64,000 nt of DNA from a virus (taxonomy: Duplodnaviria; Caudoviricetes): positions 43,634-107,633 of the IMG/VR virus record IMGVR_UViG_2744054517_000003. One strand, 5' to 3'. How positions within the stretch are numbered: the stretch's first letter is position 1; each line of letters starts with the position of its first letter. The notes beneath the pieces are model-generated. The model did not search any database. It saw nothing but the letters and a program-made list of their open reading frames with translations, and was not told the origin of the DNA. Shown in pieces: positions 1-64,000 of this stretch. Both the position numbers and the translations under genes were made by a program.

Positions 1-1045
1 GTGTGTACTCTCCGACGATGATACCGGACTGATAATCGCCTTTGACGCCAAGATACGTATGACCAAAGGAGCGGTTGCCGAGTGGTCGAATCTTAATCCG
101 ATTCGCGTCGATAAACAGAATCTCGTCTGGCTTCAGGTTATCGTTTAACACGACTTGGAACGTACCGAAGTCATTGACGATGTGGTCGACTTTCTGGCCG
201 CGACTATTCTCTGCTTGTGTCAAACGGATTTGCGTAAATGCCATGTCGCTAATTGCGCGCTTCTGCACGGCAGGAACAACGAACGTATAGCCTGCGCTTC
301 CTGTGGCAAAACCGCCCGCATTGTAGACTTGTTGCGCCACGTCATCGAGCAGCTTTTTCGTAACTGGTCCGCCCGCAGTGGTCACGTTAGTCTCGATGAA
401 GCTACGGATGCCGCGCATTGTGCGCATATCCCCGCTATCAAATTTGCGACCGCCGATAATGGCTTTCTCAAGTTGGAGCGCAAGTTCAAGCTGCTTCTTC
501 GCCTTCTCATATGCGTAAAGGCCGCTTGACCCTATGCCATACTGCGCAACTGCTTCCGCCGAACCGGTTACACTAACCGTGTCTTCAAAAATCTGCGTTA
601 CGTTGTCTACTTTTGTTTTGGACTTATACCGTGCGTCGCGTGCATCAGCACCTTCTCGGCTGTCTCCATAAAGAGACTCAATCGGAGCATCTTTTGCAAT
701 TGCAGCAGCCGTTGTGCCACTATGCCCCCGGACAACCGTAATCTTATTCGCGGTAGTATCCACAGATTGGATCAGTACTAGCTCATCGCCTACCTCCGCA
801 ATCGTGTGCGGTCGGAATGGCTCGGTGCTGGCTACTTTGATCTCCGTTGCGTCCGCAGCAGCGGCGGCAGTGACCGTCGTTCGTGTCGCAAACATCGCAT
901 CTTCTAGCCAAACGTGCGTAGTTGATGTAACTGGCTGGCTGAAGCCGAGTAAATTCAACATCGGCGTTTGTGTTGGGTTAAGTAGCAGAATTTCATCAGT
1001 TACAGATTCACGTTTACCTACCAAGTCAGTTGTATAAATTGTCAT
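1..1045 (-). CDS. Major capsid protein, SU10/DUF5309-like (3' end outside window)
   Basis: Hand translation, absent from ORF track: MTIYTTDLVGKRESVTDEILLLNPTQTPML...NVTQIFEDTVSVTGSAEAVAQYG...LELALQLEKAIIGG...GIIVGEYT; AGGGGG RBS. Confidence 0.85.
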   Translation of the reverse strand, partial: MTIYTTDLVGKRESVTDEILLLNPTQTPMLNLLGFSQPVTSTTHVWLEDAMFATRTTVTAAAAADATEIKVASTEPFRPHTIAEVGDELVLIQSVDTTANKITVVRGHSGTTAAAIAKDAPIESLYGDSREGADARDARYKSKTKVDNVTQIFEDTVSVTGSAEAVAQYGIGSSGLYAYEKAKKQLELALQLEKAIIGGRKFDSGDMRTMRGIRSFIETNVTTAGGPVTKKLLDDVAQQVYNAGGFATGSAGYTFVVPAVQKRAISDMAFTQIRLTQAENSRGQKVDHIVNDFGTFQVVLNDNLKPDEILFIDANRIKIRPLGNRSFGHTYLGVKGDYQSGIIVGEYT

Positions 1046-1060
1046 AATAAATTCCCCCTA

Positions 1061-1513
1061 TTAATTTTGTGATTTAAGTTTACTTTTGAGTTCCATATAC
1101 TCAACCATGTCTTCCGGACGCCCGGTACGCTTAGCCTTTTCCGCTGCTGTCGCAAGTCGCTGTTCACTCGTCTTTTCGGCTCGCTCACCATAATTGGGCG
1201 CAAACGGGCCTCCTATAGAACGCGGTTCCCTTGGTTTAGCGGCGGAGGTAAACGCGGTCAGGATTTCATCAATCCCCTGCGCTTGCCCTGCGTCATCAAA
1301 CGTTACAGCGGAAAGATTTACGATACCCGCCAGTGCGTCCGGATCGTCAATCCCTGCTGCTCTTGCCTTCCGATAGAAGGCGTTACTGACACGTTGACTG
1401 TGTAGCTCCGTTGTCAACGTTTCGAGCCGCTGTGTGAGCTCTGCGCGTTCATCCTCCCACGTTGGTTCTTGCGTTTGTTCTTCCGGAATCTCCGGATTTG
1501 TTACGTCCTCCAC
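1061..1513 (-). CDS. Capsid scaffolding protein
   Basis: Acidic coiled-coil N-terminus, AAEKAKRTGRPEDMVEY C-terminus, directly upstream of capsid gene. Confidence 0.75.
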   Translation of the reverse strand: MEDVTNPEIPEEQTQEPTWEDERAELTQRLETLTTELHSQRVSNAFYRKARAAGIDDPDALAGIVNLSAVTFDDAGQAQGIDEILTAFTSAAKPREPRSIGGPFAPNYGERAEKTSEQRLATAAEKAKRTGRPEDMVEYMELKSKLKSQN

Positions 1514-1618
1514 GTATACCGCTCCTTTACCATTTAAATTTCATGTGTCTGAACCACGTAAAACCTCGTGGCGTCATTAGCCGTTTTATTGCCGGGGTAA
1601 TCATCGGACTCACCTCCC

Positions 1619-1900
1619 TCACGCTGATTCCTCTGTTACGGTAATTATTTGTAGTGCTCGATCGGCTGCACCCGGAACGTTTGAATGAAGCCGAATACTC
1701 TTACCGACAAACAATCCCTGCGCAACGACCTCGTCAAAAGCGGAAACTATCGCGCCAGCTCCAGCCTCGATTGGATCATCGCTATCTTCGGGAATCGGTT
1801 TACTACCTTGTAGAATCGGCCACCCAACGGATGAGTCAACGTAGACAAAGTCACGGCCAAAGTTCCGCTCATGCTCAATCGTCGGTAATCCCTTGCTCAT
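1619..1900 (-). CDS. Hypothetical protein
   Basis: 93 aa ORF with RBS in capsid operon. Confidence 0.6.
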   Translation of the reverse strand: MSKGLPTIEHERNFGRDFVYVDSSVGWPILQGSKPIPEDSDDPIEAGAGAIVSAFDEVVAQGLFVGKSIRLHSNVPGAADRALQIITVTEESA

Positions 1901-2058
1901 TTCCGTCTCCCCTTTCGTCTACGTCTCCGTTCCTCTTCCGCAATCATAGGCGCAGCAAATCGAATCCATGCGCGGGATACGGAGTCACCGAATGTAATAT
2001 TGGTACCGTCAGCGAACGTTACGACTGTGTGATACTGGTTAACCCCGTTGTTTAACAT
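1897..2058 (-). CDS. Small basic hypothetical protein (53 aa)
   Basis: MLNNGVNQYHTVVTFADG...RRRRRKGRRK; AAGGA RBS; ATGA overlap with next gene. Confidence 0.5.
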   Translation of the reverse strand: MLNNGVNQYHTVVTFADGTNITFGDSVSRAWIRFAAPMIAEEERRRRRKGRRK

Positions 2059-2120
2059 GTTCGCGTTTTCCTTTCGTAATTTAAAGTATTAAAGTGTTGG
2101 TATAAAAATAAAGACGCCTG

Positions 2121-2351
2121 TTAAAGCGCCAGTTTAGTTGATTCCTTTGCTCGCTGAATTGCAGCTAAAACGTCGTCTCCCGTTCCGAAAACCTGCGCGA
2201 TCTTGATTCGCAGGTCTCGGGAAACCGTTCGACGGCCGTTTTCAACGTCTGATATGCAAGACTGACTCACGGCTAAAGCCTCCGCGAAACTTGCCTGCGT
2301 CATGCCGACCATAACGCGAATGCCACGAACTCCCGTTCCGTCCATTATCAC
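2121..2351 (-). CDS. XRE-family HTH regulator
   Basis: MTQASFAEALAVSQSCISDVENG HTH motif. Confidence 0.85.
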   Translation of the reverse strand: MIMDGTGVRGIRVMVGMTQASFAEALAVSQSCISDVENGRRTVSRDLRIKIAQVFGTGDDVLAAIQRAKESTKLAL

Positions 2352-2403
2352 AGACCCCCTTGTCCTATTTGTAATAACGCCTGTCCCTTAAATAAAATTA
2401 ACG

Positions 2404-2417
2404 GGAACGTTAGTTCC
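2404..2417. promoter_or_regulatory. LexA/DinR SOS box upstream of XRE-scaffold-capsid genes
   Basis: GGAACGTTAGTTCC fits Firmicute GAAC-N4-GTTC. Confidence 0.65.
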
Positions 2418-2426
2418 CTTCCCAAC

Positions 2427-3386
2427 TTAGGCGGAAATGTGGACAGTACGGGGCTTGCGGCATTCTACAAACTCCTCTGTCAATGGTTGTTCGTACATGT
2501 TATACGTGACTACTGGTCCCCACCATATGGAGTGTTCATTGCCCTTGTATTTGTTCCGGTTACTCGTCCACCTATATTCCCCATCCAGGTAACCCGCGTT
2601 CTCAGTTCCCTTCTTATCTACGAGCTGCGCAGTATTCTTTCGACCGTGCCCTTCCTTCCGCTTCTTCGCATCAATCATATTCGCAATTTTCTTTGGATTT
2701 CCGAATGACCGCTCAGAGCGCTCCTGTAGGTCCTCCATCTCCTGGGGATTGTAGAAACCGTACTCCATTTGCGTGCGATTTCGCTCACCCTCAAGTTTGA
2801 CAGTTCCGTATCTGTCGTGGCGTTCCCACAGCGTCTTAGATACTCGGCGGCAACTAGGTCCGCAGTCCACTTTACTCGCGCGGCCCTCGAAAGGGTAACG
2901 GCATACACGACATAGCTTGACGCCCATTTTCTCGGCGATACCCTCTGCGTCAGCCTCACAGTAAATCCGTACATTGTGCTTCCTCATGAAGTCTCGCGCG
3001 CCCTCCCCTGGCGGAACATCAACGTCACGATCACGAGGTTTGTCGTATGGATCGCGTAAAATTGATAACCCGTTAACGTGATCCTCAGCGAGAACATAAT
3101 CCGCCAGCCGTTCCAAGCGCTGTTTATCGAGCCGCGTCCGAAACCTGCTGTCACCGCCTATGTGAGCATCGAAATAATAAGCGTCATATAATTCGACCAT
3201 TGTCTCCGCTATCTTCAGCCTCAGCTCAAGCGGATGCTTAGCGTAGGCCCGGTAGTTGGCACGTGTCCAGTTCGGGAACAATTCGCAGGAGTCTCCAGAA
3301 TAATCATATCTGTCTACGTCTGGCGTAACGATGAGCTCAAGTTGTGGGCTATGTTGGTACTCAACTAACTTTTTGGCTGCTTCCAT
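2427..3386 (-). CDS. Hypothetical protein with Zn-ribbon
   Basis: 319 aa; CRVC...CGPSC cysteine cluster; good RBS. Confidence 0.7.
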   Translation of the reverse strand: MEAAKKLVEYQHSPQLELIVTPDVDRYDYSGDSCELFPNWTRANYRAYAKHPLELRLKIAETMVELYDAYYFDAHIGGDSRFRTRLDKQRLERLADYVLAEDHVNGLSILRDPYDKPRDRDVDVPPGEGARDFMRKHNVRIYCEADAEGIAEKMGVKLCRVCRYPFEGRASKVDCGPSCRRVSKTLWERHDRYGTVKLEGERNRTQMEYGFYNPQEMEDLQERSERSFGNPKKIANMIDAKKRKEGHGRKNTAQLVDKKGTENAGYLDGEYRWTSNRNKYKGNEHSIWWGPVVTYNMYEQPLTEEFVECRKPRTVHISA

Positions 3387-3590
3387 CTAATCCCCTCCTA
3401 TATGGAAACTTAATATTTTGATATCCGCGTATCTGTTGTTCTTCCTTGGTAGAAGTTTTCACGCAAAAATCTATATGTGACTATCTCAATGCGCGTATGA
3501 TACTTCGCTAGGAATGAGCGTAAGCGAATGACGACGCGTGAGGGATAGTGGTCTTCTATCCCGAAACAGGATTGGCTCGGTATTATTTGT

Positions 3591-3700
3591 TTCTCTTTTA
3601 CGTATTTCTCTTTTACACCTTTCTCTTTTTACCGTGTGATCTGATCATACTAGGCGTGATACGATCTGACCGTACTTACCGTAGTGTGATCTGATCGTAC
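3591..3700. repeat. Putative replication origin (iterons plus AT-rich repeats)
   Basis: GATCTGAYCRTAC x3 at 25 bp period (3638, 3663, 3688); TTCTCTTTT(T)AC x3 at 15 bp period (3591, 3606, 3621); directly downstream of rep-like genes. Confidence 0.65.
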
Positions 3701-4227
3701 TAAGCGGAGTGACGGGCGTTTCGGCGTGTTACCGAACCATAAATACTCAAGTCCGGCTCAATTACCGTTCCTTCCTCGTCAACGATGTATCCGTCATCAG
3801 TGATTCGCGGGCAGTATGACGGGAAATACCATTTGAAGCGCCGTGTACCCTCGTACCGGGTAGCTGTGCGAATAATTCCATTGGTCTCCAGAATATCCGC
3901 AAGCAATTTAATCCGCGAGCGGTCAATCCTAAGCGTAGACATCAAGGTCTCATACGATATAAAGCACGCCCCAAATCTGTCGTTAAGCGTTCCGTCGCTA
4001 CGGAGATGGTTTCCATCAATATACGATTGCAATGTAAAGTAGAATGCCACGATATCCCTAATTTCCGGTTTACGCTGCCTACCTGCGTACACGATATCGA
4101 GCGTTTCATTAATAATTCGCGGGAATACCTTACGTACGAGGTCGCGGTTGTAAACCTCAAACCCGCGAGGGTCATCAAGAAGAGATACCTTATCGTTGGG
4201 AAGCGGATTACGGTTTCTTTCGGTCAT
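3700..4227 (-). CDS. Putative wHTH replication protein
   Basis: CFISYETLMSTLRIDRSRIKLLADILETNGII wHTH-like segment; adjacent to iterons. Confidence 0.55.
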   Translation of the reverse strand: MTERNRNPLPNDKVSLLDDPRGFEVYNRDLVRKVFPRIINETLDIVYAGRQRKPEIRDIVAFYFTLQSYIDGNHLRSDGTLNDRFGACFISYETLMSTLRIDRSRIKLLADILETNGIIRTATRYEGTRRFKWYFPSYCPRITDDGYIVDEEGTVIEPDLSIYGSVTRRNARHSA

Positions 4228-4856
4228 TTCGACATCTCCTCTATTTCGTATTTCTCGTAAAATTCCGCATACGTCAGCGACTCAAGCGGTTCGTATATGA
4301 GCTTGTTCGGAATGCGATCGGACTTTGTGACGTTGAGCAAACCGTAACGGCAAAGCGTAGCCGTGTGCTGGCGTATTTTGTACGGAGATAGCCCCGTTTG
4401 CGCCTCTATTTCGCGTTGATTTAGCCACGTTTTACCGTATAATCGGTGGCTCGGCTTGTTTTGGCACCAGGAACGTAAATAACCGTAAAAGCCCGCCGTT
4501 TCCACGGTAAAAACTTCGAGTTTCGGATACAGCCGGTAAAGGATGACAGGGACCTTAACGAAGCGATTATCGGTTTCGTGCGAGATTACTAAATCTACGC
4601 TCTCCCATTGCTCCGTAATCTTCCTAATCAGAGTTCGGACAATTCTCCTATGCTCCTGGGTTTTCGGCGCGACAATAAATCCTCCTTGGAAATCCGTAAT
4701 TACTTCATCATCACAAGATATTGTTAGTTTGAATACTCTACTGTTCATGATCCCATGAGTAGAAGGGCTATCGGATATTTTTGCCCCAAAATCATAGGAC
4801 CCTATCTTGCCGCGGTACCAATGGAGCTCATTTGCCTTTTTAATTTCAAATTCCAT
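4224..4856 (-). CDS. Putative replication initiator-like HTH protein
   Basis: FVKVP...WLNQREIEAQTGLSPYKIRQHTATLCRYGLL resembles HTH_36-type initiators. Confidence 0.55.
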   Translation of the reverse strand: MEFEIKKANELHWYRGKIGSYDFGAKISDSPSTHGIMNSRVFKLTISCDDEVITDFQGGFIVAPKTQEHRRIVRTLIRKITEQWESVDLVISHETDNRFVKVPVILYRLYPKLEVFTVETAGFYGYLRSWCQNKPSHRLYGKTWLNQREIEAQTGLSPYKIRQHTATLCRYGLLNVTKSDRIPNKLIYEPLESLTYAEFYEKYEIEEMSK

Positions 4857-4927
4857 AATCTATCTTCCCCTTTTAGTTGGTATTTTGAGCGACAGTCCAC
4901 AACGGAGCCGCCGCGTTGTAGAACCAA

Positions 4928-5374
4928 TTAATACGTAAAGTAATACTCTCCTCCAGATTTCTCGCATAGCTCAATAGCGAGGTCTACGTTAAGATCAAGG
5001 CACCCTGTATCAATCTCCGCTACCTTTGTATACTCCTTCTTTCTAATCTCAATCTTCCCGGTGCCGCCGAGTTCTTGGTCAATTAAATAATCTGCGTTCT
5101 GAAAGGCTCTGCTTTCCTCGCACACGATCTCGTAAAGTTTAAGAGCGAAGCACATCTCGTATGCTTTTTCAATGATGTTGGAAGATCGTACCGGCCGGCC
5201 CATTTCGAAACGACGAAGCGTACTTGTACTGATTCCGAGTTTACAAGAGACTTCTTCGAGCGTGAGTCCATCCGCCTGACGCCGCTCCTTAAAACGCGCC
5301 CCCTTCTCCGCCCATTCTCCGGCTTTCTTAGCTACGTACTGCTCTCGTGTCAACAATGCATTTGTCATAATCAA
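4928..5374 (-). CDS. XRE-family HTH regulator
   Basis: GLTLEEVSCKLGISTSTLRRFEMG. Confidence 0.8.
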   Translation of the reverse strand: MIMTNALLTREQYVAKKAGEWAEKGARFKERRQADGLTLEEVSCKLGISTSTLRRFEMGRPVRSSNIIEKAYEMCFALKLYEIVCEESRAFQNADYLIDQELGGTGKIEIRKKEYTKVAEIDTGCLDLNVDLAIELCEKSGGEYYFTY

Positions 5375-5425
5375 ATCGCTCCCTTTTCGTTTGGTTTTAT
5401 GAAATGCGGTTTCCCGCGGTCTACC

Positions 5426-5833
5426 TAGTTAACCGAATGCGCGTCGTCGTTACGCACACATTTACGCAGTGTTTTCCGTCCTACAGTATCTTGCTGCCGG
5501 TCACTCGCGTTTCGCACATCGACTTACACTACTTTGTTTCCAGCGGAATGAGTTTCGCGTAGGTGAGCGTAATGTTTTTCCGCCTTATACTGTATTAACT
5601 ACAACGGATGTCCCCTTCGCACATCTGCCTTTCATCTACTTCAACGGATGAGAAATCTCGTCTCGCACACTTTTCCGAAAATTCTCGGCCGTACACATAC
5701 TTCAACGCCGCCCAACAGCTCGTGACACACTTTTGAGGAAATTTATTTTCGTCCACCATAGTTAACACGTCGGCCGATGACCGTTTCGCACATCGGATAC
5801 TGTATTATCTACAACGAATTTTGATTCCGCACA
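5426..5833 (-). repeat. Eight-unit degenerate bipartite array, probably promoters
   Basis: CGCACA-like hexamers at 5453, 5513, 5556, 5618, 5664, 5724, 5787, 5828; each has a TAGTT/TACTT/TACTG/CAGTA box starting 26-30 bp to its left. Confidence 0.7.
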
Positions 5834-5929
5834 GTCCTGTGAGAATTTTTCCCCCCTATATATGATAAGGACACAAAATCGCCAAAATGGGGCACGCTAA
5901 AAACTTTTTTCGTTATTTCTGAAACCAAC

Positions 5930-5943
5930 GGAACTCACGTTCG
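5930..5943. promoter_or_regulatory. LexA SOS box
   Basis: GGAACTCACGTTCG (reverse complement CGAACGTGAGTTCC). Confidence 0.65.
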
Positions 5944-5964
5944 TATTACTGGATATAACAAGCA

Positions 5965-6325
5965 GACGATCGGTGCCTGAACCGGATTTACCGGCCGATC
6001 GTCCGAGGATGAAAAATCTATGTGAACTACGCCTGCCTAACGGATATTGCCGTATCCGGACGTAGGAATTATCGAAGTCGGCCGGTAGTTGGGACGTTGG
6101 CGCGTCCTTTCACTACCGACCGGGATTGCCGAGCATTTGGCGCTACTCAGCATTAAAGCAGCGACCTGTTAGCGCAGGCCGAGCGTCCGCATAGCGACCT
6201 CTCCGATTGACGTCGGAAAGTACGGACATTTGATTGGACCGCTCGTTGGCGCGAGGCGGCCGACCTGGTAGGGTGTTAAACCGTCTCCTCCCCATTGAAT
6301 GCCCGAAATGATTGGCGTCATTTCG
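5965..6325 (+). ncRNA. Structured element with repeated TTRVCG hexaloop hairpins (ncRNA or single-strand origin)
   Basis: Seven stems of different sequence capped by TTGCCG/TTGGCG/TTAGCG/TTGACG; strand is a guess. Confidence 0.55.
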
Positions 6326-6338
6326 AACAAACGTAGGT

Positions 6339-6701
6339 TCATTGGAGAACCTGAAACGGAAACTCTCCGACCATATTATTGAGGACGTCTTGCGTCAGCC
6401 ATTCGATGACATCACGGCCATGCAGTTTGGTAACGATCTCCGGTATGACTACAGCCGGATCTCGCGTGACGTTGGTTGCAAGTCTAACGCTAGACGTGTT
6501 TCGGTTTTCGATATAAAACCGATTAATGCCCGTCTGGTATATCCGCTCAACCTTTGATAGATAGACGGTACCCTCCAGTACAAAAAACGCATATCCCGGT
6601 TTGACGAGGAAGCCCTCGCTCATGTCGTAATCGAGGTCGTCGTCTTCCCATACGTGCAAAATAACGATCTTTTCGAGAACAGAGATACCATCCATACTCA
6701 A
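6339..6701 (-). CDS. Hypothetical protein
   Basis: 120 aa, coupled to upstream gene, GGAGG RBS. Confidence 0.6.
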   Translation of the reverse strand: MSMDGISVLEKIVILHVWEDDDLDYDMSEGFLVKPGYAFFVLEGTVYLSKVERIYQTGINRFYIENRNTSSVRLATNVTRDPAVVIPEIVTKLHGRDVIEWLTQDVLNNMVGEFPFQVLQ

Positions 6702-6898
6702 GCGCCTCCATTCGGAAATACGTTGTTAAATGCTGTATCTAGTTCTTTTAACGTCTCAATTCGTTCGGCATCGGTGAAGTGCGGACTTTCTAATACGTTG
6801 CCGACCGCGAGAACATAGAACCGAAACGCGATCATTAACGCCTCGCCCGTCGTTTCGGAACCAAGCCGATAATCCGTAAATATTTCCAAGTACGACAT
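6698..6898 (-). CDS. Hypothetical protein
   Basis: 66 aa, GAGGTG RBS. Confidence 0.55.
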   Translation of the reverse strand: MSYLEIFTDYRLGSETTGEALMIAFRFYVLAVGNVLESPHFTDAERIETLKELDTAFNNVFPNGGA

Positions 6899-6991
6899 TA
6901 CGTCAACACCTCACGAGCAATTAATACGACTGCGTAGATGAATTTTAGGACTGCGACGATACGCTTGCGATTTTTACGCGATAATACGATG

Positions 6992-7480
6992 TTACGCGTA
7001 GTTTATAAATTGCTTACTGCGTTCAATCTGGACGCCTCCCTTCCCGACGATGAATCCGAGTTCCTTCATAACGTCCATTGACAGCGTTAAGCTACCGAGC
7101 GGTGACCGCCGACTGACTCCCGCTGTCTTCCAGAATGCACGCGGCTGTATGACGAGTTCCTGATGCGTACCGACGTACCGAACTATGTAGTTCCCTGTGA
7201 TCGGATCGAGTACGTAGCGAACTTGAGCCGGAGTAACTAGCGGGCGTACAACACGGAAGACTTCGCGCTTCATTTGTGCGTCTAATTCAAAGCCGAGTTC
7301 GACGAGCTGTGCCGGAGTAGCCTCAACAATGTCACCGTAGAGATACGGATTAGCTTGCGGTATAATAGTGAGGAATAATTCCGATGTAACGCGGAGTTCT
7401 TGACGTGAGCAGCCGCTTCCGACCGTGAGGATGACGTTACTTTCGCGACGATTACGGATGAAACCTAACGTGATTGACAT
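6992..7480 (-). CDS. Hypothetical protein, first gene of the repressed leftward operon
   Basis: 162 aa, AGGAGG RBS, downstream of TTGACA-17-TATAGT promoter. Confidence 0.65.
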   Translation of the reverse strand: MSITLGFIRNRRESNVILTVGSGCSRQELRVTSELFLTIIPQANPYLYGDIVEATPAQLVELGFELDAQMKREVFRVVRPLVTPAQVRYVLDPITGNYIVRYVGTHQELVIQPRAFWKTAGVSRRSPLGSLTLSMDVMKELGFIVGKGGVQIERSKQFINYA

Positions 7481-7578
7481 ATGATTGCGCCTCCTAGCGG
7501 AATATATAGGATGAATTGCGTTGATGCTTCGGAACAGTACGATGTTGCTCGGGGTAAAGATGAAACTTTTTGCGTTCG

Positions 7579-7651
7579 ATTACGTATTTCGTAATTTAAC
7601 TATAATTACGTTTTTCGTTATTGTCAACACTTAAATTACGTTTTTCGTATT
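7579..7651. promoter_or_regulatory. Triple operator overlapping leftward sigma-A promoter
   Basis: ATTACG-N5-CGT(A/T)(A/T)T at 7579, 7605, 7635; minus-strand TTGACA (7622-7627) 17 bp from TATAGT (7599-7604). Confidence 0.75.
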
Positions 7652-7691
7652 TATATTCTGCTGTGGTGTTTAAGAGAAAGAGGGGGAAATT

Positions 7692-7937
7692 TTGAGTAAT
7701 AGGACTCTCGTCTGTGATTTGAAAAATCTTTTACTTGAAAAAGGTTGGGAGCAGAAGAAGCTATCGGAATTAACTGGTATTCGAGAGGCGACAATTTCGG
7801 AGTTAGTAAGAAACAAGAATAAAATGTTCCCACGTCAGGTACTAGAAAAAATTATTAACGTACTGGAAATAGACGATATAACAAAGCTAATCCGCATTGA
7901 GTACATATCCCAAGGTGCCAAAGAAAGTACTGATTAA
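7692..7937 (+). CDS. Cro/CI-type HTH repressor (Stl-like position)
   Basis: WEQKKLSELTGIREATISELVRN; divergent from operator-controlled operon. Confidence 0.8.
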   Translation: MSNRTLVCDLKNLLLEKGWEQKKLSELTGIREATISELVRNKNKMFPRQVLEKIINVLEIDDITKLIRIEYISQGAKESTD

Positions 7938-7942
7938 ATGCA

Positions 7943-7974
7943 AAAGAGCCGTTAACCATACGGCTCTTTTTTTT
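7943..7974 (+). terminator. Intrinsic terminator
   Basis: AAGAGCCGT...ACGGCTCTT plus T-run. Confidence 0.75.
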
Positions 7975-8130
7975 GCGTGGATTTATCGAGAGATTCGTTA
8001 AGGAATACTATGTCGAAAAATATTGTAATTCTACATGCTTGACCCAAGTAACTCATTTTTGGTATAATTTTTTTGTCTAAAGAACAAAAAATAGATTTCC
8101 TTTAAGATTATAGATCATGGAGGTGCCATT

Positions 8131-8682
8131 TTGAATAAACCTACGCCTGATTACATTAGAGATACTGCTGTATCTATTTTGCAAGATTACGATATGGGAA
8201 TAAAGCAGTCGGACCTCTGGAGAGAAGTTGAGACGTTTTTATCTGAATCTGGTTATGAAATCACTGACCATACACTCAAGAACGCACTTTGGGACCTAGA
8301 AAAGCAACGGCCGGAGGAAGTTTTAAAGATTAAAAAATCAGCCAAAAATGTAGAACTGCACCCTTTAGACAATAATTCAGATAAACAAGACGCTTATGAC
8401 GAAGCGTGGAATGAATCGCTACAGGATAGAGCAATAGGATCATTAATAAACCTTTCAGGCATGGTATCAGAAATAACGGTTAGGATTGATTCTTCAGGTA
8501 TCCATTCTAAATTAGATGAAACACAAGTGCTTTATATGAATGAATACCCCCCTGAAGTAATTGAGGCAATTACAACTCTTGGCATAGCGCTTGACCTCAT
8601 GGAGAAAAGCAAAAGTGCCTTCAAAAATATAAGACACGTATGGGCTCTAGATTCCCGGAAGGCTAGTTTACAAAGGAGGTGA
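8131..8682 (+). CDS. Accessory hypothetical protein, wHTH-like N-terminus
   Basis: 183 aa, AT-rich, own TTGACC-17-TATAAT promoter. Confidence 0.7.
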   Translation: MNKPTPDYIRDTAVSILQDYDMGIKQSDLWREVETFLSESGYEITDHTLKNALWDLEKQRPEEVLKIKKSAKNVELHPLDNNSDKQDAYDEAWNESLQDRAIGSLINLSGMVSEITVRIDSSGIHSKLDETQVLYMNEYPPEVIEAITTLGIALDLMEKSKSAFKNIRHVWALDSRKASLQRR

Positions 8683-8689
8683 TAACAAT

Positions 8690-8776
8690 ATGAATGTATA
8701 TGAATCACTTGCAATCATGCTACAGTTTGGACTTGTCATAATTGGTATACTTACACTGGCACAGAAAAAGCGATAG
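8690..8776 (+). CDS. Holin-like type I toxin (28 aa)
   Basis: MNVYESLAIMLQFGLVIIGILTLAQKKR; AAGGAGGT RBS; opposite-strand terminator 8764-8800. Confidence 0.75.
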   Translation: MNVYESLAIMLQFGLVIIGILTLAQKKR

Positions 8777-9207
8777 CCTCCCCACCATGAGCTGCTACCG
8801 CACAATACTTACAGTTTCAATAATAACGTTTAGTGTAATTACCTGCAAGACTAGGCGTAGCCCTCCGAGATTGCGTCTTTTACGTTTGTGCGTGGACAAG
8901 ATAAGAACCGTAACCCTACGTATAGGCTGCGATTCTTTTCGTTTCCTGAAGTCTGCGCATCAAATATAATTTCCAACGGTCCGTAAGATGGACGGCTCTG
9001 TCGCGACACAAAATTATCAGCTTCTAAAATCAAAAAAAAGCCCGCAATTCTCTACGTTGAGGACACGGGCTTTTAACGTTAAATTAGGCGTTTATGGCGC
9101 TACCCTTACGTGGGTATTCGGAACGGAGTTACGGCGCTTATTTGCGGTGAAATGCGATGATTAAGCTTAATAACTATGTATATATTTTGTACCACTGTCT
9201 TTCTTAA

Positions 9208-9477
9208 TTACCCTCTGTGTGCGCCCGCATACAATCCGCCCAACGCCCCGAGCACGCCACAAGCAATAGCAGCGATCATAATTACAGGCCCTTGTATATC
9301 ACGACCTTCGACCTTCTTCGTAAGGAATCCGAGAATGACCGCGATCGGAGACGTAACCACGGGAAACCACAACAAAGAGAGTACAGCAAACGTCCATCCG
9401 AGGAACGCGAGCGCGCTACCCTTCCGTTGTTCTTGCCTTTCCGTTGGCTTGTCGCTCTTTACGACACCGTTAATCAA
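9208..9477 (-). CDS. Small membrane protein (DUF4190-like)
   Basis: Hydrophobic helices, PIAVILG motif. Confidence 0.65.
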   Translation of the reverse strand: MINGVVKSDKPTERQEQRKGSALAFLGWTFAVLSLLWFPVVTSPIAVILGFLTKKVEGRDIQGPVIMIAAIACGVLGALGGLYAGAHRG

Positions 9478-9598
9478 ACCGAATCCCCTCCGTTAACTCA
9501 CGTTTACCTAATAATACCATCGGACTAGTACGTTGTCACTAAAAGAAAAACGGACCCACCTACGCAATCTCCCACGCAAATGAGTCCGTTAAAGTCCG

Positions 9599-9690
9599 CT
9601 ACTTAGTTTCTTTCGTCTTTTGTTCCGCTTTAAACGTTGAGTACACGCCAGTCCCGATCAACGCGTACGAAACGATGTCTACTCTGCACT
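9599..9690 (-). pseudogene. Possible holin C-terminal remnant
   Basis: VDIVSYALIGTGVYSTFKAEQKTKETK*, no convincing start or RBS. Confidence 0.3.
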
Positions 9691-9744
9691 TTCTAAGTAT
9701 CTAATCGATTAGACAATTGGGATGAAATTGTGTAAACTAAAAAT

Positions 9745-9864
9745 GTAACGCATTACAAAAAGAAAAGGCCGCTAATATCGCAAGACATAGCTCGGCCCTA
9801 ATCTAATTTGATTGTATTTCACGAAAAATAGCCCACATCCCTGCAAAGATAGCGGCTATTTTTT
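9745..9864 (+). ncRNA. Putative antisense antitoxin RNA
   Basis: TAGACA-17-TAAACT promoter (9710-9738); terminator 9825-9864 overlaps toxin 3' end. Confidence 0.6.
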
Positions 9865-9930
9865 GCGTTTTATAATAATGACAAGTGTGGCGAACATTAT
9901 CATAAGTGACAAAGATTCATACACAGTCAT
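9856..9930 (-). CDS. Holin-like type I toxin (24 aa)
   Basis: MTVYESLSLMIMFATLVIIIKRKK; GGAGGAGG RBS sequestered in a 5' hairpin. Confidence 0.75.
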   Translation of the reverse strand: MTVYESLSLMIMFATLVIIIKRKK

Positions 9931-10091
9931 GGGCGGTCACCTCCTCCCTAAAAGAGAGGACCGCTTTTTGCTATGCCTTGCTTTCTAAAAGTATACACCA
10001 TCTCCACTCTCACCGCCTACTATTTTATACTGCTCTCATCTATCAAAAAAAATGCCCACCTCCGAAGAGATGAGCGTCGTTATGCGTTTTA

Positions 10092-11150
10092 TTAGCGTCT
10101 CTTTCCTGCGCGAGTCATTCCGAGTCGTGAAAGTGGCGAAAATTGTGAATGACTGTCTCGCATAGCACCTTCGTTTACCTTGACGTACCCTTGCGTAGTC
10201 TTAATATCAGCGTGCGCTACGATCCGCTGCAAGGTGAAGAGGTCACCGCCATTAAGTAGATAGTTTGTGCAGAAGTAATCGCGGAATCGGTGCGGTGATA
10301 CTGGAGTTACCTTCCGATCGATACCCACTTTGTCCGCATACTGGCTTAGTCTCTTTCGGAATTGGTCGGCTTTTAACGGATCACCGTAATTCGCCAGAAA
10401 TATGAAGTCCGTATCAAAATAAGAGCGATTCTCTTCCATAAGGATAACCAACTCACGCAAAACACTCGCCGATACCGGAACAATTCGCGGCTTTCTGTTT
10501 TTGTTCATATGGCCCGGCAGCCGAATACATCGTGACGCGATATCCAGGTGAGTCGATTCCAGCCGCAACGCCTCATTAATTCGCAATCCTGTATCTGCAA
10601 GTAACAACATAAGCGTACGGTCGCGGAAGCCCGCAAATGTATCAACGTCGGCAGCTTCGACTAAATCTCGGAGTTGTTCATCTACAATTACGCTCTTCTC
10701 TTCCGTATCCTTGCGTGGTGGCTTTAGCTTCTCCGCCGGGTCTTCTTTCATCAATCCCTCGGACATCCAAAATTTACACATTGTTTTCAACGCGCGGAGT
10801 CTTGACGCTACCGTTACGGGTGAGAGATTGCACCCTTCTACTCGCCGTTCTGCGACGCCGTCGTATTTTGTCCGTTCGTAGGACATGTAGTTCATATACT
10901 CGCGTAGAATGGCCGTATCGAGCTGGCCTACTTCATCTATCTCCGAGTGATTCTCCATAAGCCACTCCCGAAAATAACGCCAGTAACTTTGATAGTCTTC
11001 GAGTGTTCGTGTCCGTAACTTCTCCGCTCGTTTAGCGTTGAAGAATAGATCGAACCCCAAGTCAAGCCCGACGAAGCCGACCTCTTTTCCAGACCGCCCA
11101 CTGCGGCGTTTAGCCGTAACAGCCTTACCCTTACGCGGATCAACTGACAT
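10092..11150 (-). CDS. int: Tyrosine integrase of satellite
   Basis: DTGLRINEAL, HRFR, HADIKTTQGY catalytic motifs. Confidence 0.95.
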   Translation of the reverse strand: MSVDPRKGKAVTAKRRSGRSGKEVGFVGLDLGFDLFFNAKRAEKLRTRTLEDYQSYWRYFREWLMENHSEIDEVGQLDTAILREYMNYMSYERTKYDGVAERRVEGCNLSPVTVASRLRALKTMCKFWMSEGLMKEDPAEKLKPPRKDTEEKSVIVDEQLRDLVEAADVDTFAGFRDRTLMLLLADTGLRINEALRLESTHLDIASRCIRLPGHMNKNRKPRIVPVSASVLRELVILMEENRSYFDTDFIFLANYGDPLKADQFRKRLSQYADKVGIDRKVTPVSPHRFRDYFCTNYLLNGGDLFTLQRIVAHADIKTTQGYVKVNEGAMRDSHSQFSPLSRLGMTRAGKRR

Positions 11151-11314
11151 AGCAAAAAACCTCCTACAAAATACCGTAGGAGGCTCCGTATATATCGCAT
11201 TTCAGCGCCGACGTTCGTCTATTTTATCGCTAGGAAAACGTTGACCTAGCGTCTGCCTATCCGGAACATTCAACGAGTGACAAACGTTGATATGACGGGA
11301 AATTCTAACGAAGA

Positions 11315-11357
11315 TGCTGGTGAAGGGAATTGAACCCCCGGCCTACGCATTACGAGT
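11315..11357 (-). pseudogene. 3' half of tRNA-Thr(CGT), att core at the junction of the two elements
   Basis: Reverse complement ACTCGTAATGCGTAGGCCGGGGGTTCAATTCCCTTCACCAGCA: anticodon loop, T-arm, acceptor 3' strand; no 5' half. Confidence 0.85.
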
Positions 11358-11463
11358 TTGTAGCGACAAGGTTTAGCTAGTATTAATAAGACCCAAAACT
11401 TTTGCTACATTAGGGTTTTAGGTCTTTTAAGTATCAGTAAGTAACACTATGTTTTCCTAAGTA

Positions 11464-11483
11464 TGTTTGCACTTTTGTTTGCA
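11464..11483. repeat. Candidate integrase arm-type sites
   Basis: TGTTTGCA direct repeat x2 about 110 bp from att core. Confidence 0.4.
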
Positions 11484-11486
11484 TTA

Positions 11487-11675
11487 TTAAAGACAAATGT
11501 CTGAGATCAAGTCTTCAGAAACAACTCTAACTTTGGTTGTTTCTCCGGTTCCCTTTGTTTTAATGATCGCTTCCGCTATCAGGGAAATGTACTCGTCTTT
11601 AATATTCTTTTTTATTATAATTGTGTCGTGATCCATTCGATCAACTCCGTTGAAGTATTGTTTACTATCAGTCAT
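11487..11675 (-). CDS. Hypothetical protein
   Basis: 62 aa ORF. Confidence 0.4.
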   Translation of the reverse strand: MTDSKQYFNGVDRMDHDTIIIKKNIKDEYISLIAEAIIKTKGTGETTKVRVVSEDLISDICL

Positions 11676-11720
11676 TTTTCCTGTATACTCTCTTGTGAAT
11701 CATTCTCAATGAGGTGAAAC

Positions 11721-11942
11721 ATGGCGGCTCCTCAACCTGAACCAGGGAGAAGCCGTTTGCCTGAGTTGCTAAAAGCAAATAGAATGAAGCAAGTAGATCT
11801 TGCTAATTACTTGGGCGTGTCTCCAGCTCTTATCTCGCGAATAATTGCTGGGGAACGTCTTTTTTCTTATCCATTGGCTGCTAGGGCAGCTTTTAAGCTT
11901 GGATGCACAATGGAAGAATTGCATGAATGGGACTTGTGTTAG
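11721..11942 (+). CDS. XRE-family HTH regulator
   Basis: MKQVDLANYLGVSPALISRIIAG; GAGGTG RBS. Confidence 0.85.
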   Translation: MAAPQPEPGRSRLPELLKANRMKQVDLANYLGVSPALISRIIAGERLFSYPLAARAAFKLGCTMEELHEWDLC

Positions 11943-12048
11943 GGCAAACGGTTGTGGGGTATCCCCTCCCGCTGCCATGGAAATTTACTTAAAGTCAATT
12001 TTTTTATCTTTTTATAAACTAAATTTTGTTTCATCTCCAAATGAATGC

Positions 12049-12068
12049 AAACACTCGTTCCTATTATA
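12049..12068 (-). promoter_or_regulatory. SOS-box-like site next to a leftward TATAAT
   Basis: AAAC-ACTC-GTTC at 12049-12060, ATTATA at 12063-12068. Confidence 0.45.
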
Positions 12069-12278
12069 CCTCATGTTACCAATCGACTCAATGGATTTAA
12101 TCATCGTAATTCCCTCCCTTTTTTTAATTTTAATTTAAAACCTTTCACCTATATTAAATCCCAATATTAGGTGGTTTGGCAACATAAATTCGTCCCGCTG
12201 AACTCCTGCCATTTAACGACTTTATTCGACATGATATAGCTTGATTATCGACAAAAAAAGACCGCTTTTACCTGCGGT

Positions 12279-12650
12279 CTAGAAAAATACGACATTTGGA
12301 TTCAACACCTCAAGTCTGTTAATCGCTTCATCATATCTGTTATGAGCGATTTCACACCTTTTTGATTTCTTTGTAATTTCTTCTTCGAAATATACCTCTT
12401 TAAACAAAGTGTTGATTTTAACAACATTGTCTGCATTAAAAATATTGCTTCTATCTGCATATACAAAATTACTACTTTTGTTTAAAGCATTCATGCAGTA
12501 TTTTAATGGACCTGTCATGTAGTATTTGTTATCTTCGGTATGTACTACAAGACGATCGATGATCCGTTTGTAACTTATAAACCATATTGAGTCAACCGGC
12601 AAATCAATATACCCTGATAATCCTTCGGCATCAGATGTTACGCTTACCAC
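12279..12650 (-). CDS. Stand-alone LytTR DNA-binding protein
   Basis: LVVHTEDNKYY...FVYADRSNIFNADNVVKI resembles LytTR F.R.HRS.IVN; no receiver domain. Confidence 0.8.
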   Translation of the reverse strand: MVSVTSDAEGLSGYIDLPVDSIWFISYKRIIDRLVVHTEDNKYYMTGPLKYCMNALNKSSNFVYADRSNIFNADNVVKINTLFKEVYFEEEITKKSKRCEIAHNRYDEAINRLEVLNPNVVFF

Positions 12651-12661
12651 AAAAACGCCCC

Positions 12662-12784
12662 CTATTCAAACAATTCTGATGGCGGTTCCGGGCTGTAAAT
12701 AAAAGCGATACTTGCGACACTTACAGTTAAAACCGCGATTGAAGATAATACTGTCGCCAACTTAGAATATATATTTTGGGTCAT
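12662..12784 (-). CDS. agrD: AgrD-like cyclic lactone autoinducer precursor (40 aa)
   Basis: MTQNIYSKLATVLSSIAVLTVSVASIAFIYSPEPPSELFE; AAGGAGGT RBS; right after agrB; absent from ORF track. Confidence 0.85.
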   Translation of the reverse strand: MTQNIYSKLATVLSSIAVLTVSVASIAFIYSPEPPSELFE

Positions 12785-12792
12785 GTCCTTAA

Positions 12793-13308
12793 TCACCTCC
12801 TTAAGTTAATCAGCGTCAAAGATTGTGCCAGGATGCTTATTGCTATAAAAGGATGAGTAAACCAAAGATTAAATCCTACAAGAATAAACGCAGCTACTTT
12901 TAGAGCAGAAAAATACTTTGGCGGTATACGGGTCTGTTTCTCTATCCCCGCTGGAGCAAAAAGTAAAATTAGAATCATACTGATTCCTGTTGCAATCATA
13001 GTCCATTTGTGGTCCAAAGTTATGAACGATAATCCAGTAAACAGAAGCGTGGAAACAACTACGCAGCCCATACCGCTTTTAAGGTGTACCCCTCCTGTCA
13101 TTTGTCTCAAGATAGCAAAGGTCATCATTATAGTGAATACTTCCCCTGCTTTACCTGTTAGCAAGGCTATTATGATCGTTGCCACAGTTATAAAGACTAT
13201 ATTAAGAATCACTGCTAATGCATGTTTCAAAACTGGCACAGAGGCCGGGTGATCTGGTACCACACTCTTTATATGCTGCGCCATCCGCAAGGCTAGTGGC
13301 TCAATCAT
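12793..13308 (-). CDS. agrB: AgrB-family peptide maturation protein
   Basis: LRQMTGGVHLKSGMGC (R..GG.H...C) and FAP motifs, multi-TM. Confidence 0.9.
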   Translation of the reverse strand: MIEPLALRMAQHIKSVVPDHPASVPVLKHALAVILNIVFITVATIIIALLTGKAGEVFTIMMTFAILRQMTGGVHLKSGMGCVVVSTLLFTGLSFITLDHKWTMIATGISMILILLFAPAGIEKQTRIPPKYFSALKVAAFILVGFNLWFTHPFIAISILAQSLTLINLRR

Positions 13309-13939
13309 CTTTAGAAGACAGCTCCTCTCTTTCTTTCACCACTGCATAATACAGAAACAATCCCGCTACAAGCGCGAGAACTAATATTATAAACAGAAGG
13401 TTGTTGTAAAACATAACAGTTGCAGAAGCGATAAGCCCAACCATTATGAAAGCAATTACTGCTATATGCTCCCATTTGAAACGCAACCGTTCAAACTCTG
13501 CTGTGAATCCGATTTTGAATTTTAATAATATCCATACAAAAAAGAAAGTCCACGCGCTTGTGACTATTTGAACGACTGTCCCGGCTGACGAATACTGCAT
13601 ATCCTCTGTGAAACTACCGAAAAGAGACAAAATAACAAGAGCCTGAAACGCGGTGTAGATAAACATTCCTGTCATAGCCATGATCGCTGCCCACAATATA
13701 GGGACTCTGACCACTGTCGTAATAAGTAATATAAATATTATCGTACTTATTGCAGGAACCATGAAGGATAGAGACATTTGTTCTCTCAAAAAAAAGCTAA
13801 TGAGGTTCATAATCAAAAAAGAAAACAAGCCCGGCCATAAAAATTCAAGAGGTTTAAGCCTATATATTGATAACATTAAAGAAAATGCCGCAAACGATTC
13901 CACGCTTGAAAATAATAAAAACCTCACCGCTTCCCACAT
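13301..13939 (-). CDS. Multi-TM membrane protein, AgrC-sensor-like, no kinase domain
   Basis: 212 aa, about 6-7 TM, ends EREELSSKDD and overlaps agrB start. Confidence 0.75.
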   Translation of the reverse strand: MWEAVRFLLFSSVESFAAFSLMLSIYRLKPLEFLWPGLFSFLIMNLISFFLREQMSLSFMVPAISTIIFILLITTVVRVPILWAAIMAMTGMFIYTAFQALVILSLFGSFTEDMQYSSAGTVVQIVTSAWTFFFVWILLKFKIGFTAEFERLRFKWEHIAVIAFIMVGLIASATVMFYNNLLFIILVLALVAGLFLYYAVVKEREELSSKDD

Positions 13940-14060
13940 TACATATGCTCCTTCACAATTGGTAACAAATATGCTTTTATTCTATATTTGTTATCTGTTA
14001 TGGGCAATGCAATTACCAATCTATTTGGTAATTTTTATGTATTATGTGAGGTAATTATTT

Positions 14061-14393
14061 TCAGTCTGCGGATATAATATCCTCTAGTTTAATCCAACTA
14101 AAATCATCTTCCCCACGAACCAGTTTTACCTCACGTCTAGCGGTGTTAATTGACGTAACTACACCAGTCATGTCCGTATCGTCAAACGGGCTAAATACGG
14201 TCACTGTCACGGCTGTACGTGTATTGTAAGACTCTATTAGAGCCTGCTCAATCAATTGTACTTCCTGGTCATCCAATTCTGGTTTACCGCGCCGTTGACG
14301 GTCCTTCATGAGCTTCAAATAAGCTTCTTTATGTTCTGGTATGATAATCCGGCTGCTTTCCCATAAGCCGTTACCTTCTAATTTTTTAGACAT
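14061..14393 (-). CDS. yolD: YolD-like protein
   Basis: WESSRIIIPEHKEA...KPELDDQE; AGGAGG RBS. Confidence 0.85.
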   Translation of the reverse strand: MSKKLEGNGLWESSRIIIPEHKEAYLKLMKDRQRRGKPELDDQEVQLIEQALIESYNTRTAVTVTVFSPFDDTDMTGVVTSINTARREVKLVRGEDDFSWIKLEDIISAD

Positions 14394-14432
14394 GTATGTA
14401 GCCTCCTGATGTGTTATGTAGAAATTATATTC

Positions 14433-14446
14433 CGAACACTTGTTCC
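14433..14446. promoter_or_regulatory. LexA SOS box
   Basis: CGAACACTTGTTCC upstream of yolD. Confidence 0.8.
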
Positions 14447-14502
14447 TTACAAGGGATATCATTTCCAGTACGTAAAAAAATAAACCTCAGATTATCCGAG
14501 GT

Positions 14503-14775
14503 TTAATATTCCGTAAAATATCTATTCGCATCACCCGGCGACATCGGTCTACTTCGTCCGCGCTCCCAGCCCTCTATAATAACGATATGCCGCGTATCTG
14601 ACTGGTCTTCCCAAGTAATATAGTTATCCTTCTCCAAGGCCAGCAGTCCTGCCTTTATATCCGTTACACTCCTACCTGTCTTGATCTCCAACTCATTCAT
14701 AGTTGGCATTCGTCGTTTCTGTGCAAAAAAGTTGTAAAGAATACGCAGTAACTTACGCTCGATGTCTGGTAACAA
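14503..14775 (-). CDS. LexA-N-like wHTH protein
   Basis: RRMPTMNELEIKTGRS...LEKDNYI; TTG start after AGGAG; SOS-like AAACATGAGTTC at 14807-14818. Confidence 0.7.
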   Translation of the reverse strand: MLPDIERKLLRILYNFFAQKRRMPTMNELEIKTGRSVTDIKAGLLALEKDNYITWEDQSDTRHIVIIEGWERGRSRPMSPGDANRYFTEY

Positions 14776-14862
14776 AGCGATCCACTCCTTTGTTACTATT
14801 ATATACAAACATGAGTTCTTATAAAATAAAGAATATTATTCCAAAAAAAACACTTCACAGCC

Positions 14863-14891
14863 TTGCATAATGATATCATATGTGATATCAT
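14863..14891 (+). promoter_or_regulatory. hicAB promoter/operator
   Basis: TTGCAT-17-TATCAT overlapped by two TGATATCA palindromes. Confidence 0.65.
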
Positions 14892-14909
14892 GTATTTAGG
14901 AGGTGAGAC

Positions 14910-15134
14910 ATGGCTAGGGTCGATAAAATCATCGAGAAAATGAAAAACCGCCCTAACGGGATTAGGTTCGCGGAGATAGCAAAAGTCCTGAATCATCTGG
15001 GTTACATAGTGGTACGAATTAAGGGTTCGCATCACATATTCCGAAATGAGTCAGGAGACACGCTCCCGATACCTTTTGAAACACCCGTCAAGGCGGCGTA
15101 CGTCAAAGACGTACTGGAGATCATCGGGGAGTAG
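14910..15134 (+). CDS. hicA: HicA toxin
   Basis: RIKGSHHIF motif. Confidence 0.9.
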   Translation: MARVDKIIEKMKNRPNGIRFAEIAKVLNHLGYIVVRIKGSHHIFRNESGDTLPIPFETPVKAAYVKDVLEIIGE

Positions 15135-15181
15135 TACCTCCCCTTTGTTCTCAAAATCATTTTATCCTAGCCTACATTAAT

Positions 15182-15550
15182 ATGGCAAATGAAAAACCGA
15201 TCCAAAAAGACATAGCGTATTACATGGCGCTCCCGTATACAATTCAGATTAAGCATATGAACGACGAAAGCGGAAGCTACCACTTAGCTACAGTCGCGGA
15301 GCTGGAAGGTTGCAAGAGCCATGGCGACACGCCAGAAGAAGCCCTGAAAATGGTCAGAGAAGCTATGGAGGGTTACCTTGAGGTAAAGCTTGAGTTTGGC
15401 GATGAGATACCGGAACCAGTAAATGAGGAACAATTTAGTGGCAAATGGTTGCAACGTGCTCCAAAGTCCCTGCATAAGCATTTGATGGAGCGTGCAGCAG
15501 CAGAAGGCATATCCTTCAACCAATATTGCTTATACAAACTGAGTAAGTAA
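15182..15550 (+). CDS. hicB: HicB antitoxin
   Basis: LEGCKSHGDTPEEA, C-terminal RHH (PKSLH...EGISFNQY). Confidence 0.9.
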   Translation: MANEKPIQKDIAYYMALPYTIQIKHMNDESGSYHLATVAELEGCKSHGDTPEEALKMVREAMEGYLEVKLEFGDEIPEPVNEEQFSGKWLQRAPKSLHKHLMERAAAEGISFNQYCLYKLSK

Positions 15551-15588
15551 CGTATGTTTGAGACTCCTCTATACTAGGAGGTAAACTT

Positions 15589-15696
15589 ATGGTAAAGGTA
15601 ATTTGGTTTGTGATTATTACCATGTTGGTTAGTGCTGCTGCGTTAGCAGGGTTGATAACAGTAGTGGTTAAATTGATCCGTAAAAGAGAGGAATAA
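15589..15696 (+). CDS. Small membrane peptide (35 aa)
   Basis: MVKVIWFVIITMLVSAAALAGLITVVVKLIRKREE; AGGAGG RBS. Confidence 0.6.
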   Translation: MVKVIWFVIITMLVSAAALAGLITVVVKLIRKREE

Positions 15697-15698
15697 CT

Positions 15699-15902
15699 AT
15701 GAAATACGGCCTACGTAAGCCCAGCCTAAACAAGCGTATAGCAGCTCGTACCAGCCTCAAACGGCAGATTGTACACCGTGCAGGACTAAAGATGCCACGA
15801 GGCTGGGGATGGCTCAGAAACCCACGTAAGGCGGCATACAATAAGGTGTACAATCGCAGCACATTTGATATATTTAAAGCGATTGGTAAATTGTTTAAGT
15901 AG
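15699..15902 (+). CDS. Basic phage hypothetical protein
   Basis: RKPSLNKRIAARTS...KAAYNKVYNR, a type I recall from Firmicute prophages. Confidence 0.7.
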   Translation: MKYGLRKPSLNKRIAARTSLKRQIVHRAGLKMPRGWGWLRNPRKAAYNKVYNRSTFDIFKAIGKLFK

Positions 15903-15914
15903 GAAGGTGCGGTT

Positions 15915-16115
15915 ATGGGACCTTATAATTTAGAGTTAACACCTTGGGAAATGCTCATATTGCGAGACGATATGAAGGAACGTTTAAAATATAATCGCGG
16001 TTTCGTTCCCGAAGAACTGGCTATTTGGAGAAAAATAGAGGCATTGCATGAACAGTTAGAACGAGATGAGGCAGATTATAAGAAAGTAGAATCAAAAGAT
16101 ACAAAATCAACATAA
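15915..16115 (+). CDS. Hypothetical protein
   Basis: 66 aa with RBS. Confidence 0.55.
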   Translation: MGPYNLELTPWEMLILRDDMKERLKYNRGFVPEELAIWRKIEALHEQLERDEADYKKVESKDTKST

Positions 16116-16119
16116 GCTT

Positions 16120-16159
16120 AAAAAGCTCTGCCGACCAATTAAGGTTAGCAGAGCTTTTT
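16120..16159. terminator. Bidirectional terminator, repeated family
   Basis: AAAGCTCTGCCGACC-AATTA-AGGTTAGCAGAGCTTT; relatives at 17041 and 19745. Confidence 0.75.
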
Positions 16160-16207
16160 AATGTGTGACCAGCTGCTGTAGCTTGGACTATTTTAAAGTC
16201 ATATATT

Positions 16208-16651
16208 TCAATTAGCATAATCGTAATAAATATAACCGTTACCCTTAATATAATGAGAACCAGAACCATTAGAAACTTCTATGTATACTTTATAGGTTCC
16301 TGGATCAATTGTTTGGCTATATTTGTTTGAATAATCCTTATCTCCTTCAGAATCGAAATTTAATTTTTTCCAAGTGAAGACTTGACCGTCTTGTTCAAGT
16401 CGAATTTTCACATCACATGGAAAGTCCACGTTCGTAGTATCATCCAAGACAACTCCAAAGTGGACATTTTTGACGGGTTTGTTGAATGTAACTTTGAATG
16501 TCTTTCCGCTTGACGTTTCTGCATAATCACTATCCCAAACAGCATATTGAAAATTATCACTAGTCTTTGCAAAACTTGATTGAGGTAAAAACAATACCAG
16601 TGCGCATGCGAGAACAAAGAATGTTGAACATAAAACACAGAATTTCTTCAT
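16208..16651 (-). CDS. Secreted protein
   Basis: Signal peptide MKKFCVL...SSFA; beta-rich mature part. Confidence 0.7.
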   Translation of the reverse strand: MKKFCVLCSTFFVLACALVLFLPQSSFAKTSDNFQYAVWDSDYAETSSGKTFKVTFNKPVKNVHFGVVLDDTTNVDFPCDVKIRLEQDGQVFTWKKLNFDSEGDKDYSNKYSQTIDPGTYKVYIEVSNGSGSHYIKGNGYIYYDYAN

Positions 16652-16757
16652 AGTATAAAACCTCCTAGTAATATGGATTACATTCACCTTCATATTACTT
16701 TATTAGTAATGTCGAAGTATCTCGCATGTTGTAACAAAACAAAAAAAGACTCTCTAG

Positions 16758-16994
16758 TTACCCAGTAGAGTCTTTTACATCTACTCTAAATTCAAATTGA
16801 TTCCGTATGTAATAAGCTCCGGCAATCTTGACCGATTCAGGCGAAAACTTTTCTATAGTGCCACCATAGTCTACAACCGATATAAAATCCTCGCCTAACG
16901 ACTGAACAACGTACACCTTTACCTGGCTTAATGCAGCTGCAAATAGTTCTATATCTGACTTTAACACTTTATATGTATGGTTCATGCTGATCAC
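16758..16994 (-). CDS. Hypothetical protein
   Basis: 78 aa, GAGGTG RBS. Confidence 0.6.
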   Translation of the reverse strand: MISMNHTYKVLKSDIELFAAALSQVKVYVVQSLGEDFISVVDYGGTIEKFSPESVKIAGAYYIRNQFEFRVDVKDSTG

Positions 16995-17078
16995 CTCAGA
17001 TAGTTATTCTGCCGTATGTGTGGTAATTCCTGCACTAAAGAAAGCCCTACCAACCATAAGGTTGGCAGAGCTTTAGCT

Positions 17079-17201
17079 TTAAAATCCTCCAATGGTAACG
17101 TTAGGCTGAATACTATGGTGGTGGTTAAAGGCTTGATCCGGCACAGTAACAATCAACAAAAAGCTAGCCGCAATGATTAAAAGCACCATTTTTTTGAACA
17201 T
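17079..17201 (-). CDS. aloP: AloP-like secreted signalling pro-peptide (40 aa)
   Basis: MFKKMVLLIIAASFLLIVTVPDQAFNHHHSIQPNVTIGGF; overlaps receptor 3' end. Confidence 0.8.
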   Translation of the reverse strand: MFKKMVLLIIAASFLLIVTVPDQAFNHHHSIQPNVTIGGF

Positions 17202-18579
17202 TGTTTTCCCACACCCTTTCAATAAGATTGAAATACTCAGCTTTAGTTTCAGGAACCGCATGGGCTTGAAAACGAACAAATAACCCCATACAGTTTATAA
17301 AGTAAGTTTCATTATTTATTATATGTGACTTTACCATTGCATTCATTAAATATTTAAAGCCATCACTGTACTTTCCTCGATGTAAATAATAAAAACCTAA
17401 CTCGTAACCAAACCACGCGATATAATCCGGTATCACTTGTCGGGTATACATATCATCTGATGATGGTTGCTGTGAAAAAGTCCCGATTAGTTTTTCAAAT
17501 CGTTTGAGTATATCGTCTACATTTATGCTGAACTGGTTTGCTGCGATTATAACATTCAACAGTTTTGAGAGCTTTTCATTCTCATTAGCGGCTGATGTTA
17601 CAGCAATATATTCAACATATTCATTCAGTAGATTTGTTTCTCCTGACAACAATTTATATACGTAAGCATTACCTTCTGCCCACTGACTGAACAAATTTAC
17701 CCAGTGTCTTGTGTCCTCGTCGGTCTCTTTAACCCAGTCTAAATCCGCATAGGCGTATGTATATTGTAGAGCTTGCTGATAATCGCCCCGGGCTTCGCAA
17801 ACACTTGCACACAATAGGTCAGCATAAGCAATGTATCCAAATAGCGGACCTCTTGTTCTCTTTTCAATATCTCGTAACTCACGTTTTTCTTGGTGTTTTA
17901 AACTATACTGGATTTCCGCTTTAGCTCTCATTTGTCTTGCCATTTCGTCTACCTTGTCCCATTTACGCAAAGACCTGTATACATTAGCTAAGTCCTTCAA
18001 TGCGTCAAGCTGGTCTATTTCATCTAGGCGTTCGACAAAGGCTTCAAAAACAGCTGCTGCCCTAACATTTTGGCTTTGATCGTCTCCAATTTTGATTGTG
18101 AATATACGATATTGGCAGATTGCCAAACGTTCAGAATGTTGATATCTCTCCGCTTCAGCCACTCCCTCATAGAGCAGCAATGCAGCCTGATGTCGTCCCT
18201 GTGACAATAATCCTTCTGCAATTTCAAATAGCTTGGGTGAATACAGGAGATTGTCCATGATGGCTCCCACCACTCGACGGATCGCATCCAACCTGTCTAA
18301 CTCCGCACAGCGAAACAAAAATGGCTCGATTCGCCTCATATTCGGGGGATGGTCGATGATGAAGTTTTCTATAAACAGATCGTAAAACTCCCCTTCTGGT
18401 AAACCCATAGCCTCAGTGATTCGGTCAAGCTGGTTAACTGACATAGACTTATTCCCTGTCACAATAGCACTTATTATCCCCCTATTCATGCCTGCAAGTT
18501 GTCCGAATTGCGCTAGGCTCAAACCTTTTTGTTGTATATATTTATCTAATTCTGCTCGAATCGTAGGTGTATGCTTCAT
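17164..18579 (-). CDS. aloR: AloR-like RRNPP receptor (HTH plus TPR-like)
   Basis: N-terminal XRE HTH, helical repeat body, adjacent pro-peptide, as in P. polymyxa Alo systems. Confidence 0.8.
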   Translation of the reverse strand: MKHTPTIRAELDKYIQQKGLSLAQFGQLAGMNRGIISAIVTGNKSMSVNQLDRITEAMGLPEGEFYDLFIENFIIDHPPNMRRIEPFLFRCAELDRLDAIRRVVGAIMDNLLYSPKLFEIAEGLLSQGRHQAALLLYEGVAEAERYQHSERLAICQYRIFTIKIGDDQSQNVRAAAVFEAFVERLDEIDQLDALKDLANVYRSLRKWDKVDEMARQMRAKAEIQYSLKHQEKRELRDIEKRTRGPLFGYIAYADLLCASVCEARGDYQQALQYTYAYADLDWVKETDEDTRHWVNLFSQWAEGNAYVYKLLSGETNLLNEYVEYIAVTSAANENEKLSKLLNVIIAANQFSINVDDILKRFEKLIGTFSQQPSSDDMYTRQVIPDYIAWFGYELGFYYLHRGKYSDGFKYLMNAMVKSHIINNETYFINCMGLFVRFQAHAVPETKAEYFNLIERVWENNVQKNGAFNHCG

Positions 18580-18853
18580 ATCATATCCACCCTTCATACA
18601 GAAATTCCAAAACTTATATATTATTGCATTCTATTGTTGTCCATAATTTAACAGTTGTCAATAAGTTTTGAATTTTTTGTCATTCGGATATTCAACTAAA
18701 TTATTTTTTTGAATATTGTCGATTACTGTAAGACAAATAGTGCTACAATATCATTTTTCCATTTTGTTAATAGAAACACACAAATTATTCCTTTCTTTGT
18801 GTTATACTAACTCAGCAATGCAAATAAATCCCATTTTGAAAGGACGATTTTTA

Positions 18854-19462
18854 ATGAAGCTTAAAAACACAGCAATCATTCTTACAGGTGTATTAGCTCT
18901 TACGGCAGTTGCTCCAATTGCAGCATCTGCCGAATCATCCACAGGACAAATTACACAAAATTCAAGTTCTAGTGTAACTCAAAAGAGTGCAGTTGAGGCA
19001 GTAAAACCTTATGTACAAGTTAAAGATGGAGTATTGTCCCTAAAAGAGGTTCCTGAAAGTATTTATAACCAGTATAATTTATCAGATTTACAAAAGCATT
19101 TTGATGAATTAAATGAATTATCAAAATCAGGTAAAATTACTGTGAATAGCGATTTAAGCATAAAGGACAATACCATCTCGCTTAATGCAGAATACGGATC
19201 TTGGACTTACCACTGGTGGGGATATGATCGGAAATTCACTGACTATCAAACTAAACAAGCGATAGATTACTATAATACTGTGGCAGGTGGCGGCACACTC
19301 ATTTCAGGGGCAACGGCTTGGTATCCTCCTGTTTCAGGTATCTCAGGATCAGTCGCAGGATACTTTGCATTGTTTGCAGCACGTATGAGCGCTAATAACA
19401 ATGGTAACGGAGTTTATGTTTCTGTTTCATGGGCGGCAGTGTTTGATGTTGAACCTTTGTAA
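18854..19462 (+). CDS. Secreted bacteriocin-like protein
   Basis: Reads on + strand (ORF track labels it -); Sec signal ending ASA; C-terminal HWWG and Gly/Ala-rich hydrophobic helices. Confidence 0.6.
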   Translation: MKLKNTAIILTGVLALTAVAPIAASAESSTGQITQNSSSSVTQKSAVEAVKPYVQVKDGVLSLKEVPESIYNQYNLSDLQKHFDELNELSKSGKITVNSDLSIKDNTISLNAEYGSWTYHWWGYDRKFTDYQTKQAIDYYNTVAGGGTLISGATAWYPPVSGISGSVAGYFALFAARMSANNNGNGVYVSVSWAAVFDVEPL

Positions 19463-19484
19463 TACGACACAGTAAGGAGACTCT

Positions 19485-19649
19485 ATGACCAGTATTTTAG
19501 CTGTTTTAGTGATTATTTGGGGAATAAGTTATATGGCTGTCTACTACATTAAGAAGAAAAAAAATACACACGGGCAACCTGGTTATAAAATATTCTTTAT
19601 GGTTATTCTTGTTATTTTAGCAATCGCTTTGGTTAGTTCATATTTATAA
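19485..19649 (+). CDS. Two-TM peptide, candidate immunity protein (54 aa)
   Basis: MTSILAVLVIIWGISYMAVYYIKKKK...; AAGGAG RBS. Confidence 0.6.
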   Translation: MTSILAVLVIIWGISYMAVYYIKKKKNTHGQPGYKIFFMVILVILAIALVSSYL

Positions 19650-19786
19650 TCAAACAATTTTATGATTTTTTATAGCCTTCCTTTAATGGAGGGCTTTTAT
19701 ATTACATACCAAATCTTATGGGTACATCCTATATGAGCAATGAGAAAAAGACTCCCCGCCGACCGATTAAGGTTAGCGGAGAGTTT

Positions 19787-20233
19787 CTATTTCACGATAA
19801 ATTCAACTTTTGTCCCATCTGCGTAGTCGTCTAACTTGTGACCTACCCACGATCCAGCTCCACGATTATCCTTTGGACTTATGTACTTAATGTCTGCACC
19901 CTCTCCACCTTCGGAGCACATCGCCATAGGCCATTCATCGCGGTCCTTGCCCTTCTTGGTGGGCACACCCTTTAGGGACAGCTCGCGATTATGGTCGGCT
20001 CCTTCACGGTCTATTGTGCATACTGGTGATTTTCCCGCCTGAATGGCTTCCTTGATGTGCTGGGCCGTTTCTGGGTACTTGGCTGACGGAAACTCCAGTT
20101 TGACCGTATCGGCAGATACCTGCGTTACCGGAACAGCTACTGGGTCGCTCTTAGTGGTCTTTACAACGTCTTGTTGTACGCTGCAGCCAGCTAATAGGAC
20201 TGTTATCAACACGGTAAATATCCATCTAAACAT
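19787..20233 (-). CDS. nucB: NucA/NucB-family DNase, lipoprotein
   Basis: [26 protein letters not shown]; LAGC lipobox. Confidence 0.9.
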
Positions 20234-20307
20234 ATGTATTCCTCCCTAAACGTAAAAACACCCCACCAGCTTAGCTAGTAGGGTGGATATCAAAAAAATA
20301 TTATATG

Positions 20308-20664
20308 CTAAGCTATAAATGGTTCGATGAACGTTTTCCACTTATCATATACCGATATGAGAGCTGGGGTCTTCTCAGCAACAGAGATCACTTTTTCAAT
20401 AGTTCCGAATAAGGCACCAATAATTGTTTTATTGGGCTTGTCTTCTTGAGCTTGCTCCGAAACAGCCGATACTGCCTCTGATAATTCATTTTGAGTATCT
20501 TGTGGCATATCACTATTTTGAGAAATGAGTTCGATTAATTGCTTTGTTATATCTGCCAATCCTTCATTCCCAGCATGATTATTAACAACCGTTGCGCTAC
20601 TTGAATCGCCTATAGATTGAGCACCACCATTGTTTTCTACCTTATTAATATTAAATTGAGACAT
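20308..20664 (-). CDS. Hypothetical protein (N/G-rich N-terminus plus helical domain)
   Basis: ATG after AAGGAG; frame stays open upstream to 20853. Confidence 0.65.
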   Translation of the reverse strand: MSQFNINKVENNGGAQSIGDSSSATVVNNHAGNEGLADITKQLIELISQNSDMPQDTQNELSEAVSAVSEQAQEDKPNKTIIGALFGTIEKVISVAEKTPALISVYDKWKTFIEPFIA

Positions 20665-20780
20665 AGTATACTCTCCTTGATTATAAATTATCGTTAAATT
20701 AGGACTAAGTTGTTTTAACAACTCCAAGTTGTCTTTATGTAGTACGTCAGACAGGGAGGACGGTGTGGACTTAGTGCTCC

Positions 20781-21179
20781 TTAATATATCAGTGCTGGTT
20801 TTAACGTAGGCTGACTTTTCCTTTTTTTTTTTGAAATCATACGTTTCTTGAATTCAGGGTTGAATTCAAAAACTGGGAAAATCATGCCGGGTGTAACTTC
20901 GAATTCCCCATGAATGTCGCATTCGAAATCAAATTTAAGGAGTTCTTTGTCGCTAACTGTTTTTACAGTTCTAGCACAATCGTATTCAGGGCATCTTATT
21001 TCATATAACAATACAAGAGCTCCTCCTTGCACAAGGTGAAGGAGCCTGGTGAATACTTGTTCTAAAGGAAGACCTGTGAAATTAGCAACAGCTGATGGAT
21101 AAAACCTTCTGACAGGTAAAGAGGCTGCATTTTCTACCCAATCATCAACATCCCATATGTCTGCCACTGCTTTCCCCAC
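20781..21179 (-). CDS. wHTH/Zn-ribbon protein ending in A11 tract
   Basis: CPEYDC...CDIH; T11 at 20822-20832 on + strand. Confidence 0.7.
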   Translation of the reverse strand: MGKAVADIWDVDDWVENAASLPVRRFYPSAVANFTGLPLEQVFTRLLHLVQGGALVLLYEIRCPEYDCARTVKTVSDKELLKFDFECDIHGEFEVTPGMIFPVFEFNPEFKKRMISKKKRKSQPTLKPALIY

Positions 21180-21194
21180 CCTTCAGTACATTTT

Positions 21195-22280
21195 TTATAG
21201 TATAACACGTTTTCTGACAAAGTCGATTGCCGCTTCTGATGCCTGAGACATAAAAAATATACTGTTTGATTGCATACCAACACGAATTGTATGCATCGTT
21301 CTTACACCTTCTTCATCAACTGGAAACTGAATAAAGCACCCCTGATGTTCAATGCTTGTCTTTAAATAATCATATAAAGGAGTTCCTCTAAGATCCCTTT
21401 CTTTAACACCCATTCCCACTTTCTCCATACCGTTTAAAATCAAGGCGGTGAACGGTATAGCAGAAAATTCTTCTCCTAATGACTGTCTAGCTTCCTGTAA
21501 ATTATCCTGTAATTCAAGAATATCTTCATTTTCAAAATAAGAATCTAGGGCTGAAAGTATGGTTACAACAGAATCAGCTTGAGGCTTTGTGAATTCCTCT
21601 AAAGAAAGATTGGGTTTACCCACTGTGTCGATTAATTCACCACCTAACGCATCAGCTAAACCTTCTGCATTGAATCCGAAAGGAGCCATGACTCTGACAG
21701 GGTCCATAACCACTTGTTGATTAATCAATTGCGCAAAGTTCTTAGCTATCTTTTCAGCGTGTTTGGGGTCAGTTCTAACCTCTATAAACCCTTCGTTTTC
21801 ATTGACGTAAAGAGTGGTAGTACTTGTCTTGGGGCGTGTCTCAATAGTATCAAGTATTATTTCTTTTGTTACACCCACTTTATACATGTACCTCAAGTAA
21901 TATTCATGCTCGTTCCAACCCTCTGCAGCTCCTATTAACTTTGGATCACTTGAAACATCTTCTCTTAGCGGCATGTTTACAGTTTCAAAAGGATTGAAAG
22001 CGGGATGGTTTTTTACAATCAAGTCTTTTATCCCTCTAATACCATCAGAGAATTTATACCATGAGACAGAGGTTTTACCTCCGAAAATTTGTCCTCTAGA
22101 GGCATCAAATATCCTATCTCTCATCCCTTGGCTTTCTTTCACCCTTGACCAGATCTTGGAAACAAGTTCACTAACCGCTCCATCATCTGTCATATCAAGA
22201 TCAATGCAAATTTCTTTAAGTTTTTCTTTTGGCAAATGCATTAGATCATTTAACAATACTAATTGAGAAATTTTAAGCAT
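21195..22280 (-). CDS. Hypothetical protein, candidate defence component
   Basis: 361 aa, low GC, moron position downstream of lysis genes. Confidence 0.75.
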   Translation of the reverse strand: MLKISQLVLLNDLMHLPKEKLKEICIDLDMTDDGAVSELVSKIWSRVKESQGMRDRIFDASRGQIFGGKTSVSWYKFSDGIRGIKDLIVKNHPAFNPFETVNMPLREDVSSDPKLIGAAEGWNEHEYYLRYMYKVGVTKEIILDTIETRPKTSTTTLYVNENEGFIEVRTDPKHAEKIAKNFAQLINQQVVMDPVRVMAPFGFNAEGLADALGGELIDTVGKPNLSLEEFTKPQADSVVTILSALDSYFENEDILELQDNLQEARQSLGEEFSAIPFTALILNGMEKVGMGVKERDLRGTPLYDYLKTSIEHQGCFIQFPVDEEGVRTMHTIRVGMQSNSIFFMSQASEAAIDFVRKRVIL

Positions 22281-22367
22281 TCTTTGACCGCCTTTTTATT
22301 GTGGTATAATCCACTATAAATCTATCATCAAAGGTAAGTTATGTAAATCTTATATATTCATTATACC

Positions 22368-22381
22368 AGAACACACGTTCT
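22368..22381. promoter_or_regulatory. LexA SOS box at leftward promoter
   Basis: AGAACACACGTTCT just upstream of minus-strand TG-N-TATAAT. Confidence 0.75.
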
Positions 22382-22527
22382 TATTCAATAAAAAGACATA
22401 TCTTTACAACCAGTTCTCACCCAATGACAGTTCCTAATATATAGGAACACTAACAGCCCTTCTAACAACCAAGAAGAACAAAAAAAGCCCCACTCAGCCG
22501 AAACCAGTAGGGCATTAATCTTTGGAT

Positions 22528-23088
22528 TTACTCCGTAACGACTGGAGTTTGTATGGAATCTACCGGTGCAGGAATAGGCTCGGGTGCAGATTGAACCTGA
22601 GCGGGAGCAATGGACGTTACCTCTGTTGTAGCCTGTGCCAAGAAATCATTAAGTTTTGCAGCCAGACCTGATACAGCTTCCTTAGCTGCGGCCTGTGCTG
22701 CCTCCTCGTTTGGCTGTGCTTCAGTAGCCAGTACTGCTTTTGTTTTGGCCTTATACTCCAGGAATGCTTTCTCAATCGCGGATTTTAGCTCTACTTGGGA
22801 TACTACAATACCTTGACTGGAAAGAGTAAGTGAAGCATACTGCAAAGCTTCCTGAAGCTTACGTTCTCCTCCTGCTTCTTTAAATGCTGTTTGAGCAAGT
22901 GCGAATGCCTCCCCTGCTACTTTATGGATTACCTCTCGCTGTGCTGCTGTTGTACGCGCTTCTAGCCACACGTTAACCTTAGTCTTGAGTTTGTTCAGAC
23001 CTCCTAAAACAAACGCTGTAAGCACACCCGCAGCGGCTGTGACAATGGTATTTACATAAGGCTGTACAGTTTCGATAATGGTTTGCAT
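22528..23088 (-). CDS. Holin, LL-H-like
   Basis: One N-terminal TM, GERKLQEA...SAIEKA. Confidence 0.75.
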   Translation of the reverse strand: MQTIIETVQPYVNTIVTAAAGVLTAFVLGGLNKLKTKVNVWLEARTTAAQREVIHKVAGEAFALAQTAFKEAGGERKLQEALQYASLTLSSQGIVVSQVELKSAIEKAFLEYKAKTKAVLATEAQPNEEAAQAAAKEAVSGLAAKLNDFLAQATTEVTSIAPAQVQSAPEPIPAPVDSIQTPVVTE

Positions 23089-23090
23089 GA

Positions 23091-24041
23091 TTATTTATCC
23101 CCTTTCGTTTTCAACGATGCGATTTTATTTTTTGAATCCCAGGACACTACAGCGCCGTATGCCTCCGCAACGGGTCTGAGCTGCACGTATGCCACTCCTT
23201 CGACCAGTTGGATAAATTGCAGCTTGGCTCCATTTAAATAAGCGACCTTGAGACTGGTATCCCAATGACACGACAGACCCAAGACATTAGCAAGCACTCG
23301 CAACGATACATACGTCCTGCCACTAAAAAGCAAAGTCTTTCCTACCTGTTTTCCATTTACGACGAACGAACCGGACGTGACTGTCTCCGGCTGCTCAGGG
23401 CGCTTTGTGAAACGTTCACGCAGCTCGTCCGCCGTACCATCATACTCATTCATATCCACGTTCCCTTTTATCCCTGCTACCTTGCCGCTATCGCTATATT
23501 GCCAAATATCCCAACGTTTCCACGTCACTGTATCGCTTGGGACGCGAGTATCACTATACCGGGCTATCCATAGTGGGTAACCGCCCAATGAGGCGTTAAA
23601 ATTAGCTGCGAATGCATTGCCTGTATAGATAATGGGCTTGCGTCCTGTAAGTCTCTCCAGCTCAAGCAGGAAGGCCAAAGCTACAGCACTAATAAGTGTT
23701 TTAGACAGCTTGCCGGGATTGTTTTCATAGTCCATTACAGGCGGCAAGTCTAGCGTTTTCCCTCCGCCTACCTGTTCCAATACCTCGGCAAAATGCCGCG
23801 CTTCTGCTTTGGCTGCATCAACGCTGATTGCGTCTATAAAATGGTATGCGCCCAGCAATACCCCGGCTGCTCTGGCTCCTTTTGCATTCGTGGTGAATGT
23901 CGGATCAACGTAACGTTGCCCCTGGCTAGCCTTGATGAAGGCAAATGAAATGCCATCTGCCTTGACTGCCTTCCAATCAATCTTTCCTTGATATCGGGAT
24001 ACGTCGATCCCTCTTGCATTACGGCTGTTTCGTTGTTGCAT
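23091..24041 (-). CDS. GH25 endolysin
   Basis: GIDVSRYQG, DYE, WQYS, VDMN; C-terminal repeat wall-binding domain. Confidence 0.92.
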   Translation of the reverse strand: MQQRNSRNARGIDVSRYQGKIDWKAVKADGISFAFIKASQGQRYVDPTFTTNAKGARAAGVLLGAYHFIDAISVDAAKAEARHFAEVLEQVGGGKTLDLPPVMDYENNPGKLSKTLISAVALAFLLELERLTGRKPIIYTGNAFAANFNASLGGYPLWIARYSDTRVPSDTVTWKRWDIWQYSDSGKVAGIKGNVDMNEYDGTADELRERFTKRPEQPETVTSGSFVVNGKQVGKTLLFSGRTYVSLRVLANVLGLSCHWDTSLKVAYLNGAKLQFIQLVEGVAYVQLRPVAEAYGAVVSWDSKNKIASLKTKGDK

Positions 24042-24471
24042 CTTCTTTCTCTCCTTCCTTACCACTTTTACTTTTTAAAACTTCTACGGCCTGTCGGATT
24101 ACAGGCGGGATAGGAGCGCCGAGTCTGCCGCCATTCTCCAAAATGGACAGCAGCTCATTTGCCATATAAAAATAGGCGACCGCATCCCGGAATAGGTGCG
24201 AATCGCCTAAAACTCCATCAATCAGATGGGATACTGCTACCATTGCAAAGATAAATACCTTTCGAGCGATACCGATAAGACCAATCTTGCTTTTCAAACC
24301 GGGTCCGGTTCCCTTCTTACCTTCAGCGCCAGCCGCGAATAATCCAGTTACGTAGTCAATAATGACCAGAGCAAGTAACACCCCCAACACTCCCGACCAC
24401 CCACCGTAAAAATACGTTACAGCGCTGCTTCCTAAAGCGGTGCTAAACTTAAAAATCTCCCACTTGTCCAC
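24019..24471 (-). CDS. Phage holin (holin_4 family)
   Basis: DYVTG...NELLSILEN...P. Confidence 0.9.
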   Translation of the reverse strand: MDKWEIFKFSTALGSSAVTYFYGGWSGVLGVLLALVIIDYVTGLFAAGAEGKKGTGPGLKSKIGLIGIARKVFIFAMVAVSHLIDGVLGDSHLFRDAVAYFYMANELLSILENGGRLGAPIPPVIRQAVEVLKSKSGKEGEKEDATTKQP

Positions 24472-24573
24472 TTGCTTCCCCCGTCTCTCTATTCAGGAAA
24501 CTTTTCCTGACCTAAAATAAGCCCCCGACCACTCCAAGGGCATAAAAAAACACGCTCCATTATGGACGTGCTG

Positions 24574-24720
24574 TTACTCTTGTTCTTTTTCTAATGGTGT
24601 GCCATCCACGTCTAATCCCCAACTTGCTAGATATGCCCTAACCGGTTCCTTTTGTATATCCGGCACCTGAGCAAACGTCTTTATGCCTTTCATGATTAGA
24701 GATCCATATATGGCTGCCAC
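24574..24720 (-). CDS. Small tail-associated protein (CD1375/XkdX-like, 48 aa)
   Basis: AIYGSLIMKGIKTFAQVP; GGAGGTG RBS. Confidence 0.65.
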   Translation of the reverse strand: MAAIYGSLIMKGIKTFAQVPDIQKEPVRAYLASWGLDVDGTPLEKEQE

Positions 24721-24725
24721 GTTAA

Positions 24726-25235
24726 TCACCTCCCCTCTTTAAGAGCTTTAAGTTCAGCTTGCATTGCAAGCATTTGCTCGTACATATCAGCCATTGCAAT
24801 CTGTGTATTTGTAAGTTCTTCACGAAGCTTTGGCTGCGGTTCTGGCTGTTTGGTTATCTCCGCGATTTCTTCCGATGTAAGTCCCTCTGTCCATAACTTA
24901 TCCGGCTGCTTAGGGGCAACATATACAGGCTGTTCCCCTTCTGCCCTGCCCTTAGCCTGCCATTCGTCAAGAGCAGCTATATACGCCTCCTGTGCCTCGT
25001 ATACGGCACTCTCATAAGCCTTCCATGCAGCAAGATTAAATTTAGGCTTGAACAAACCCGGCGTTGTAATCGGCACGCCGACATTGTACCCGGCAATCTC
25101 GGGTGTTGTTGGCTCTGTATCTGCGTCCTGATCGTCCGGCTGGGCATAAAAAGGGACGACACCGGAAAAGGCATCGTCCACTAGCGTTTCCTCTAAATAG
25201 AGGCCGTCTTTATTTACTTTAGCTGCTGATTTCAT
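24726..25235 (-). CDS. Tail fibre assembly-like protein
   Basis: Position after fibre; KPKF...WTEG and coiled-coil end. Confidence 0.6.
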   Translation of the reverse strand: MKSAAKVNKDGLYLEETLVDDAFSGVVPFYAQPDDQDADTEPTTPEIAGYNVGVPITTPGLFKPKFNLAAWKAYESAVYEAQEAYIAALDEWQAKGRAEGEQPVYVAPKQPDKLWTEGLTSEEIAEITKQPEPQPKLREELTNTQIAMADMYEQMLAMQAELKALKEGR

Positions 25236-25248
25236 ACATTCCCCTCCC

Positions 25249-27744
25249 TTAGTCCAATGTGAACTCTAAGTAGATATTCACTTCATTGTTACTCCCACCA
25301 GATACGATAAATTTACCGTCTGCATTTATTAGAACGGCAGCAAATACGTCTGTAGTCGTATAAGAATGTACGGGGCGAACCTGACCTACAAGCGGCCTAT
25401 ATCCTTCGGGCAGAATCATAAACGGCTGGCCTATTACACCGCTTTTAATCCTGGCCTTAACTTGTACCTTATTGTCAATTTTACGGTAACCCAGCACCCC
25501 CATACTTACCCACCCATTAAGTAACGTAGTTGGCGTAATCCATGCAGGGTTATCTTTGTCAGCCTTCTTGTTCTCCAGCACCGACACCCGCGCTGTGTTT
25601 TGCTGTACGCTGTCCACTAGGTCCGCAAGTAGCGTTTTTTCGTTGGCTGCGTAGCTGCCTGCGAATGGTACGACTGGTGATGGATCAAGCATCATGTACG
25701 TGACGCTGTAGGCGGCTGTTATATCGTGTTTTGAATCACTCTGTTGAGCTAGTGCCCCCGCAGTTGTAACCTGACTATTCGTAATATTCCACGAACTACT
25801 GTCATTTTTGTTGTTTCTGTACACCACCAGTATTCGGGAAGTTTTATACCTAAGCAAATTCGAGGCGGCGTAGTTTGCGTTATTTATGTTCCAGTATTTA
25901 TTGGGTTCCTGATACGGATCAATTCGCTCGCGCAACACAATCCCCGTACCTACTTCAATCTGATTATCGCCCTCAATAAAGGTTAGTTGCCCTTCTGAAA
26001 CAATAGGATCTACTGTAGGAGTAGCGAGTTGGTATACAAGTTGGTACGGTGTGTATCCTGCATATGCTTGTGTCGGTACGGATTGGGTAAAGTTGGGGGC
26101 GCCCACGCGTTGCACCCAATACTTAGTGCCTGTACCATTCCACGTTGCCGTGGTCATGGATTGGGCGTTTGCGGGTGTGATCGTGTTAGCGTCATACGCC
26201 TTGTAGCCAAAAAAGTATGCTTTGATGTCGTCCTGCGTTGGACTATAATTATCGTCCCATCCACTGTCAGCAACACCGATACCAATATAGATGTCTCCTG
26301 CTGCGGTGACTGCGTTCGTGTCGGCTGTGTTGCCCGTGCTGCCTTGTGGCATTATTTTCCCATCAAACTTAGTGGCAATCCCACTTGCTGCCACAGCACC
26401 AGCCGCAAGGCCTACTATTTTTACTTGTCTGACTCCAGCAGTAGCAGCGGCATCACCAAGCACCCACGCCCTGCTGCCATCAATCGTTAATCCCTGCCAC
26501 TTCTTGGACTTGAAGTATTGCCCGTCACGTTCAAAAACTGTATCAGCATTAGCTCCTGTAACTGGATCGGCGTACAGGTCTGTTTGCAGCGCCAGCATGG
26601 AATCTTCGCGTGGTTTGAATGGCTTGGCTGTGCTACCGATGTTAAGCATAATGTCCGAAAGCGTTATTTCTTCCGTGGATGTCCCTAACAAACGGATTAC
26701 TATACCATTAGTGCCCGCAGGAACTGTGAATGTGTACGAGATACGTCCACTACCTGTTACACTACCGATGACCGCAGTCTCATTTTGTGTATTTACATGT
26801 ATTCTGCCCGTTGCCCCACTTGACTGACCGGAAACAGTGTAAATTTGCCCAGGAACTAGCGATGAGATGGAAGCTATTATTATATTGGAAGAAGAAACGA
26901 CAACGCTTTGACCGTCTTTAATAATAGGCGTTCCAACCCTATCATTCCAAGAATAAAAAGAATGAGGGGCGAGGTTTTCTCCGTATCGTATCGCATATGG
27001 ATTTCGTACAGGCATTACACTGTCTACGTAAGGCCATTTAACAGCCGCTTGCGCTGGCGTTAGGGTCGCCGCTGCTGCATAGTCTGCTTCGCTTATCTCG
27101 TAAACACGAACACTGTCCATGTTAAACGTGCTGCCAGCCGCACCTGTGCCTGTAATGGTCAAGACGTGGAAAAAATCAGTAGCTGCAAACCGCACGACTG
27201 ATGGAGCAAAGGCAGAAGCTGAATTCACTTCATTACCCGTTGCACCAGCAATACCATTTATAGATATGGCCACTTTGCTGGTGTTTCCGTTTTTCACATC
27301 AGCAATGGCTACATACTTTTTACCGGGCGTGGTTAAAAAGCTTGCTGAAGCTGTAGCGGGTACAGAACCTAGCGTAAGCTTAAAACTGCTGGTCCCGCTG
27401 GTTTTGTTGGCTGTATCTACCGCGATAGTCGTGTTAGAAGACCACAATCCTACGTTTTCGCAATTCCCCATCCGCCCGAGCAGATTTACCAACATACGAC
27501 CTGTCAGCCCGGAAAGCTGGAATAAGGTTGACTTGGCAGCATTGATGATCTGTACGCCTGGCTGAAGCGTTACATCCTGACGAGATATAGTATTAAGACG
27601 TTCTTTAACCTCATCCATACCGCCAGCAAAACCGTCTATCTTCTCCCAGTTGTCATTCATCATCGTTTTCACATCGAAGAAATCGTTACCGTCTGCCACT
27701 GGGTCTTTCATGTATAAGCCTAACTTAGGTGTATTACTAGCCAA
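25249..27744 (-). CDS. Tail fibre / receptor-binding protein
   Basis: NDNWEKID N-terminus, beta-rich domains, LPEGYRP C-terminus. Confidence 0.8.
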   Translation of the reverse strand: MASNTPKLGLYMKDPVADGNDFFDVKTMMNDNWEKIDGFAGGMDEVKERLNTISRQDVTLQPGVQIINAAKSTLFQLSGLTGRMLVNLLGRMGNCENVGLWSSNTTIAVDTANKTSGTSSFKLTLGSVPATASASFLTTPGKKYVAIADVKNGNTSKVAISINGIAGATGNEVNSASAFAPSVVRFAATDFFHVLTITGTGAAGSTFNMDSVRVYEISEADYAAAATLTPAQAAVKWPYVDSVMPVRNPYAIRYGENLAPHSFYSWNDRVGTPIIKDGQSVVVSSSNIIIASISSLVPGQIYTVSGQSSGATGRIHVNTQNETAVIGSVTGSGRISYTFTVPAGTNGIVIRLLGTSTEEITLSDIMLNIGSTAKPFKPREDSMLALQTDLYADPVTGANADTVFERDGQYFKSKKWQGLTIDGSRAWVLGDAAATAGVRQVKIVGLAAGAVAASGIATKFDGKIMPQGSTGNTADTNAVTAAGDIYIGIGVADSGWDDNYSPTQDDIKAYFFGYKAYDANTITPANAQSMTTATWNGTGTKYWVQRVGAPNFTQSVPTQAYAGYTPYQLVYQLATPTVDPIVSEGQLTFIEGDNQIEVGTGIVLRERIDPYQEPNKYWNINNANYAASNLLRYKTSRILVVYRNNKNDSSSWNITNSQVTTAGALAQQSDSKHDITAAYSVTYMMLDPSPVVPFAGSYAANEKTLLADLVDSVQQNTARVSVLENKKADKDNPAWITPTTLLNGWVSMGVLGYRKIDNKVQVKARIKSGVIGQPFMILPEGYRPLVGQVRPVHSYTTTDVFAAVLINADGKFIVSGGSNNEVNIYLEFTLD

Positions 27745-28285
27745 TCGGTACACCTCCTGCAAAATTGTTTAATGGTGTTTTATTTATTTCATTTATCCGC
27801 ATTACATGGTGTATTTCACGAATAACCAAATATCGAAATTTATATCGCACTTCTAAATGTGCTGGTTTTATTTCCTCGATAGCGTCTTTCAAATCCTGTA
27901 GATTTGGCGGTATACCTAGCGTCCCGATAAAGCGAATTACAAAATAGTATTCGGACGGAAACACAGTTACATCAACCTCGCCACGATCATAGCTATCTGC
28001 CACATTTTTGATCATGCTTGCAGACACTTTGCCGCTACCGCGCATCTTAGAAATAACCACGCTGCGGCGCTGCTCGATTGGTTTAGAAGGCATGGAGACT
28101 ATTCTTAGATCCTTCTCCCAATACTTAATGCCCCAGGTTGCTGTTTCTGGGTGAAACTGGCGGAATGTATCAACTATTGCAGCGTTGAGATTATCGAACT
28201 CGATATCTTCCGTCTGCATTATCTCAACGAATTCTTGGATTTCCTCATAGTAATCCGGTAAGTAGGACATAAGTTTTTTAGACAT
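27737..28285 (-). CDS. Baseplate protein XkdU/YmfQ-like
   Basis: TATWGI..WE, IKPAHL. Confidence 0.85.
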   Translation of the reverse strand: MSKKLMSYLPDYYEEIQEFVEIMQTEDIEFDNLNAAIVDTFRQFHPETATWGIKYWEKDLRIVSMPSKPIEQRRSVVISKMRGSGKVSASMIKNVADSYDRGEVDVTVFPSEYYFVIRFIGTLGIPPNLQDLKDAIEEIKPAHLEVRYKFRYLVIREIHHVMRINEINKTPLNNFAGGVPIG

Positions 28286-29345
28286 GTACATCCACCGTCC
28301 CGAGCACAGCAACCGAATCCAAAGGCACCTGAATATTGCTGGTCACTCCGTTAATGGTTAAATCGAAATAATCGATCACGGGTGGCACATCCAATATAAA
28401 GTTGGCAATCCGCGTAATCCGTACCAGGGTATCTGTATCGTTAAAAGCTAATCCCTCCAGATACTTTGAAATGCTGACCTTCAGTTGTTCTTTTACATCG
28501 TCCGTTGTCGCATCCCTAGCCAATTGAACCCGCACAATAATGTTAATAGGCACTTCTCCAGCACCTACAACCGTGACAATCGGGCCGATAGGAGCTACGC
28601 CTTCTCCATGTCCATCTTGGGTAGGATCAATATACGTCTGTACTGCTTGTACAACAGCAGGTGAAGGTGTTCGTTTCTCATTGTTGAGAATTACAACCTT
28701 AACTGTGCCGTTCCCATTCCAGAGCGGAAATACTTTTGCATCACCTACCCCAGATACTTCCCGAGCCCATACAACGTACTGGTTTTTATTTGCGCTAGTG
28801 ATCGGCTTTGTAACTTTGTCCTGGTAACGGTCATAAAGGGCTTCGCCCGACTCTACATCTTCCCCAGACACCAATAAGTCAACCAGTTCAGCTTTTGCTA
28901 ACTTGTCTATAAAATCTATAGGCAATAGCGAACCTGAATATTTATTGCCTATAGCACCAGCAGTCTCACACTCAACTGCAAATTGCCCAACCCCCAACTT
29001 ACTTTTGACAACATAGTTCAAGTCTTCTATGGAGTAACGACTTCCGATCGGCACATCCATAAGTTCATTTTGGTTGTTGTAAAACTTGCCCCGCCACTGA
29101 GCGTTGGTTGCTTCTTTCCGAACTATGCCGGACCAAGCTACCGATTTATCTAGTTCCTCTCCATTCTCCGGCGCAGGGAAACGGAGACTACGCTCGATTT
29201 CTAAATTTACATACATTTGGGCTAATTCGTTTGCTGCAGGTGCCAGAGCATCATAAATAACGCTCCCTTCCCGTTTATCCATGATATCTGGTATACGGGC
29301 CAGCAGACGTTCTAATATGACCTCTTCTGTTTGATCCTCATACAA
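28278..29345 (-). CDS. xkdT: Baseplate J-like protein
   Basis: DKREGSVIYDALAP, PLWNGNGTVKV. Confidence 0.9.
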   Translation of the reverse strand: MYEDQTEEVILERLLARIPDIMDKREGSVIYDALAPAANELAQMYVNLEIERSLRFPAPENGEELDKSVAWSGIVRKEATNAQWRGKFYNNQNELMDVPIGSRYSIEDLNYVVKSKLGVGQFAVECETAGAIGNKYSGSLLPIDFIDKLAKAELVDLLVSGEDVESGEALYDRYQDKVTKPITSANKNQYVVWAREVSGVGDAKVFPLWNGNGTVKVVILNNEKRTPSPAVVQAVQTYIDPTQDGHGEGVAPIGPIVTVVGAGEVPINIIVRVQLARDATTDDVKEQLKVSISKYLEGLAFNDTDTLVRITRIANFILDVPPVIDYFDLTINGVTSNIQVPLDSVAVLGTVDVHV

Positions 29346-29745
29346 TGCCGCCCACCCCCGTTTCATTAACAAAATTACCTTGCGTTGTTACGACTTCATA
29401 CTCTGCTAAGACATCGCTACCGTTAAAAGTGAATTGAAAATCTCGCACATCCGTAATCCGGTCATCCGCCAGGAGCGCTTCACGGACCAACCGTTTTAAT
29501 TCAGTCTGCACAAATAACCGGCTCTGCCCTTGCAGCCGGTCTATCTCAGCTCCATAATCGTCGGAGTATATTAGGTTTTCATAACGTAATGTCTGAAGTA
29601 TCTTATACACCACTTGCCGCATAGCCTCCAGACCGTCTACAATGCCACGTGCGCGACCATTCGTGAAGTCTAAGGCATATGTCTTGGTAGGCATTTCTTC
29701 TTCCTCAATTTCCTCGTCTACGATGCTACCGCCCTCTGGAATCAT
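29338..29745 (-). CDS. xkdS: XkdS-like baseplate wedge protein
   Basis: IYSDDYGAE, EALLADDRI. Confidence 0.85.
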   Translation of the reverse strand: MIPEGGSIVDEEIEEEEMPTKTYALDFTNGRARGIVDGLEAMRQVVYKILQTLRYENLIYSDDYGAEIDRLQGQSRLFVQTELKRLVREALLADDRITDVRDFQFTFNGSDVLAEYEVVTTQGNFVNETGVGGIV

Positions 29746-30101
29746 GGTTTCACCAACTTATCTATAACGGCGAATTGCTGGCCGCCCTGCATGCGTTGTA
29801 AAAGCACAGCGTCACCGATCTTGAGTCCTTCACGGATAACCAGTACATCAGGTAACGCGGTTTGGGTGGTCTTTGTAGCTGTTTCCGTTGGTGTCTCATC
29901 TTTGTAAACGTGACTATGTGTAAGACTAACCTCGTACCGAGTTACTCGTTCCGTGACAAGCAAGAAATCTTCATCCAGTACCAAACGTTGGTCCACTGTA
30001 ATTTCAAGTGGTGCAACGCCTGTCACTTGTCCAACCATCCCTGTGGATGGCTTGGATGCCTCAACGCTGCTTAAAGCTATTTGTTGCAATTGTTTGATCA
30101 A
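29742..30101 (-). CDS. xkdR: XkdR-like protein
   Basis: GLKIGDAV...QGGQQF. Confidence 0.8.
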   Translation of the reverse strand: MIKQLQQIALSSVEASKPSTGMVGQVTGVAPLEITVDQRLVLDEDFLLVTERVTRYEVSLTHSHVYKDETPTETATKTTQTALPDVLVIREGLKIGDAVLLQRMQGGQQFAVIDKLVKP

Positions 30102-31100
30102 TTAAATCACCTTCAATTCGAGTGACATGGTATGTTCTAAACCCGAAAATTTATGTGTACATGAATCTACCAAGTAAACTTGGCTTACTTTCAAATCATC
30201 AATAAACACAGGCACATAACAACCTGCCCGTATACTTAAATCCCCCATAGCATCTATACTCAAGCTCTTACTTTCCCGGTTGTGTAAGGTGAGCAAGTTT
30301 TGCGCCTTTTGCTTAATCTGTGCCGCGTTCATTTTTTCGTCTACCTTGTCGTACAGCTGGAGCTTACCCCACTTTTTGATATTGTTGCTGTCCTGGTAGA
30401 CGTAAGCATCTCGTTTACCGCTCTCTTTATTATCCCGCACCAGTTTAACGTAGTTGTATGTCTCGCTGTCTATGGACCGTTTAAGCGCGTATCCGGTCAT
30501 TAGACTGCCGTCACCCACTGAAACAGATACAAGCATATCAGCGGCCCGTTTAAGGGCCAGAGCGCCAAAGTCGTCATAGAATACATAGATTGATCCGGTA
30601 GACATGAGCGTTTGGTCGATAGCCTTGTAAATGATATCTAATAGCTTTTGGTTGTCTTCGACCATAGCCGGGATTTTATATCCTGTATCAGCAATCATCC
30701 CGGTCTTAAGTTTGAAGTCCTCCGCAATGCGCTTGATAACCGCCCCGGCCGTTAAGTTTTTGAACACATAGGTATCGTTGGCATTGAGATACCTTATTTG
30801 GTCGTACGCAGTAATCTTCATGTCGGATTTCTCCGACTGTTCCACCGAAAACACATAGCCGTAAAATATCTTGTACTTGCCTTTGGTAATCCGGACAATA
30901 TCCCCGTTCTGCACCTTAAACTTTTTGTTTTGATAGATTCCATCCTTAACAAGCGTGATATCTACGCTCCCTGGGCTCCCAGTGCGTTCTGTTTTCCAGG
31001 TAAGCTCAGATACCAACCCCGATGCATTTTCCTTCCCGGCTAAGGCCTCGCCAGATACCTGCCAGACATTGCCGTCACGGTTGTCTATAAAAATGTCCAT
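30102..31100 (-). CDS. xkdQ: XkdQ-like baseplate hub
   Basis: AYDQIRYL, YDDFG, WGKLQ. Confidence 0.85.
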   Translation of the reverse strand: MDIFIDNRDGNVWQVSGEALAGKENASGLVSELTWKTERTGSPGSVDITLVKDGIYQNKKFKVQNGDIVRITKGKYKIFYGYVFSVEQSEKSDMKITAYDQIRYLNANDTYVFKNLTAGAVIKRIAEDFKLKTGMIADTGYKIPAMVEDNQKLLDIIYKAIDQTLMSTGSIYVFYDDFGALALKRAADMLVSVSVGDGSLMTGYALKRSIDSETYNYVKLVRDNKESGKRDAYVYQDSNNIKKWGKLQLYDKVDEKMNAAQIKQKAQNLLTLHNRESKSLSIDAMGDLSIRAGCYVPVFIDDLKVSQVYLVDSCTHKFSGLEHTMSLELKVI

Positions 31101-31104
31101 GCCA

Positions 31105-31812
31105 TCACCCCGGCAGTCTTAGCACTTGCCCAACCTTGAGCCGTTTGGCCTGTGCGTTCGTAATCTTATTGAGTGTTTGTATCTCTTTGTAACGGGAACC
31201 GTCACCTAGATTCTTCTTAGCGATAATCCAAAGCGTATCCCCGGCCTTGACCTTGACCGTTTTGGGCTTAACCTTCTCGTTGGGCCGCTTGGCCTTCGCC
31301 TTGGTGGTTGTCGTCTTTTTTGCGCCTGTCTTGGTTGTGGTCTGCTTTACCTTGGCCTGCACCGCATTATAAAAAACGTATTTCTTAAATGTGATGGTGT
31401 ATTCGATATCCGACGTGCCGGCAACTGGCTTCCATTCAAATTCTTCAATGGTCACCGGCATATTTATAGCTATCTCTTGCGGACTCTTTTGTGCGCCTGG
31501 GTCAAAACTTATCGCAGAATAAATAAAGCGGATGGGCCGCTTGGTGTCCATCCACTTAGTGATTAGTGCGATATATTCAGGTATAGGAAGCAATTCGTCA
31601 CCGTTAACGAAAGGATACAGTTGCCCCGGCAGGAAGCTTGAGAACGATATTTCCGTGAGCTTCCGTGACTGAATCGCGTTGATCTCGCCCCCGTCCACAA
31701 TTTTAAATGTGGAACCGTCTCCAGCCTCTTTGATACTCATTTCAGGCGGATTGACCGGAATACGAAATGCTTCTTCCCCGTTGTTGTAGCTTAGTAGTAT
31801 GGCGTGTTCCAT
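31105..31812 (-). CDS. xkdP: XkdP-like LysM tail protein
   Basis: PVNP N-terminus, VKAGDTLWIIA LysM. Confidence 0.85.
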   Translation of the reverse strand: MEHAILLSYNNGEEAFRIPVNPPEMSIKEAGDGSTFKIVDGGEINAIQSRKLTEISFSSFLPGQLYPFVNGDELLPIPEYIALITKWMDTKRPIRFIYSAISFDPGAQKSPQEIAINMPVTIEEFEWKPVAGTSDIEYTITFKKYVFYNAVQAKVKQTTTKTGAKKTTTTKAKAKRPNEKVKPKTVKVKAGDTLWIIAKKNLGDGSRYKEIQTLNKITNAQAKRLKVGQVLRLPG

Positions 31813-34292
31813 TAGGTGTACACCCCCTGTGCTGTTGAGACAAACTGTTCTTCCAGATGATCACCAATCTTTTTGATGATCGTATCTACATCAGCCCCAT
31901 TGTTTATATCGCCTGTTTTAACCTGCACTGTAGGCGTAAGAGTAACAAAGTTTTGGATTGACTTCATTTCTGCGATATCCCGCATGACCTTTAAATCCTC
32001 TGATGAGATATCCACCTTGTCCTCGATCTTTCCGACTTTATCTACCTTGCCAATGTTTTTCTTTTTGCCATCGCCAGCATTAGCTTTTTTAGCTGCGTCA
32101 GCTGCCGCGTTCCATTTAGTGAAGTCAAAAGGCTTGTCTGCCTTAGGATTAGCAGCAGCCTTTTGTTTCCTACGATCCATATCACGTTTACGGATATAGT
32201 CCATGGTGTCGTCTTGACGTTTTTTGGCTTTAGCGTCTGCCTTGGATTCCATTGCTGCAATCTTAGCTGCAGAGTCGTTTCGAAATTTATCAGCAGATAT
32301 CTTGGAATCATCAGCGAACCGAGTTTGACTAACAAAATTGATATCCGTCATTCCTGTGCTGTTTAGAGCACTAATCATGTCATTCACTTTGTCTATCACA
32401 CCATTGGCCATGTCTTGCATTGTTTGCATAACACTAGCTTTTGCATCCAAAAATGCTTGAGCAATACCCACACCAACTTTTACAAAGAAGATTGGGACTT
32501 GGTCAAAAAAGTTCAATACTTCATTCCACTTTAGCAACATTGCCGCCGCTACCATATCGTTAGTTGTATAAACTTCATACATCCACGTCACTATAGCAAC
32601 CAACACTGTCAGGATGGCAATAAACACGTTTGCTTTCATTGTTGCGTTTAAAGTTGCCCATGCTGCAGAGAGCCCACGAGTAACTAACGTTTGGGCAAAG
32701 ATCATAGCTGTACTACTTCCTGTAGCAAAAGCAATAATCCCTTGGGTAACTGCTACAGCCTTCATTGCGAGGTTCCAAGCGATAAACGCTGCTGCCACTC
32801 CTTTAACAATAGGAGCTATGTTCTGCCAATTGCTTGATATGAATCCATATACCTGTGATAGCGCATTAAAAACTTTAATCGCATTTTGTACTACCCAATC
32901 TAAACCCTTGCTGAGGTTAGCAAAAAAGGCGTCGAATTTTCCTTGTTGAAAGGCATTGTTTAGCATTTGGATTATGGGCAGGAGCGACTTAGTAGCAGCG
33001 CCACCAGCATCCGCAAACATGGATCTTACGTTGTTCTTCATGATCTCTAACTGTTTGGCTGGACTTGCCAGCATAGTATCAAATGCTTTTTGCCCCATCT
33101 TTTGAGATTCCAACAACTTGTCAAAACCTTTGATAAAACCGTCAATATCGCCTTTTTTAGCAAAGTCCACGATGCCAGATGCTCTAATGTCGGATTTACC
33201 CATGTTAAAACGTTCAGCCAGAGAAACAATGTCGCCGCTCAATGCTTCCTTAAGGGCGAAGGCAGCTCCTTCCATACCATTCCCGGCACTATCGAAGGCA
33301 TTCAATCGCTGAGCAAGGTTATTCAGTTTATCCAGTTGATCAACGTTTTGCGTAGCTGAGAAAAACGATAGGCTGGCTTGAAGAGATTCATTTACATCTT
33401 GCCCAGCCGCCAACGCATTTTTCTTGAATCGTTCAAACATAGCTTTACCCACGTCTTCCTGACCTGTACGAGCAACAAACATATCCTGCATTTTCTGCTG
33501 CTCCATCGCGCCGCCCACTGTAGCGCTAAACAATTCCTTAAGCCCTTGCATTGATAAGTAGGCTGCTGCCATACCTTTTAGGTTAGCCAGCAAACCAGAT
33601 GAAGCTCCTTCGCCTCTTCTCAAGCTTCCGTTTATTTGCTCTTGCAATTGGGCTATTTTTCTTTCTAAATCTGCTATCCGCTGTAAAGCGTTTTGGAGTT
33701 CAGCAGCATTGGCTCCGCTAGTAGTCCGTAATTGCCGTACTACTCTAATTAGCCTTAATACAAGCATCTGTAAGTTTCCGAACATTGCTTGCAGGGCTAT
33801 CGGTAATTCGACCTGTATACGGGCGTGTATATGGCGCAACTGGTTTTCGATTTGTTGACGAATACGTCTCGCTTGGCTGATAACATCCCCGGCATTCAGT
33901 GTTATGTCTACAACCGACCTAGTAAACATTGTCCTAATGCGGTCGCGTATAAGCGATACTTCCCTTAATACGTCCGCTGAATTTATGATGATGCTTACAA
34001 CAGACCCCGAACCCATCTGTCGGATGTGGTTCTTAACGACTTCAAGCTCTCGGATAGCATTCGCGGCGTCAATGTGGATCAATATCCTGTCATTTATAGC
34101 TTGCAGAGCACGTTGTACAGCGTTTAATTGCTGAATAGCGTTACTGCCATCTGCGCTGATCCGTATGTTGTTTCGTGCAATTGCTTGCAACCGCTCCATA
34201 TGGCGTGTCGCATTATCTACTGCTTGATTTACTGAGTTCAACCGCTGTGAGAAATTATCAAATAACTGGAGACTCGCTGATACAGTTGCCAT
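31812..34292 (-). CDS. Tape measure protein
   Basis: 826 aa helical, position after chaperone. Confidence 0.85.
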   Translation of the reverse strand: MATVSASLQLFDNFSQRLNSVNQAVDNATRHMERLQAIARNNIRISADGSNAIQQLNAVQRALQAINDRILIHIDAANAIRELEVVKNHIRQMGSGSVVSIIINSADVLREVSLIRDRIRTMFTRSVVDITLNAGDVISQARRIRQQIENQLRHIHARIQVELPIALQAMFGNLQMLVLRLIRVVRQLRTTSGANAAELQNALQRIADLERKIAQLQEQINGSLRRGEGASSGLLANLKGMAAAYLSMQGLKELFSATVGGAMEQQKMQDMFVARTGQEDVGKAMFERFKKNALAAGQDVNESLQASLSFFSATQNVDQLDKLNNLAQRLNAFDSAGNGMEGAAFALKEALSGDIVSLAERFNMGKSDIRASGIVDFAKKGDIDGFIKGFDKLLESQKMGQKAFDTMLASPAKQLEIMKNNVRSMFADAGGAATKSLLPIIQMLNNAFQQGKFDAFFANLSKGLDWVVQNAIKVFNALSQVYGFISSNWQNIAPIVKGVAAAFIAWNLAMKAVAVTQGIIAFATGSSTAMIFAQTLVTRGLSAAWATLNATMKANVFIAILTVLVAIVTWMYEVYTTNDMVAAAMLLKWNEVLNFFDQVPIFFVKVGVGIAQAFLDAKASVMQTMQDMANGVIDKVNDMISALNSTGMTDINFVSQTRFADDSKISADKFRNDSAAKIAAMESKADAKAKKRQDDTMDYIRKRDMDRRKQKAAANPKADKPFDFTKWNAAADAAKKANAGDGKKKNIGKVDKVGKIEDKVDISSEDLKVMRDIAEMKSIQNFVTLTPTVQVKTGDINNGADVDTIIKKIGDHLEEQFVSTAQGVYT

Positions 34293-34349
34293 AGATTCTC
34301 CTTTCTGGCATAAAAAAAGACGCCTTCATAGGCGCCTTTCTCAACCGAA

Positions 34350-34703
34350 TTATTTCAGTTCATCAAAGATTTTTTTTGCTTCTTTGTTATTGGTATTTAA
34401 AAGTATGTTGCCCTTTAATGAATACTTTTTGAGAAAAAATATTTCTTCTTGGGCCTTTTTAGCATCCTCAGGCGTGTCATACTCCATTATCTGTATAGGA
34501 CTGTTATCAAGGTATAGTATTTTGCCGTTTGAAGCTCTCCCGTTTTCAAATTGGAGTTTCCCACGCTCAATGGCCCCTGCTTCAGTATAAGCTTTTACAT
34601 AATCATCAAGAGTAGGAGTAGCCGCTTCTTCCTTAGCAGAAGAACAAGCAGAAACAATCGTTAATGAAATAACCAACAAAAATAAAGTCAGGACTTTTTT
34701 CAC
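34350..34703 (-). CDS. Lipoprotein moron in tail operon
   Basis: VSAC lipobox; own TG-N-TAAAAT and terminator 34311-34339. Confidence 0.75.
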   Translation of the reverse strand: MKKVLTLFLLVISLTIVSACSSAKEEAATPTLDDYVKAYTEAGAIERGKLQFENGRASNGKILYLDNSPIQIMEYDTPEDAKKAQEEIFFLKKYSLKGNILLNTNNKEAKKIFDELK

Positions 34704-34767
34704 AAATGACCCTCCCTGAATGGGTAGATTTTACCATCATTCTACCAAGCCATTCAGGGAACGTCTA

Positions 34768-34950
34768 TTATTTTTTCTTAGCCTTCTTTTGTGCCGCTTT
34801 CTCTTGGTCTATTCTATAAGAGATCATAGCGTAAATAGCAGCACGTTCACGCTGACTCATTGCCATGAGATCGTGCGGTAGGATATGGAGTTCATGGAGA
34901 GCGTAGTATGCAAAGGTTGCATCTGGTTCGCTCTCCTTTATGAGTTTTTT
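34768..34950 (-). CDS. -1 frameshift extension of tail assembly chaperone
   Basis: A-AAA-AAC at 34950-34944; -1 frame reads LIKESEPDATFAYYALHELHILP...KKAKKK*. Confidence 0.75.
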   Translation of the reverse strand, partial: KKLIKESEPDATFAYYALHELHILPHDLMAMSQRERAAIYAMISYRIDQEKAAQKKAKKK

Positions 34951-35360
34951 ACGTTATCCATCAGATCGTTAATGTCGCGGTCAAAACCGCTCAGCGTCTG
35001 AATACGTTCGATGAGTGTAGTATATTCCCCAGCAAGTAACATTTTTCGAATAAGGGAATCCGCGCCCATAACACCATAAGACGCTTGCAGCCCAGCATCT
35101 TTAAGGTTAGGATGAACCACTCCAGCCACAACCAATTTAGCTGAAAAGAGGTCAGAGTCAGTCTCGGTCTGGTAAACGCCTTTCACCTTTACTTTTTTAG
35201 CGGATTCCTTTCGGATTATGGATGTTTCATTCTCTGAAACGCTGCGGATCTTCCACAATAATGGTTTTCCTTCCGCATCCTTAAAACGCTCAGAAAGAGC
35301 AATCTCCTCAGTAATCTCAGATTCCACATTCTCTGCGTAAAACAAAGTCAAGTCGCTCAT
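34938..35360 (-). CDS. xkdN: XkdN-like tail assembly chaperone
   Basis: PNLKDAGLQASYGV...LLAGEY. Confidence 0.85.
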   Translation of the reverse strand: MSDLTLFYAENVESEITEEIALSERFKDAEGKPLLWKIRSVSENETSIIRKESAKKVKVKGVYQTETDSDLFSAKLVVAGVVHPNLKDAGLQASYGVMGADSLIRKMLLAGEYTTLIERIQTLSGFDRDINDLMDNVKNS

Positions 35361-35385
35361 TATATTAATCTCCTTTTAGGTTAAA

Positions 35386-35853
35386 TTAGGCTCCCAATGT
35401 AGGGGCGGTAAAGCTATCTTGAATATCCACATCATCAAAAGTAAAGTCGATATCCTCATCCAATACTTCGGAATCGGTATCGACTTTAGCCATAATGACA
35501 CTATCCAGATTTACACCTTTGAGAATTACTGTTTGTTGCCCGATAGAAGACGATGGATCGTCGTTTACCACCATGATGTCGAAGTAGGTATCAACGCCTT
35601 CTTTGATGTATTTAAGCATCAATTGACGGAAACGAGTTGTTGTATAGTAGACCGTCATACTACCGGAACCACTCCAGCCGTTGGCCTTATGTTGGGTACC
35701 ACGCTTTCCTAGGGTTTTAACATCGGTTTTTTCTTTTTCCACTGTTGCTTCCAACGACTTAATGTAGAACATTTCTTCCACATCGCCGTCAATCGTAGCG
35801 TATGCCCGGCCCTCTTGGCCGGAAATGGTATCTTTCGCTTTTAACCATGCCAT
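35386..35853 (-). CDS. xkdM: Tail tube protein
   Basis: DTISGQEG...DFTFDD. Confidence 0.9.
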   Translation of the reverse strand: MAWLKAKDTISGQEGRAYATIDGDVEEMFYIKSLEATVEKEKTDVKTLGKRGTQHKANGWSGSGSMTVYYTTTRFRQLMLKYIKEGVDTYFDIMVVNDDPSSSIGQQTVILKGVNLDSVIMAKVDTDSEVLDEDIDFTFDDVDIQDSFTAPTLGA

Positions 35854-35854
35854 A

Positions 35855-37180
35855 TTATCTCACCCGCACTTCCAAGTAGATTTTTTCTGCTGCGTCTACT
35901 GGCTTAACTCCCGTGTTTACCAATACCGCGTCTTTATCTTCGCCGGCAGTTACTACGAAATCTGTTTGAGAGTTGAAGTCTTCAATTGCATTGATACTTT
36001 GCAATAACTCCATGTACGAAATACCTTCTTTTTTGAAGATATTCCGCCCGTCTACATTGTTATCAACCTTGCCGATGTAGGAATTCTCGAAAACCTTCTT
36101 AAGGTCATTACCGATGCTATCAAGTACACGGATAACACGATTCTTCGATCGTTCTTTCCCTTTCTTAGGAACATAACTACGGAACGTATTAATGTCCTGC
36201 TCCACAATGGCTCTGTCATTGCTAAAACTGAATACGAATTCGCCGTTTTGCAAAGCAGCGACTGTTTCGGAATTTGTCAGTCGTACATCAACATCGACTG
36301 CATCGTCGTATGCCGTATAGGTGAGAGATTGGTTCACCAGTGCCGCCGCAGTTGCAGCAGCAACCCATGCCACCACGTTAACTTTGTCGATCACCGTGCC
36401 GTCAGACAAAACCACGCCGTTCCTAGTGCTTATTACACCTTCGTAGTCAGCAGTAGGATAGTCAGAGAGAACAACTTGTACATAACGTCCCTCTGACTCT
36501 CTCAAGCGCTTCACAAAGGATACATAAACAGACTTGAGCGTCGGGTCAGTAGAAACAACACCGATAGTATTAAAACTTTGAGTTTCAACCGCTGTTAAGA
36601 AGTCATTGTGATCAGTGTTGGTTACAGTTCCGTTCGCTCCTCCCGTAAGCGGAGCGCCGGCCGTGGCTGCCAGTGTTTTATCTGTTGCGGCTGCTTTGAA
36701 AGATACCCAATCATTTGCAACAAGTCCGTCAATGTTCGTGACCTTCTGCGTTTCTACTTCCCGACCCTCAACTAATGTCCGAACATTGAAATTTGAAGGT
36801 GTGTCAATGTCAGCCTGAATCACAATGGAAATATCGTTGCCCCGTACGCCGCCATATTTAGCCGTGATGACTAAATTACCGCTGGTAACCGTAGCCTTTG
36901 TTCCTTCGTTGAGTTTGTACACAAGAAGTTTAGAAGCTCGTTTCAGCGCTTCTTTAACAAGCAGCAGACTTGGGTGAGTGATGTCATAGCCCAACACCTT
37001 GGACACATCATCGCCTGCATTAATGGTAATAATCTGCTTTGCCGCGCCCCACGGAAGCATCAGGGGCAAAGCTACCGTACCGCGCTCCCCAAGTGAGCTG
37101 AGTGATTTCGGGTCAGAAACAATATTAATGTATACGCCCGGTCTGACTTTATTTTGGGTAACCCATGTACCACCTGGCAT
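35855..37180 (-). CDS. xkdK: Tail sheath protein
   Basis: GGTWVTQNKVRPGVYIN, KNRVIRVLD. Confidence 0.92.
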   Translation of the reverse strand: MPGGTWVTQNKVRPGVYINIVSDPKSLSSLGERGTVALPLMLPWGAAKQIITINAGDDVSKVLGYDITHPSLLLVKEALKRASKLLVYKLNEGTKATVTSGNLVITAKYGGVRGNDISIVIQADIDTPSNFNVRTLVEGREVETQKVTNIDGLVANDWVSFKAAATDKTLAATAGAPLTGGANGTVTNTDHNDFLTAVETQSFNTIGVVSTDPTLKSVYVSFVKRLRESEGRYVQVVLSDYPTADYEGVISTRNGVVLSDGTVIDKVNVVAWVAAATAAALVNQSLTYTAYDDAVDVDVRLTNSETVAALQNGEFVFSFSNDRAIVEQDINTFRSYVPKKGKERSKNRVIRVLDSIGNDLKKVFENSYIGKVDNNVDGRNIFKKEGISYMELLQSINAIEDFNSQTDFVVTAGEDKDAVLVNTGVKPVDAAEKIYLEVRVR

Positions 37181-37422
37181 TATTTAGCCTCCTTTGCGTT
37201 AAAATCCGCCAGAAGGTTCTTAGCCTCACTGACTGTGTATGTTCGTTCTGACTGTAGCAAAGCGCTCAGGAAGTCCTTTTCGATGTTCGTAAATTGCTGT
37301 GAATCCTGGAATTGTTCTTTGGCAAAACGGGGTTCTACCGAAGCTGTGGACGTTGCTGCCTCTTTCTTCGTAGGCGCTGCCGCAGGCGTTGTCTCGGTTT
37401 CTGTTTCTTGGTTATCAGCCAC
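37180..37422 (-). CDS. Small hypothetical tail-region protein
   Basis: 80 aa, coupled to neighbours. Confidence 0.65.
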   Translation of the reverse strand: MADNQETETETTPAAAPTKKEAATSTASVEPRFAKEQFQDSQQFTNIEKDFLSALLQSERTYTVSEAKNLLADFNAKEAK

Positions 37423-37840
37423 GTATACCAGCCTCCTGTTTTAAAGTTCTCATTTTTGTTTCTGGTCCCTTTGGACGCATAAGATGAACATTGACGTCAA
37501 TAAAGAAATGCAACACATCATCAACAATCTGGTGTTTCATCCCTACCGCCCTGTACATGGTGCCTTCCCACTGGATGTACTCCAGTTCCTCGTACAGTTG
37601 GTCAGCAACCGTTTCACATTCACGACGCTTCTCCGGGTTATCAGGGTCCGGAAAATAATGAATATCATAGTTGTCCACCCTCATGTAGCGGCGACCAAAT
37701 TCCCGGTCTTGCGAACCGTTTATAAGCAGCACAAAAAAGCACGGCTCGTCGAAACCCTGCTCTATACGTTCGTCGTATGCTTTCACACCTGTTTGAAAGG
37801 ATGAAAGATACTTTCGTATTCCGTTTTTTACATCTTCCAT
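37415..37840 (-). CDS. Tail terminator-like protein
   Basis: QGFDEPCFF, DIHYFP, DDVLHF. Confidence 0.75.
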   Translation of the reverse strand: MEDVKNGIRKYLSSFQTGVKAYDERIEQGFDEPCFFVLLINGSQDREFGRRYMRVDNYDIHYFPDPDNPEKRRECETVADQLYEELEYIQWEGTMYRAVGMKHQIVDDVLHFFIDVNVHLMRPKGPETKMRTLKQEAGIRG

Positions 37841-37844
37841 TGCA

Positions 37845-38246
37845 TCACCTCAGGTGGTCTTCCATAAATCGTTTCAGCTTGCGGTCCATGAGCGCAGGCA
37901 ATTCACGCTCCAGTTCTCGTTCAGAGATGGTGAGCATGAACCTACCTTCCACCCAACCCGTGTGCAGCCGTGTACGGTGCCCATATTCCACATAAGGCGC
38001 ATATTCGATAGGGTTAAATAGTTCTATGCTGTAGCCACCGCCCACGCGCTCCACAGGGCCTAACTGCCAGTTACGTCGGAGCATTCCCGTATCTACAGGA
38101 GTCCTCGCCACCGTTTTAGCCAGGAGCCTACTAGCAAGCTCTCTTATGCAGTCCTCCACAAAGCGAGGATAGTCGGCTTGCATCTTTCGCAGGCTCTTGC
38201 CCAGTTGCTCAAACTCGCTAAAATCGAACTCAGCAAAGCCGCTCAT
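37845..38246 (-). CDS. HK97 gp10-like neck protein
   Basis: TPVDTGMLRRNW, YAPYVEYGHRT. Confidence 0.85.
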   Translation of the reverse strand: MSGFAEFDFSEFEQLGKSLRKMQADYPRFVEDCIRELASRLLAKTVARTPVDTGMLRRNWQLGPVERVGGGYSIELFNPIEYAPYVEYGHRTRLHTGWVEGRFMLTISERELERELPALMDRKLKRFMEDHLR

Positions 38247-38614
38247 GCTTTACCGACCCGCTTCATCTTGATTTCTTGATGCGTTGGGTAAATGAAAGGC
38301 TCGCCCGATTGCTGAAATTCATAGCTCATACCGTCCTGCGTGATAAAAATACGACTTCCGGACGGAATAACAATATCAGGCGTAATGAATAGCTTCCCAT
38401 CATATGCGACATCATTGTTCGTGTCCGTTTGTGCTGCGCTTGGCAAGGATGCTTGAGATAATGCACACGGCTGGTTGTCGAATATAACGCCCTTTGTGGG
38501 TCGTTCTACGCCTGTTACGGGGTCTTTGCGGGTTGTCTGTCCTTCTACCCGACAAACGCCCGTATAGGTTATTTCAAGCAACCTGCGTTCTGTTATTGGA
38601 TTGCCCAGTTGCAT
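38243..38614 (-). CDS. Head closure-like protein
   Basis: PCALS...YPTHQEI; position. Confidence 0.7.
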   Translation of the reverse strand: MQLGNPITERRLLEITYTGVCRVEGQTTRKDPVTGVERPTKGVIFDNQPCALSQASLPSAAQTDTNNDVAYDGKLFITPDIVIPSGSRIFITQDGMSYEFQQSGEPFIYPTHQEIKMKRVGKA

Positions 38615-38615
38615 G

Positions 38616-38999
38616 CTACCACCTCAATCTACGGAATGCATTAAGCTGTGCGCCATATGCCTTAATAAAGGCGGTACCCTCAACGCCCAGCTTAGCATCC
38701 GCAAAGAATGTGAATTGCACGTCACCGCGCTTGATGCTCTGGACGTTCTTTTCACCTTCACCAGCTGCAGCCGGAGCTACAAACTGGTTGAGGTAATAGT
38801 CCTTTGCAATCAGCAGCATCGTATTTTCTAGTTGCTCCGGTATGTCGGATATATTGCAGTAGTTTTTGATGCCATCAATCGTAAAGTTGAGGGCAAAAGA
38901 CAACTGCACATCCTTATCTGTTTCGGTGACTGGCAGGCCCAGTAGAACCTTAAGCTTAGTCAGCAATGCTTCAAGACGCTTCGGGTCCATATTACTCAC
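38616..38999 (-). CDS. Head-tail connector
   Basis: IKNYCNISDIPEQL, SIKRGD. Confidence 0.8.
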   Translation of the reverse strand: MSNMDPKRLEALLTKLKVLLGLPVTETDKDVQLSFALNFTIDGIKNYCNISDIPEQLENTMLLIAKDYYLNQFVAPAAAGEGEKNVQSIKRGDVQFTFFADAKLGVEGTAFIKAYGAQLNAFRRLRW

Positions 39000-39003
39000 C
39001 AGC

Positions 39004-39198
39004 CTATTCAGTTTTATTTGCGGTGTCCGCTTCGGCTTTATTTGTGCTGTCCGCTTTCTTTGCTGGTGTTACTTCTTCAAGCACGCCTTTTTCAACTAGT
39101 TTGGCTCCATACTTATCATCAAGATCGATTTCGCCAGAATTCACAATAACCCCGGCTTGGATCACCGGGGATAGTACCTTATACTTTTGTTTTGCCAT
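39004..39198 (-). CDS. Small hypothetical protein
   Basis: 64 aa after capsid gene. Confidence 0.65.
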   Translation of the reverse strand: MAKQKYKVLSPVIQAGVIVNSGEIDLDDKYGAKLVEKGVLEEVTPAKKADSTNKAEADTANKTE

Positions 39199-39215
39199 GA
39201 TCTAAGTTCCTCCTA

Positions 39216-40205
39216 TTAAACCGACAAGCGGTAGATTTGGGATGGTTTTTGTACAGCTACAAAAGCAGATTCACCAACGTATACCTCTTCGGATGGCGGT
39301 GGGCCTTCTTTAACGATAGGCAGTACATAGATTCCTGGTTCAAAGTTCTTTTCAATTGTTGGTCCTTGCACCGTGATGATAGGTTGTTCACCCAGTAATG
39401 CAACTGTACGAGCTTCGAGCAACCGCGCAGGCGCCGCCCCTTCCAAAGAAACCACATCGTCATTCACTCGAATCGTAATTGGAGCGTCAGCGATTTGTGT
39501 GATGAGGCCTTCTACTTGCTCCCGGGTAGGCAACATAGCGCTGTTAACACCGAACAACGCGCCTCTTGTCTGAGCGTTAAGAGTCAGATCAAGCATAACG
39601 TCACCCGAAATGTCGATATAGCGCGGCGCTTGGCCTGCGTTAGCGTCTTTGTACGCCTTAATAGCAACTCGTAAATCATCCAGCGGCGTAGAAGCAGCAC
39701 GATCCGACCATAGAACTGTCGGCGTTACCTTAGCCGTCAGGCCAAAGTTTACATTAATCTGCACATCATTTTTGTTATACACGATAACCCCGTTGTAAAC
39801 AGCCTGCGCTCTCAACCATTCCTCAGTATCGTTCACACCTTCGATCAAGCGATCTGTTTGGTCGTAGATACGTTGGATTGCTCTTTGACGTTCATTTTCA
39901 ACACGCGGATTAGTAAACTTGAGTTGTTCACGCTCGTCCAAGCGGAAGCCGTGTTGAATCTTAGCAACCTCTTGGGTGAGTGTTTTTAACCCTTGTTTGT
40001 CTCGTAGCGGAGCACCTGAGTTCCATCCAGTAATGGAGGCGCTTGGTGCATAGGTTTGTGTAAATACGTCGTAGTCAAACGTCAAATCGTAGCTCGTATC
40101 AGTAGCACTGATTGCTTTAAGAAGATACTGTTTTGGTATAAGCCGGTTCTCAACATACCCCATGAATTCTGGCTGTTTAAATTGATCTAATGAAAGAATA
40201 CCCAT
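39216..40205 (-). CDS. Major capsid protein (lambda E-like)
   Basis: EEWLRAQAV, W...ASTPLDDL; position. Confidence 0.85.
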   Translation of the reverse strand: MGILSLDQFKQPEFMGYVENRLIPKQYLLKAISATDTSYDLTFDYDVFTQTYAPSASITGWNSGAPLRDKQGLKTLTQEVAKIQHGFRLDEREQLKFTNPRVENERQRAIQRIYDQTDRLIEGVNDTEEWLRAQAVYNGVIVYNKNDVQINVNFGLTAKVTPTVLWSDRAASTPLDDLRVAIKAYKDANAGQAPRYIDISGDVMLDLTLNAQTRGALFGVNSAMLPTREQVEGLITQIADAPITIRVNDDVVSLEGAAPARLLEARTVALLGEQPIITVQGPTIEKNFEPGIYVLPIVKEGPPPSEEVYVGESAFVAVQKPSQIYRLSV

Positions 40206-40234
40206 TTATATATTCCCCTTCCCTTATCCCTTTT

Positions 40235-40591
40235 TTAGTAGTAACGGTAACGTCCGCCTGCCGCTGTTTTAAATGCTGCTGTAACTCCTGTAAGTTTGCT
40301 TTCCACAACCAAGGCTTCTGCCCATGCACCAACGATAACGTTCTGCGTGGTTGCATCGCCTGTAAATACGTCATGGCTCGTCAGGTACACCTTGCCTGTG
40401 TCTGCGTCCGCAAATGGTTTAGCCAGCCCGTTAGCTTGAATGCTCACCGCCGTACCAGCCGGTACAAGTGTATTTACAGCAAACTTAGTGCCATCCAATG
40501 TAACCCCACCGATCTTTTCAATGGAGCCCTTCACTGTATAAAGGATTTCCTTCTGTGATCCATACTCTTTAACACGTGGATTCAAATTCAT
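40235..40591 (-). CDS. Head decoration protein
   Basis: VPAGT motif; between scaffold and capsid. Confidence 0.7.
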   Translation of the reverse strand: MNLNPRVKEYGSQKEILYTVKGSIEKIGGVTLDGTKFAVNTLVPAGTAVSIQANGLAKPFADADTGKVYLTSHDVFTGDATTQNVIVGAWAEALVVESKLTGVTAAFKTAAGGRYRYY

Positions 40592-41196
40592 TATTTTTCA
40601 CTCCCATTTCTTTGCTCGGCAATAGACTTGCCTGCGTCATAACCCTTCAATGGTGCTGGTGGGTTGCCTGCGCCCGCACCTTCTGCTGGTTTAGCACCTT
40701 TGAAAGTCGGTTGCGTATTGCCTTCCTCTTTTTGCACAAACAAAAAGCCCTTGCTTTCGCGTAGGCCAGTGAGTTGGTCGTCTAAGCCACCTTTTACAGC
40801 GCCGTTGTCGTCCAGTTCGATTATTGTTTTGTCCAGCAGTCCAGCCACAATATCAGGATCGTGCGCCTGACCGCTTAGAGCCATCTTAAGCGCAGTGTTC
40901 ATTCGCAGTTCCTTCATATCAGCTTCGTACTTGTCGGTAGCCGCTTTATTGTCCGCCTGAAGCTTTGTAATCTGATCCTGTAGCGCTGGCACATCCCCTG
41001 CCGCCTTCTGCAAATCGGTCAGTTGCTTATCACGTTCCTTCAAATCACCTTCAAGCTGCTTTTTAGCATCATTTATTTCATCAAATCGATGCTTAGGCAC
41101 ATATCCGGTGTACTTTTCCTCAACCCCCTTTGTGATAGCATCAATTTTGTCCGCTGGTACGCCTTGACCCTCCAGCAATACTCTTAACCATTCCAT
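40591..41196 (-). CDS. Scaffolding protein (gp20-like)
   Basis: YVPKHRFDEIN, GLDDQL...FLF. Confidence 0.85.
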   Translation of the reverse strand: MEWLRVLLEGQGVPADKIDAITKGVEEKYTGYVPKHRFDEINDAKKQLEGDLKERDKQLTDLQKAAGDVPALQDQITKLQADNKAATDKYEADMKELRMNTALKMALSGQAHDPDIVAGLLDKTIIELDDNGAVKGGLDDQLTGLRESKGFLFVQKEEGNTQPTFKGAKPAEGAGAGNPPAPLKGYDAGKSIAEQRNGSEK

Positions 41197-41325
41197 ATAT
41201 ACCGCTCCTTCATCTTCGTTTTTTAACCTGGTCTCGACCAGTGATGTCTTGTGTTTTGCGCCCACAATACCAAACGGCGATAGGCAAAATAAAAAGCCTG
41301 CTGCATCTAAATGTGCAATCAGGCT

Positions 41326-41478
41326 TTAATCCTTACTATTTTGTTTTTCAAATGGTTCTTTGACTTGCCTTAGCATGTCAGCAGCTATTTCTTTAGGCGA
41401 TTTAGTAAAATCCAGCTTCAGCGGCGTATCATCGATTAAACCGATAGTCCGCTTTGGCTGCTTGGAAGTCTTCGACAT
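41326..41478 (-). CDS. Small ORF overlapping MuF 3' end (50 aa)
   Basis: MSKTSKQPKRTIGLIDDTPLKLDF...; followed by terminator. Confidence 0.4.
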   Translation of the reverse strand: MSKTSKQPKRTIGLIDDTPLKLDFTKSPKEIAADMLRQVKEPFEKQNSKD

Positions 41479-43126
41479 ACGTCCACCCCAGTTCTTTAAT
41501 GATTAGTCGCAACCACAGATAATCCATATACTCATTCTTGGCTGTTTCTGACATTGTAGCATAGTTCTCGCTGCTTTGTAACTGCTCAAGAGCAGTCATA
41601 GCAGTGGATTCCAGCACATTGTTAAACACAAGCAGATCCGATGATTTACCATTGGATGATACTCCGCTTACTCCGCCATCATGCCCAACTGCTAGCAGGC
41701 TAGATATAGCCGGATAAATCGCCATGTTGCGTATATCTTTAACGTTTACCCTTGTCCCTCTCGGGTGGTTGTGAGTCAGGATCACGCTATTCGGTGGCGC
41801 TTTGATAAGTGATTCATGTATCTCAGGTGTGAATGTAACTTTGTTTATGATGCCATCAGCTCTGCCGATTTTCTTGCCTGCGGTCTGATCCATAATGACC
41901 ATGATTTCTTTGCCTGCCTTGTGACCTTCCCGGGCAAGACTGCGGTTAACGTCAGCCAACTTTTCCAATACCGGTTCAGACACATTAGGTAGATCAACAT
42001 GGTAAGAAGCTTTAGGATTGTACTTCCGATTAAAACTTCCCCCAGGTTCTTCAACCTCAGGATCTGGCACGTTGCTTTCTGTGGGTTCACTCGGTGCGTT
42101 CGGCTTAACATATTCCTTTTCCCATTGCTCATAGGTAATGTCACCGGGTACCGCTTGGTTCTTTCCATCTTCATCCCGAGCTATTCGCTCCTGAACATTG
42201 TCCTCGTAATGAGGAATCGTAGTGGACCGACAATAAGCATGTAGCGGCGGGTAAGTAACTCCTACCTCAGCCTCGGACAATGCAAATACCTCTCCATCCA
42301 TGTGCCGACAAATACTTGATGTGCGCTTATCCAGCGTAGCCGTAAACTTGTATTGCTCTACGCCTAACTCTTTGTATGCATCCATACGGGATTGACCAGC
42401 AAAATAAGCTGATTCCGTTTGAATGATTCGTGCTGCAGCTGATCGTGAAACGCCCATACGGTCAGATAAGGCATTAATCATCTTATCCGGTGTATCTCCG
42501 CGTATCATGCCCTGAGTGAGCACCGTTTGAAGCTCATGGACCAACTTGTCGCGGTCTTTCCAGATCCGTGCAGAGAAGTTTGATCCATCCGCCGCCCACG
42601 GTTTACTTAAAACTGCTTCAATCTGTCGCTTGTCCAACTTAGAGAAAGTGGCGCCCAACCCTGTACCCTTGTGTAGTTCAAATACAGAATGATAGTATCC
42701 ATCCTTGTATATGTCGCCCATAAGCTTTTTAGCGCCTGCCTGACGCTTTCCGGTTAGGACTTCGACATGTTGGCGCATCTGCATCTGTAGAGCCTCTAAG
42801 CGAGTCATACGCACTCTTATGGATGCATTCTCAAGTTCTTTCATCCACCGCTGATCAACGGCGTTTTCTCGCCCTGCCTTGATGTAATCTTCAACAGTCC
42901 ACTTAAACTCTTTGAGCTCCCCAGCTTTGAGCACTTGCCGCGCTTCTGCTAGACTGATCTCGTTATTCTTAGCGAAACGTTGGTAGAACACGTCAATATC
43001 CTTTTGGATGGATGCGTTAGCCTTTGCATACTCCAGTTGCATCTTCTTAACGTAGGCATCACCCTTACCTAGCTGCGCCTCATTGAGGGCATCCATACGA
43101 CCTGACCAGTATTCCTCGGACCTCAT
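41429..43126 (-). CDS. Minor capsid protein (SPP1 gp7/MuF) with JAB-like C-terminal extension
   Basis: ATLDKRTSSIC, PPLHAYCRS; C-terminal E...THNHP...D. Confidence 0.85.
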   Translation of the reverse strand: MRSEEYWSGRMDALNEAQLGKGDAYVKKMQLEYAKANASIQKDIDVFYQRFAKNNEISLAEARQVLKAGELKEFKWTVEDYIKAGRENAVDQRWMKELENASIRVRMTRLEALQMQMRQHVEVLTGKRQAGAKKLMGDIYKDGYYHSVFELHKGTGLGATFSKLDKRQIEAVLSKPWAADGSNFSARIWKDRDKLVHELQTVLTQGMIRGDTPDKMINALSDRMGVSRSAAARIIQTESAYFAGQSRMDAYKELGVEQYKFTATLDKRTSSICRHMDGEVFALSEAEVGVTYPPLHAYCRSTTIPHYEDNVQERIARDEDGKNQAVPGDITYEQWEKEYVKPNAPSEPTESNVPDPEVEEPGGSFNRKYNPKASYHVDLPNVSEPVLEKLADVNRSLAREGHKAGKEIMVIMDQTAGKKIGRADGIINKVTFTPEIHESLIKAPPNSVILTHNHPRGTRVNVKDIRNMAIYPAISSLLAVGHDGGVSGVSSNGKSSDLLVFNNVLESTAMTALEQLQSSENYATMSETAKNEYMDYLWLRLIIKELGWTYVEDFQAAKADYRFNR

Positions 43127-44595
43127 GACTGTTCATCCTGTTTCGGGTCTGTTTCAGGGGGATTACCACCTGTGCCGCCGTATGGTTGGTCTGGACTATT
43201 ACCAATCGGCTCGGATTCTTCCTCTTTTTTTCTTTCCATTTCTTCCTGCGTGTTGGTGGTCCAAGGATGATTGGCAACAATCGTTTCCATAGATTCAATC
43301 CCCACACTGTTTTTAGCATTTGTTATCGCTTCTGTTTCGTTAATAAGGACATCTCGGTTAAATATGAAATCTACTTCATATTTTGAATAGTCATTGCCTG
43401 TCGTGTTGGCAAGATGCTGGTCTACAAACCACAAAAGCTGTTCCATAGAAGCTTGAAACTCCGTCTCTATGGTGTTTGCATCCATATCAAGGTCATTATA
43501 GGCGAACTTGATGGCTTGTCCTGATTTGTCCCCTTTAAAGTCTTCCGATTGAGTATCCATACCACGGCCAAACTCATATATCGCCTTTCGCAGCATAGTT
43601 ATGTGATTAACAAACGCTTCTGTATCAATGTCAAGACTGAGCGTATCTACACCGCCCGGATCCCTTACCTTTATCACACGTAACTGAGACATATTCCGGC
43701 GCATTTCTCCCACATCTGTGCCGTCATAATTCTTAATAACGTAGATACTGTTTGGCAGGTCTTCGAGGTTATTGGCGTTCTCGCTCATGCGTTTGTCGTA
43801 ATCGTCCACCAGTGTTTTTAGGATCTCAACCAGCGGCATTTCCTCATCGTTATACTTAAATGGGACGAAGGGCACGCGCTCCCAGTTCAATTTCTCCTGA
43901 CCGCTCTTCGTTTGCGCCGTGAAGTGCTCTTTTAATTCCTCGTAAAGCATAAGATCGGGGCTAATTGTAGTATCCTGTACCCACTTCATCACACCGTCAG
44001 TATCCCATAGTTCTACAATATGGACAGTCTTTTTCGTCTTGGCTTCATAGACTTCCATCGGATAGAATCGAATCATCTTGTCTAGCTCCGTATGGGCACC
44101 ATCTTTCCACAGCGGTACACATTGTTCTGACGGAATCACCTTAAAGCCCAACTCACCTTTTTCGGAATAGTAGACTTGCAGCCAGCCGATACCTTTATTA
44201 ATAGCGTTTTTCCCAAGATTCTTGAGTTGTCGCAAGAATGGTTTGCCAAAGAAACTATCTAGTTGTTCTTTGTATTCGTCCGGGCCATCTGTTTGCATGC
44301 TGATAGGCTTAGATAATAAATAACCAGTCTTTTGGTCAACCAGCTTACGAACGAATCCATGGACCAATTTGTTGTTAGCTAGATTTTTAACCTCGATCTG
44401 CGCGCCGCCCTCTCCAATGATATACCGCTTGTGTTTAAGAATCTCTGTCTGATTACGGTAGTAAGCTTCCCCGGTCAGCATCCATTCATAACGTTTGGAC
44501 CGCTTGAAGTCGTTAACCTCTTGCTGCGCTATCTCCCGATTAGTCATAGGAGCATTCTTATCGAGGTTGTACATTATTTCTTCTGCTAATGTCAT
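43123..44595 (-). CDS. Portal protein (SPP1-like)
   Basis: LVDQKTGYL, VPFVPFKYN, SGQAIKF. Confidence 0.92.
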   Translation of the reverse strand: MTLAEEIMYNLDKNAPMTNREIAQQEVNDFKRSKRYEWMLTGEAYYRNQTEILKHKRYIIGEGGAQIEVKNLANNKLVHGFVRKLVDQKTGYLLSKPISMQTDGPDEYKEQLDSFFGKPFLRQLKNLGKNAINKGIGWLQVYYSEKGELGFKVIPSEQCVPLWKDGAHTELDKMIRFYPMEVYEAKTKKTVHIVELWDTDGVMKWVQDTTISPDLMLYEELKEHFTAQTKSGQEKLNWERVPFVPFKYNDEEMPLVEILKTLVDDYDKRMSENANNLEDLPNSIYVIKNYDGTDVGEMRRNMSQLRVIKVRDPGGVDTLSLDIDTEAFVNHITMLRKAIYEFGRGMDTQSEDFKGDKSGQAIKFAYNDLDMDANTIETEFQASMEQLLWFVDQHLANTTGNDYSKYEVDFIFNRDVLINETEAITNAKNSVGIESMETIVANHPWTTNTQEEMERKKEEESEPIGNSPDQPYGGTGGNPPETDPKQDEQS

Positions 44596-44610
44596 AGTGT
44601 CCTCCTTCCT

Positions 44611-45846
44611 CTAAAACTCAAATGTAGGACCTTTACGCATTCCCTCTACGGCATAACGAAGAGCAGCCATTGCGTCGTCAAAAAAGTTGATCGGTTCATC
44701 TGTATAGGTGTTTGTCTTAGGATCATGTTTCCACTTCCACTGCTGCATTTCCTTAATCGTGTTCGAGCAGCTTGGATGGATGTGTATCTTATGTTTTTTG
44801 AGCCAGTCAATTTGAGCGTTTACGCTACCTGGTTCCTTAACTACGGCACTAGCCTTGTACCCCGCATTACGCCATGTCTTGATGCGGTCAGGCTCAGCAG
44901 AATCGCAATACATTGGTATCCGCTTATCCAACTTCCCGTCAGCTAAGGCTATGATTTCGCCCGTATCTTTCTCATGTACATATATTTCGTTGCAAATAAA
45001 AATCTCACCATCTTTGAATCCGACAGTGAGAATCGCGTTCGCATGATTGAAACCAAAGTCCTGCCCGAATGTCATGCTATCGAACATGGCGAACGATGTA
45101 TCAAAATCATGCACTGTATAGTTAGACAAGATTGTTCCCCCTAATTCACCCCATTCACCAAGACCATATATTTTATAACCGTCTGGGTCCCGTTCTTTAC
45201 GGAGCATCATACGGCGGTGGTAAGCATCATCGATGAAACGGTTCATCAGGTACGTGCTATGATTCGTTATGATATCCTCATGCTCAGTGTCAAAGTATTT
45301 TCCCTTGATCCAGTGAGTGGCGGAAACCGGGTTAAATGTGAAAGTCATCTGATAATACAGATTCGGGTTATCCAATATCCCCCGAAGCCGGTCATCAAGT
45401 ATATCAATGTCTGATTCTTGGAGCTCCGTGGCTTCCTCTACCCATATCCACGTCAGCTTACCATGAGCAAAGTTGATTGATTTGAGCTTTTCCCGGTCCC
45501 GCGCATCGTTCACGCCACGGAAAATAACCTCATTCCCGGTTGATTTATGCTTTATACTCAAACGCGATTGCGGCATATCCCAATAATCATCCACTTGGTC
45601 GCCATAGATGCGATTAATTGCAGCCTGTAATTCGGCGTATGTGCTGTTTCGGTTAGTATCATTAACCTTACGGATACAAAGAAGGTTAGCGCCCTTATAT
45701 CGCGAATCTGACAGTTTGATAACGAAGTCTTGAGCCACGTTTACGGACTTGCCAGAACCAGCAGAGCCTTTGAATACTCTGTAACGCTTTTGAGTGAAGT
45801 TCATTTCCTTGAAATTCGGATTGAACGATACGGTTACGGCAGTCAT
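44611..45846 (-). CDS. terL: Terminase large subunit (PBSX-like)
   Basis: GSAGSGKS, WVEEA, DFGF, DSAEP, DDAMAALRY. Confidence 0.95.
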   Translation of the reverse strand: MTAVTVSFNPNFKEMNFTQKRYRVFKGSAGSGKSVNVAQDFVIKLSDSRYKGANLLCIRKVNDTNRNSTYAELQAAINRIYGDQVDDYWDMPQSRLSIKHKSTGNEVIFRGVNDARDREKLKSINFAHGKLTWIWVEEATELQESDIDILDDRLRGILDNPNLYYQMTFTFNPVSATHWIKGKYFDTEHEDIITNHSTYLMNRFIDDAYHRRMMLRKERDPDGYKIYGLGEWGELGGTILSNYTVHDFDTSFAMFDSMTFGQDFGFNHANAILTVGFKDGEIFICNEIYVHEKDTGEIIALADGKLDKRIPMYCDSAEPDRIKTWRNAGYKASAVVKEPGSVNAQIDWLKKHKIHIHPSCSNTIKEMQQWKWKHDPKTNTYTDEPINFFDDAMAALRYAVEGMRKGPTFEF

Positions 45847-46595
45847 GACCCATCACCATAATCAACTGTGATGTGTATAGGTTGCTTCTTCTCTTCGCCA
45901 CTGATCTTCTCAACTTCACCCTTGAGTTTCTTGATGCGTAGTTGCTGTTCTTCATCTGCATAACCAAGACGGCACATTTCCTCATATCGCTTAATGAGTC
46001 CTTGTAGCGTGGTCATAGCACGACTCTGAGCATTCATAAAAGCAGCGTGTTTGTCCCAGGCATGCTGATATTCCCACTTCTCAGATCCACCAAAAGCATT
46101 GTCTGCAGATTCGGTCAGCACCTTGGTTACATCCTCACTGTCTTTAACAAACATTATTTGCTGCGCCCGTAGTATAGCAGCGTACTGAATCATTATTTGA
46201 TCCCAAATCATGTCCAGCGGTGAACGGTCTTCTATGGCATCCATAATCTCTGCTGTATCGTCGGGCAGGAACTTGCGGAAGAATCCATGTGTGACCGCCT
46301 TGTCATTGCCGTACGGGCCTCCAGTACCACCGCTATTGCCTAACGCATTCTTGTTGCCTTTAGGGGCACCGTGCCCCGCTGCATTCCGGTTGCCCTTAGG
46401 TGGGCCGCGCCTCTTTTGGGATGCATCTTTATCGCCATTAGACGCATCTTTAACAGATAAGGATGCATCCTTGCTCCAGCTTTGACGCTGCTTCCGACTC
46501 TTGATGGTCGGGTATTTGATATTATGTTTATCAGCTAGGTCTGTTAAGGAGATATCCGTTGTTTCGTACTCTTCTCTGATTGCTGACCAATCCAT
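45843..46595 (-). CDS. terS: Terminase small subunit
   Basis: N-terminal HTH, GAPKGNKNA repeats, THGFF. Confidence 0.88.
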   Translation of the reverse strand: MDWSAIREEYETTDISLTDLADKHNIKYPTIKSRKQRQSWSKDASLSVKDASNGDKDASQKRRGPPKGNRNAAGHGAPKGNKNALGNSGGTGGPYGNDKAVTHGFFRKFLPDDTAEIMDAIEDRSPLDMIWDQIMIQYAAILRAQQIMFVKDSEDVTKVLTESADNAFGGSEKWEYQHAWDKHAAFMNAQSRAMTTLQGLIKRYEEMCRLGYADEEQQLRIKKLKGEVEKISGEEKKQPIHITVDYGDGS

Positions 46596-46641
46596 GACTA
46601 CATTTCACCACCCCCGGCTGGTTATTTGAGTTGGTTTTGCG

Positions 46642-46860
46642 CTATTGTTGAGAATCAGGAGGTTTGCCAATGAGCCTGATTGAACTTGATTTACAGCTAG
46701 GACAGAGCATGTTATAGCCAACTATCGCTTTTCTATTCCCTATCACTCCAGCGACTTGTACTTCTGTGAAAATTGGTTCTCGATAAGGCATTACAAACAG
46801 GTTGCTGCAATCATCACATTTCATCACAGGTGTTCCCTCCCTTATCTGGTCATTCTCCAT
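46642..46860 (-). CDS. Zn-ribbon hypothetical protein
   Basis: CDDC...CPSC. Confidence 0.55.
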   Translation of the reverse strand: MENDQIREGTPVMKCDDCSNLFVMPYREPIFTEVQVAGVIGNRKAIVGYNMLCPSCKSSSIRLIGKPPDSQQ

Positions 46861-47168
46861 AGCCTAAAACGATCTATAAGGCGTTCATACCATCTTGATT
46901 CCCACCCATATGGTTCGATGTATCCAACTACTGATACAAATACAATATTTTCGTGGTTTAACGAACATATCTCTTTCAGATGCGGTGTATGAATCGTAAA
47001 CACCTTGTCCCTGCCAGGCTTCTTGTACCAGGACAGAAACACTTCTACATTTTCTAATTCATCCGCAGGATAGTAATATTCGAATATCTCACGGTTCACT
47101 AAATGAACAGATACTGTTATCTCTTTCACTTTCTCGATTGACAGGTCGTTCATATTTCCCTCCCCCAC
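46842..47168 (-). CDS. Hypothetical protein
   Basis: 108 aa ORF. Confidence 0.55.
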   Translation of the reverse strand: MGEGNMNDLSIEKVKEITVSVHLVNREIFEYYYPADELENVEVFLSWYKKPGRDKVFTIHTPHLKEICSLNHENIVFVSVVGYIEPYGWESRWYERLIDRFRLWRMTR

Positions 47169-47235
47169 TACAAATAGCCCCGTGTATCCTGCTTAGCTGT
47201 CACCTCTCAGCTATTTTCAGATGTATATTACGGGC

Positions 47236-47436
47236 CTATTCTGCCCCATTAAACATTCGGTCATATGCCTGCTCGTACTTGGTCACGACATATTCTAGGC
47301 TTTCTATAGCCTTCTTCCTGCGCCGTTCATTCTTCCATTGCCACACAATAAGCCCGATGCCTATGATAGCTATGACTATCAATAGTATCTGAATAATCGT
47401 TTCTGGCAGCACTACAATGACATAGTTATGACCCAA
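47236..47436 (-). CDS. Small membrane protein
   Basis: One TM then basic tail. Confidence 0.5.
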   Translation of the reverse strand: MGHNYVIVVLPETIIQILLIVIAIIGIGLIVWQWKNERRRKKAIESLEYVVTKYEQAYDRMFNGAE

Positions 47437-47617
47437 GTTTATTCCTCCCTAGATCAGCTACATTTACCTTTACATCAAACAACGGCTCATTCCCTATATA
47501 AAGCGTCCCAATCCGCACTTCCCCCGACCGCTTATTATCACCGTTCAAACCCTTATACTCCGCTATCTCCTGTGGTGTACCTTCTACGGTTCCGTCTGTA
47601 TAGAGCTTCACGTTCAA
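47426..47617 (-). CDS. Hypothetical protein
   Basis: DGTVEGTPQEIAEY. Confidence 0.55.
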   Translation of the reverse strand: MNVKLYTDGTVEGTPQEIAEYKGLNGDNKRSGEVRIGTLYIGNEPLFDVKVNVADLGRNKLGS

Positions 47618-47862
47618 ACCTCCTCATAAGTATCATGGAAGATATCCGGTTTACATGGGTAATATTCACCCTTCACACCCCTAATGACATAATCTCCGTC
47701 AGATATCAACATCCGACCTTCCAACGTTTCTATATGTGGCTCATCCCTAAATGATTTAATAGGATTACAGCCTAATTGTTTAATCACTTGATTCGGTGTT
47801 GTTTGACCGTAAATCACTTGAATTGCATCAACTTCCATTGGTTTTTTACGATACTTTGCCAT
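47614..47862 (-). CDS. Conserved phage protein
   Basis: YRKKP...TLEG...GDYVIRGVKGEYYPCKPDIF. Confidence 0.75.
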   Translation of the reverse strand: MAKYRKKPMEVDAIQVIYGQTTPNQVIKQLGCNPIKSFRDEPHIETLEGRMLISDGDYVIRGVKGEYYPCKPDIFHDTYEEV

Positions 47863-47913
47863 TCATATCACCCTTTCAGCAAATAAAAAAGCCGCCTATT
47901 GGCGACTGCGTTA

Positions 47914-48399
47914 TTAGTATCCATTTTCAGGCGGCTTCGGCTTCAGCCATTCACCTTCTTCATTGATGAACGCATCTTTGTAGCGGCCTGATTCTAATTG
48001 CCTTATTATATCTTCTTCTTTAGCCACCAATATTTTAGCAAGCTGAGCAACAGTATAGTATTCACTACTTTTGTAGTCTAACTGTATCGGAACGGCCATG
48101 TCGTACAGCACGTTCACAAATTCAGCAAACGTCAACTTGCCCATGTTACTTATCCCTGAATAATAAGAGGGCTTATAGTTAGCAAATTCTTGAAATGATT
48201 TTCCTTGAAACTCTTTTGCCAGGGCGTTACTAAGACGTACGCTCATGAGGTTATCGAAACGTGTCTTGAAGTTCATTTCTTCCAATTTAGCGTATTTTGC
48301 TTTGAATGCGATTATTTTTATAAGAGGCAAGTCTTTGCGATTACCCTCTTTCAAACGCATTCTAAATTGTTCACGATCCATTATCATCGGCTGTACCAT
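47914..48399 (-). CDS. Putative DNA-binding moron protein
   Basis: C-terminal YYTVAQLAKIL HTH; own promoter-like and terminator signals. Confidence 0.6.
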   Translation of the reverse strand: MVQPMIMDREQFRMRLKEGNRKDLPLIKIIAFKAKYAKLEEMNFKTRFDNLMSVRLSNALAKEFQGKSFQEFANYKPSYYSGISNMGKLTFAEFVNVLYDMAVPIQLDYKSSEYYTVAQLAKILVAKEEDIIRQLESGRYKDAFINEEGEWLKPKPPENGY

Positions 48400-48532
48400 C
48401 CTCTAAGGTGTGTTTAACCGAATTTTACAGCACGTTTCTTATAATCGTAAACAGCTATTAAGACACACAGCGGAATCGAACCGCTATAATCCTGTATGTG
48501 TCATATCCCCGGACTAAGCCGGGAAAAAGGTG

Positions 48533-48805
48533 TTACTTCAGTTGGTCGGCTAGCTGCTTGATTACAGCCGGTGTACTGATACGTTGTCCATCTTTACGGT
48601 TACCCTTGATGTATGCTGCATCCTCATTGCTGTAGTAGACTACACCGTTGCCCTCTACGACAGGATAGCCGCTTTCGTCTGCTTGCAGCTCAGTAGCGGC
48701 ATATTTACCGTGCTGTTTGGCATGCTCTTCATCGTGTAGATGCAGAATGCCATATTGATCGAGATATGCGTAATTCTGTGCCACCGTTTGTTTCCTCCTG
48801 TACAT
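48533..48805 (-). CDS. Hypothetical protein
   Basis: ORF after late leader; start probably GTG near 48784. Confidence 0.6.
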   Translation of the reverse strand: MYRRKQTVAQNYAYLDQYGILHLHDEEHAKQHGKYAATELQADESGYPVVEGNGVVYYSNEDAAYIKGNRKDGQRISTPAVIKQLADQLK

Positions 48806-48808
48806 AGC

Positions 48809-49040
48809 AAAAAGGACACCGTTTACCGATGCCCTTATGCTTGCTTATTTGATATTGCCCGTAGTTCTACCGCGCCCGGGCGGAGCGCCTGGAAAGGACT
48901 CTAACCTATTCCCTCCCCGCTTCCACACCACCGCAACTCAGTGCTCTATCACCCTGTGTTCAAAGCGGTGCCTTTAAGCGTGGACGAGTCCTGCCGTGGT
49001 AAGGGGCAGCAGGGACACCCGGGCGTTAACCCTATGTCCC
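48809..49040 (-). ncRNA. Structured late-leader RNA candidate
   Basis: GC-rich nested stems ending in terminator AAGGGCATCG...CGGTGTCCTTTTT. Confidence 0.4.
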
Positions 49041-49058
49041 TACTTTAAAATGGTTTCT

Positions 49059-49097
49059 CCCCCAAATTGCCCCCACGTTACCCCCAACTTACCCCCA
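49059..49097 (-). promoter_or_regulatory. Late activator binding repeats
   Basis: TGGGGG x4 at exact 11 bp period across the 3' end of the activator gene. Confidence 0.7.
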
Positions 49098-49473
49098 AAA
49101 TTCCGCATAGCTTCAAGGTTTCTGCTATACTTTTGACTCCTTCGTCTATTCGGCGGTCAATGGTATTAACGCTCATGCCATGGTTCTGGAATTGGATCAC
49201 AGTGAATTTATATTTACGCCCCTTAATGAAGCGGTGCTCAATGATCTTTTTGACCTCATCGTCCAGGATTAAATTGATTGCCATGTCTAATTCAGTGATC
49301 AACTTGCTCCACTCCTGATACACTTGCCTTTCTTTCACCGTTAGAGACTCTTTACGGCTTAATGATTCGACGGTAAGGCGCATCTTAGGGTAATTGCCTA
49401 GCAACTCGCGAACGGCCTTCTTATCGGCTTCTGTGATGCTCGGATATAATTCCATTTGTTCTATCGCCCCCAT
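49078..49473 (-). CDS. ArpU/RinA-like late transcription activator
   Basis: KKIIEHRFI...SVNTIDRRIDEGVKSIAETL; position before packaging genes. Confidence 0.8.
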   Translation of the reverse strand: MGAIEQMELYPSITEADKKAVRELLGNYPKMRLTVESLSRKESLTVKERQVYQEWSKLITELDMAINLILDDEVKKIIEHRFIKGRKYKFTVIQFQNHGMSVNTIDRRIDEGVKSIAETLKLCGILGVSWG

Positions 49474-49487
49474 CTTATCGCTCCTTT

Positions 49488-49700
49488 TTATATCAATTCA
49501 AACAAATCAACTTGGCCTGGATCTACATACTCCGTAGAATCTTGTATAAGACCATCCTCTAGCCATTTACGAGGTGCTTCGTGCAGGTAATGCGGCCAGA
49601 TAGCCTGACCTTCGACAGATCGTGTAGCGTTGTTACGCTCTGCTTTGGCTGTCCATACCCAATGTGTAGCGGCGGTCACTTTGTCGTTGTTACCCGACAT
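49488..49700 (-). CDS. Hypothetical protein
   Basis: 70 aa ending GQVDLF clamp-binding-like motif. Confidence 0.6.
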   Translation of the reverse strand: MSGNNDKVTAATHWVWTAKAERNNATRSVEGQAIWPHYLHEAPRKWLEDGLIQDSTEYVDPGQVDLFELI

Positions 49701-49823
49701 GTTGATTCCTTCCTTCGCTTAATTTATTCGGCTCAATCGACGTGATGATCATATACCTATCTATACTGACTACACCTACATATAACAGTAATGCGCATAA
49801 TATAGAGGTATAGGCTCTTATCA

Positions 49824-50009
49824 TCAGCGCTTCCCTTTTACCTTTTGGAGTTTGGTTAGGCTGTCGCTATCAACATAAATAGGTATCCCCGCCTTACTGT
49901 GATCAAAAAGCACACCGATATTCCTAGGGATTATATATTTGACTGTCCCTTTTCCCATACAACGATGATTTACACGATCCCCTACCTGTATGTTTGGTTT
50001 ATCTGTCAT
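49824..50009 (-). CDS. SH3-like small protein
   Basis: VGDRVNH..MGKGTV. Confidence 0.55.
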   Translation of the reverse strand: MTDKPNIQVGDRVNHRCMGKGTVKYIIPRNIGVLFDHSKAGIPIYVDSDSLTKLQKVKGKR

Positions 50010-50257
50010 TGTTGTTCCTCCCCAGCAGCCAACCTCGACATTTCTTCCTTGAACCGATTTTTAATATACTGGTCATGCCGAATTGTCCTGACATTTGGAT
50101 GCCGACCCGGAATGTACTCCCGACCAACATGATCAATAGAAGGCGGTGGCGAACTCCACCATGAATCTGTCCATTTACCCGTGCCATCCGTAAACCGAGA
50201 CATATACCCTCCGTATTTCGGATCATCTTTCCACATTTCAAATTTCAGACGTGCCAT
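50006..50257 (-). CDS. Hypothetical protein
   Basis: 83 aa, GGAGG RBS. Confidence 0.55.
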   Translation of the reverse strand: MARLKFEMWKDDPKYGGYMSRFTDGTGKWTDSWWSSPPPSIDHVGREYIPGRHPNVRTIRHDQYIKNRFKEEMSRLAAGEEQQ

Positions 50258-50305
50258 ATATATCCTCCCTTAGTGGGTGTAGGACACCCTGTATTGGTTT
50301 AATCC

Positions 50306-50557
50306 TCAACTAAATTTGCAAGTTACTTCGTCCTCATATTCTCCCAAATAAATCTGTTCGTCCTCGCACCATCCGTCAACGTCATGATCAAAGCAATAAC
50401 AATATATCTCCCCGTCCTGCACAAATGGCGCTGTGTAAGTGTAGTAGCAAGGACCACCACCCCAATAGGTCATTACCAATTCTTCGCCCAGCATAGGGCA
50501 ACTGATCTCACCCCATTCCTTCCCGTTCGACCATTTAAGGAACTTTATTTTGCTCAT
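50306..50557 (-). CDS. Hypothetical protein
   Basis: MSKIKFLKW start after AAGGA. Confidence 0.5.
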   Translation of the reverse strand: MSKIKFLKWSNGKEWGEISCPMLGEELVMTYWGGGPCYYTYTAPFVQDGEIYCYCFDHDVDGWCEDEQIYLGEYEDEVTCKFS

Positions 50558-50613
50558 ATCTCTATCATCCTTCCAACGCTCCGTCAGAGTGCAGGAGCGT
50601 ATTGTATTGGTGG

Positions 50614-50883
50614 TTACTCCCCTAACTCGTTTGTAAGCCACTCTATTTTGCGTTCCCTCTCTGCAAGCTGCTCACGGAGATGATCTACATCAGCAGCATA
50701 CCGCCTGTTATATTCGTGTAATTCAACGATAGCATCGTCCTTCTCTCCAAGCTGCTGCTGGAGTGAATCTACCAGGGCAAGCAGGTCTGATACCTCTCTA
50801 ACTGGTAACAGGATATTTTTCTTCGCTTCGTTTTTAGCCTGCTGCACATCTTTACGGATTAAATCTACTGTCTGTTCACTCAC
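50614..50883 (-). CDS. Coiled-coil hypothetical protein
   Basis: GTG start after GGAGG. Confidence 0.5.
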   Translation of the reverse strand: MSEQTVDLIRKDVQQAKNEAKKNILLPVREVSDLLALVDSLQQQLGEKDDAIVELHEYNRRYAADVDHLREQLAERERKIEWLTNELGE

Positions 50884-51121
50884 CTTTACCGCCTCCATCG
50901 AATTTTTTGTAAAACAGTACTGACAGCATCGTATATTTATCCGTATCAAACGTGCAGTATCTGTAATGCACGTATCCATCTATGTCTTCGTATAGGGCAA
51001 ATACTGTATCTCCGTCCTCGTCAACGTAAAAACGCTCTATGCGGCGTTTGAGGTGTATTATCCCACTGAGTTGTTCGCTCCTTATATAGGGGTATAGGGT
51101 AAGAGGCCAGAAGGCCCCTGT

Positions 51122-51490
51122 TTATGCGTTCGGTTGATCCAGCGTGTCAATGATTACCTCAGGTCCATCGAAAATCCAATACTTGTATTCTCCAAACATT
51201 TCATCAAGTACAGCCTGTATGCGAGCTGTGCTGTCTTCGTTAATCCGTAATCTTGCATCATCGTCCCAGTCTTCGTACATTTCGCCATACTCGCACTCGA
51301 TATACTGACGCAACATGCTGTCCGCATTAGGCTTCCACGTTCTGGGCGTGCATACTTGCCAAGATTCCAAAGCATAGTCCCCATCCTCTTGTATCAGTTC
51401 ACGCAACTGCTCAGGAGTATAAGTACAATCAGAAGCCTCATAGCTCAACATTGTGTCACTTGGCAGTTCAGACAATTTCACGTTTTCCAT
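51122..51490 (-). CDS. Acidic hypothetical protein
   Basis: 122 aa, AAGGAG RBS. Confidence 0.6.
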   Translation of the reverse strand: MENVKLSELPSDTMLSYEASDCTYTPEQLRELIQEDGDYALESWQVCTPRTWKPNADSMLRQYIECEYGEMYEDWDDDARLRINEDSTARIQAVLDEMFGEYKYWIFDGPEVIIDTLDQPNA

Positions 51491-51757
51491 TTCTAAATCG
51501 CTCCTTTTAATTTGATTGGGTAGGGTAAGAGGCTGTTATGCCTCTCTGACCCATCCATTATCAATCCAAAGTTGTGGGCAGTATGTTGGGTCTTGTCTGT
51601 CTATTGGCTGCCCCTCACAACGGCCGGTGTGTCCAGTCTCTCTCTTAGATCTCTCTACACCAGCAGCCGTATAGACCCAATATGTTTTAGCTTTCACATT
51701 TTTAAAGTTCATGATCGGTATATCTCTCCTTTATAGGTAGTAGGGGGTGTATCCCCC

Positions 51758-52411
51758 TTAAAATAGTGCCAGTTGCACCGAACGTCTTGGCTCGGGTGGT
51801 ATCCATTGCTTGCCGTATTCCTGCATCCACTCCGCTACAGTCTTGCGCCGATTCCATTCGCTCCTGGGAATCCAGCTTGTATTGTCTCCCTGGACAGCAA
51901 CGTTGTACGGGGCAAACCATTTGGGTAGCATCATACCTAGCAAATGCACACGGGCACGGACAGGGCCGTACAGTAAGCCATCAAGGTAACGAATTCGTTC
52001 TTCCTCAGACATTCGCACGGTCCCACCGATGAATACCAGTTGTTCCGTTTGCAGTAACCTCGTATCTCCCCCGGGTTGCAAAATGGGTACCGGATTGTAT
52101 CCGCGCCGCCTCATATCCTGCAGGTACCAGGCTGTTGCTTCGGGATTTCCAATCTCGTCATACTGCATGTACATGTGCTTTGACTTCGCGTGACGGTCGA
52201 TATAGGCCCGATAGCCTTGATAAGATATGCAATCCTCAGTAAACGTCCCAGGGTCCCATATCACCGCTCGATTCCGCATGTATGGCTCAAGCCAACTGGG
52301 GTACTTTCGCAGTAGGGTCGCACTCAGGAGCCAGTACGGTACGCTGCTGGCCTGCTCTGCCAGGTGCTTCCGGTTTACCCCGGCGACGTAGATAATCCGT
52401 TCCATGTTCAT
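51758..52411 (-). CDS. TGT/DpdA-like transglycosylase-fold protein
   Basis: Motif order DPGTF, YDEIGN, PVPIL, FIGG, VHLLG, GDNTSW parallels DSGAF/D.IG/P.P.H/IGG/H.LG/DS.SW. Confidence 0.7.
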   Translation of the reverse strand: MNMERIIYVAGVNRKHLAEQASSVPYWLLSATLLRKYPSWLEPYMRNRAVIWDPGTFTEDCISYQGYRAYIDRHAKSKHMYMQYDEIGNPEATAWYLQDMRRRGYNPVPILQPGGDTRLLQTEQLVFIGGTVRMSEEERIRYLDGLLYGPVRARVHLLGMMLPKWFAPYNVAVQGDNTSWIPRSEWNRRKTVAEWMQEYGKQWIPPEPRRSVQLALF

Positions 52412-52601
52412 CGCCCTTTCTGCCGAGCTGCTTTCCATAGTCTTGTAATTGACGACCTACAGGACAGTTGATTTTGCAATGCTTGTCCAGCTTGGATGTA
52501 ACACTGCCATGCTTACGATTAAATTCGTCCCGTGTTGGGCAACCGGAACATTTTTGCTCCAGTAGATCACCAATCGCTATAATTGCATCTATCCGGTTCA
52601 T
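52287..52601 (-). CDS. Zinc-finger phage protein
   Basis: CSGC...HCKINCPVG. Confidence 0.7.
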   Translation of the reverse strand: MNRIDAIIAIGDLLEQKCSGCPTRDEFNRKHGSVTSKLDKHCKINCPVGRQLQDYGKQLGRKGDEHGTDYLRRRGKPEAPGRAGQQRTVLAPECDPTAKVPQLA

Positions 52602-52681
52602 GCTTGTAACCCCCTTATGGAGGGCTGTTCCCTCCTTCTTATCCCCTGGGCCTGTCCTCTCTGCCCTTGGGGTCTATATAT

Positions 52682-52906
52682 TTAATCCTCTGGAAGCAGC
52701 TTGTTAAATGCTCTACGGTATAATTCAGCTACTTTTACTCTCTTTGCTCGCCCATCTTGACGGACATTTACCATCCGATTGCTCTCTTTTACCAAAACCG
52801 GAAAGCCTGTTTTCGCATGTGGAGCAAATACTTTTCCGTCTTCGTCGATACGGTATGGATAATAGCCAGGGATATATTTAAGAGTTTTGTTATCCATCTT
52901 TAACAC
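52682..52906 (-). CDS. NUMOD4-like small protein
   Basis: KYIPGY.PYRIDEDGKV. Confidence 0.5.
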   Translation of the reverse strand: MLKMDNKTLKYIPGYYPYRIDEDGKVFAPHAKTGFPVLVKESNRMVNVRQDGRAKRVKVAELYRRAFNKLLPED

Positions 52907-52933
52907 TCCTTTGTTCGTTGTTATATGAATTAC

Positions 52934-53356
52934 TTATATTATTTCTTGCGTTTCCTCACCGATCTGCCACACCTTTACCTCAATCTCTGGATGGTCAGAA
53001 TAATACTTGCGCGTTACCAGCGCGACTACCTGGGAATCGTCTTTCCACGCTATCTTATTTAAGGCATCGAATATACCTTTAACACAGTTGTCAATATCAG
53101 GTTTGATTGTCGGCAGTTCTTGGGACTCTAGCGCCTCTCTTAAGCGTTTCTTTGTCCATGATTTAGGATATGGATATCTGAATCCTATTTCGACTGCCAC
53201 GGGTCCTTCTAGCGGCTCTGAGAACTGTTTCCGCGCTATAAGTCCGATCATTTGTTTGTACGACAGATACCTTTGAGCGTTCTTTTTCGTCCATTTGCCG
53301 CGTTGTGTCATCCGGACAGCTCCCATAGGAGGTTCGTTTATCACGAAAGTAATCAT
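52934..53356 (-). CDS. rusA: RusA Holliday junction resolvase
   Basis: KPDIDNCVKGIFDALN..WKDDSQV. Confidence 0.9.
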   Translation of the reverse strand: MITFVINEPPMGAVRMTQRGKWTKKNAQRYLSYKQMIGLIARKQFSEPLEGPVAVEIGFRYPYPKSWTKKRLREALESQELPTIKPDIDNCVKGIFDALNKIAWKDDSQVVALVTRKYYSDHPEIEVKVWQIGEETQEII

Positions 53357-53682
53357 GCCATCACCCCCAATACTCCGCCTGGGCGTTCTTTTATTTTTCT
53401 TTTTTTGATTCGATCCAACGCTAATATCAATACCTCGTCTGGGTCCCGGTCGAGTACATCTCCCATTTGTCGAATGCTTTTTCCCTCCGTCCACATTGAA
53501 TCAAAGTTCTCTATTTCTTTCTGGTCCCAAGTGAAATCCATTTCCTCGCATGCTAGGTAGATATCACGACGTCTTCCCGTAAGTTGAATTCCGTTGTCTG
53601 GAGTTAACATCCGCTTCACCTGCCCTTCGGTAGATTTCTTTAGCAAGTTCTTGACGGTAATCCGTACAAAGTGTGTTGTCAT
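53353..53682 (-). CDS. HTH phage protein
   Basis: WTEGKSIRQMGDVLDRDPDEV. Confidence 0.65.
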   Translation of the reverse strand: MTTHFVRITVKNLLKKSTEGQVKRMLTPDNGIQLTGRRRDIYLACEEMDFTWDQKEIENFDSMWTEGKSIRQMGDVLDRDPDEVLILALDRIKKRKIKERPGGVLGVMA

Positions 53683-53733
53683 AAAAGTTTATTATTAAAT
53701 CCGCATCGTCCAATTGTTTGGGGTCTATTGGAT

Positions 53734-55172
53734 TCATGGGGTATCCTCTCCCTTTGCTAGTCTCCGCAGGAATAGTGCGTTCCTCAGCATGTCACCACTT
53801 TCCAGTTCATCTGCTATCGTCTGGAAGTGTCGAGATGATTCTCTTTCAGCTACCCTGTCACTATGCTCCCAATTTCGCTCAAGTCTACGTAGGTGATCTA
53901 TCAAATATTTTCTTTCAATCTCCCAGTCCTCTTTCATGGGGTATCCTCTCCTTTCAAAGCTGCCTCGATTGAATTAATAACATCCGTCCCATCTTTCGCT
54001 ATCTCTTCTAAATCCAAGTGACTGGCAGGTACAGTATCAGCCGCTAAAATTAATTCTTCGACGAATGTTTCCGCTTCTTTCAGTGCCTTATCCTTAATCT
54101 CTATCTGTTTCTTTAATTTGGCGGTGTAATTACGCTGTTCGATCATCTGCTGTTTGAGTACGTCCAAAGACTCTCTAATTTCGCCTACTTGGTCTATCTG
54201 TTGTAGGAGGTAGCCAATGTATTCATGCGCCTTCCGACTACTGCTCGTTGGATATTTCAATAAAAAATTTTCTTCCTTGGCATGTGCTTCTCTTATCTCT
54301 TGTATCTTCTTATCCAACTTTCCCAACCCCTTCCCTTTGCTCATTAGCTGGACTATCTACAGTCATTTCCCATGCTTCATATGCAACGATTTCAGCTATA
54401 TCAAAGCCGAACTGAGCGTGTGAGGTTATACCGCCAAACTTATATCCAGAAAACCTCGCACCGTCGTTAGACCGTTCAAATTCAAAATCTCTAGCACAGA
54501 TTTCAATTTCTTTACCATTTCTCAAATGAACTTTTATCTTATACATGGTTTAGACCTCCGTTTCCCAGCTCTTTACCGCACATATTAAATTACGATTTAA
54601 GTTATATTCTGCTTTGTTGTGGTCGAAAACAAGCCAATCAGGTGATGATATATCGTCGCTACCCATTACTGCAAAGTCTGCAATTTTATCCATCAATTCT
54701 TGATCTGCTTTCAGAATGCCAATTATGTTTCCGCCAGATAAATAAATTTCTATGTGAAAATATTTCATATCCCTTATTCCTCTCCTTGGGTTAATACGGC
54801 TATTAGAGCTGCTAAACAGATGGCTTCTGGCATCGTTTCTCTGAACACATGGATGAATATGTTTTTAGCTACGATATGAAAGTTACACATTTGCTCTCCT
54901 AAATTCGCTTCACCAAGAATGACAGATCCACTTTTTTCGGATGCTTCGCCGAGAGTAAAAGATAACCCTTTGCTCTTCATCTTCCGAATCACTTCCCATG
55001 CTGCACCCATGTCTGTCGAATAATTTTTTGGATAATAGTCGTAGCCTTCCGAACTTATCCAACCATAATTTATAGGGCTTTTCTTTTTGCCCATCACTTT
55101 AATAGCGACCCATATATTCCGTTCCTGTCGGTTCATCCAATCCCATTTAGCTATTACTTCATCCCTGGTCAT
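53734..55172 (-). other. Run of five small phage ORFs (53734-53937, 53934-54344, 54310-54546, 54550-54768, 54774-55172)
   Basis: Coupled minus-strand ORFs; the last has YSTDMGAAWEV...PEAICLAAL (ABA-sandwich-like). Confidence 0.6.
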
Positions 55173-55338
55173 GCCTGCTTAACCACCTTCCGGTCTTCTT
55201 GATGGATTTGGTTGCTAAGGCATTGCTGACAAACCTTAACCTTTATCCCTGGTACACCCATTGTCGCTGGTCGTTTACCTTCCCAATTGCATTTCTCACA
55301 TACCCAAATTTTCATGTCTATCTTCCCTTCTTATTGGA

Positions 55339-56325
55339 CTATGAGCCTTGCTGTATACGTTTCATAGCGTCTTCACGCCGTTTTGATGTTCCGGTATTCT
55401 GGTAGATATCCAAGCTTCCCAAGATACGGTCAAACAGCCGGCCATCCTTATCGATTACGTTCCCCCACTTATCTTTAAAGAGCCATCGTTCCAATTCATT
55501 TAAGTCAAGATTGGATGTAATATTAGTTTTTTTACCTTGTCTGCCGTTAAGGATCGGGAACAGTACATCTTTATATTCATCTGCCAACAAGTCCCCTGCT
55601 CCTAATTCATCCAGCGTAAGCAAATCACACGAAACAGCACCGTTGATTACATCCGTTAGTGTTACCTTTGAGTCAAATCTAGTAGCTGTTTTTGCTAGTT
55701 TCATGAGCTGCGGCACGTCCAAAAACAAGCAGACATACCCTTGCCGATTCAACTCATGGTGTATAGCCGCCATCAAATGGCTTTTTCCGTTCCCAGGAGG
55801 CCCGTAGAAGAGCATGCCTGTCTTTCTGGTCTCGTAGGTCTCTATGAACTCTAACGCTGCTCTATGGACCTGTTCCGTGCCTGTACGCTGGAGGAAACTT
55901 TCAAAGGACGCGCGTTTAAGTTCCTCGTTCATGATGCTTCTCGCAAATACACGTTCCATTAGACCTCTACGATGTCTTCGATCACTTTCAAGCTGGGCCT
56001 TTTCACTTTCTTCCTGTACGCATTTACATGCCCTATTAAGGCCCCATTGTTTCTTAGGTGGGAAATACGTCCGTTTTATCTGCTGACGGCACTTCAAGCA
56101 GCAGTACACGCCCTCAAACTCGCTATCTGCGAACAAACATGTCGTACTTCGAACCGGCGCCCGCGGGTCCTTGGGAATCTCCTTCCGCTCCGATCCGATC
56201 TTGTTGATTGCTTCCGCTATCGGTGACCGTCCCACCGTTCGGGCTGGCTTGTGTCTGACCGTCTGCATCGTGTTTTGAAGAAGCTGCTTGTCCTCCGTTG
56301 AAAGGTTTAGCTTGTTGATGTCCAA
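55339..56325 (-). CDS. DnaC/IstB-like helicase loader
   Basis: GPPGNGKS, LDELG, TSNL, RLFDRI. Confidence 0.9.
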   Translation of the reverse strand: MDINKLNLSTEDKQLLQNTMQTVRHKPARTVGRSPIAEAINKIGSERKEIPKDPRAPVRSTTCLFADSEFEGVYCCLKCRQQIKRTYFPPKKQWGLNRACKCVQEESEKAQLESDRRHRRGLMERVFARSIMNEELKRASFESFLQRTGTEQVHRAALEFIETYETRKTGMLFYGPPGNGKSHLMAAIHHELNRQGYVCLFLDVPQLMKLAKTATRFDSKVTLTDVINGAVSCDLLTLDELGAGDLLADEYKDVLFPILNGRQGKKTNITSNLDLNELERWLFKDKWGNVIDKDGRLFDRILGSLDIYQNTGTSKRREDAMKRIQQGS

Positions 56326-57082
56326 CTGCTGAACCTCCTTCCAGGTAATCTTTGTATCTATCCTCGTTTAAAAAGGTTTTAGGATGCTTGATAAACTGAG
56401 ATTCTGTTTTGAGTTGTAGACATTGAACACAGTAATTAATTGCACATTGAATAATAGTCTCCGGTCGCTCTCCTGCCTTAATGATTTTCTGCCATGTTTT
56501 ATAGCAATCTTTCTTTCCGATCTTTTTCGGGTATTCATTCCAGAATGATTCAAATGCATCAGAGTACATATCTTTTAAATCGTTTTTATTTCTTTTACTT
56601 TCCTTTACTTTACTTTCCTTTAAAGCATCGTTTTTTGATTCGTCCGCATATGCGTTCGCATCCAAATCGCATTCATCATTTTCTGTCGATTCGGAAGAAC
56701 CCTTATCTGGCGCGGCTTTTTTGCCCCATCGTGCTTCTGCTGATTTTCTGGCTTTTTCCGATTTTCGTTCCCGTTCCTGCATTCTCCGAAGCAATGAAGC
56801 ACTCCAAAAGTGCGTTGCATCTGCTGCAAAAAGATCAAATTCAGTGATGCAATCTTGTATGAATTTATGCGCCATTTCAGAATCGCATTGCATTTGTGAT
56901 GCGAACGCATAGTAAGCGTATTTCGATCGCATATCCAATTTGTATCCGTTAGATTCCCTCATCATTTCTACTAAAATCCAGTACCACCCGTACCCTTCCG
57001 ATCCATAGACACCGCGCATGGCGGTAATCTTAGGATCGTGACGGGCGTTACTGTCATGAGAGAAGTAATATGCCTCTTTCAT
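56123..57082 (-). CDS. Replication initiator (DUF4373-like)
   Basis: YFSHDSNARHDPKI...GYGWYW; FESFWNEYPKK; HPKTFLN; internal AT-rich repeats at 56586-56620. Confidence 0.85.
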   Translation of the reverse strand: MKEAYYFSHDSNARHDPKITAMRGVYGSEGYGWYWILVEMMRESNGYKLDMRSKYAYYAFASQMQCDSEMAHKFIQDCITEFDLFAADATHFWSASLLRRMQERERKSEKARKSAEARWGKKAAPDKGSSESTENDECDLDANAYADESKNDALKESKVKESKRNKNDLKDMYSDAFESFWNEYPKKIGKKDCYKTWQKIIKAGERPETIIQCAINYCVQCLQLKTESQFIKHPKTFLNEDRYKDYLEGGSAVGHQQAKPFNGGQAASSKHDADGQTQASPNGGTVTDSGSNQQDRIGAEGDSQGPAGAGSKYDMFVRR

Positions 57083-57093
57083 TCCACCACCCG

Positions 57094-57414
57094 CTATTCT
57101 TTTGCTGATTTAACCAGCGTTGCCATTGCCTTTCTAGCTCGTATCCCTTCTGGAGTCTCGTCTAACCAGTCATGGCATGCCGTGCATAAATGTAATAAGT
57201 CCGTTACTCTCGTTTTATGGTTAATGTGCTTACGTCCAATCAAGTGAGCTCGTTCGGTAGCCAGTGCGTTGTCACAAAGCTCACAGAGCCCATGTGACCG
57301 CGCTTTAAGCTGCTTATCTACCTGTTGGCTTATATCGCCTTTCTGCTTCTGTGTGAGCTTTACACGTTTGCTTTTGGCTGGTTTAGGGGCTGGATGAAAT
57401 CCGTACTGTATCAT
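57094..57414 (-). CDS. HNH-like protein
   Basis: CELC...AHL...LCTACH. Confidence 0.7.
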   Translation of the reverse strand: MIQYGFHPAPKPAKSKRVKLTQKQKGDISQQVDKQLKARSHGLCELCDNALATERAHLIGRKHINHKTRVTDLLHLCTACHDWLDETPEGIRARKAMATLVKSAKE

Positions 57415-57426
57415 GCTGCATGCCTC

Positions 57427-57753
57427 CTATATATCAGACTGGTATTTTAAGATAGTTTGATAGGCTGATATCCGCACTTTGATAGCGTCCGTTACCTCAA
57501 TTCCAGCCTTGAAAGCAGATTCGGCAACATCCCGTTCGAATAAAGCATCTGATACGTTTCCTTTAGCTATATCTGTAACAATGCTGACCGGCATTTTGTC
57601 AGCACGTAACTTTAGAATTTCTTGTGCCAGTTTCGAACGATAATTCCGCTCCGCTTCAGCTTTCTCCCGTCCAAGTTTAAATAGAGCATCGGCAGAACTT
57701 TCAAGGCGTTTTGCTGCCTCATTTACTTCCTGAATAACATTTGATAGCTCCAT
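57427..57753 (-). CDS. Helical hypothetical protein
   Basis: 108 aa with RBS. Confidence 0.65.
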   Translation of the reverse strand: MELSNVIQEVNEAAKRLESSADALFKLGREKAEAERNYRSKLAQEILKLRADKMPVSIVTDIAKGNVSDALFERDVAESAFKAGIEVTDAIKVRISAYQTILKYQSDI

Positions 57754-57769
57754 GTTTCCTCCTTATTGA

Positions 57770-58201
57770 TCAGAACGGAAGATCATCATCCGATATGTCT
57801 ATTGGTTGCCCATCATCATGAAACGGGTCTCCATCGGCACGGTATGGAGCTGGTTCGTTCGGATCGGCTTGGTTCCGGTTATTGTCCCTGTTTGACTCCA
57901 AAAATCGTACATTGTCTGCGACGATTTCAGTGATATAACGAGTGCCATTTTCGCTTTCCCATCTTCGTATCTGGATTCGCCCTTCTACCGCGGTCAATCT
58001 ACCCTTTTTTAGATAGGTAGCGGTAGTCTCAGCAAGCTGCCGCCAAGTCACAATCTTTAGGAAATCGGCCTCACGGTGCCCATTGTTTGAAAAGGGTCTG
58101 TCTACAGCCAAGGTGAACTGGGTAGTCGCCACACCGGTGGGCGTATATTTTAATTCAGGATCGGCAGTCAAGCGACCTACAAGTACCACTCTATTCAGCA
58201 C
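57770..58201 (-). CDS. ssb: Single-stranded DNA-binding protein
   Basis: [15 protein letters not shown]...DDDLPF. Confidence 0.95.
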
Positions 58202-59105
58202 CTTCTTTATCCCCCTCTACTTCTTTTTCTTTAATAGATTCAGTTAACGTTCCAAGGAATTCTTTACCTTGTTTTTCGGTGATGCCTAATAACGGGAATC
58301 CGTATAATTTCTTAGTTTGTGCATCTATTTTCTCTGGTTTCTGGCCGAGCGCTTCCCACGCCGCCTTAATTCCTTCTGCTGTCTCATTTGATACAATCTT
58401 TTCCCCTGACTCCAGCCATTCAGCAAGCTGCTGGCCTGTCTCAACGCCAGGGATAAATTCCAGTCCATCAAACAAGCCCGTACGATCTTTGGAAACCGTA
58501 GCAATATGATGCGCTGACAGGTCCATAACAAGAGTAAATTCATACTCCAATCCATCCCGCTGTACTGGAGCCATACCGACCTTGCGCGGTACTTGCTTGC
58601 CCTTCTCATTGGCCTCAAGTACATATTCAGTCTTAGACCGCATGGTCACAAAGATATGTGCAGAGCATTGAAGAATGGCTTCTACCATTTTGTTCTGTTT
58701 GGGTGTTAACTCACCCCAAGCCGTGAAGCTGTTTTTAGTCTTAGAAAGCTTGTCTTTCTGCTCAATAATCCCACCTTCGCCAGCCCATGCATGGGAAAGT
58801 GAATCGACAATGATCGCTTCAACCCCATAATCTTCAAAAGCTTTGATAGCTTCGATATACTTTTCAGTGGTATATGGCGGCTCAAGGTCAATCTTTAGAA
58901 ACTCAGGAATCTGAACGCCTGCCTTAGTCGTTTCAGCGTACAAATCCGCGCTGCGATTCTCTGTATCAATAAGACCGATCTTCTCCCAGTCACCTGTCAT
59001 TCCAAAGGCCATTAACAAAGCCGTAAGTGTCTTTCCTGATCCACTAGGGCCTGTCATACCTATTCTCGCCTTGGTTACAGTTCGTTTCGATTTACGTATC
59101 AGCAT
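58191..59105 (-). CDS. Sak4-like AAA recombination ATPase
   Basis: [23 protein letters not shown]. Confidence 0.85.
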
Positions 59106-59108
59106 GCC

Positions 59109-59675
59109 TTACACCTCCGGCTTAACGACCAGTTCGTCGCCGCAATGTTCTACTTGGATGCCCAAAACTTTTTGTCCGTATTGATCGACAACCACGCCTG
59201 CATCCGTAACCTTAAACTGCTTCTTTATTTCAGTCTTAACTGGCTCCTGTTTGAATCTAACAAGACCTTCAGCATGCCCATTCTCCATGAGCCATTCTGT
59301 TAAAATGGCATCATCATAATTCCACTTAGGCTGCTGCTTCTTAAGAGACACGGAACCATACGGCGTTTTAACAGACTTGAATTTAGGATCTTCTTCCCGG
59401 CGCCGCGCTGCATACTCAGACAGCAAACCACGGAAATAATCCTCATCACGTTGCACCTTCTCCAGTTCTGATTTGCGGTATGACTCAATTCGATGCACCT
59501 CAGCATCAGCTACCGCATTGGCCCCTTTGCGTTTCATTTCTAGTGCCACCAGCTTACGCATAACCCAAGTTAGCGAGTCCAGGCTATCTACCACAAAGCG
59601 TTGGCGTTCCTCTTGTTCTTGTTGATCCAATTCATCCAGTTCCGCTTGAAAAAGTGGGTTTAAAAAGTTAGACAT
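59109..59675 (-). CDS. Mu Gam-like nuclease inhibitor
   Basis: W.MRKL...KTPYGSV. Confidence 0.8.
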   Translation of the reverse strand: MSNFLNPLFQAELDELDQQEQEERQRFVVDSLDSLTWVMRKLVALEMKRKGANAVADAEVHRIESYRKSELEKVQRDEDYFRGLLSEYAARRREEDPKFKSVKTPYGSVSLKKQQPKWNYDDAILTEWLMENGHAEGLVRFKQEPVKTEIKKQFKVTDAGVVVDQYGQKVLGIQVEHCGDELVVKPEV

Positions 59676-59720
59676 GTTTACATCCTCCTAGAAATGTGAT
59701 ATTGTTTCCGTAAATTGTTA

Positions 59721-61067
59721 TTAATAAGTTGTTGATTTGGCTTCGGCGGCAACCGGAGTCATTTCGTTTTCCAGGTATAAATCCACTTGCTTAAGCTCGT
59801 CCACCATTTTAGAGATATCATCGTAACGGTACATTTCCATCAATGCTTCTAAGATAGATGCCGTGGAATTAGTTTTGGTATCCGTGTTTTCCGCGATTGC
59901 TTCTAATTTGCGGATAACTGACTGGACGTGTTGTTGGGCTTGCTGCAGGTTCGGCATGTTCTCCCTCCCTAATTTGTTTCCTGATTCGGTCATACTCCTG
60001 ACGTTGCATCTCATTTTTGAACGCAAACTTTGGATGTGGTCCGTCCACAATCCAACCACCAACTAAAGTTAAAGCAAACTTATCTTCAAATTCGTTACTA
60101 GCTTTTATGCGAATGCCTACTTGCACTTTCAAACCTCCCACTTAATCTTTTGCGCCAACTCAACATAACGACCAAAGGTAATGCGATTTTTGATAAGACC
60201 ATATTCAGGCTCCTGCTCGTACAGTCGGCCCAGGTATTCCAGATGTTCATCCGTCAGTACACTCAATCCAGAAAGATCCTTAGTAACTACCGCAGGACGT
60301 TTACGCCACCGCCACCACATACCTATCAACTCCCTTTGATAGAGTCTGCCTGCAACCTTGCCATAGTCTTAAGTTGGAACCAGGTACCGTCACGCTTGAT
60401 CAGCAGTATGCCATTTACTCGCTTGCCAGCAACGAAACCGCTAAAGAATGGATTCATCTCCTCACCCCTTCGCTGTGTAAATAGGTTCCTCAAACCATTT
60501 GCTCAATAGCCAAGCGCATGCAGCTTCTTTGTGTTCATGTCTCGGCTCCCAAGAACCTAAGATCGCTTTTACATGTCCCATTGCTTGTTTTCTATCAATA
60601 CCCGGCTTCGGTTTGCAATCAAATGAAGAAAGTCCTTGGAAAAACCAAGTGGTAATCAGCTTATTCCAATCGGTGCGACTTTCTTGGAATTCCTTCGGGA
60701 TTAAATCTAAGGGAGGCAGTAGTATTTTCATATCTCCTCCAAATGTCAAATCTGAAACACTTACTGTTTGCGGCTTTTCAAAACTGCTCATTCCTCATTC
60801 TCCTTCTTCTAATCCAGAGTTAATTTCCTTTCGGTATTCTTCATTTGCTTCACCAAGTAACTGCTCAAGCTTGTCCATGTTTTCAGCTTGGCTTTTAAAT
60901 CCTTGTGCAGCACTGTTAATTCCGTTGTTTGCATACACCACAGATTTGCTAGTCAAGTCTTCTGCTACGGCTTTGATGCCATCCAAGACGTTTAGCATGA
61001 CGTCAAAATCTAATGTGCGGATGAATTCGATAAGTTCACTTTCCTGTTTGGTTAGTTCCATGTTCAT
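59721..61067 (-). other. Run of small early phage ORFs (59721-59957, 59869-60141, 60129-60329, 60462-60791, 60795-61067)
   Basis: Coupled minus-strand ORFs with RBSs. Confidence 0.55.
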
Positions 61068-61741
61068 TCTCCTTTCTTAATAGGACGCCAGTAGGTAATG
61101 TAGTTAAGGACGTTCTCCAGTTCTTTCCGAAGCACATCCTTATAAGATGTCACTTGCCAGCGATCTTTGATTTCTCGGTGAAGTTGTTGGAATAACTCGC
61201 CTCGTGCGTCCTTATCTGGCTCAATGGCGTACACCTTTTTGGAAATCGCTCTTTGCAGCGTTCGTTGTTGACCGCTGTTTAAAGTGATCTGCTTGTCCAA
61301 CTTCTGTTCAATCTCCACCAGTTTAGTGCCGTGTTCTGCTGTAGTGGCTTTCACCACTTCAACTTCTTCCGCTACCTCGGCTGTGAGTTTGAGAGATTGA
61401 ATGATAGCTTGACGTTCTGTAAGTACAGGCGGCTTGGAGATTTCATCTTTCATACGATTAAACTCTGTGATGTACATTTCTTTGAAGCGCGCAGCCTCTT
61501 TTCCCGTGTAGCTCATGGCTAAGAAAGAGAATCCATCTTGGGTGATGATGTATTTCGGATAAGTCCTGCCCCGTGAGTCGGTATAATCAACCTGCACGAA
61601 ATTGTGCAGATTAAACTCCTCGCTACATTCCAATGTTCGGATATCCTGCATAACACGCCGATGCTCTTTTCCAAATACCTCCGCTACTGTGAGGCTGTCT
61701 GTGACGGTTTGTCCATTTTCAATGAATACTAATTGAGTCAT
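61064..61741 (-). CDS. Rha-family / ORF6C antirepressor-like protein
   Basis: TDSLTVAEVFGKEH...FKEMYI; SYKDV C-terminal domain. Confidence 0.88.
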   Translation of the reverse strand: MTQLVFIENGQTVTDSLTVAEVFGKEHRRVMQDIRTLECSEEFNLHNFVQVDYTDSRGRTYPKYIITQDGFSFLAMSYTGKEAARFKEMYITEFNRMKDEISKPPVLTERQAIIQSLKLTAEVAEEVEVVKATTAEHGTKLVEIEQKLDKQITLNSGQQRTLQRAISKKVYAIEPDKDARGELFQQLHREIKDRWQVTSYKDVLRKELENVLNYITYWRPIKKGE

Positions 61742-61932
61742 ACTGTTTCTCCTTTCTCATGTGTGTGTTTTGATTTAACCCATTTTTCAACTTCAGGCCA
61801 GAAGACACGTGTCTGTCTCTCACCAAAGTTGTAGGAAGGGAAATCAGTTCTGCCAATCAATCTGTACGCCTTGCTCTTGCTGATTTGCAATCGTTTCGCC
61901 ATTTGCGGTACAGTTATTAAATCAGGATTCAT
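61738..61932 (-). CDS. Excisionase-like HTH protein
   Basis: LITVPQMAKRLQISKSKAYRL. Confidence 0.75.
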   Translation of the reverse strand: MNPDLITVPQMAKRLQISKSKAYRLIGRTDFPSYNFGERQTRVFWPEVEKWVKSKHTHEKGETV

Positions 61933-62147
61933 TTCGTTTCTCCTTTCAACAACCAATCTACAGTTACATCAAGTGCATCAGAAATTTTCAAAAGTGTTTC
62001 AGCATTCGGTCCCCTTTTTTTAGAACCAAGAGAGTAAAGCACTGTAAGCGAAACGCCGCTTTCTTTGGAAAGCCGATAAATCGTCCAGTCTCTTACTTCA
62101 AGAAGTTGGTTCACATTTTCTTCAATCTTCAATCCCATGTTGTTCAC
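61929..62147 (-). CDS. Cro-like regulator
   Basis: TIYRLSKESGVS...ALDVTVDWL. Confidence 0.85.
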   Translation of the reverse strand: MNNMGLKIEENVNQLLEVRDWTIYRLSKESGVSLTVLYSLGSKKRGPNAETLLKISDALDVTVDWLLKGETK

Positions 62148-62162
62148 CTCCTGAACACATAA

Positions 62163-62300
62163 TATAACCCTTTACGACTATAGTAAACTACGGTTATAAC
62201 CCTTTAAGGTCATATAATCCACTATTTCCTTTATTTATCGCCGTTTAACTTGACATATCTCCTAATTGTGATTTATTATAACCGTATTAGGTTATAACCC
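62163..62300. promoter_or_regulatory. Lysis/lysogeny switch operators
   Basis: GGTTATAACC palindromes at 62192 and 62290, ATAACC half-sites, TTGACA at 62250. Confidence 0.7.
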
Positions 62301-62314
62301 TATTCAGTTATACT

Positions 62315-62707
62315 TTGGAGGTTAGAACGTTGGATATTTCTGAGAAAATAAAGGACTTAATGAGCAAAAAGGATATTACTGCGTATAGACTAGCCAAAGA
62401 TACAAACATCCCATATACAACACTCAATAAAATACTTAATGGCAAGACGAAAAACCCACAAATAGATTCATTGAGTTTGATTGCTGATTACTTAAATACA
62501 ACAGTTGATGAATTACGGGGTAAAAGTGAAGTTGAAACACCAGAGTGGGCTGATGAAACGGACAAGAATGACCTAAGTGATCTGCTTTTGAAAGAAGAAG
62601 AAGTAACATATAATGGAGTTGTTTTGACAGACGAAGATAAGAAGTCTGTCAACGACATGCTTACAGGTTTGTTTTGGAAACGCCTTGAAGAAAAAAGAAG
62701 AAAATAA
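62315..62707 (+). CDS. CI/ImmR-like repressor
   Basis: XRE HTH plus short acidic C-terminal domain; no S24 peptidase. Confidence 0.85.
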   Translation: MEVRTLDISEKIKDLMSKKDITAYRLAKDTNIPYTTLNKILNGKTKNPQIDSLSLIADYLNTTVDELRGKSEVETPEWADETDKNDLSDLLLKEEEVTYNGVVLTDEDKKSVNDMLTGLFWKRLEEKRRK

Positions 62708-62839
62708 GAATTAAATACATAAAAAAATTGAGGCCCACTTTTGTATTCGAGCGGGCCTGTTTAGTCATGCCTGAAATTTCAGTGAAAGGGGTGGTTTTTA
62801 TGTGATTTTAATACTGGTACTCATTTAAATAGAGAAAGG

Positions 62840-64000
62840 ATGGTAAAAATGAAAGGTCATGTTAGAAAAAGAGGAAATAAGTGGTGTTTCGTTGTAACTA
62901 TCGGCAAGGATAGAATAACGGGAGAGAGAATACAAAAATGGTTCTCCGGCTATGACAAAGAGAGAGATGCTGAACGAGCCATGATAGAAAAAATCAAGGA
63001 AATAAATGACGGAACATACATTGAAGAAACAGACGAAACAGTTGAACAGTTCATGACTCGTTGGTTGGAGAATAAAAAAAACCAAGTTCGGCCCGGAACA
63101 TTCAAGGCGTACTCTTGGCTTATCAAAACCCATCTAATCCCACATCTCGGGAAACTAGAGATATTCGAACTAAAACCACGACATTTGAGTGACCTATACA
63201 ACAAAAAACTTCTATCTAAAATATCTGCAAATAGCATAAAGAAACTCCACAGCCTTATAAAAGATGCACTCGAAGAAGGAGTTGGCTATGGCGACATACC
63301 AAGGAATATAGCTCAAGCAGTTACTCCACCACGGGTTAAAAAGGTCAAATTTGAAGTTTGGAATGAGAACCAATTGAAAATTTTTCTGGATTTCGCAAGA
63401 AAAGATCGGTTCTATGTAGCTTTTGAATTGGCTGCATCTACCGGAATGAGAATTGGAGAAATACTAGGGTTACGTTGGAAGGATGTTGATTTAGAGGGCT
63501 CAAAGTTATCTGTTCGGCAAGCGTACACTAAAGCAGATTCTGGATATGAATTTCATGAACCTAAAACAGCCAGCGGGGAAAGGTCAGTAGCCTTATTCCC
63601 ATCTACGGTAACTATGTTAAGAGATCATTATGTAGAGCAGGAAATGGAGAAAGAGTCCAACAAGGATTTTTACAACGATCATGGATTAGTTATACAAACA
63701 CATATCGGGACTCCATTAAGTCCGAGAAATTTATCTAGATCATATTATAAGATACTAGACAAAATTGACGAGGATGAAAATATTCAGAACTTTCCACGAA
63801 TAAGGTTTCATGATCTTAGACATACTCACGCCACTCTCCTATTAAAGAGAGGAATACACGCTAAAATCGTTCAAGAGAGGTTAGGTCATTCGTCTATAAC
63901 AATAACCTTAGACACTTATTCTCATGTTTTACCTGGATTGCAAGAGGCCGCTTTGAAAGGTCTGGGAAAGGATATTTTCGATGATGATTCAACGCTTTAA
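62840..64000 (+). CDS. int: Prophage tyrosine integrase
   Basis: TGMRIGEILGL, HDLRHTHAT, LGHSSITITLDTYSH. Confidence 0.96.
   Translation: MVKMKGHVRKRGNKWCFVVTIGKDRITGERIQKWFSGYDKERDAERAMIEKIKEINDGTYIEETDETVEQFMTRWLENKKNQVRPGTFKAYSWLIKTHLIPHLGKLEIFELKPRHLSDLYNKKLLSKISANSIKKLHSLIKDALEEGVGYGDIPRNIAQAVTPPRVKKVKFEVWNENQLKIFLDFARKDRFYVAFELAASTGMRIGEILGLRWKDVDLEGSKLSVRQAYTKADSGYEFHEPKTASGERSVALFPSTVTMLRDHYVEQEMEKESNKDFYNDHGLVIQTHIGTPLSPRNLSRSYYKILDKIDEDENIQNFPRIRFHDLRHTHATLLLKRGIHAKIVQERLGHSSITITLDTYSHVLPGLQEAALKGLGKDIFDDDSTL

What the first reader, a model, noticed from the sequence alone, without database searches (positions are those of the whole stretch)
12279..13939. Prophage-encoded kinase-less agr-like cassette: membrane protein, AgrB, AgrD, LytTR
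Seen: four tightly coupled genes: a 212-aa multi-TM protein that ends without HisKA/HATPase domains, AgrB with its His/Cys motif, a 40-aa AgrD (ASIAFIYSPEPP, Ser and no Cys, so a lactone ring such as SIAFI or SIAFIY) and a LytTR protein with no receiver domain. Known: canonical agr signals through AgrC/AgrA phosphotransfer; phage phiCDHM1 carries agrBDC; LytTR regulatory systems pair a receiver-less LytTR with a membrane inhibitor. Inference: a phosphorylation-independent cyclic-peptide circuit, in which peptide binding to the membrane protein releases LytTR. It could be a phage communication system distinct from arbitrium. Loss of both the kinase and the receiver argues against simple decay.
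Basis: partly seen in the sequence, partly recalled or inferred. Interest (0 to 1): 0.85.

Follow-up and report, generated by a model that had tools for sequence, protein, structure and literature searches.

The report
Kinase-less agr peptide-signalling cassette on a prophage
A Paenibacillus prophage carries a compact four-gene version of the agr peptide-signalling system in which the receptor has no kinase part and the regulator has no phosphate-receiving part, so it probably signals without phosphorylation, and the same cassette is found in many relatives and in isolated phages.

Summary
Window 13939..12279 (minus strand) holds four translationally coupled genes between a promoter-like site and an intrinsic terminator. 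They encode a 212-aa 7-TM protein, AgrB (His/Cys dyad), a 40-aa Cys-free AgrD (predicted Ser-lactone ring SIAFI) and a 123-aa LytTR protein with no receiver domain. The cassette lies in the post-lysis accessory region of an IMG/VR provirus.

New here:
- The membrane protein is a sequence homologue of the sensor half of AgrC. Its family profile hits the N-terminal ~200 aa of 406-460-aa proteins encoded beside agrB, 9 of 16 scanned with HATPase domains.
- Its own family is always stand-alone (about 190-270 aa) and forms one well-supported group on a tree. It is not a local truncation.
- The four-gene order recurs in 30 of 50 other loci. It also occurs in phages Abouo and Harrison, where the LytTR gene is annotated as a peptidase.
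- Membrane protein, AgrD ring and LytTR co-diversify independently of AgrB.

The proposed mechanism is that peptide binding to the membrane protein controls LytTR without phosphotransfer. A 2014 paper noted AgrB, AgrD and HATPase-less membrane proteins in such phages, but not the LytTR partner. Verdict: a new variant of a known kind; interest 0.72.

The parts
13979..14007 (-). Promoter-like site (TTGCCC-17-TAGAAT) upstream of the membrane-protein gene
   Evidence: Consensus scan, 9 of 12 matches. The surrounding 135 nt are conserved across related loci.
14010..14031 (-). Near-palindrome (TTACCAA-N5-TTGGTAA core) immediately upstream of the -35 hexamer; candidate operator
   Evidence: Single match in the window against 0.01 expected. 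Semi-conserved in L004, L005, L009, L010 and L014. The binding protein is unknown.
13301..13939 (-). MEM: 212-aa seven-TM protein, homologue of the AgrC sensor module with no cytoplasmic kinase part
   Evidence: AF2 pLDDT 93.9, seven helices. The family profile matches the N-terminal ~200 aa of agrB-adjacent 406-460-aa proteins, 9 of 16 of them with HATPase. The family itself is always stand-alone.
12793..13308 (-). AgrB-type membrane peptidase, 171 aa
   Evidence: PF04647 62.4 bits; phrog_10353 1.1e-28. His75 and Cys82 are conserved in 13 of 13.
12662..12784 (-). AgrD precursor, 40 aa from the ATG (ORF from GTG at 12796), Cys-free; predicted ring SIAFI
   Evidence: TIGR04223 22.3 bits against cutoff 19. 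The Ser is conserved in 43 of 44 AgrDs recognised in related loci, with one Cys. Ring placement is inferred from spacing to the P-x-E-L tail.
12279..12650 (-). Stand-alone LytTR DNA-binding protein, 123 aa, no receiver domain
   Evidence: PF04397 29.1 bits. The AF2 model matches the AgrA LytTR domain 4g4k_A, E 9.9e-7, TMt 0.81.
12259..12280 (-). Intrinsic terminator closing the four-gene operon
   Evidence: 7-bp stem with 5 GC pairs, followed by a T7 run.
12226..12253 (-). Direct repeat TGTCGA-N16-TGTCGA just after the terminator; candidate LytTR box (inference)
   Evidence: One match in the window against 0.02 expected. The same pattern sits at the same place in L001, L005/L006, L010 and L014. 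The 22-nt period is typical of LytTR sites (recalled).
12012..12104 (-). 30-aa ORF with a strong RBS and, inside it, a promoter-like site (12091..12063) pointing antisense into the HTH gene
   Evidence: The region between the terminator and this ORF is conserved across loci. Function unknown.
11721..11942 (+). 73-aa XRE-type HTH protein, convergent with the cassette; syntenic in several loci
   Evidence: PF01381 3.1e-7. Homologues lie downstream on the opposite strand in L005, L006, L008, L009, L011 and L012.
14061..14462 (-). YolD-like gene, immediate upstream neighbour and part of the conserved prophage backbone
   Evidence: PF08863 5.6e-24. tblastn hits upstream in 12 of 15 loci, up to 92% identical. 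Phage Abouo also carries a YolD-like gene nearby.

Best explanation
The cassette is a phage-borne, phosphorelay-free derivative of an agrC-agrB-agrD-agrA operon.

Proposed steps, each marked shown or inferred:
1. AgrB cleaves and cyclises the 40-aa AgrD into a small Ser-lactone autoinducing peptide with ring SIAFI (inferred from family membership and spacing).
2. The peptide is exported and sensed at the outer face of the 7-TM protein. Shown: this protein is an AgrC sensor module with nothing behind its last helix.
3. With no kinase and no receiver domain, the signal cannot travel by phosphotransfer. The most likely route is direct protein contact, in which the membrane protein holds or modulates the receiver-less LytTR protein and ligand binding changes that hold. 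This is analogous to LytTR regulatory systems (inferred, not shown).
4. Freed or activated LytTR then acts on DNA. The best candidate target is the conserved TGTCGA-N16-TGTCGA direct repeat and the promoter-like region just downstream of the operon, which points antisense into a small XRE regulator gene (inferred).

The biological output is unknown. It could be lysogen physiology, superinfection control or prophage induction.
For: Composition and coupling of the four genes.

MEM is an AgrC sensor homologue.
- In 401 Bacilli genomes the MEM profile gave 44 matches in open frames of 193-270 aa, and 17 matches covering profile positions ~3-205 in open frames of 418-467 aa.
- 15 of those 17 long proteins have agrB adjacent.
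- 9 of the 16 scanned have HATPase_c or HATPase_c_5.
- In L072, L074 and L076 the operon ends in a REC+LytTR regulator, in the same order as here.
- Independent lead: the ESM Atlas structure search aligned MEM residues 2-212 to four PF14501 kinase clusters of 418-447 aa, TM by query 0.61-0.72.

The kinase-less state is stable.
- 26 of 26 near homologues are 206-218 aa.
- The 150 best of 390 representative clusters are 242 aa or shorter.
- 48 of 93 Paenibacillus genomes carry the family, all in open frames of 307 aa or less, except one of 409 aa that I did not examine.
- The 31 stand-alone rows form one side of a 99/94 branch in a 46-row tree.

Module conservation.
- MEM-AgrB adjacency occurs in 48 of 50 distinct loci, with intact stand-alone LytTR in 30 of 50.
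- Phages Abouo and Harrison carry all four genes. Abouo gp44 matches MEM at hhalign probability 99.5%; Harrison gp38 was not compared with the MEM profile and is called MEM only by its place, 222-aa length and 'membrane protein' label. The genes annotated 'peptidase' score 29.4 and 29.1 bits on PF04397.

Specificity coupling.
- Partial Mantel, n=25: ring~MEM|AgrB r=0.41, p=2e-4; ring~AgrB|MEM r=0.08, p=0.14.
- n=20: LytTR~MEM|AgrB r=0.71.
- The window's AgrB is closest to L014, L013 and L047 (70-72%). Its MEM, ring and LytTR are closest to L001 (85%, identical ring, 72%).

The outer half of MEM is more variable than the inner half: entropy 1.30 against 1.07, p=0.013.

Candidate target repeat.
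Against: - There is no direct evidence that MEM binds the peptide or LytTR.
- 18 of 40 distinct Paenibacillus loci have MEM-AgrB-AgrD but no LytTR gene within the flank held. 13 of these are one chromosomal subtype with ring SYVYV. MEM's role therefore does not always need LytTR in cis.
- Two loci (L051, L055) have MEM without AgrB.
- No LytTR-style direct repeat was found upstream of the operon's own promoter, so LRS-type autoregulation is not evident.
- The co-diversification signal may rest on few recombination events, and Mantel tests on related sequences overstate significance.
- An immunity protein would also co-vary with its peptide.
- Host genomes that carry the cassette encode 10-13 HATPase_c_5 matches each, so cross-talk with host kinases cannot be excluded.
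Confidence: 0.5

Rival explanations
1. MEM senses the peptide, but the output does not run through sequestration of the neighbouring LytTR protein. MEM might act on another, unlinked partner. LytTR might be a constitutive regulator whose level simply follows operon transcription.
For: 18 of 40 Paenibacillus loci keep MEM-AgrB-AgrD with no adjacent LytTR gene. A second MEM-AgrB-AgrD set without LytTR sits beside lexA in L007.
Against: LytTR co-diversifies with MEM after controlling for AgrB (r=0.71). Stand-alone LytTR follows AgrD in 30 of 50 loci and in both phage records examined. This is the same order as agrC-B-D-A.
Confidence: 0.15
2. MEM is not a receptor. It is an accessory for the peptide, serving as exporter, leader-processing helper or self-immunity protein. 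The peptide is then read by host AgrC-type kinases or acts as an antagonist or antimicrobial against neighbours.
For: MEM is linked more tightly to AgrB-AgrD (48 of 50 loci) than to LytTR (30 of 50). Immunity or export proteins also co-vary with their peptide. Host genomes carry many HATPase_c_5 kinases.
Against: MEM is homologous over its whole length to the ligand-sensing half of AgrC-type kinases. No conserved His or metalloprotease-like motif appears in the family: the invariant columns are R, F, E, L, M, S, W, Y, Q, G and I only. No Pfam transporter or protease family fits the family: 144 members gave only 8 single or double weak hits.
Confidence: 0.15
3. MEM is a decoy or dominant-negative AgrC sensor by which the prophage blunts or rewires a host agr system.
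For: It is a sensor module without output, carried on a mobile element.
Against: The cassette brings its own AgrB, AgrD and LytTR. The MEM profile shows no detectable similarity to 15 ORFs of at least 280 aa taken from the 12 HATPase_c_5 loci (L018-L029) of five carrier genomes (some are neighbouring genes, not kinases): hmmsearch E of 0.03 or worse, hhalign probability below 1%.
Confidence: 0.07
4. The cassette is a decaying remnant of a canonical agr operon with no function.
For: Both phosphorelay domains are missing.
Against: The frames are intact and the C-terminus is conserved across 26 close and 144 distant members. The family occurs in 48 of 93 Paenibacillus genomes and in isolated phages. 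It forms one old, diversified group. The AgrB catalytic dyad is kept.
Confidence: 0.02

Closest known systems
Canonical agr quorum sensing (AgrB, AgrD, AgrC histidine kinase, AgrA response regulator)
   Same: AgrB with the His/Cys dyad, an AgrD with a P-x-x-P-x-E-L tail, a sensor module homologous to the AgrC N-terminal half, a LytTR domain like that of AgrA, and the same gene order as the agrC-B-D-A loci found here in other Bacilli.
   Different: There is no DHp or HATPase domain on the sensor and no receiver domain on the regulator, so no phosphotransfer is possible. The ring nucleophile is Ser, giving a lactone, not Cys.
LytTR regulatory systems (HdrRM and BrsRM type; PMC6193735, abstract and passages read)
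   Same: A receiver-less LytTR regulator is encoded in one operon with a polytopic membrane protein. Signalling in those systems is by membrane-protein inhibition of the regulator, not by phosphorylation.
   Different: In LRS the regulator gene precedes the membrane-protein gene (passage). LRS membrane proteins carry other domains such as DUF2154 (passage). No known LRS has a dedicated peptide ligand or AgrBD. The paper's text has no mention of agrB, agrD or phage (find). Autoregulatory repeats upstream of the operon were not found here.
agr genes of phage phiCDHM1, and the cassette noted in phages Davies, Emery and Abouo (Hargreaves 2014, PMC3901668, passages read)
   Same: agr genes carried on temperate phages. 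[quoted passage not shown]
   Different: phiCDHM1 has a full AgrC kinase and no regulator. [quoted passage not shown] In the records for Abouo and Harrison that gene is annotated 'peptidase', and 'dipeptidyl aminopeptidase' in PMC5056774.
Arbitrium and other RRNPP phage communication systems
   Same: A phage-encoded secreted peptide together with a phage-encoded regulator.
   Different: Arbitrium uses a linear peptide imported to a cytoplasmic TPR receptor. Here a cyclic peptide would be read at the membrane. This prophage also carries an RRNPP/Alo-like pair about 3 kb away.

Membership tests
agr quorum-sensing locus (canonical) | AgrB-family peptidase with a catalytic His/Cys pair | tested here: met
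   PF04647 62.4 bits. H75 and C82 are conserved in 13 of 13. The identity of these residues as the catalytic pair is recalled.
agr quorum-sensing locus (canonical) | AgrD precursor with a ring-forming Cys or Ser and a conserved acidic, Pro-rich C-terminal tail | tested here: met
   TIGR04223 above its cutoff. The Ser is conserved in 43 of 44 relatives, with Cys in L058.
agr quorum-sensing locus (canonical) | AgrC: a polytopic sensor fused to a DHp/HATPase histidine kinase | tested here: not met
   The sensor module is present and homologous to AgrC, but the protein ends 9 residues after the last TM helix. No HATPase is found here or in the 150 best relatives.
agr quorum-sensing locus (canonical) | AgrA: a receiver domain fused to a LytTR domain | tested here: not met
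   LytTR only, 123 aa, with no Response_reg match. Relatives are 111-141 aa.
agr quorum-sensing locus (canonical) | A cyclic peptide is made and sensed | not testable with these tools
   This needs LC-MS and reporter assays.
LytTR regulatory system (LRS) | A LytTR-family regulator without a receiver domain | tested here: met
LytTR regulatory system (LRS) | A co-transcribed transmembrane protein | tested here: met
   Same operon, bounded by a promoter-like site and a terminator.
LytTR regulatory system (LRS) | The regulator gene lies upstream of the membrane-protein gene | tested here: not met
   Here MEM is first and LytTR last, with agrB and agrD between them. The LRS order is taken from PMC6193735 passages.
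LytTR regulatory system (LRS) | The membrane protein inhibits the regulator | not testable with these tools
Genetics or binding assays are needed.
LytTR regulatory system (LRS) | Positive autoregulation through direct repeats at the operon's own promoter | tested here: inconclusive
   No direct repeat was found upstream of MEM, only a palindrome. A conserved direct repeat lies downstream of the operon instead.
RRNPP / arbitrium | A cytoplasmic TPR receptor and a linear secreted propeptide | tested here: not met
   None of the four cassette proteins has TPR or HTH domains. A separate HTH-TPR gene lies at 18597..17164.

The most novel reading that the evidence does not exclude
The cassette is a phage-phage or lysogen communication system of a new mechanistic class. 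A phage-made cyclic lactone peptide would be read at the cell surface by a kinase-less AgrC-type sensor. That sensor would directly gate a free LytTR transcription factor, which in turn would set prophage induction, the lysis-lysogeny choice or superinfection exclusion. The circuit would run alongside an RRNPP-type system in the same prophage. The agrC-like genes with no detectable kinase domain that sit beside REC-LytTR regulators (L072-L076, L078, L079) would be intermediate forms of the same phosphorylation-free signalling.
Probability: 0.2. Interest if true: 0.9.

Novelty: new variant of a known kind. Interest (0 to 1): 0.72.

Why it matters
agr is the textbook two-component peptide quorum-sensing system. 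A widespread branch that has shed both phosphorelay domains while keeping sensor, peptide, maturase and DNA-binding domain together would show that an AgrC-type sensor can signal by another route. That branch is found in about half of the Paenibacillus genomes sampled, in other Bacilli and in isolated temperate phages.

It would join two literatures that are so far separate, agr and LytTR regulatory systems, and would give LRS-type signalling its first defined ligand. On phages it would be a second kind of peptide communication beside arbitrium.

The system is small, at four genes and 1.7 kb, and comes in many natural specificity variants with rings such as SIAFI, SLAFV, SLSWI, SLAWV, SYVYV and CIGWI. 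It is therefore directly testable and potentially useful as an orthogonal signalling part.

Tried and rejected
Structure searches for MEM.
- Foldseek against PDB gave nothing at E<=0.001.
- Foldseek against BFVD gave nothing.
- A PDB sequence search with the family profile gave only ORM1-like noise at E 0.01.
- The PDB therefore gave no usable template for the sensor.

Sequence comparison with host kinases. hmmsearch and hhalign of the MEM profile against 15 ORFs of at least 280 aa from the 12 HATPase_c_5 loci (L018-L029) of five carrier genomes showed no similarity. Homology to AgrC appeared only in the class-wide scan.

Other negative searches.
- The 'longer' search of the 5.8-billion-protein index found no fused forms. 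The tool itself calls this weak evidence.
- tblastn of MEM and of LytTR against the phage collection found nothing. AgrB found 5 records.
- Sequencing runs: no RNA holder was listed, so expression could not be addressed and read laying was not used.

Ideas rejected.
- A MroQ/CAAX-protease-like role for MEM: there is no Pfam match and no conserved His.
- The palindrome and the conserved upstream box as a shared regulon signal: each occurs only once in the window.
- ATTGGTAA is only mildly enriched: 7 matches against 2.95 expected, 3 of the 7 flanking the cassette.

Literature. Searches were.
- I found no description of the four-component MEM/AgrB/AgrD/LytTR module.
- Of PMC6193735, PMC12180512, PMC3901668, PMC11945551, PMC7425212, PMC4168068 and PMC5056774 I saw only search listings, abstract starts and 'find' passages. 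I read none in full.
- Supplementary files were not opened. The LRS paper's S3 Table of more than 4600 operons might contain such loci.

Gaps in my own checks.
- The 409-aa open frame in G023 was not examined.
- L083 was not scanned against Pfam.
Full report
**What is there**

On the minus strand of the window, four ORFs run head to tail.
- A 212-aa membrane protein, here called MEM, at 13939..13301.
- AgrB, 171 aa, at 13308..12793.
- AgrD. The ORF runs 12796..12662 from a GTG.
- A 123-aa LytTR protein at 12650..12279.

MEM and AgrB overlap by 8 nt, and the other gaps are 8 and 11 nt. A sigma-70-like site lies at 14007..13979. A 7-bp-stem, T7 terminator lies at 12280..12259, immediately after the LytTR stop.

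Family scores:
- AgrB: PF04647, 62.4 bits against a cutoff of 23.
- AgrD: TIGR04223, 22.3 bits against a cutoff of 19.
- LytTR: PF04397, 29.1 bits against a cutoff of 22.6, with no receiver-domain match.
- MEM: no Pfam or NCBIfam family.

The AgrB His and Cys, seven residues apart, are present in all 13 aligned AgrBs. The 40-aa AgrD contains no Cys.

**Context**

The window is the last 64 kb of a 107.6-kb IMG/VR provirus record. On the same strand upstream lie a tail-fibre gene, an endolysin (24065..23091) and a holin (23088..22528). After these comes an accessory region that includes:
- a NucA/NucB-like gene;
- an HTH-TPR gene;
- a HicAB pair;
- a phrog_3502 gene;
- yolD, at 14462..14061.

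The cassette follows yolD. Below it are a convergent 73-aa XRE gene and a tyrosine integrase at 11150..10092. A second integrase with a cI-like gene sits at the far end, 62315-64000, and an SU10-type capsid gene at 2-1045. Two elements are therefore probably in tandem. The cassette sits in the post-lysis 'moron' position of the larger prophage.

**MEM is a stand-alone family, not a truncation**

- The word-index search found 26 proteins, all 206-218 aa and all from Paenibacillus where named. Their C-terminus is conserved (...LYYAxxKEREE).
- A profile search of 1.84 billion representatives found 390 clusters at E<=1e-3. The 150 best are 76-242 aa, so none is kinase-sized.
- A search restricted to longer proteins found none, which is weak evidence.
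- Of 144 members, none has a consistent Pfam family.
- In 93 Paenibacillus genomes, 48 carry the family, with up to six copies each. All lie in open frames of 307 aa or less, apart from one of 409 aa that I did not inspect.

**MEM is the sensor half of AgrC**

The AF2 model has pLDDT 93.9 and pTM 0.90, with seven TM helices. The positive-inside rule gives an N-out, C-in topology (my reading). Neither PDB nor BFVD had a match.

The ESM Atlas structure search aligned residues 2-212 to the N-terminal part of four clusters of 418-447-aa PF14501 kinases and one GGDEF cluster, with TM by query 0.61-0.72.

The decisive test was a scan of 401 Bacilli genomes with the MEM profile.
- It gave 44 matches in open frames of 193-270 aa (E 1e-24 to 5e-67).
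- It gave 17 matches in open frames of 418-467 aa (E 2e-17 to 9e-6), covering profile positions ~3-205, that is, the N-terminal half.

I fetched all 17 long matches.
- agrB is adjacent in 15 of the 17.
- Of the 16 scanned against Pfam, 9 have HATPase_c or HATPase_c_5, mostly with SPOB_a as well.
- The other 7 (L072-L076, L078, L079) are the closest long relatives. They have a roughly 200-aa C-terminal region with no Pfam kinase match and no RHD[FY] H-box.
- In L072, L074 and L076 the operon continues AgrB, AgrD, then a REC+LytTR regulator. This is the same order as the window's cassette.

In a 46-row tree of sensor modules, the 31 stand-alone proteins, including those of the two phages, form one side of a 99/94 branch. 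The 8 kinases form another group, at 99/98. Left out of the tree were near-duplicates, L082 and L083. The root is for drawing only, so I infer no direction of change.

**The cassette is a conserved module, also on isolated phages**

I examined 50 distinct loci in all:
- the 15 loci;
- 25 non-duplicate loci out of the 30;
- 10 loci.

Across these:
- MEM is followed by AgrB in 48. The exceptions are L051 and L055.
- An intact stand-alone LytTR gene of 111-141 aa follows AgrD in 30.
- LytTR is split in one locus (L004).
- LytTR is absent from the held flank in the rest.

Among the 40 Paenibacillus loci, 18 lack LytTR. Thirteen of those are one chromosomal subtype with ring SYVYV and an acyltransferase gene upstream.

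Brevibacillus phage Abouo (gp44-gp47) and P. larvae phage Harrison (genes 38-41) carry the same four genes beside their integrases.
- Abouo gp44 matches the MEM profile at 99.5% probability. Harrison's gene 38 was not compared with the profile; I call it MEM by its place, its 222-aa length and its 'membrane protein' label.
- The genes annotated 'peptidase' are LytTR domains, at 29.4 and 29.1 bits.

Several loci share the window's prophage neighbours.
- yolD: up to 92% identical.
- The HTH-TPR gene: 70-73% identical.
- The endolysin and holin: 83% and 72% identical in L001.

**The peptide**

Across 44 AgrDs recognised in related loci, the pattern is [SC]-x4 followed by five residues and then P-x-[EHNQ]-[LM]. 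The first position is Ser in 43 and Cys once, in L058.

I placed the ring by the spacing recalled for staphylococcal AgrD: a five-residue ring ending six residues before that Pro. That spacing is recall, not a call result. It gives SIAFI here, with cleavage before Tyr. Rings differ between loci: SLAFV, SLSWI, SLAWV, SLIYV, SYVYV, SIAYI, CIGWI and others.

**Who pairs with whom**

- After controlling for AgrB identity, ring identity still tracks MEM identity (partial Mantel r=0.41, p=2e-4, n=25). The converse does not hold (r=0.08, p=0.14).
- LytTR tracks MEM after controlling for AgrB (r=0.71, n=20).
- Concretely, the window's AgrB and AgrD leader resemble L014, L013 and L047 (AgrB 70-72%). 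Its MEM (85%), ring (identical) and LytTR (72%) resemble L001.
- MEM's outer half is more variable than its inner half: entropy 1.30 against 1.07, p=0.013.

These patterns fit MEM, peptide and LytTR as the specificity-bearing sensing arm. They may, however, rest on few recombination events, and an immunity protein would show the same co-variation.

**Regulatory DNA**

The 135 nt upstream of MEM are strongly conserved among loci whose proteins are only 45-60% identical. They contain a near-palindrome abutting the -35 hexamer.

Directly after the terminator lies TGTCGA-N16-TGTCGA. It occurs once in the window against 0.02 expected. It sits at the same place in L001, L005/L006, L010 and L014, with degenerate copies elsewhere. 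A conserved stretch follows, then a 30-aa ORF with a strong RBS, then a promoter-like site (12091..12063) pointing antisense into the XRE gene.

A 22-nt period of direct repeats is what LytTR proteins usually bind; this is recalled. I offer it as the candidate target, and it is inference only.

**Mechanism and its limits**

Without a kinase or a receiver, phosphotransfer within the cassette is impossible. The most economical reading is that the AgrC-type sensor controls the LytTR protein by direct contact. The LytTR regulatory systems work this way: a membrane protein inhibits a receiver-less LytTR regulator (PMC6193735, abstract and passages).

I put the mechanism at 0.5.

Rivals:
- A sensing role that does not run through LytTR.
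- An export or immunity role for MEM, with host kinases reading the peptide.
- A decoy role.
- Decay, which the conservation data effectively exclude.

**Prior knowledge**

- Hargreaves et al. [quoted passage not shown] - A 2025 review repeats that view (PMC11945551, passages).
- Phage genome papers list the LytTR gene as a peptidase (PMC5056774).
- The P. polymyxa AIP work concerns what the paper presents as a classic agr locus, describing AIPs as cyclic thiodepsipeptides (PMC12180512, passages).
- In eight full-text searches I found no description of the four-component module, of MEM's homology to AgrC sensors, or of the link to LytTR-only regulators. Supplements were not seen.

**Verdict**

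The finding is a new variant of a known kind, with interest 0.72.

Noticed in passing
window 17079-18597 (minus strand): A 477-aa HTH+TPR protein (18597..17164) has a 40-aa ORF overlapping its 3' end (17201..17079). The ORF starts with a hydrophobic signal-like segment (MFKKMVLLIIAASFLL...). This looks like an RRNPP/Alo-type receptor-propeptide pair, so the prophage may carry two peptide signalling systems. Voichek 2020 (PMC7425212, passage) describes aloP genes that overlap the 3' end of aloR. Homologues at 70-73% identity lie upstream of the cassette in L010 and L014.
   Followed up: partly
L072-L076, L078, L079 (other Bacilli genomes): These AgrC-like proteins of 406-450 aa are encoded beside agrB-agrD. 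In L072, L074, L076 and L078 a REC+LytTR regulator also follows. Their C-terminal half gives no Pfam kinase-domain match, and they lack the RHD[FY] H-box that the true kinases in the same scan have. They may be pseudokinase forms of AgrC, and they are the closest long relatives of the stand-alone sensors.
   Followed up: partly
L060 (phage Abouo gp47) and L061 (phage Harrison gene 41): Genes annotated 'peptidase' in the public records are LytTR DNA-binding domains: PF04397 at 29.4 and 29.1 bits, above the cutoff of 22.6.
   Followed up: yes
window 14910-15550 (plus strand): A HicA toxin and HicB antitoxin pair lies between the cassette's neighbours and the HTH-TPR gene.
   Followed up: no
window 2-1045, 10092-11150 and 62315-64000: There are two tyrosine integrases, one at each end of the large prophage region, and an SU10-type major capsid gene at the window's start. 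The provirus record probably holds two elements in tandem. The att sites were not determined.
   Followed up: no
L005 and L006 (one contig of one genome, about 60 kb apart): The identical cassette with identical flanks occurs twice on one contig. That genome has six matches to the MEM family in all.
   Followed up: no
L007 7876-9383: A second, divergent MEM-AgrB-AgrD set without LytTR lies about 0.6 kb downstream of a degraded first cassette (frameshifted AgrB, no LytTR) and next to a LexA-like gene.
   Followed up: no
L051 and L055: MEM homologues occur here without AgrB. Each is followed by a 72-74-aa Cys-rich protein (CPLC...CWC motif).
   Followed up: no
window 12076-12083, 13958-13965, 14013-14020: The octamer ATTGGTAA occurs 7 times in the window against 2.95 expected. 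Three copies flank the cassette, at its promoter region and inside the downstream promoter-like site. It may be a shared operator; the binding protein is unknown.
   Followed up: partly
window 19787-20233 (minus strand): A NucA/NucB-type DNase domain protein lies in the prophage accessory region. Homologues at 59-61% identity lie upstream of the cassette in L004 and L005.
   Followed up: no
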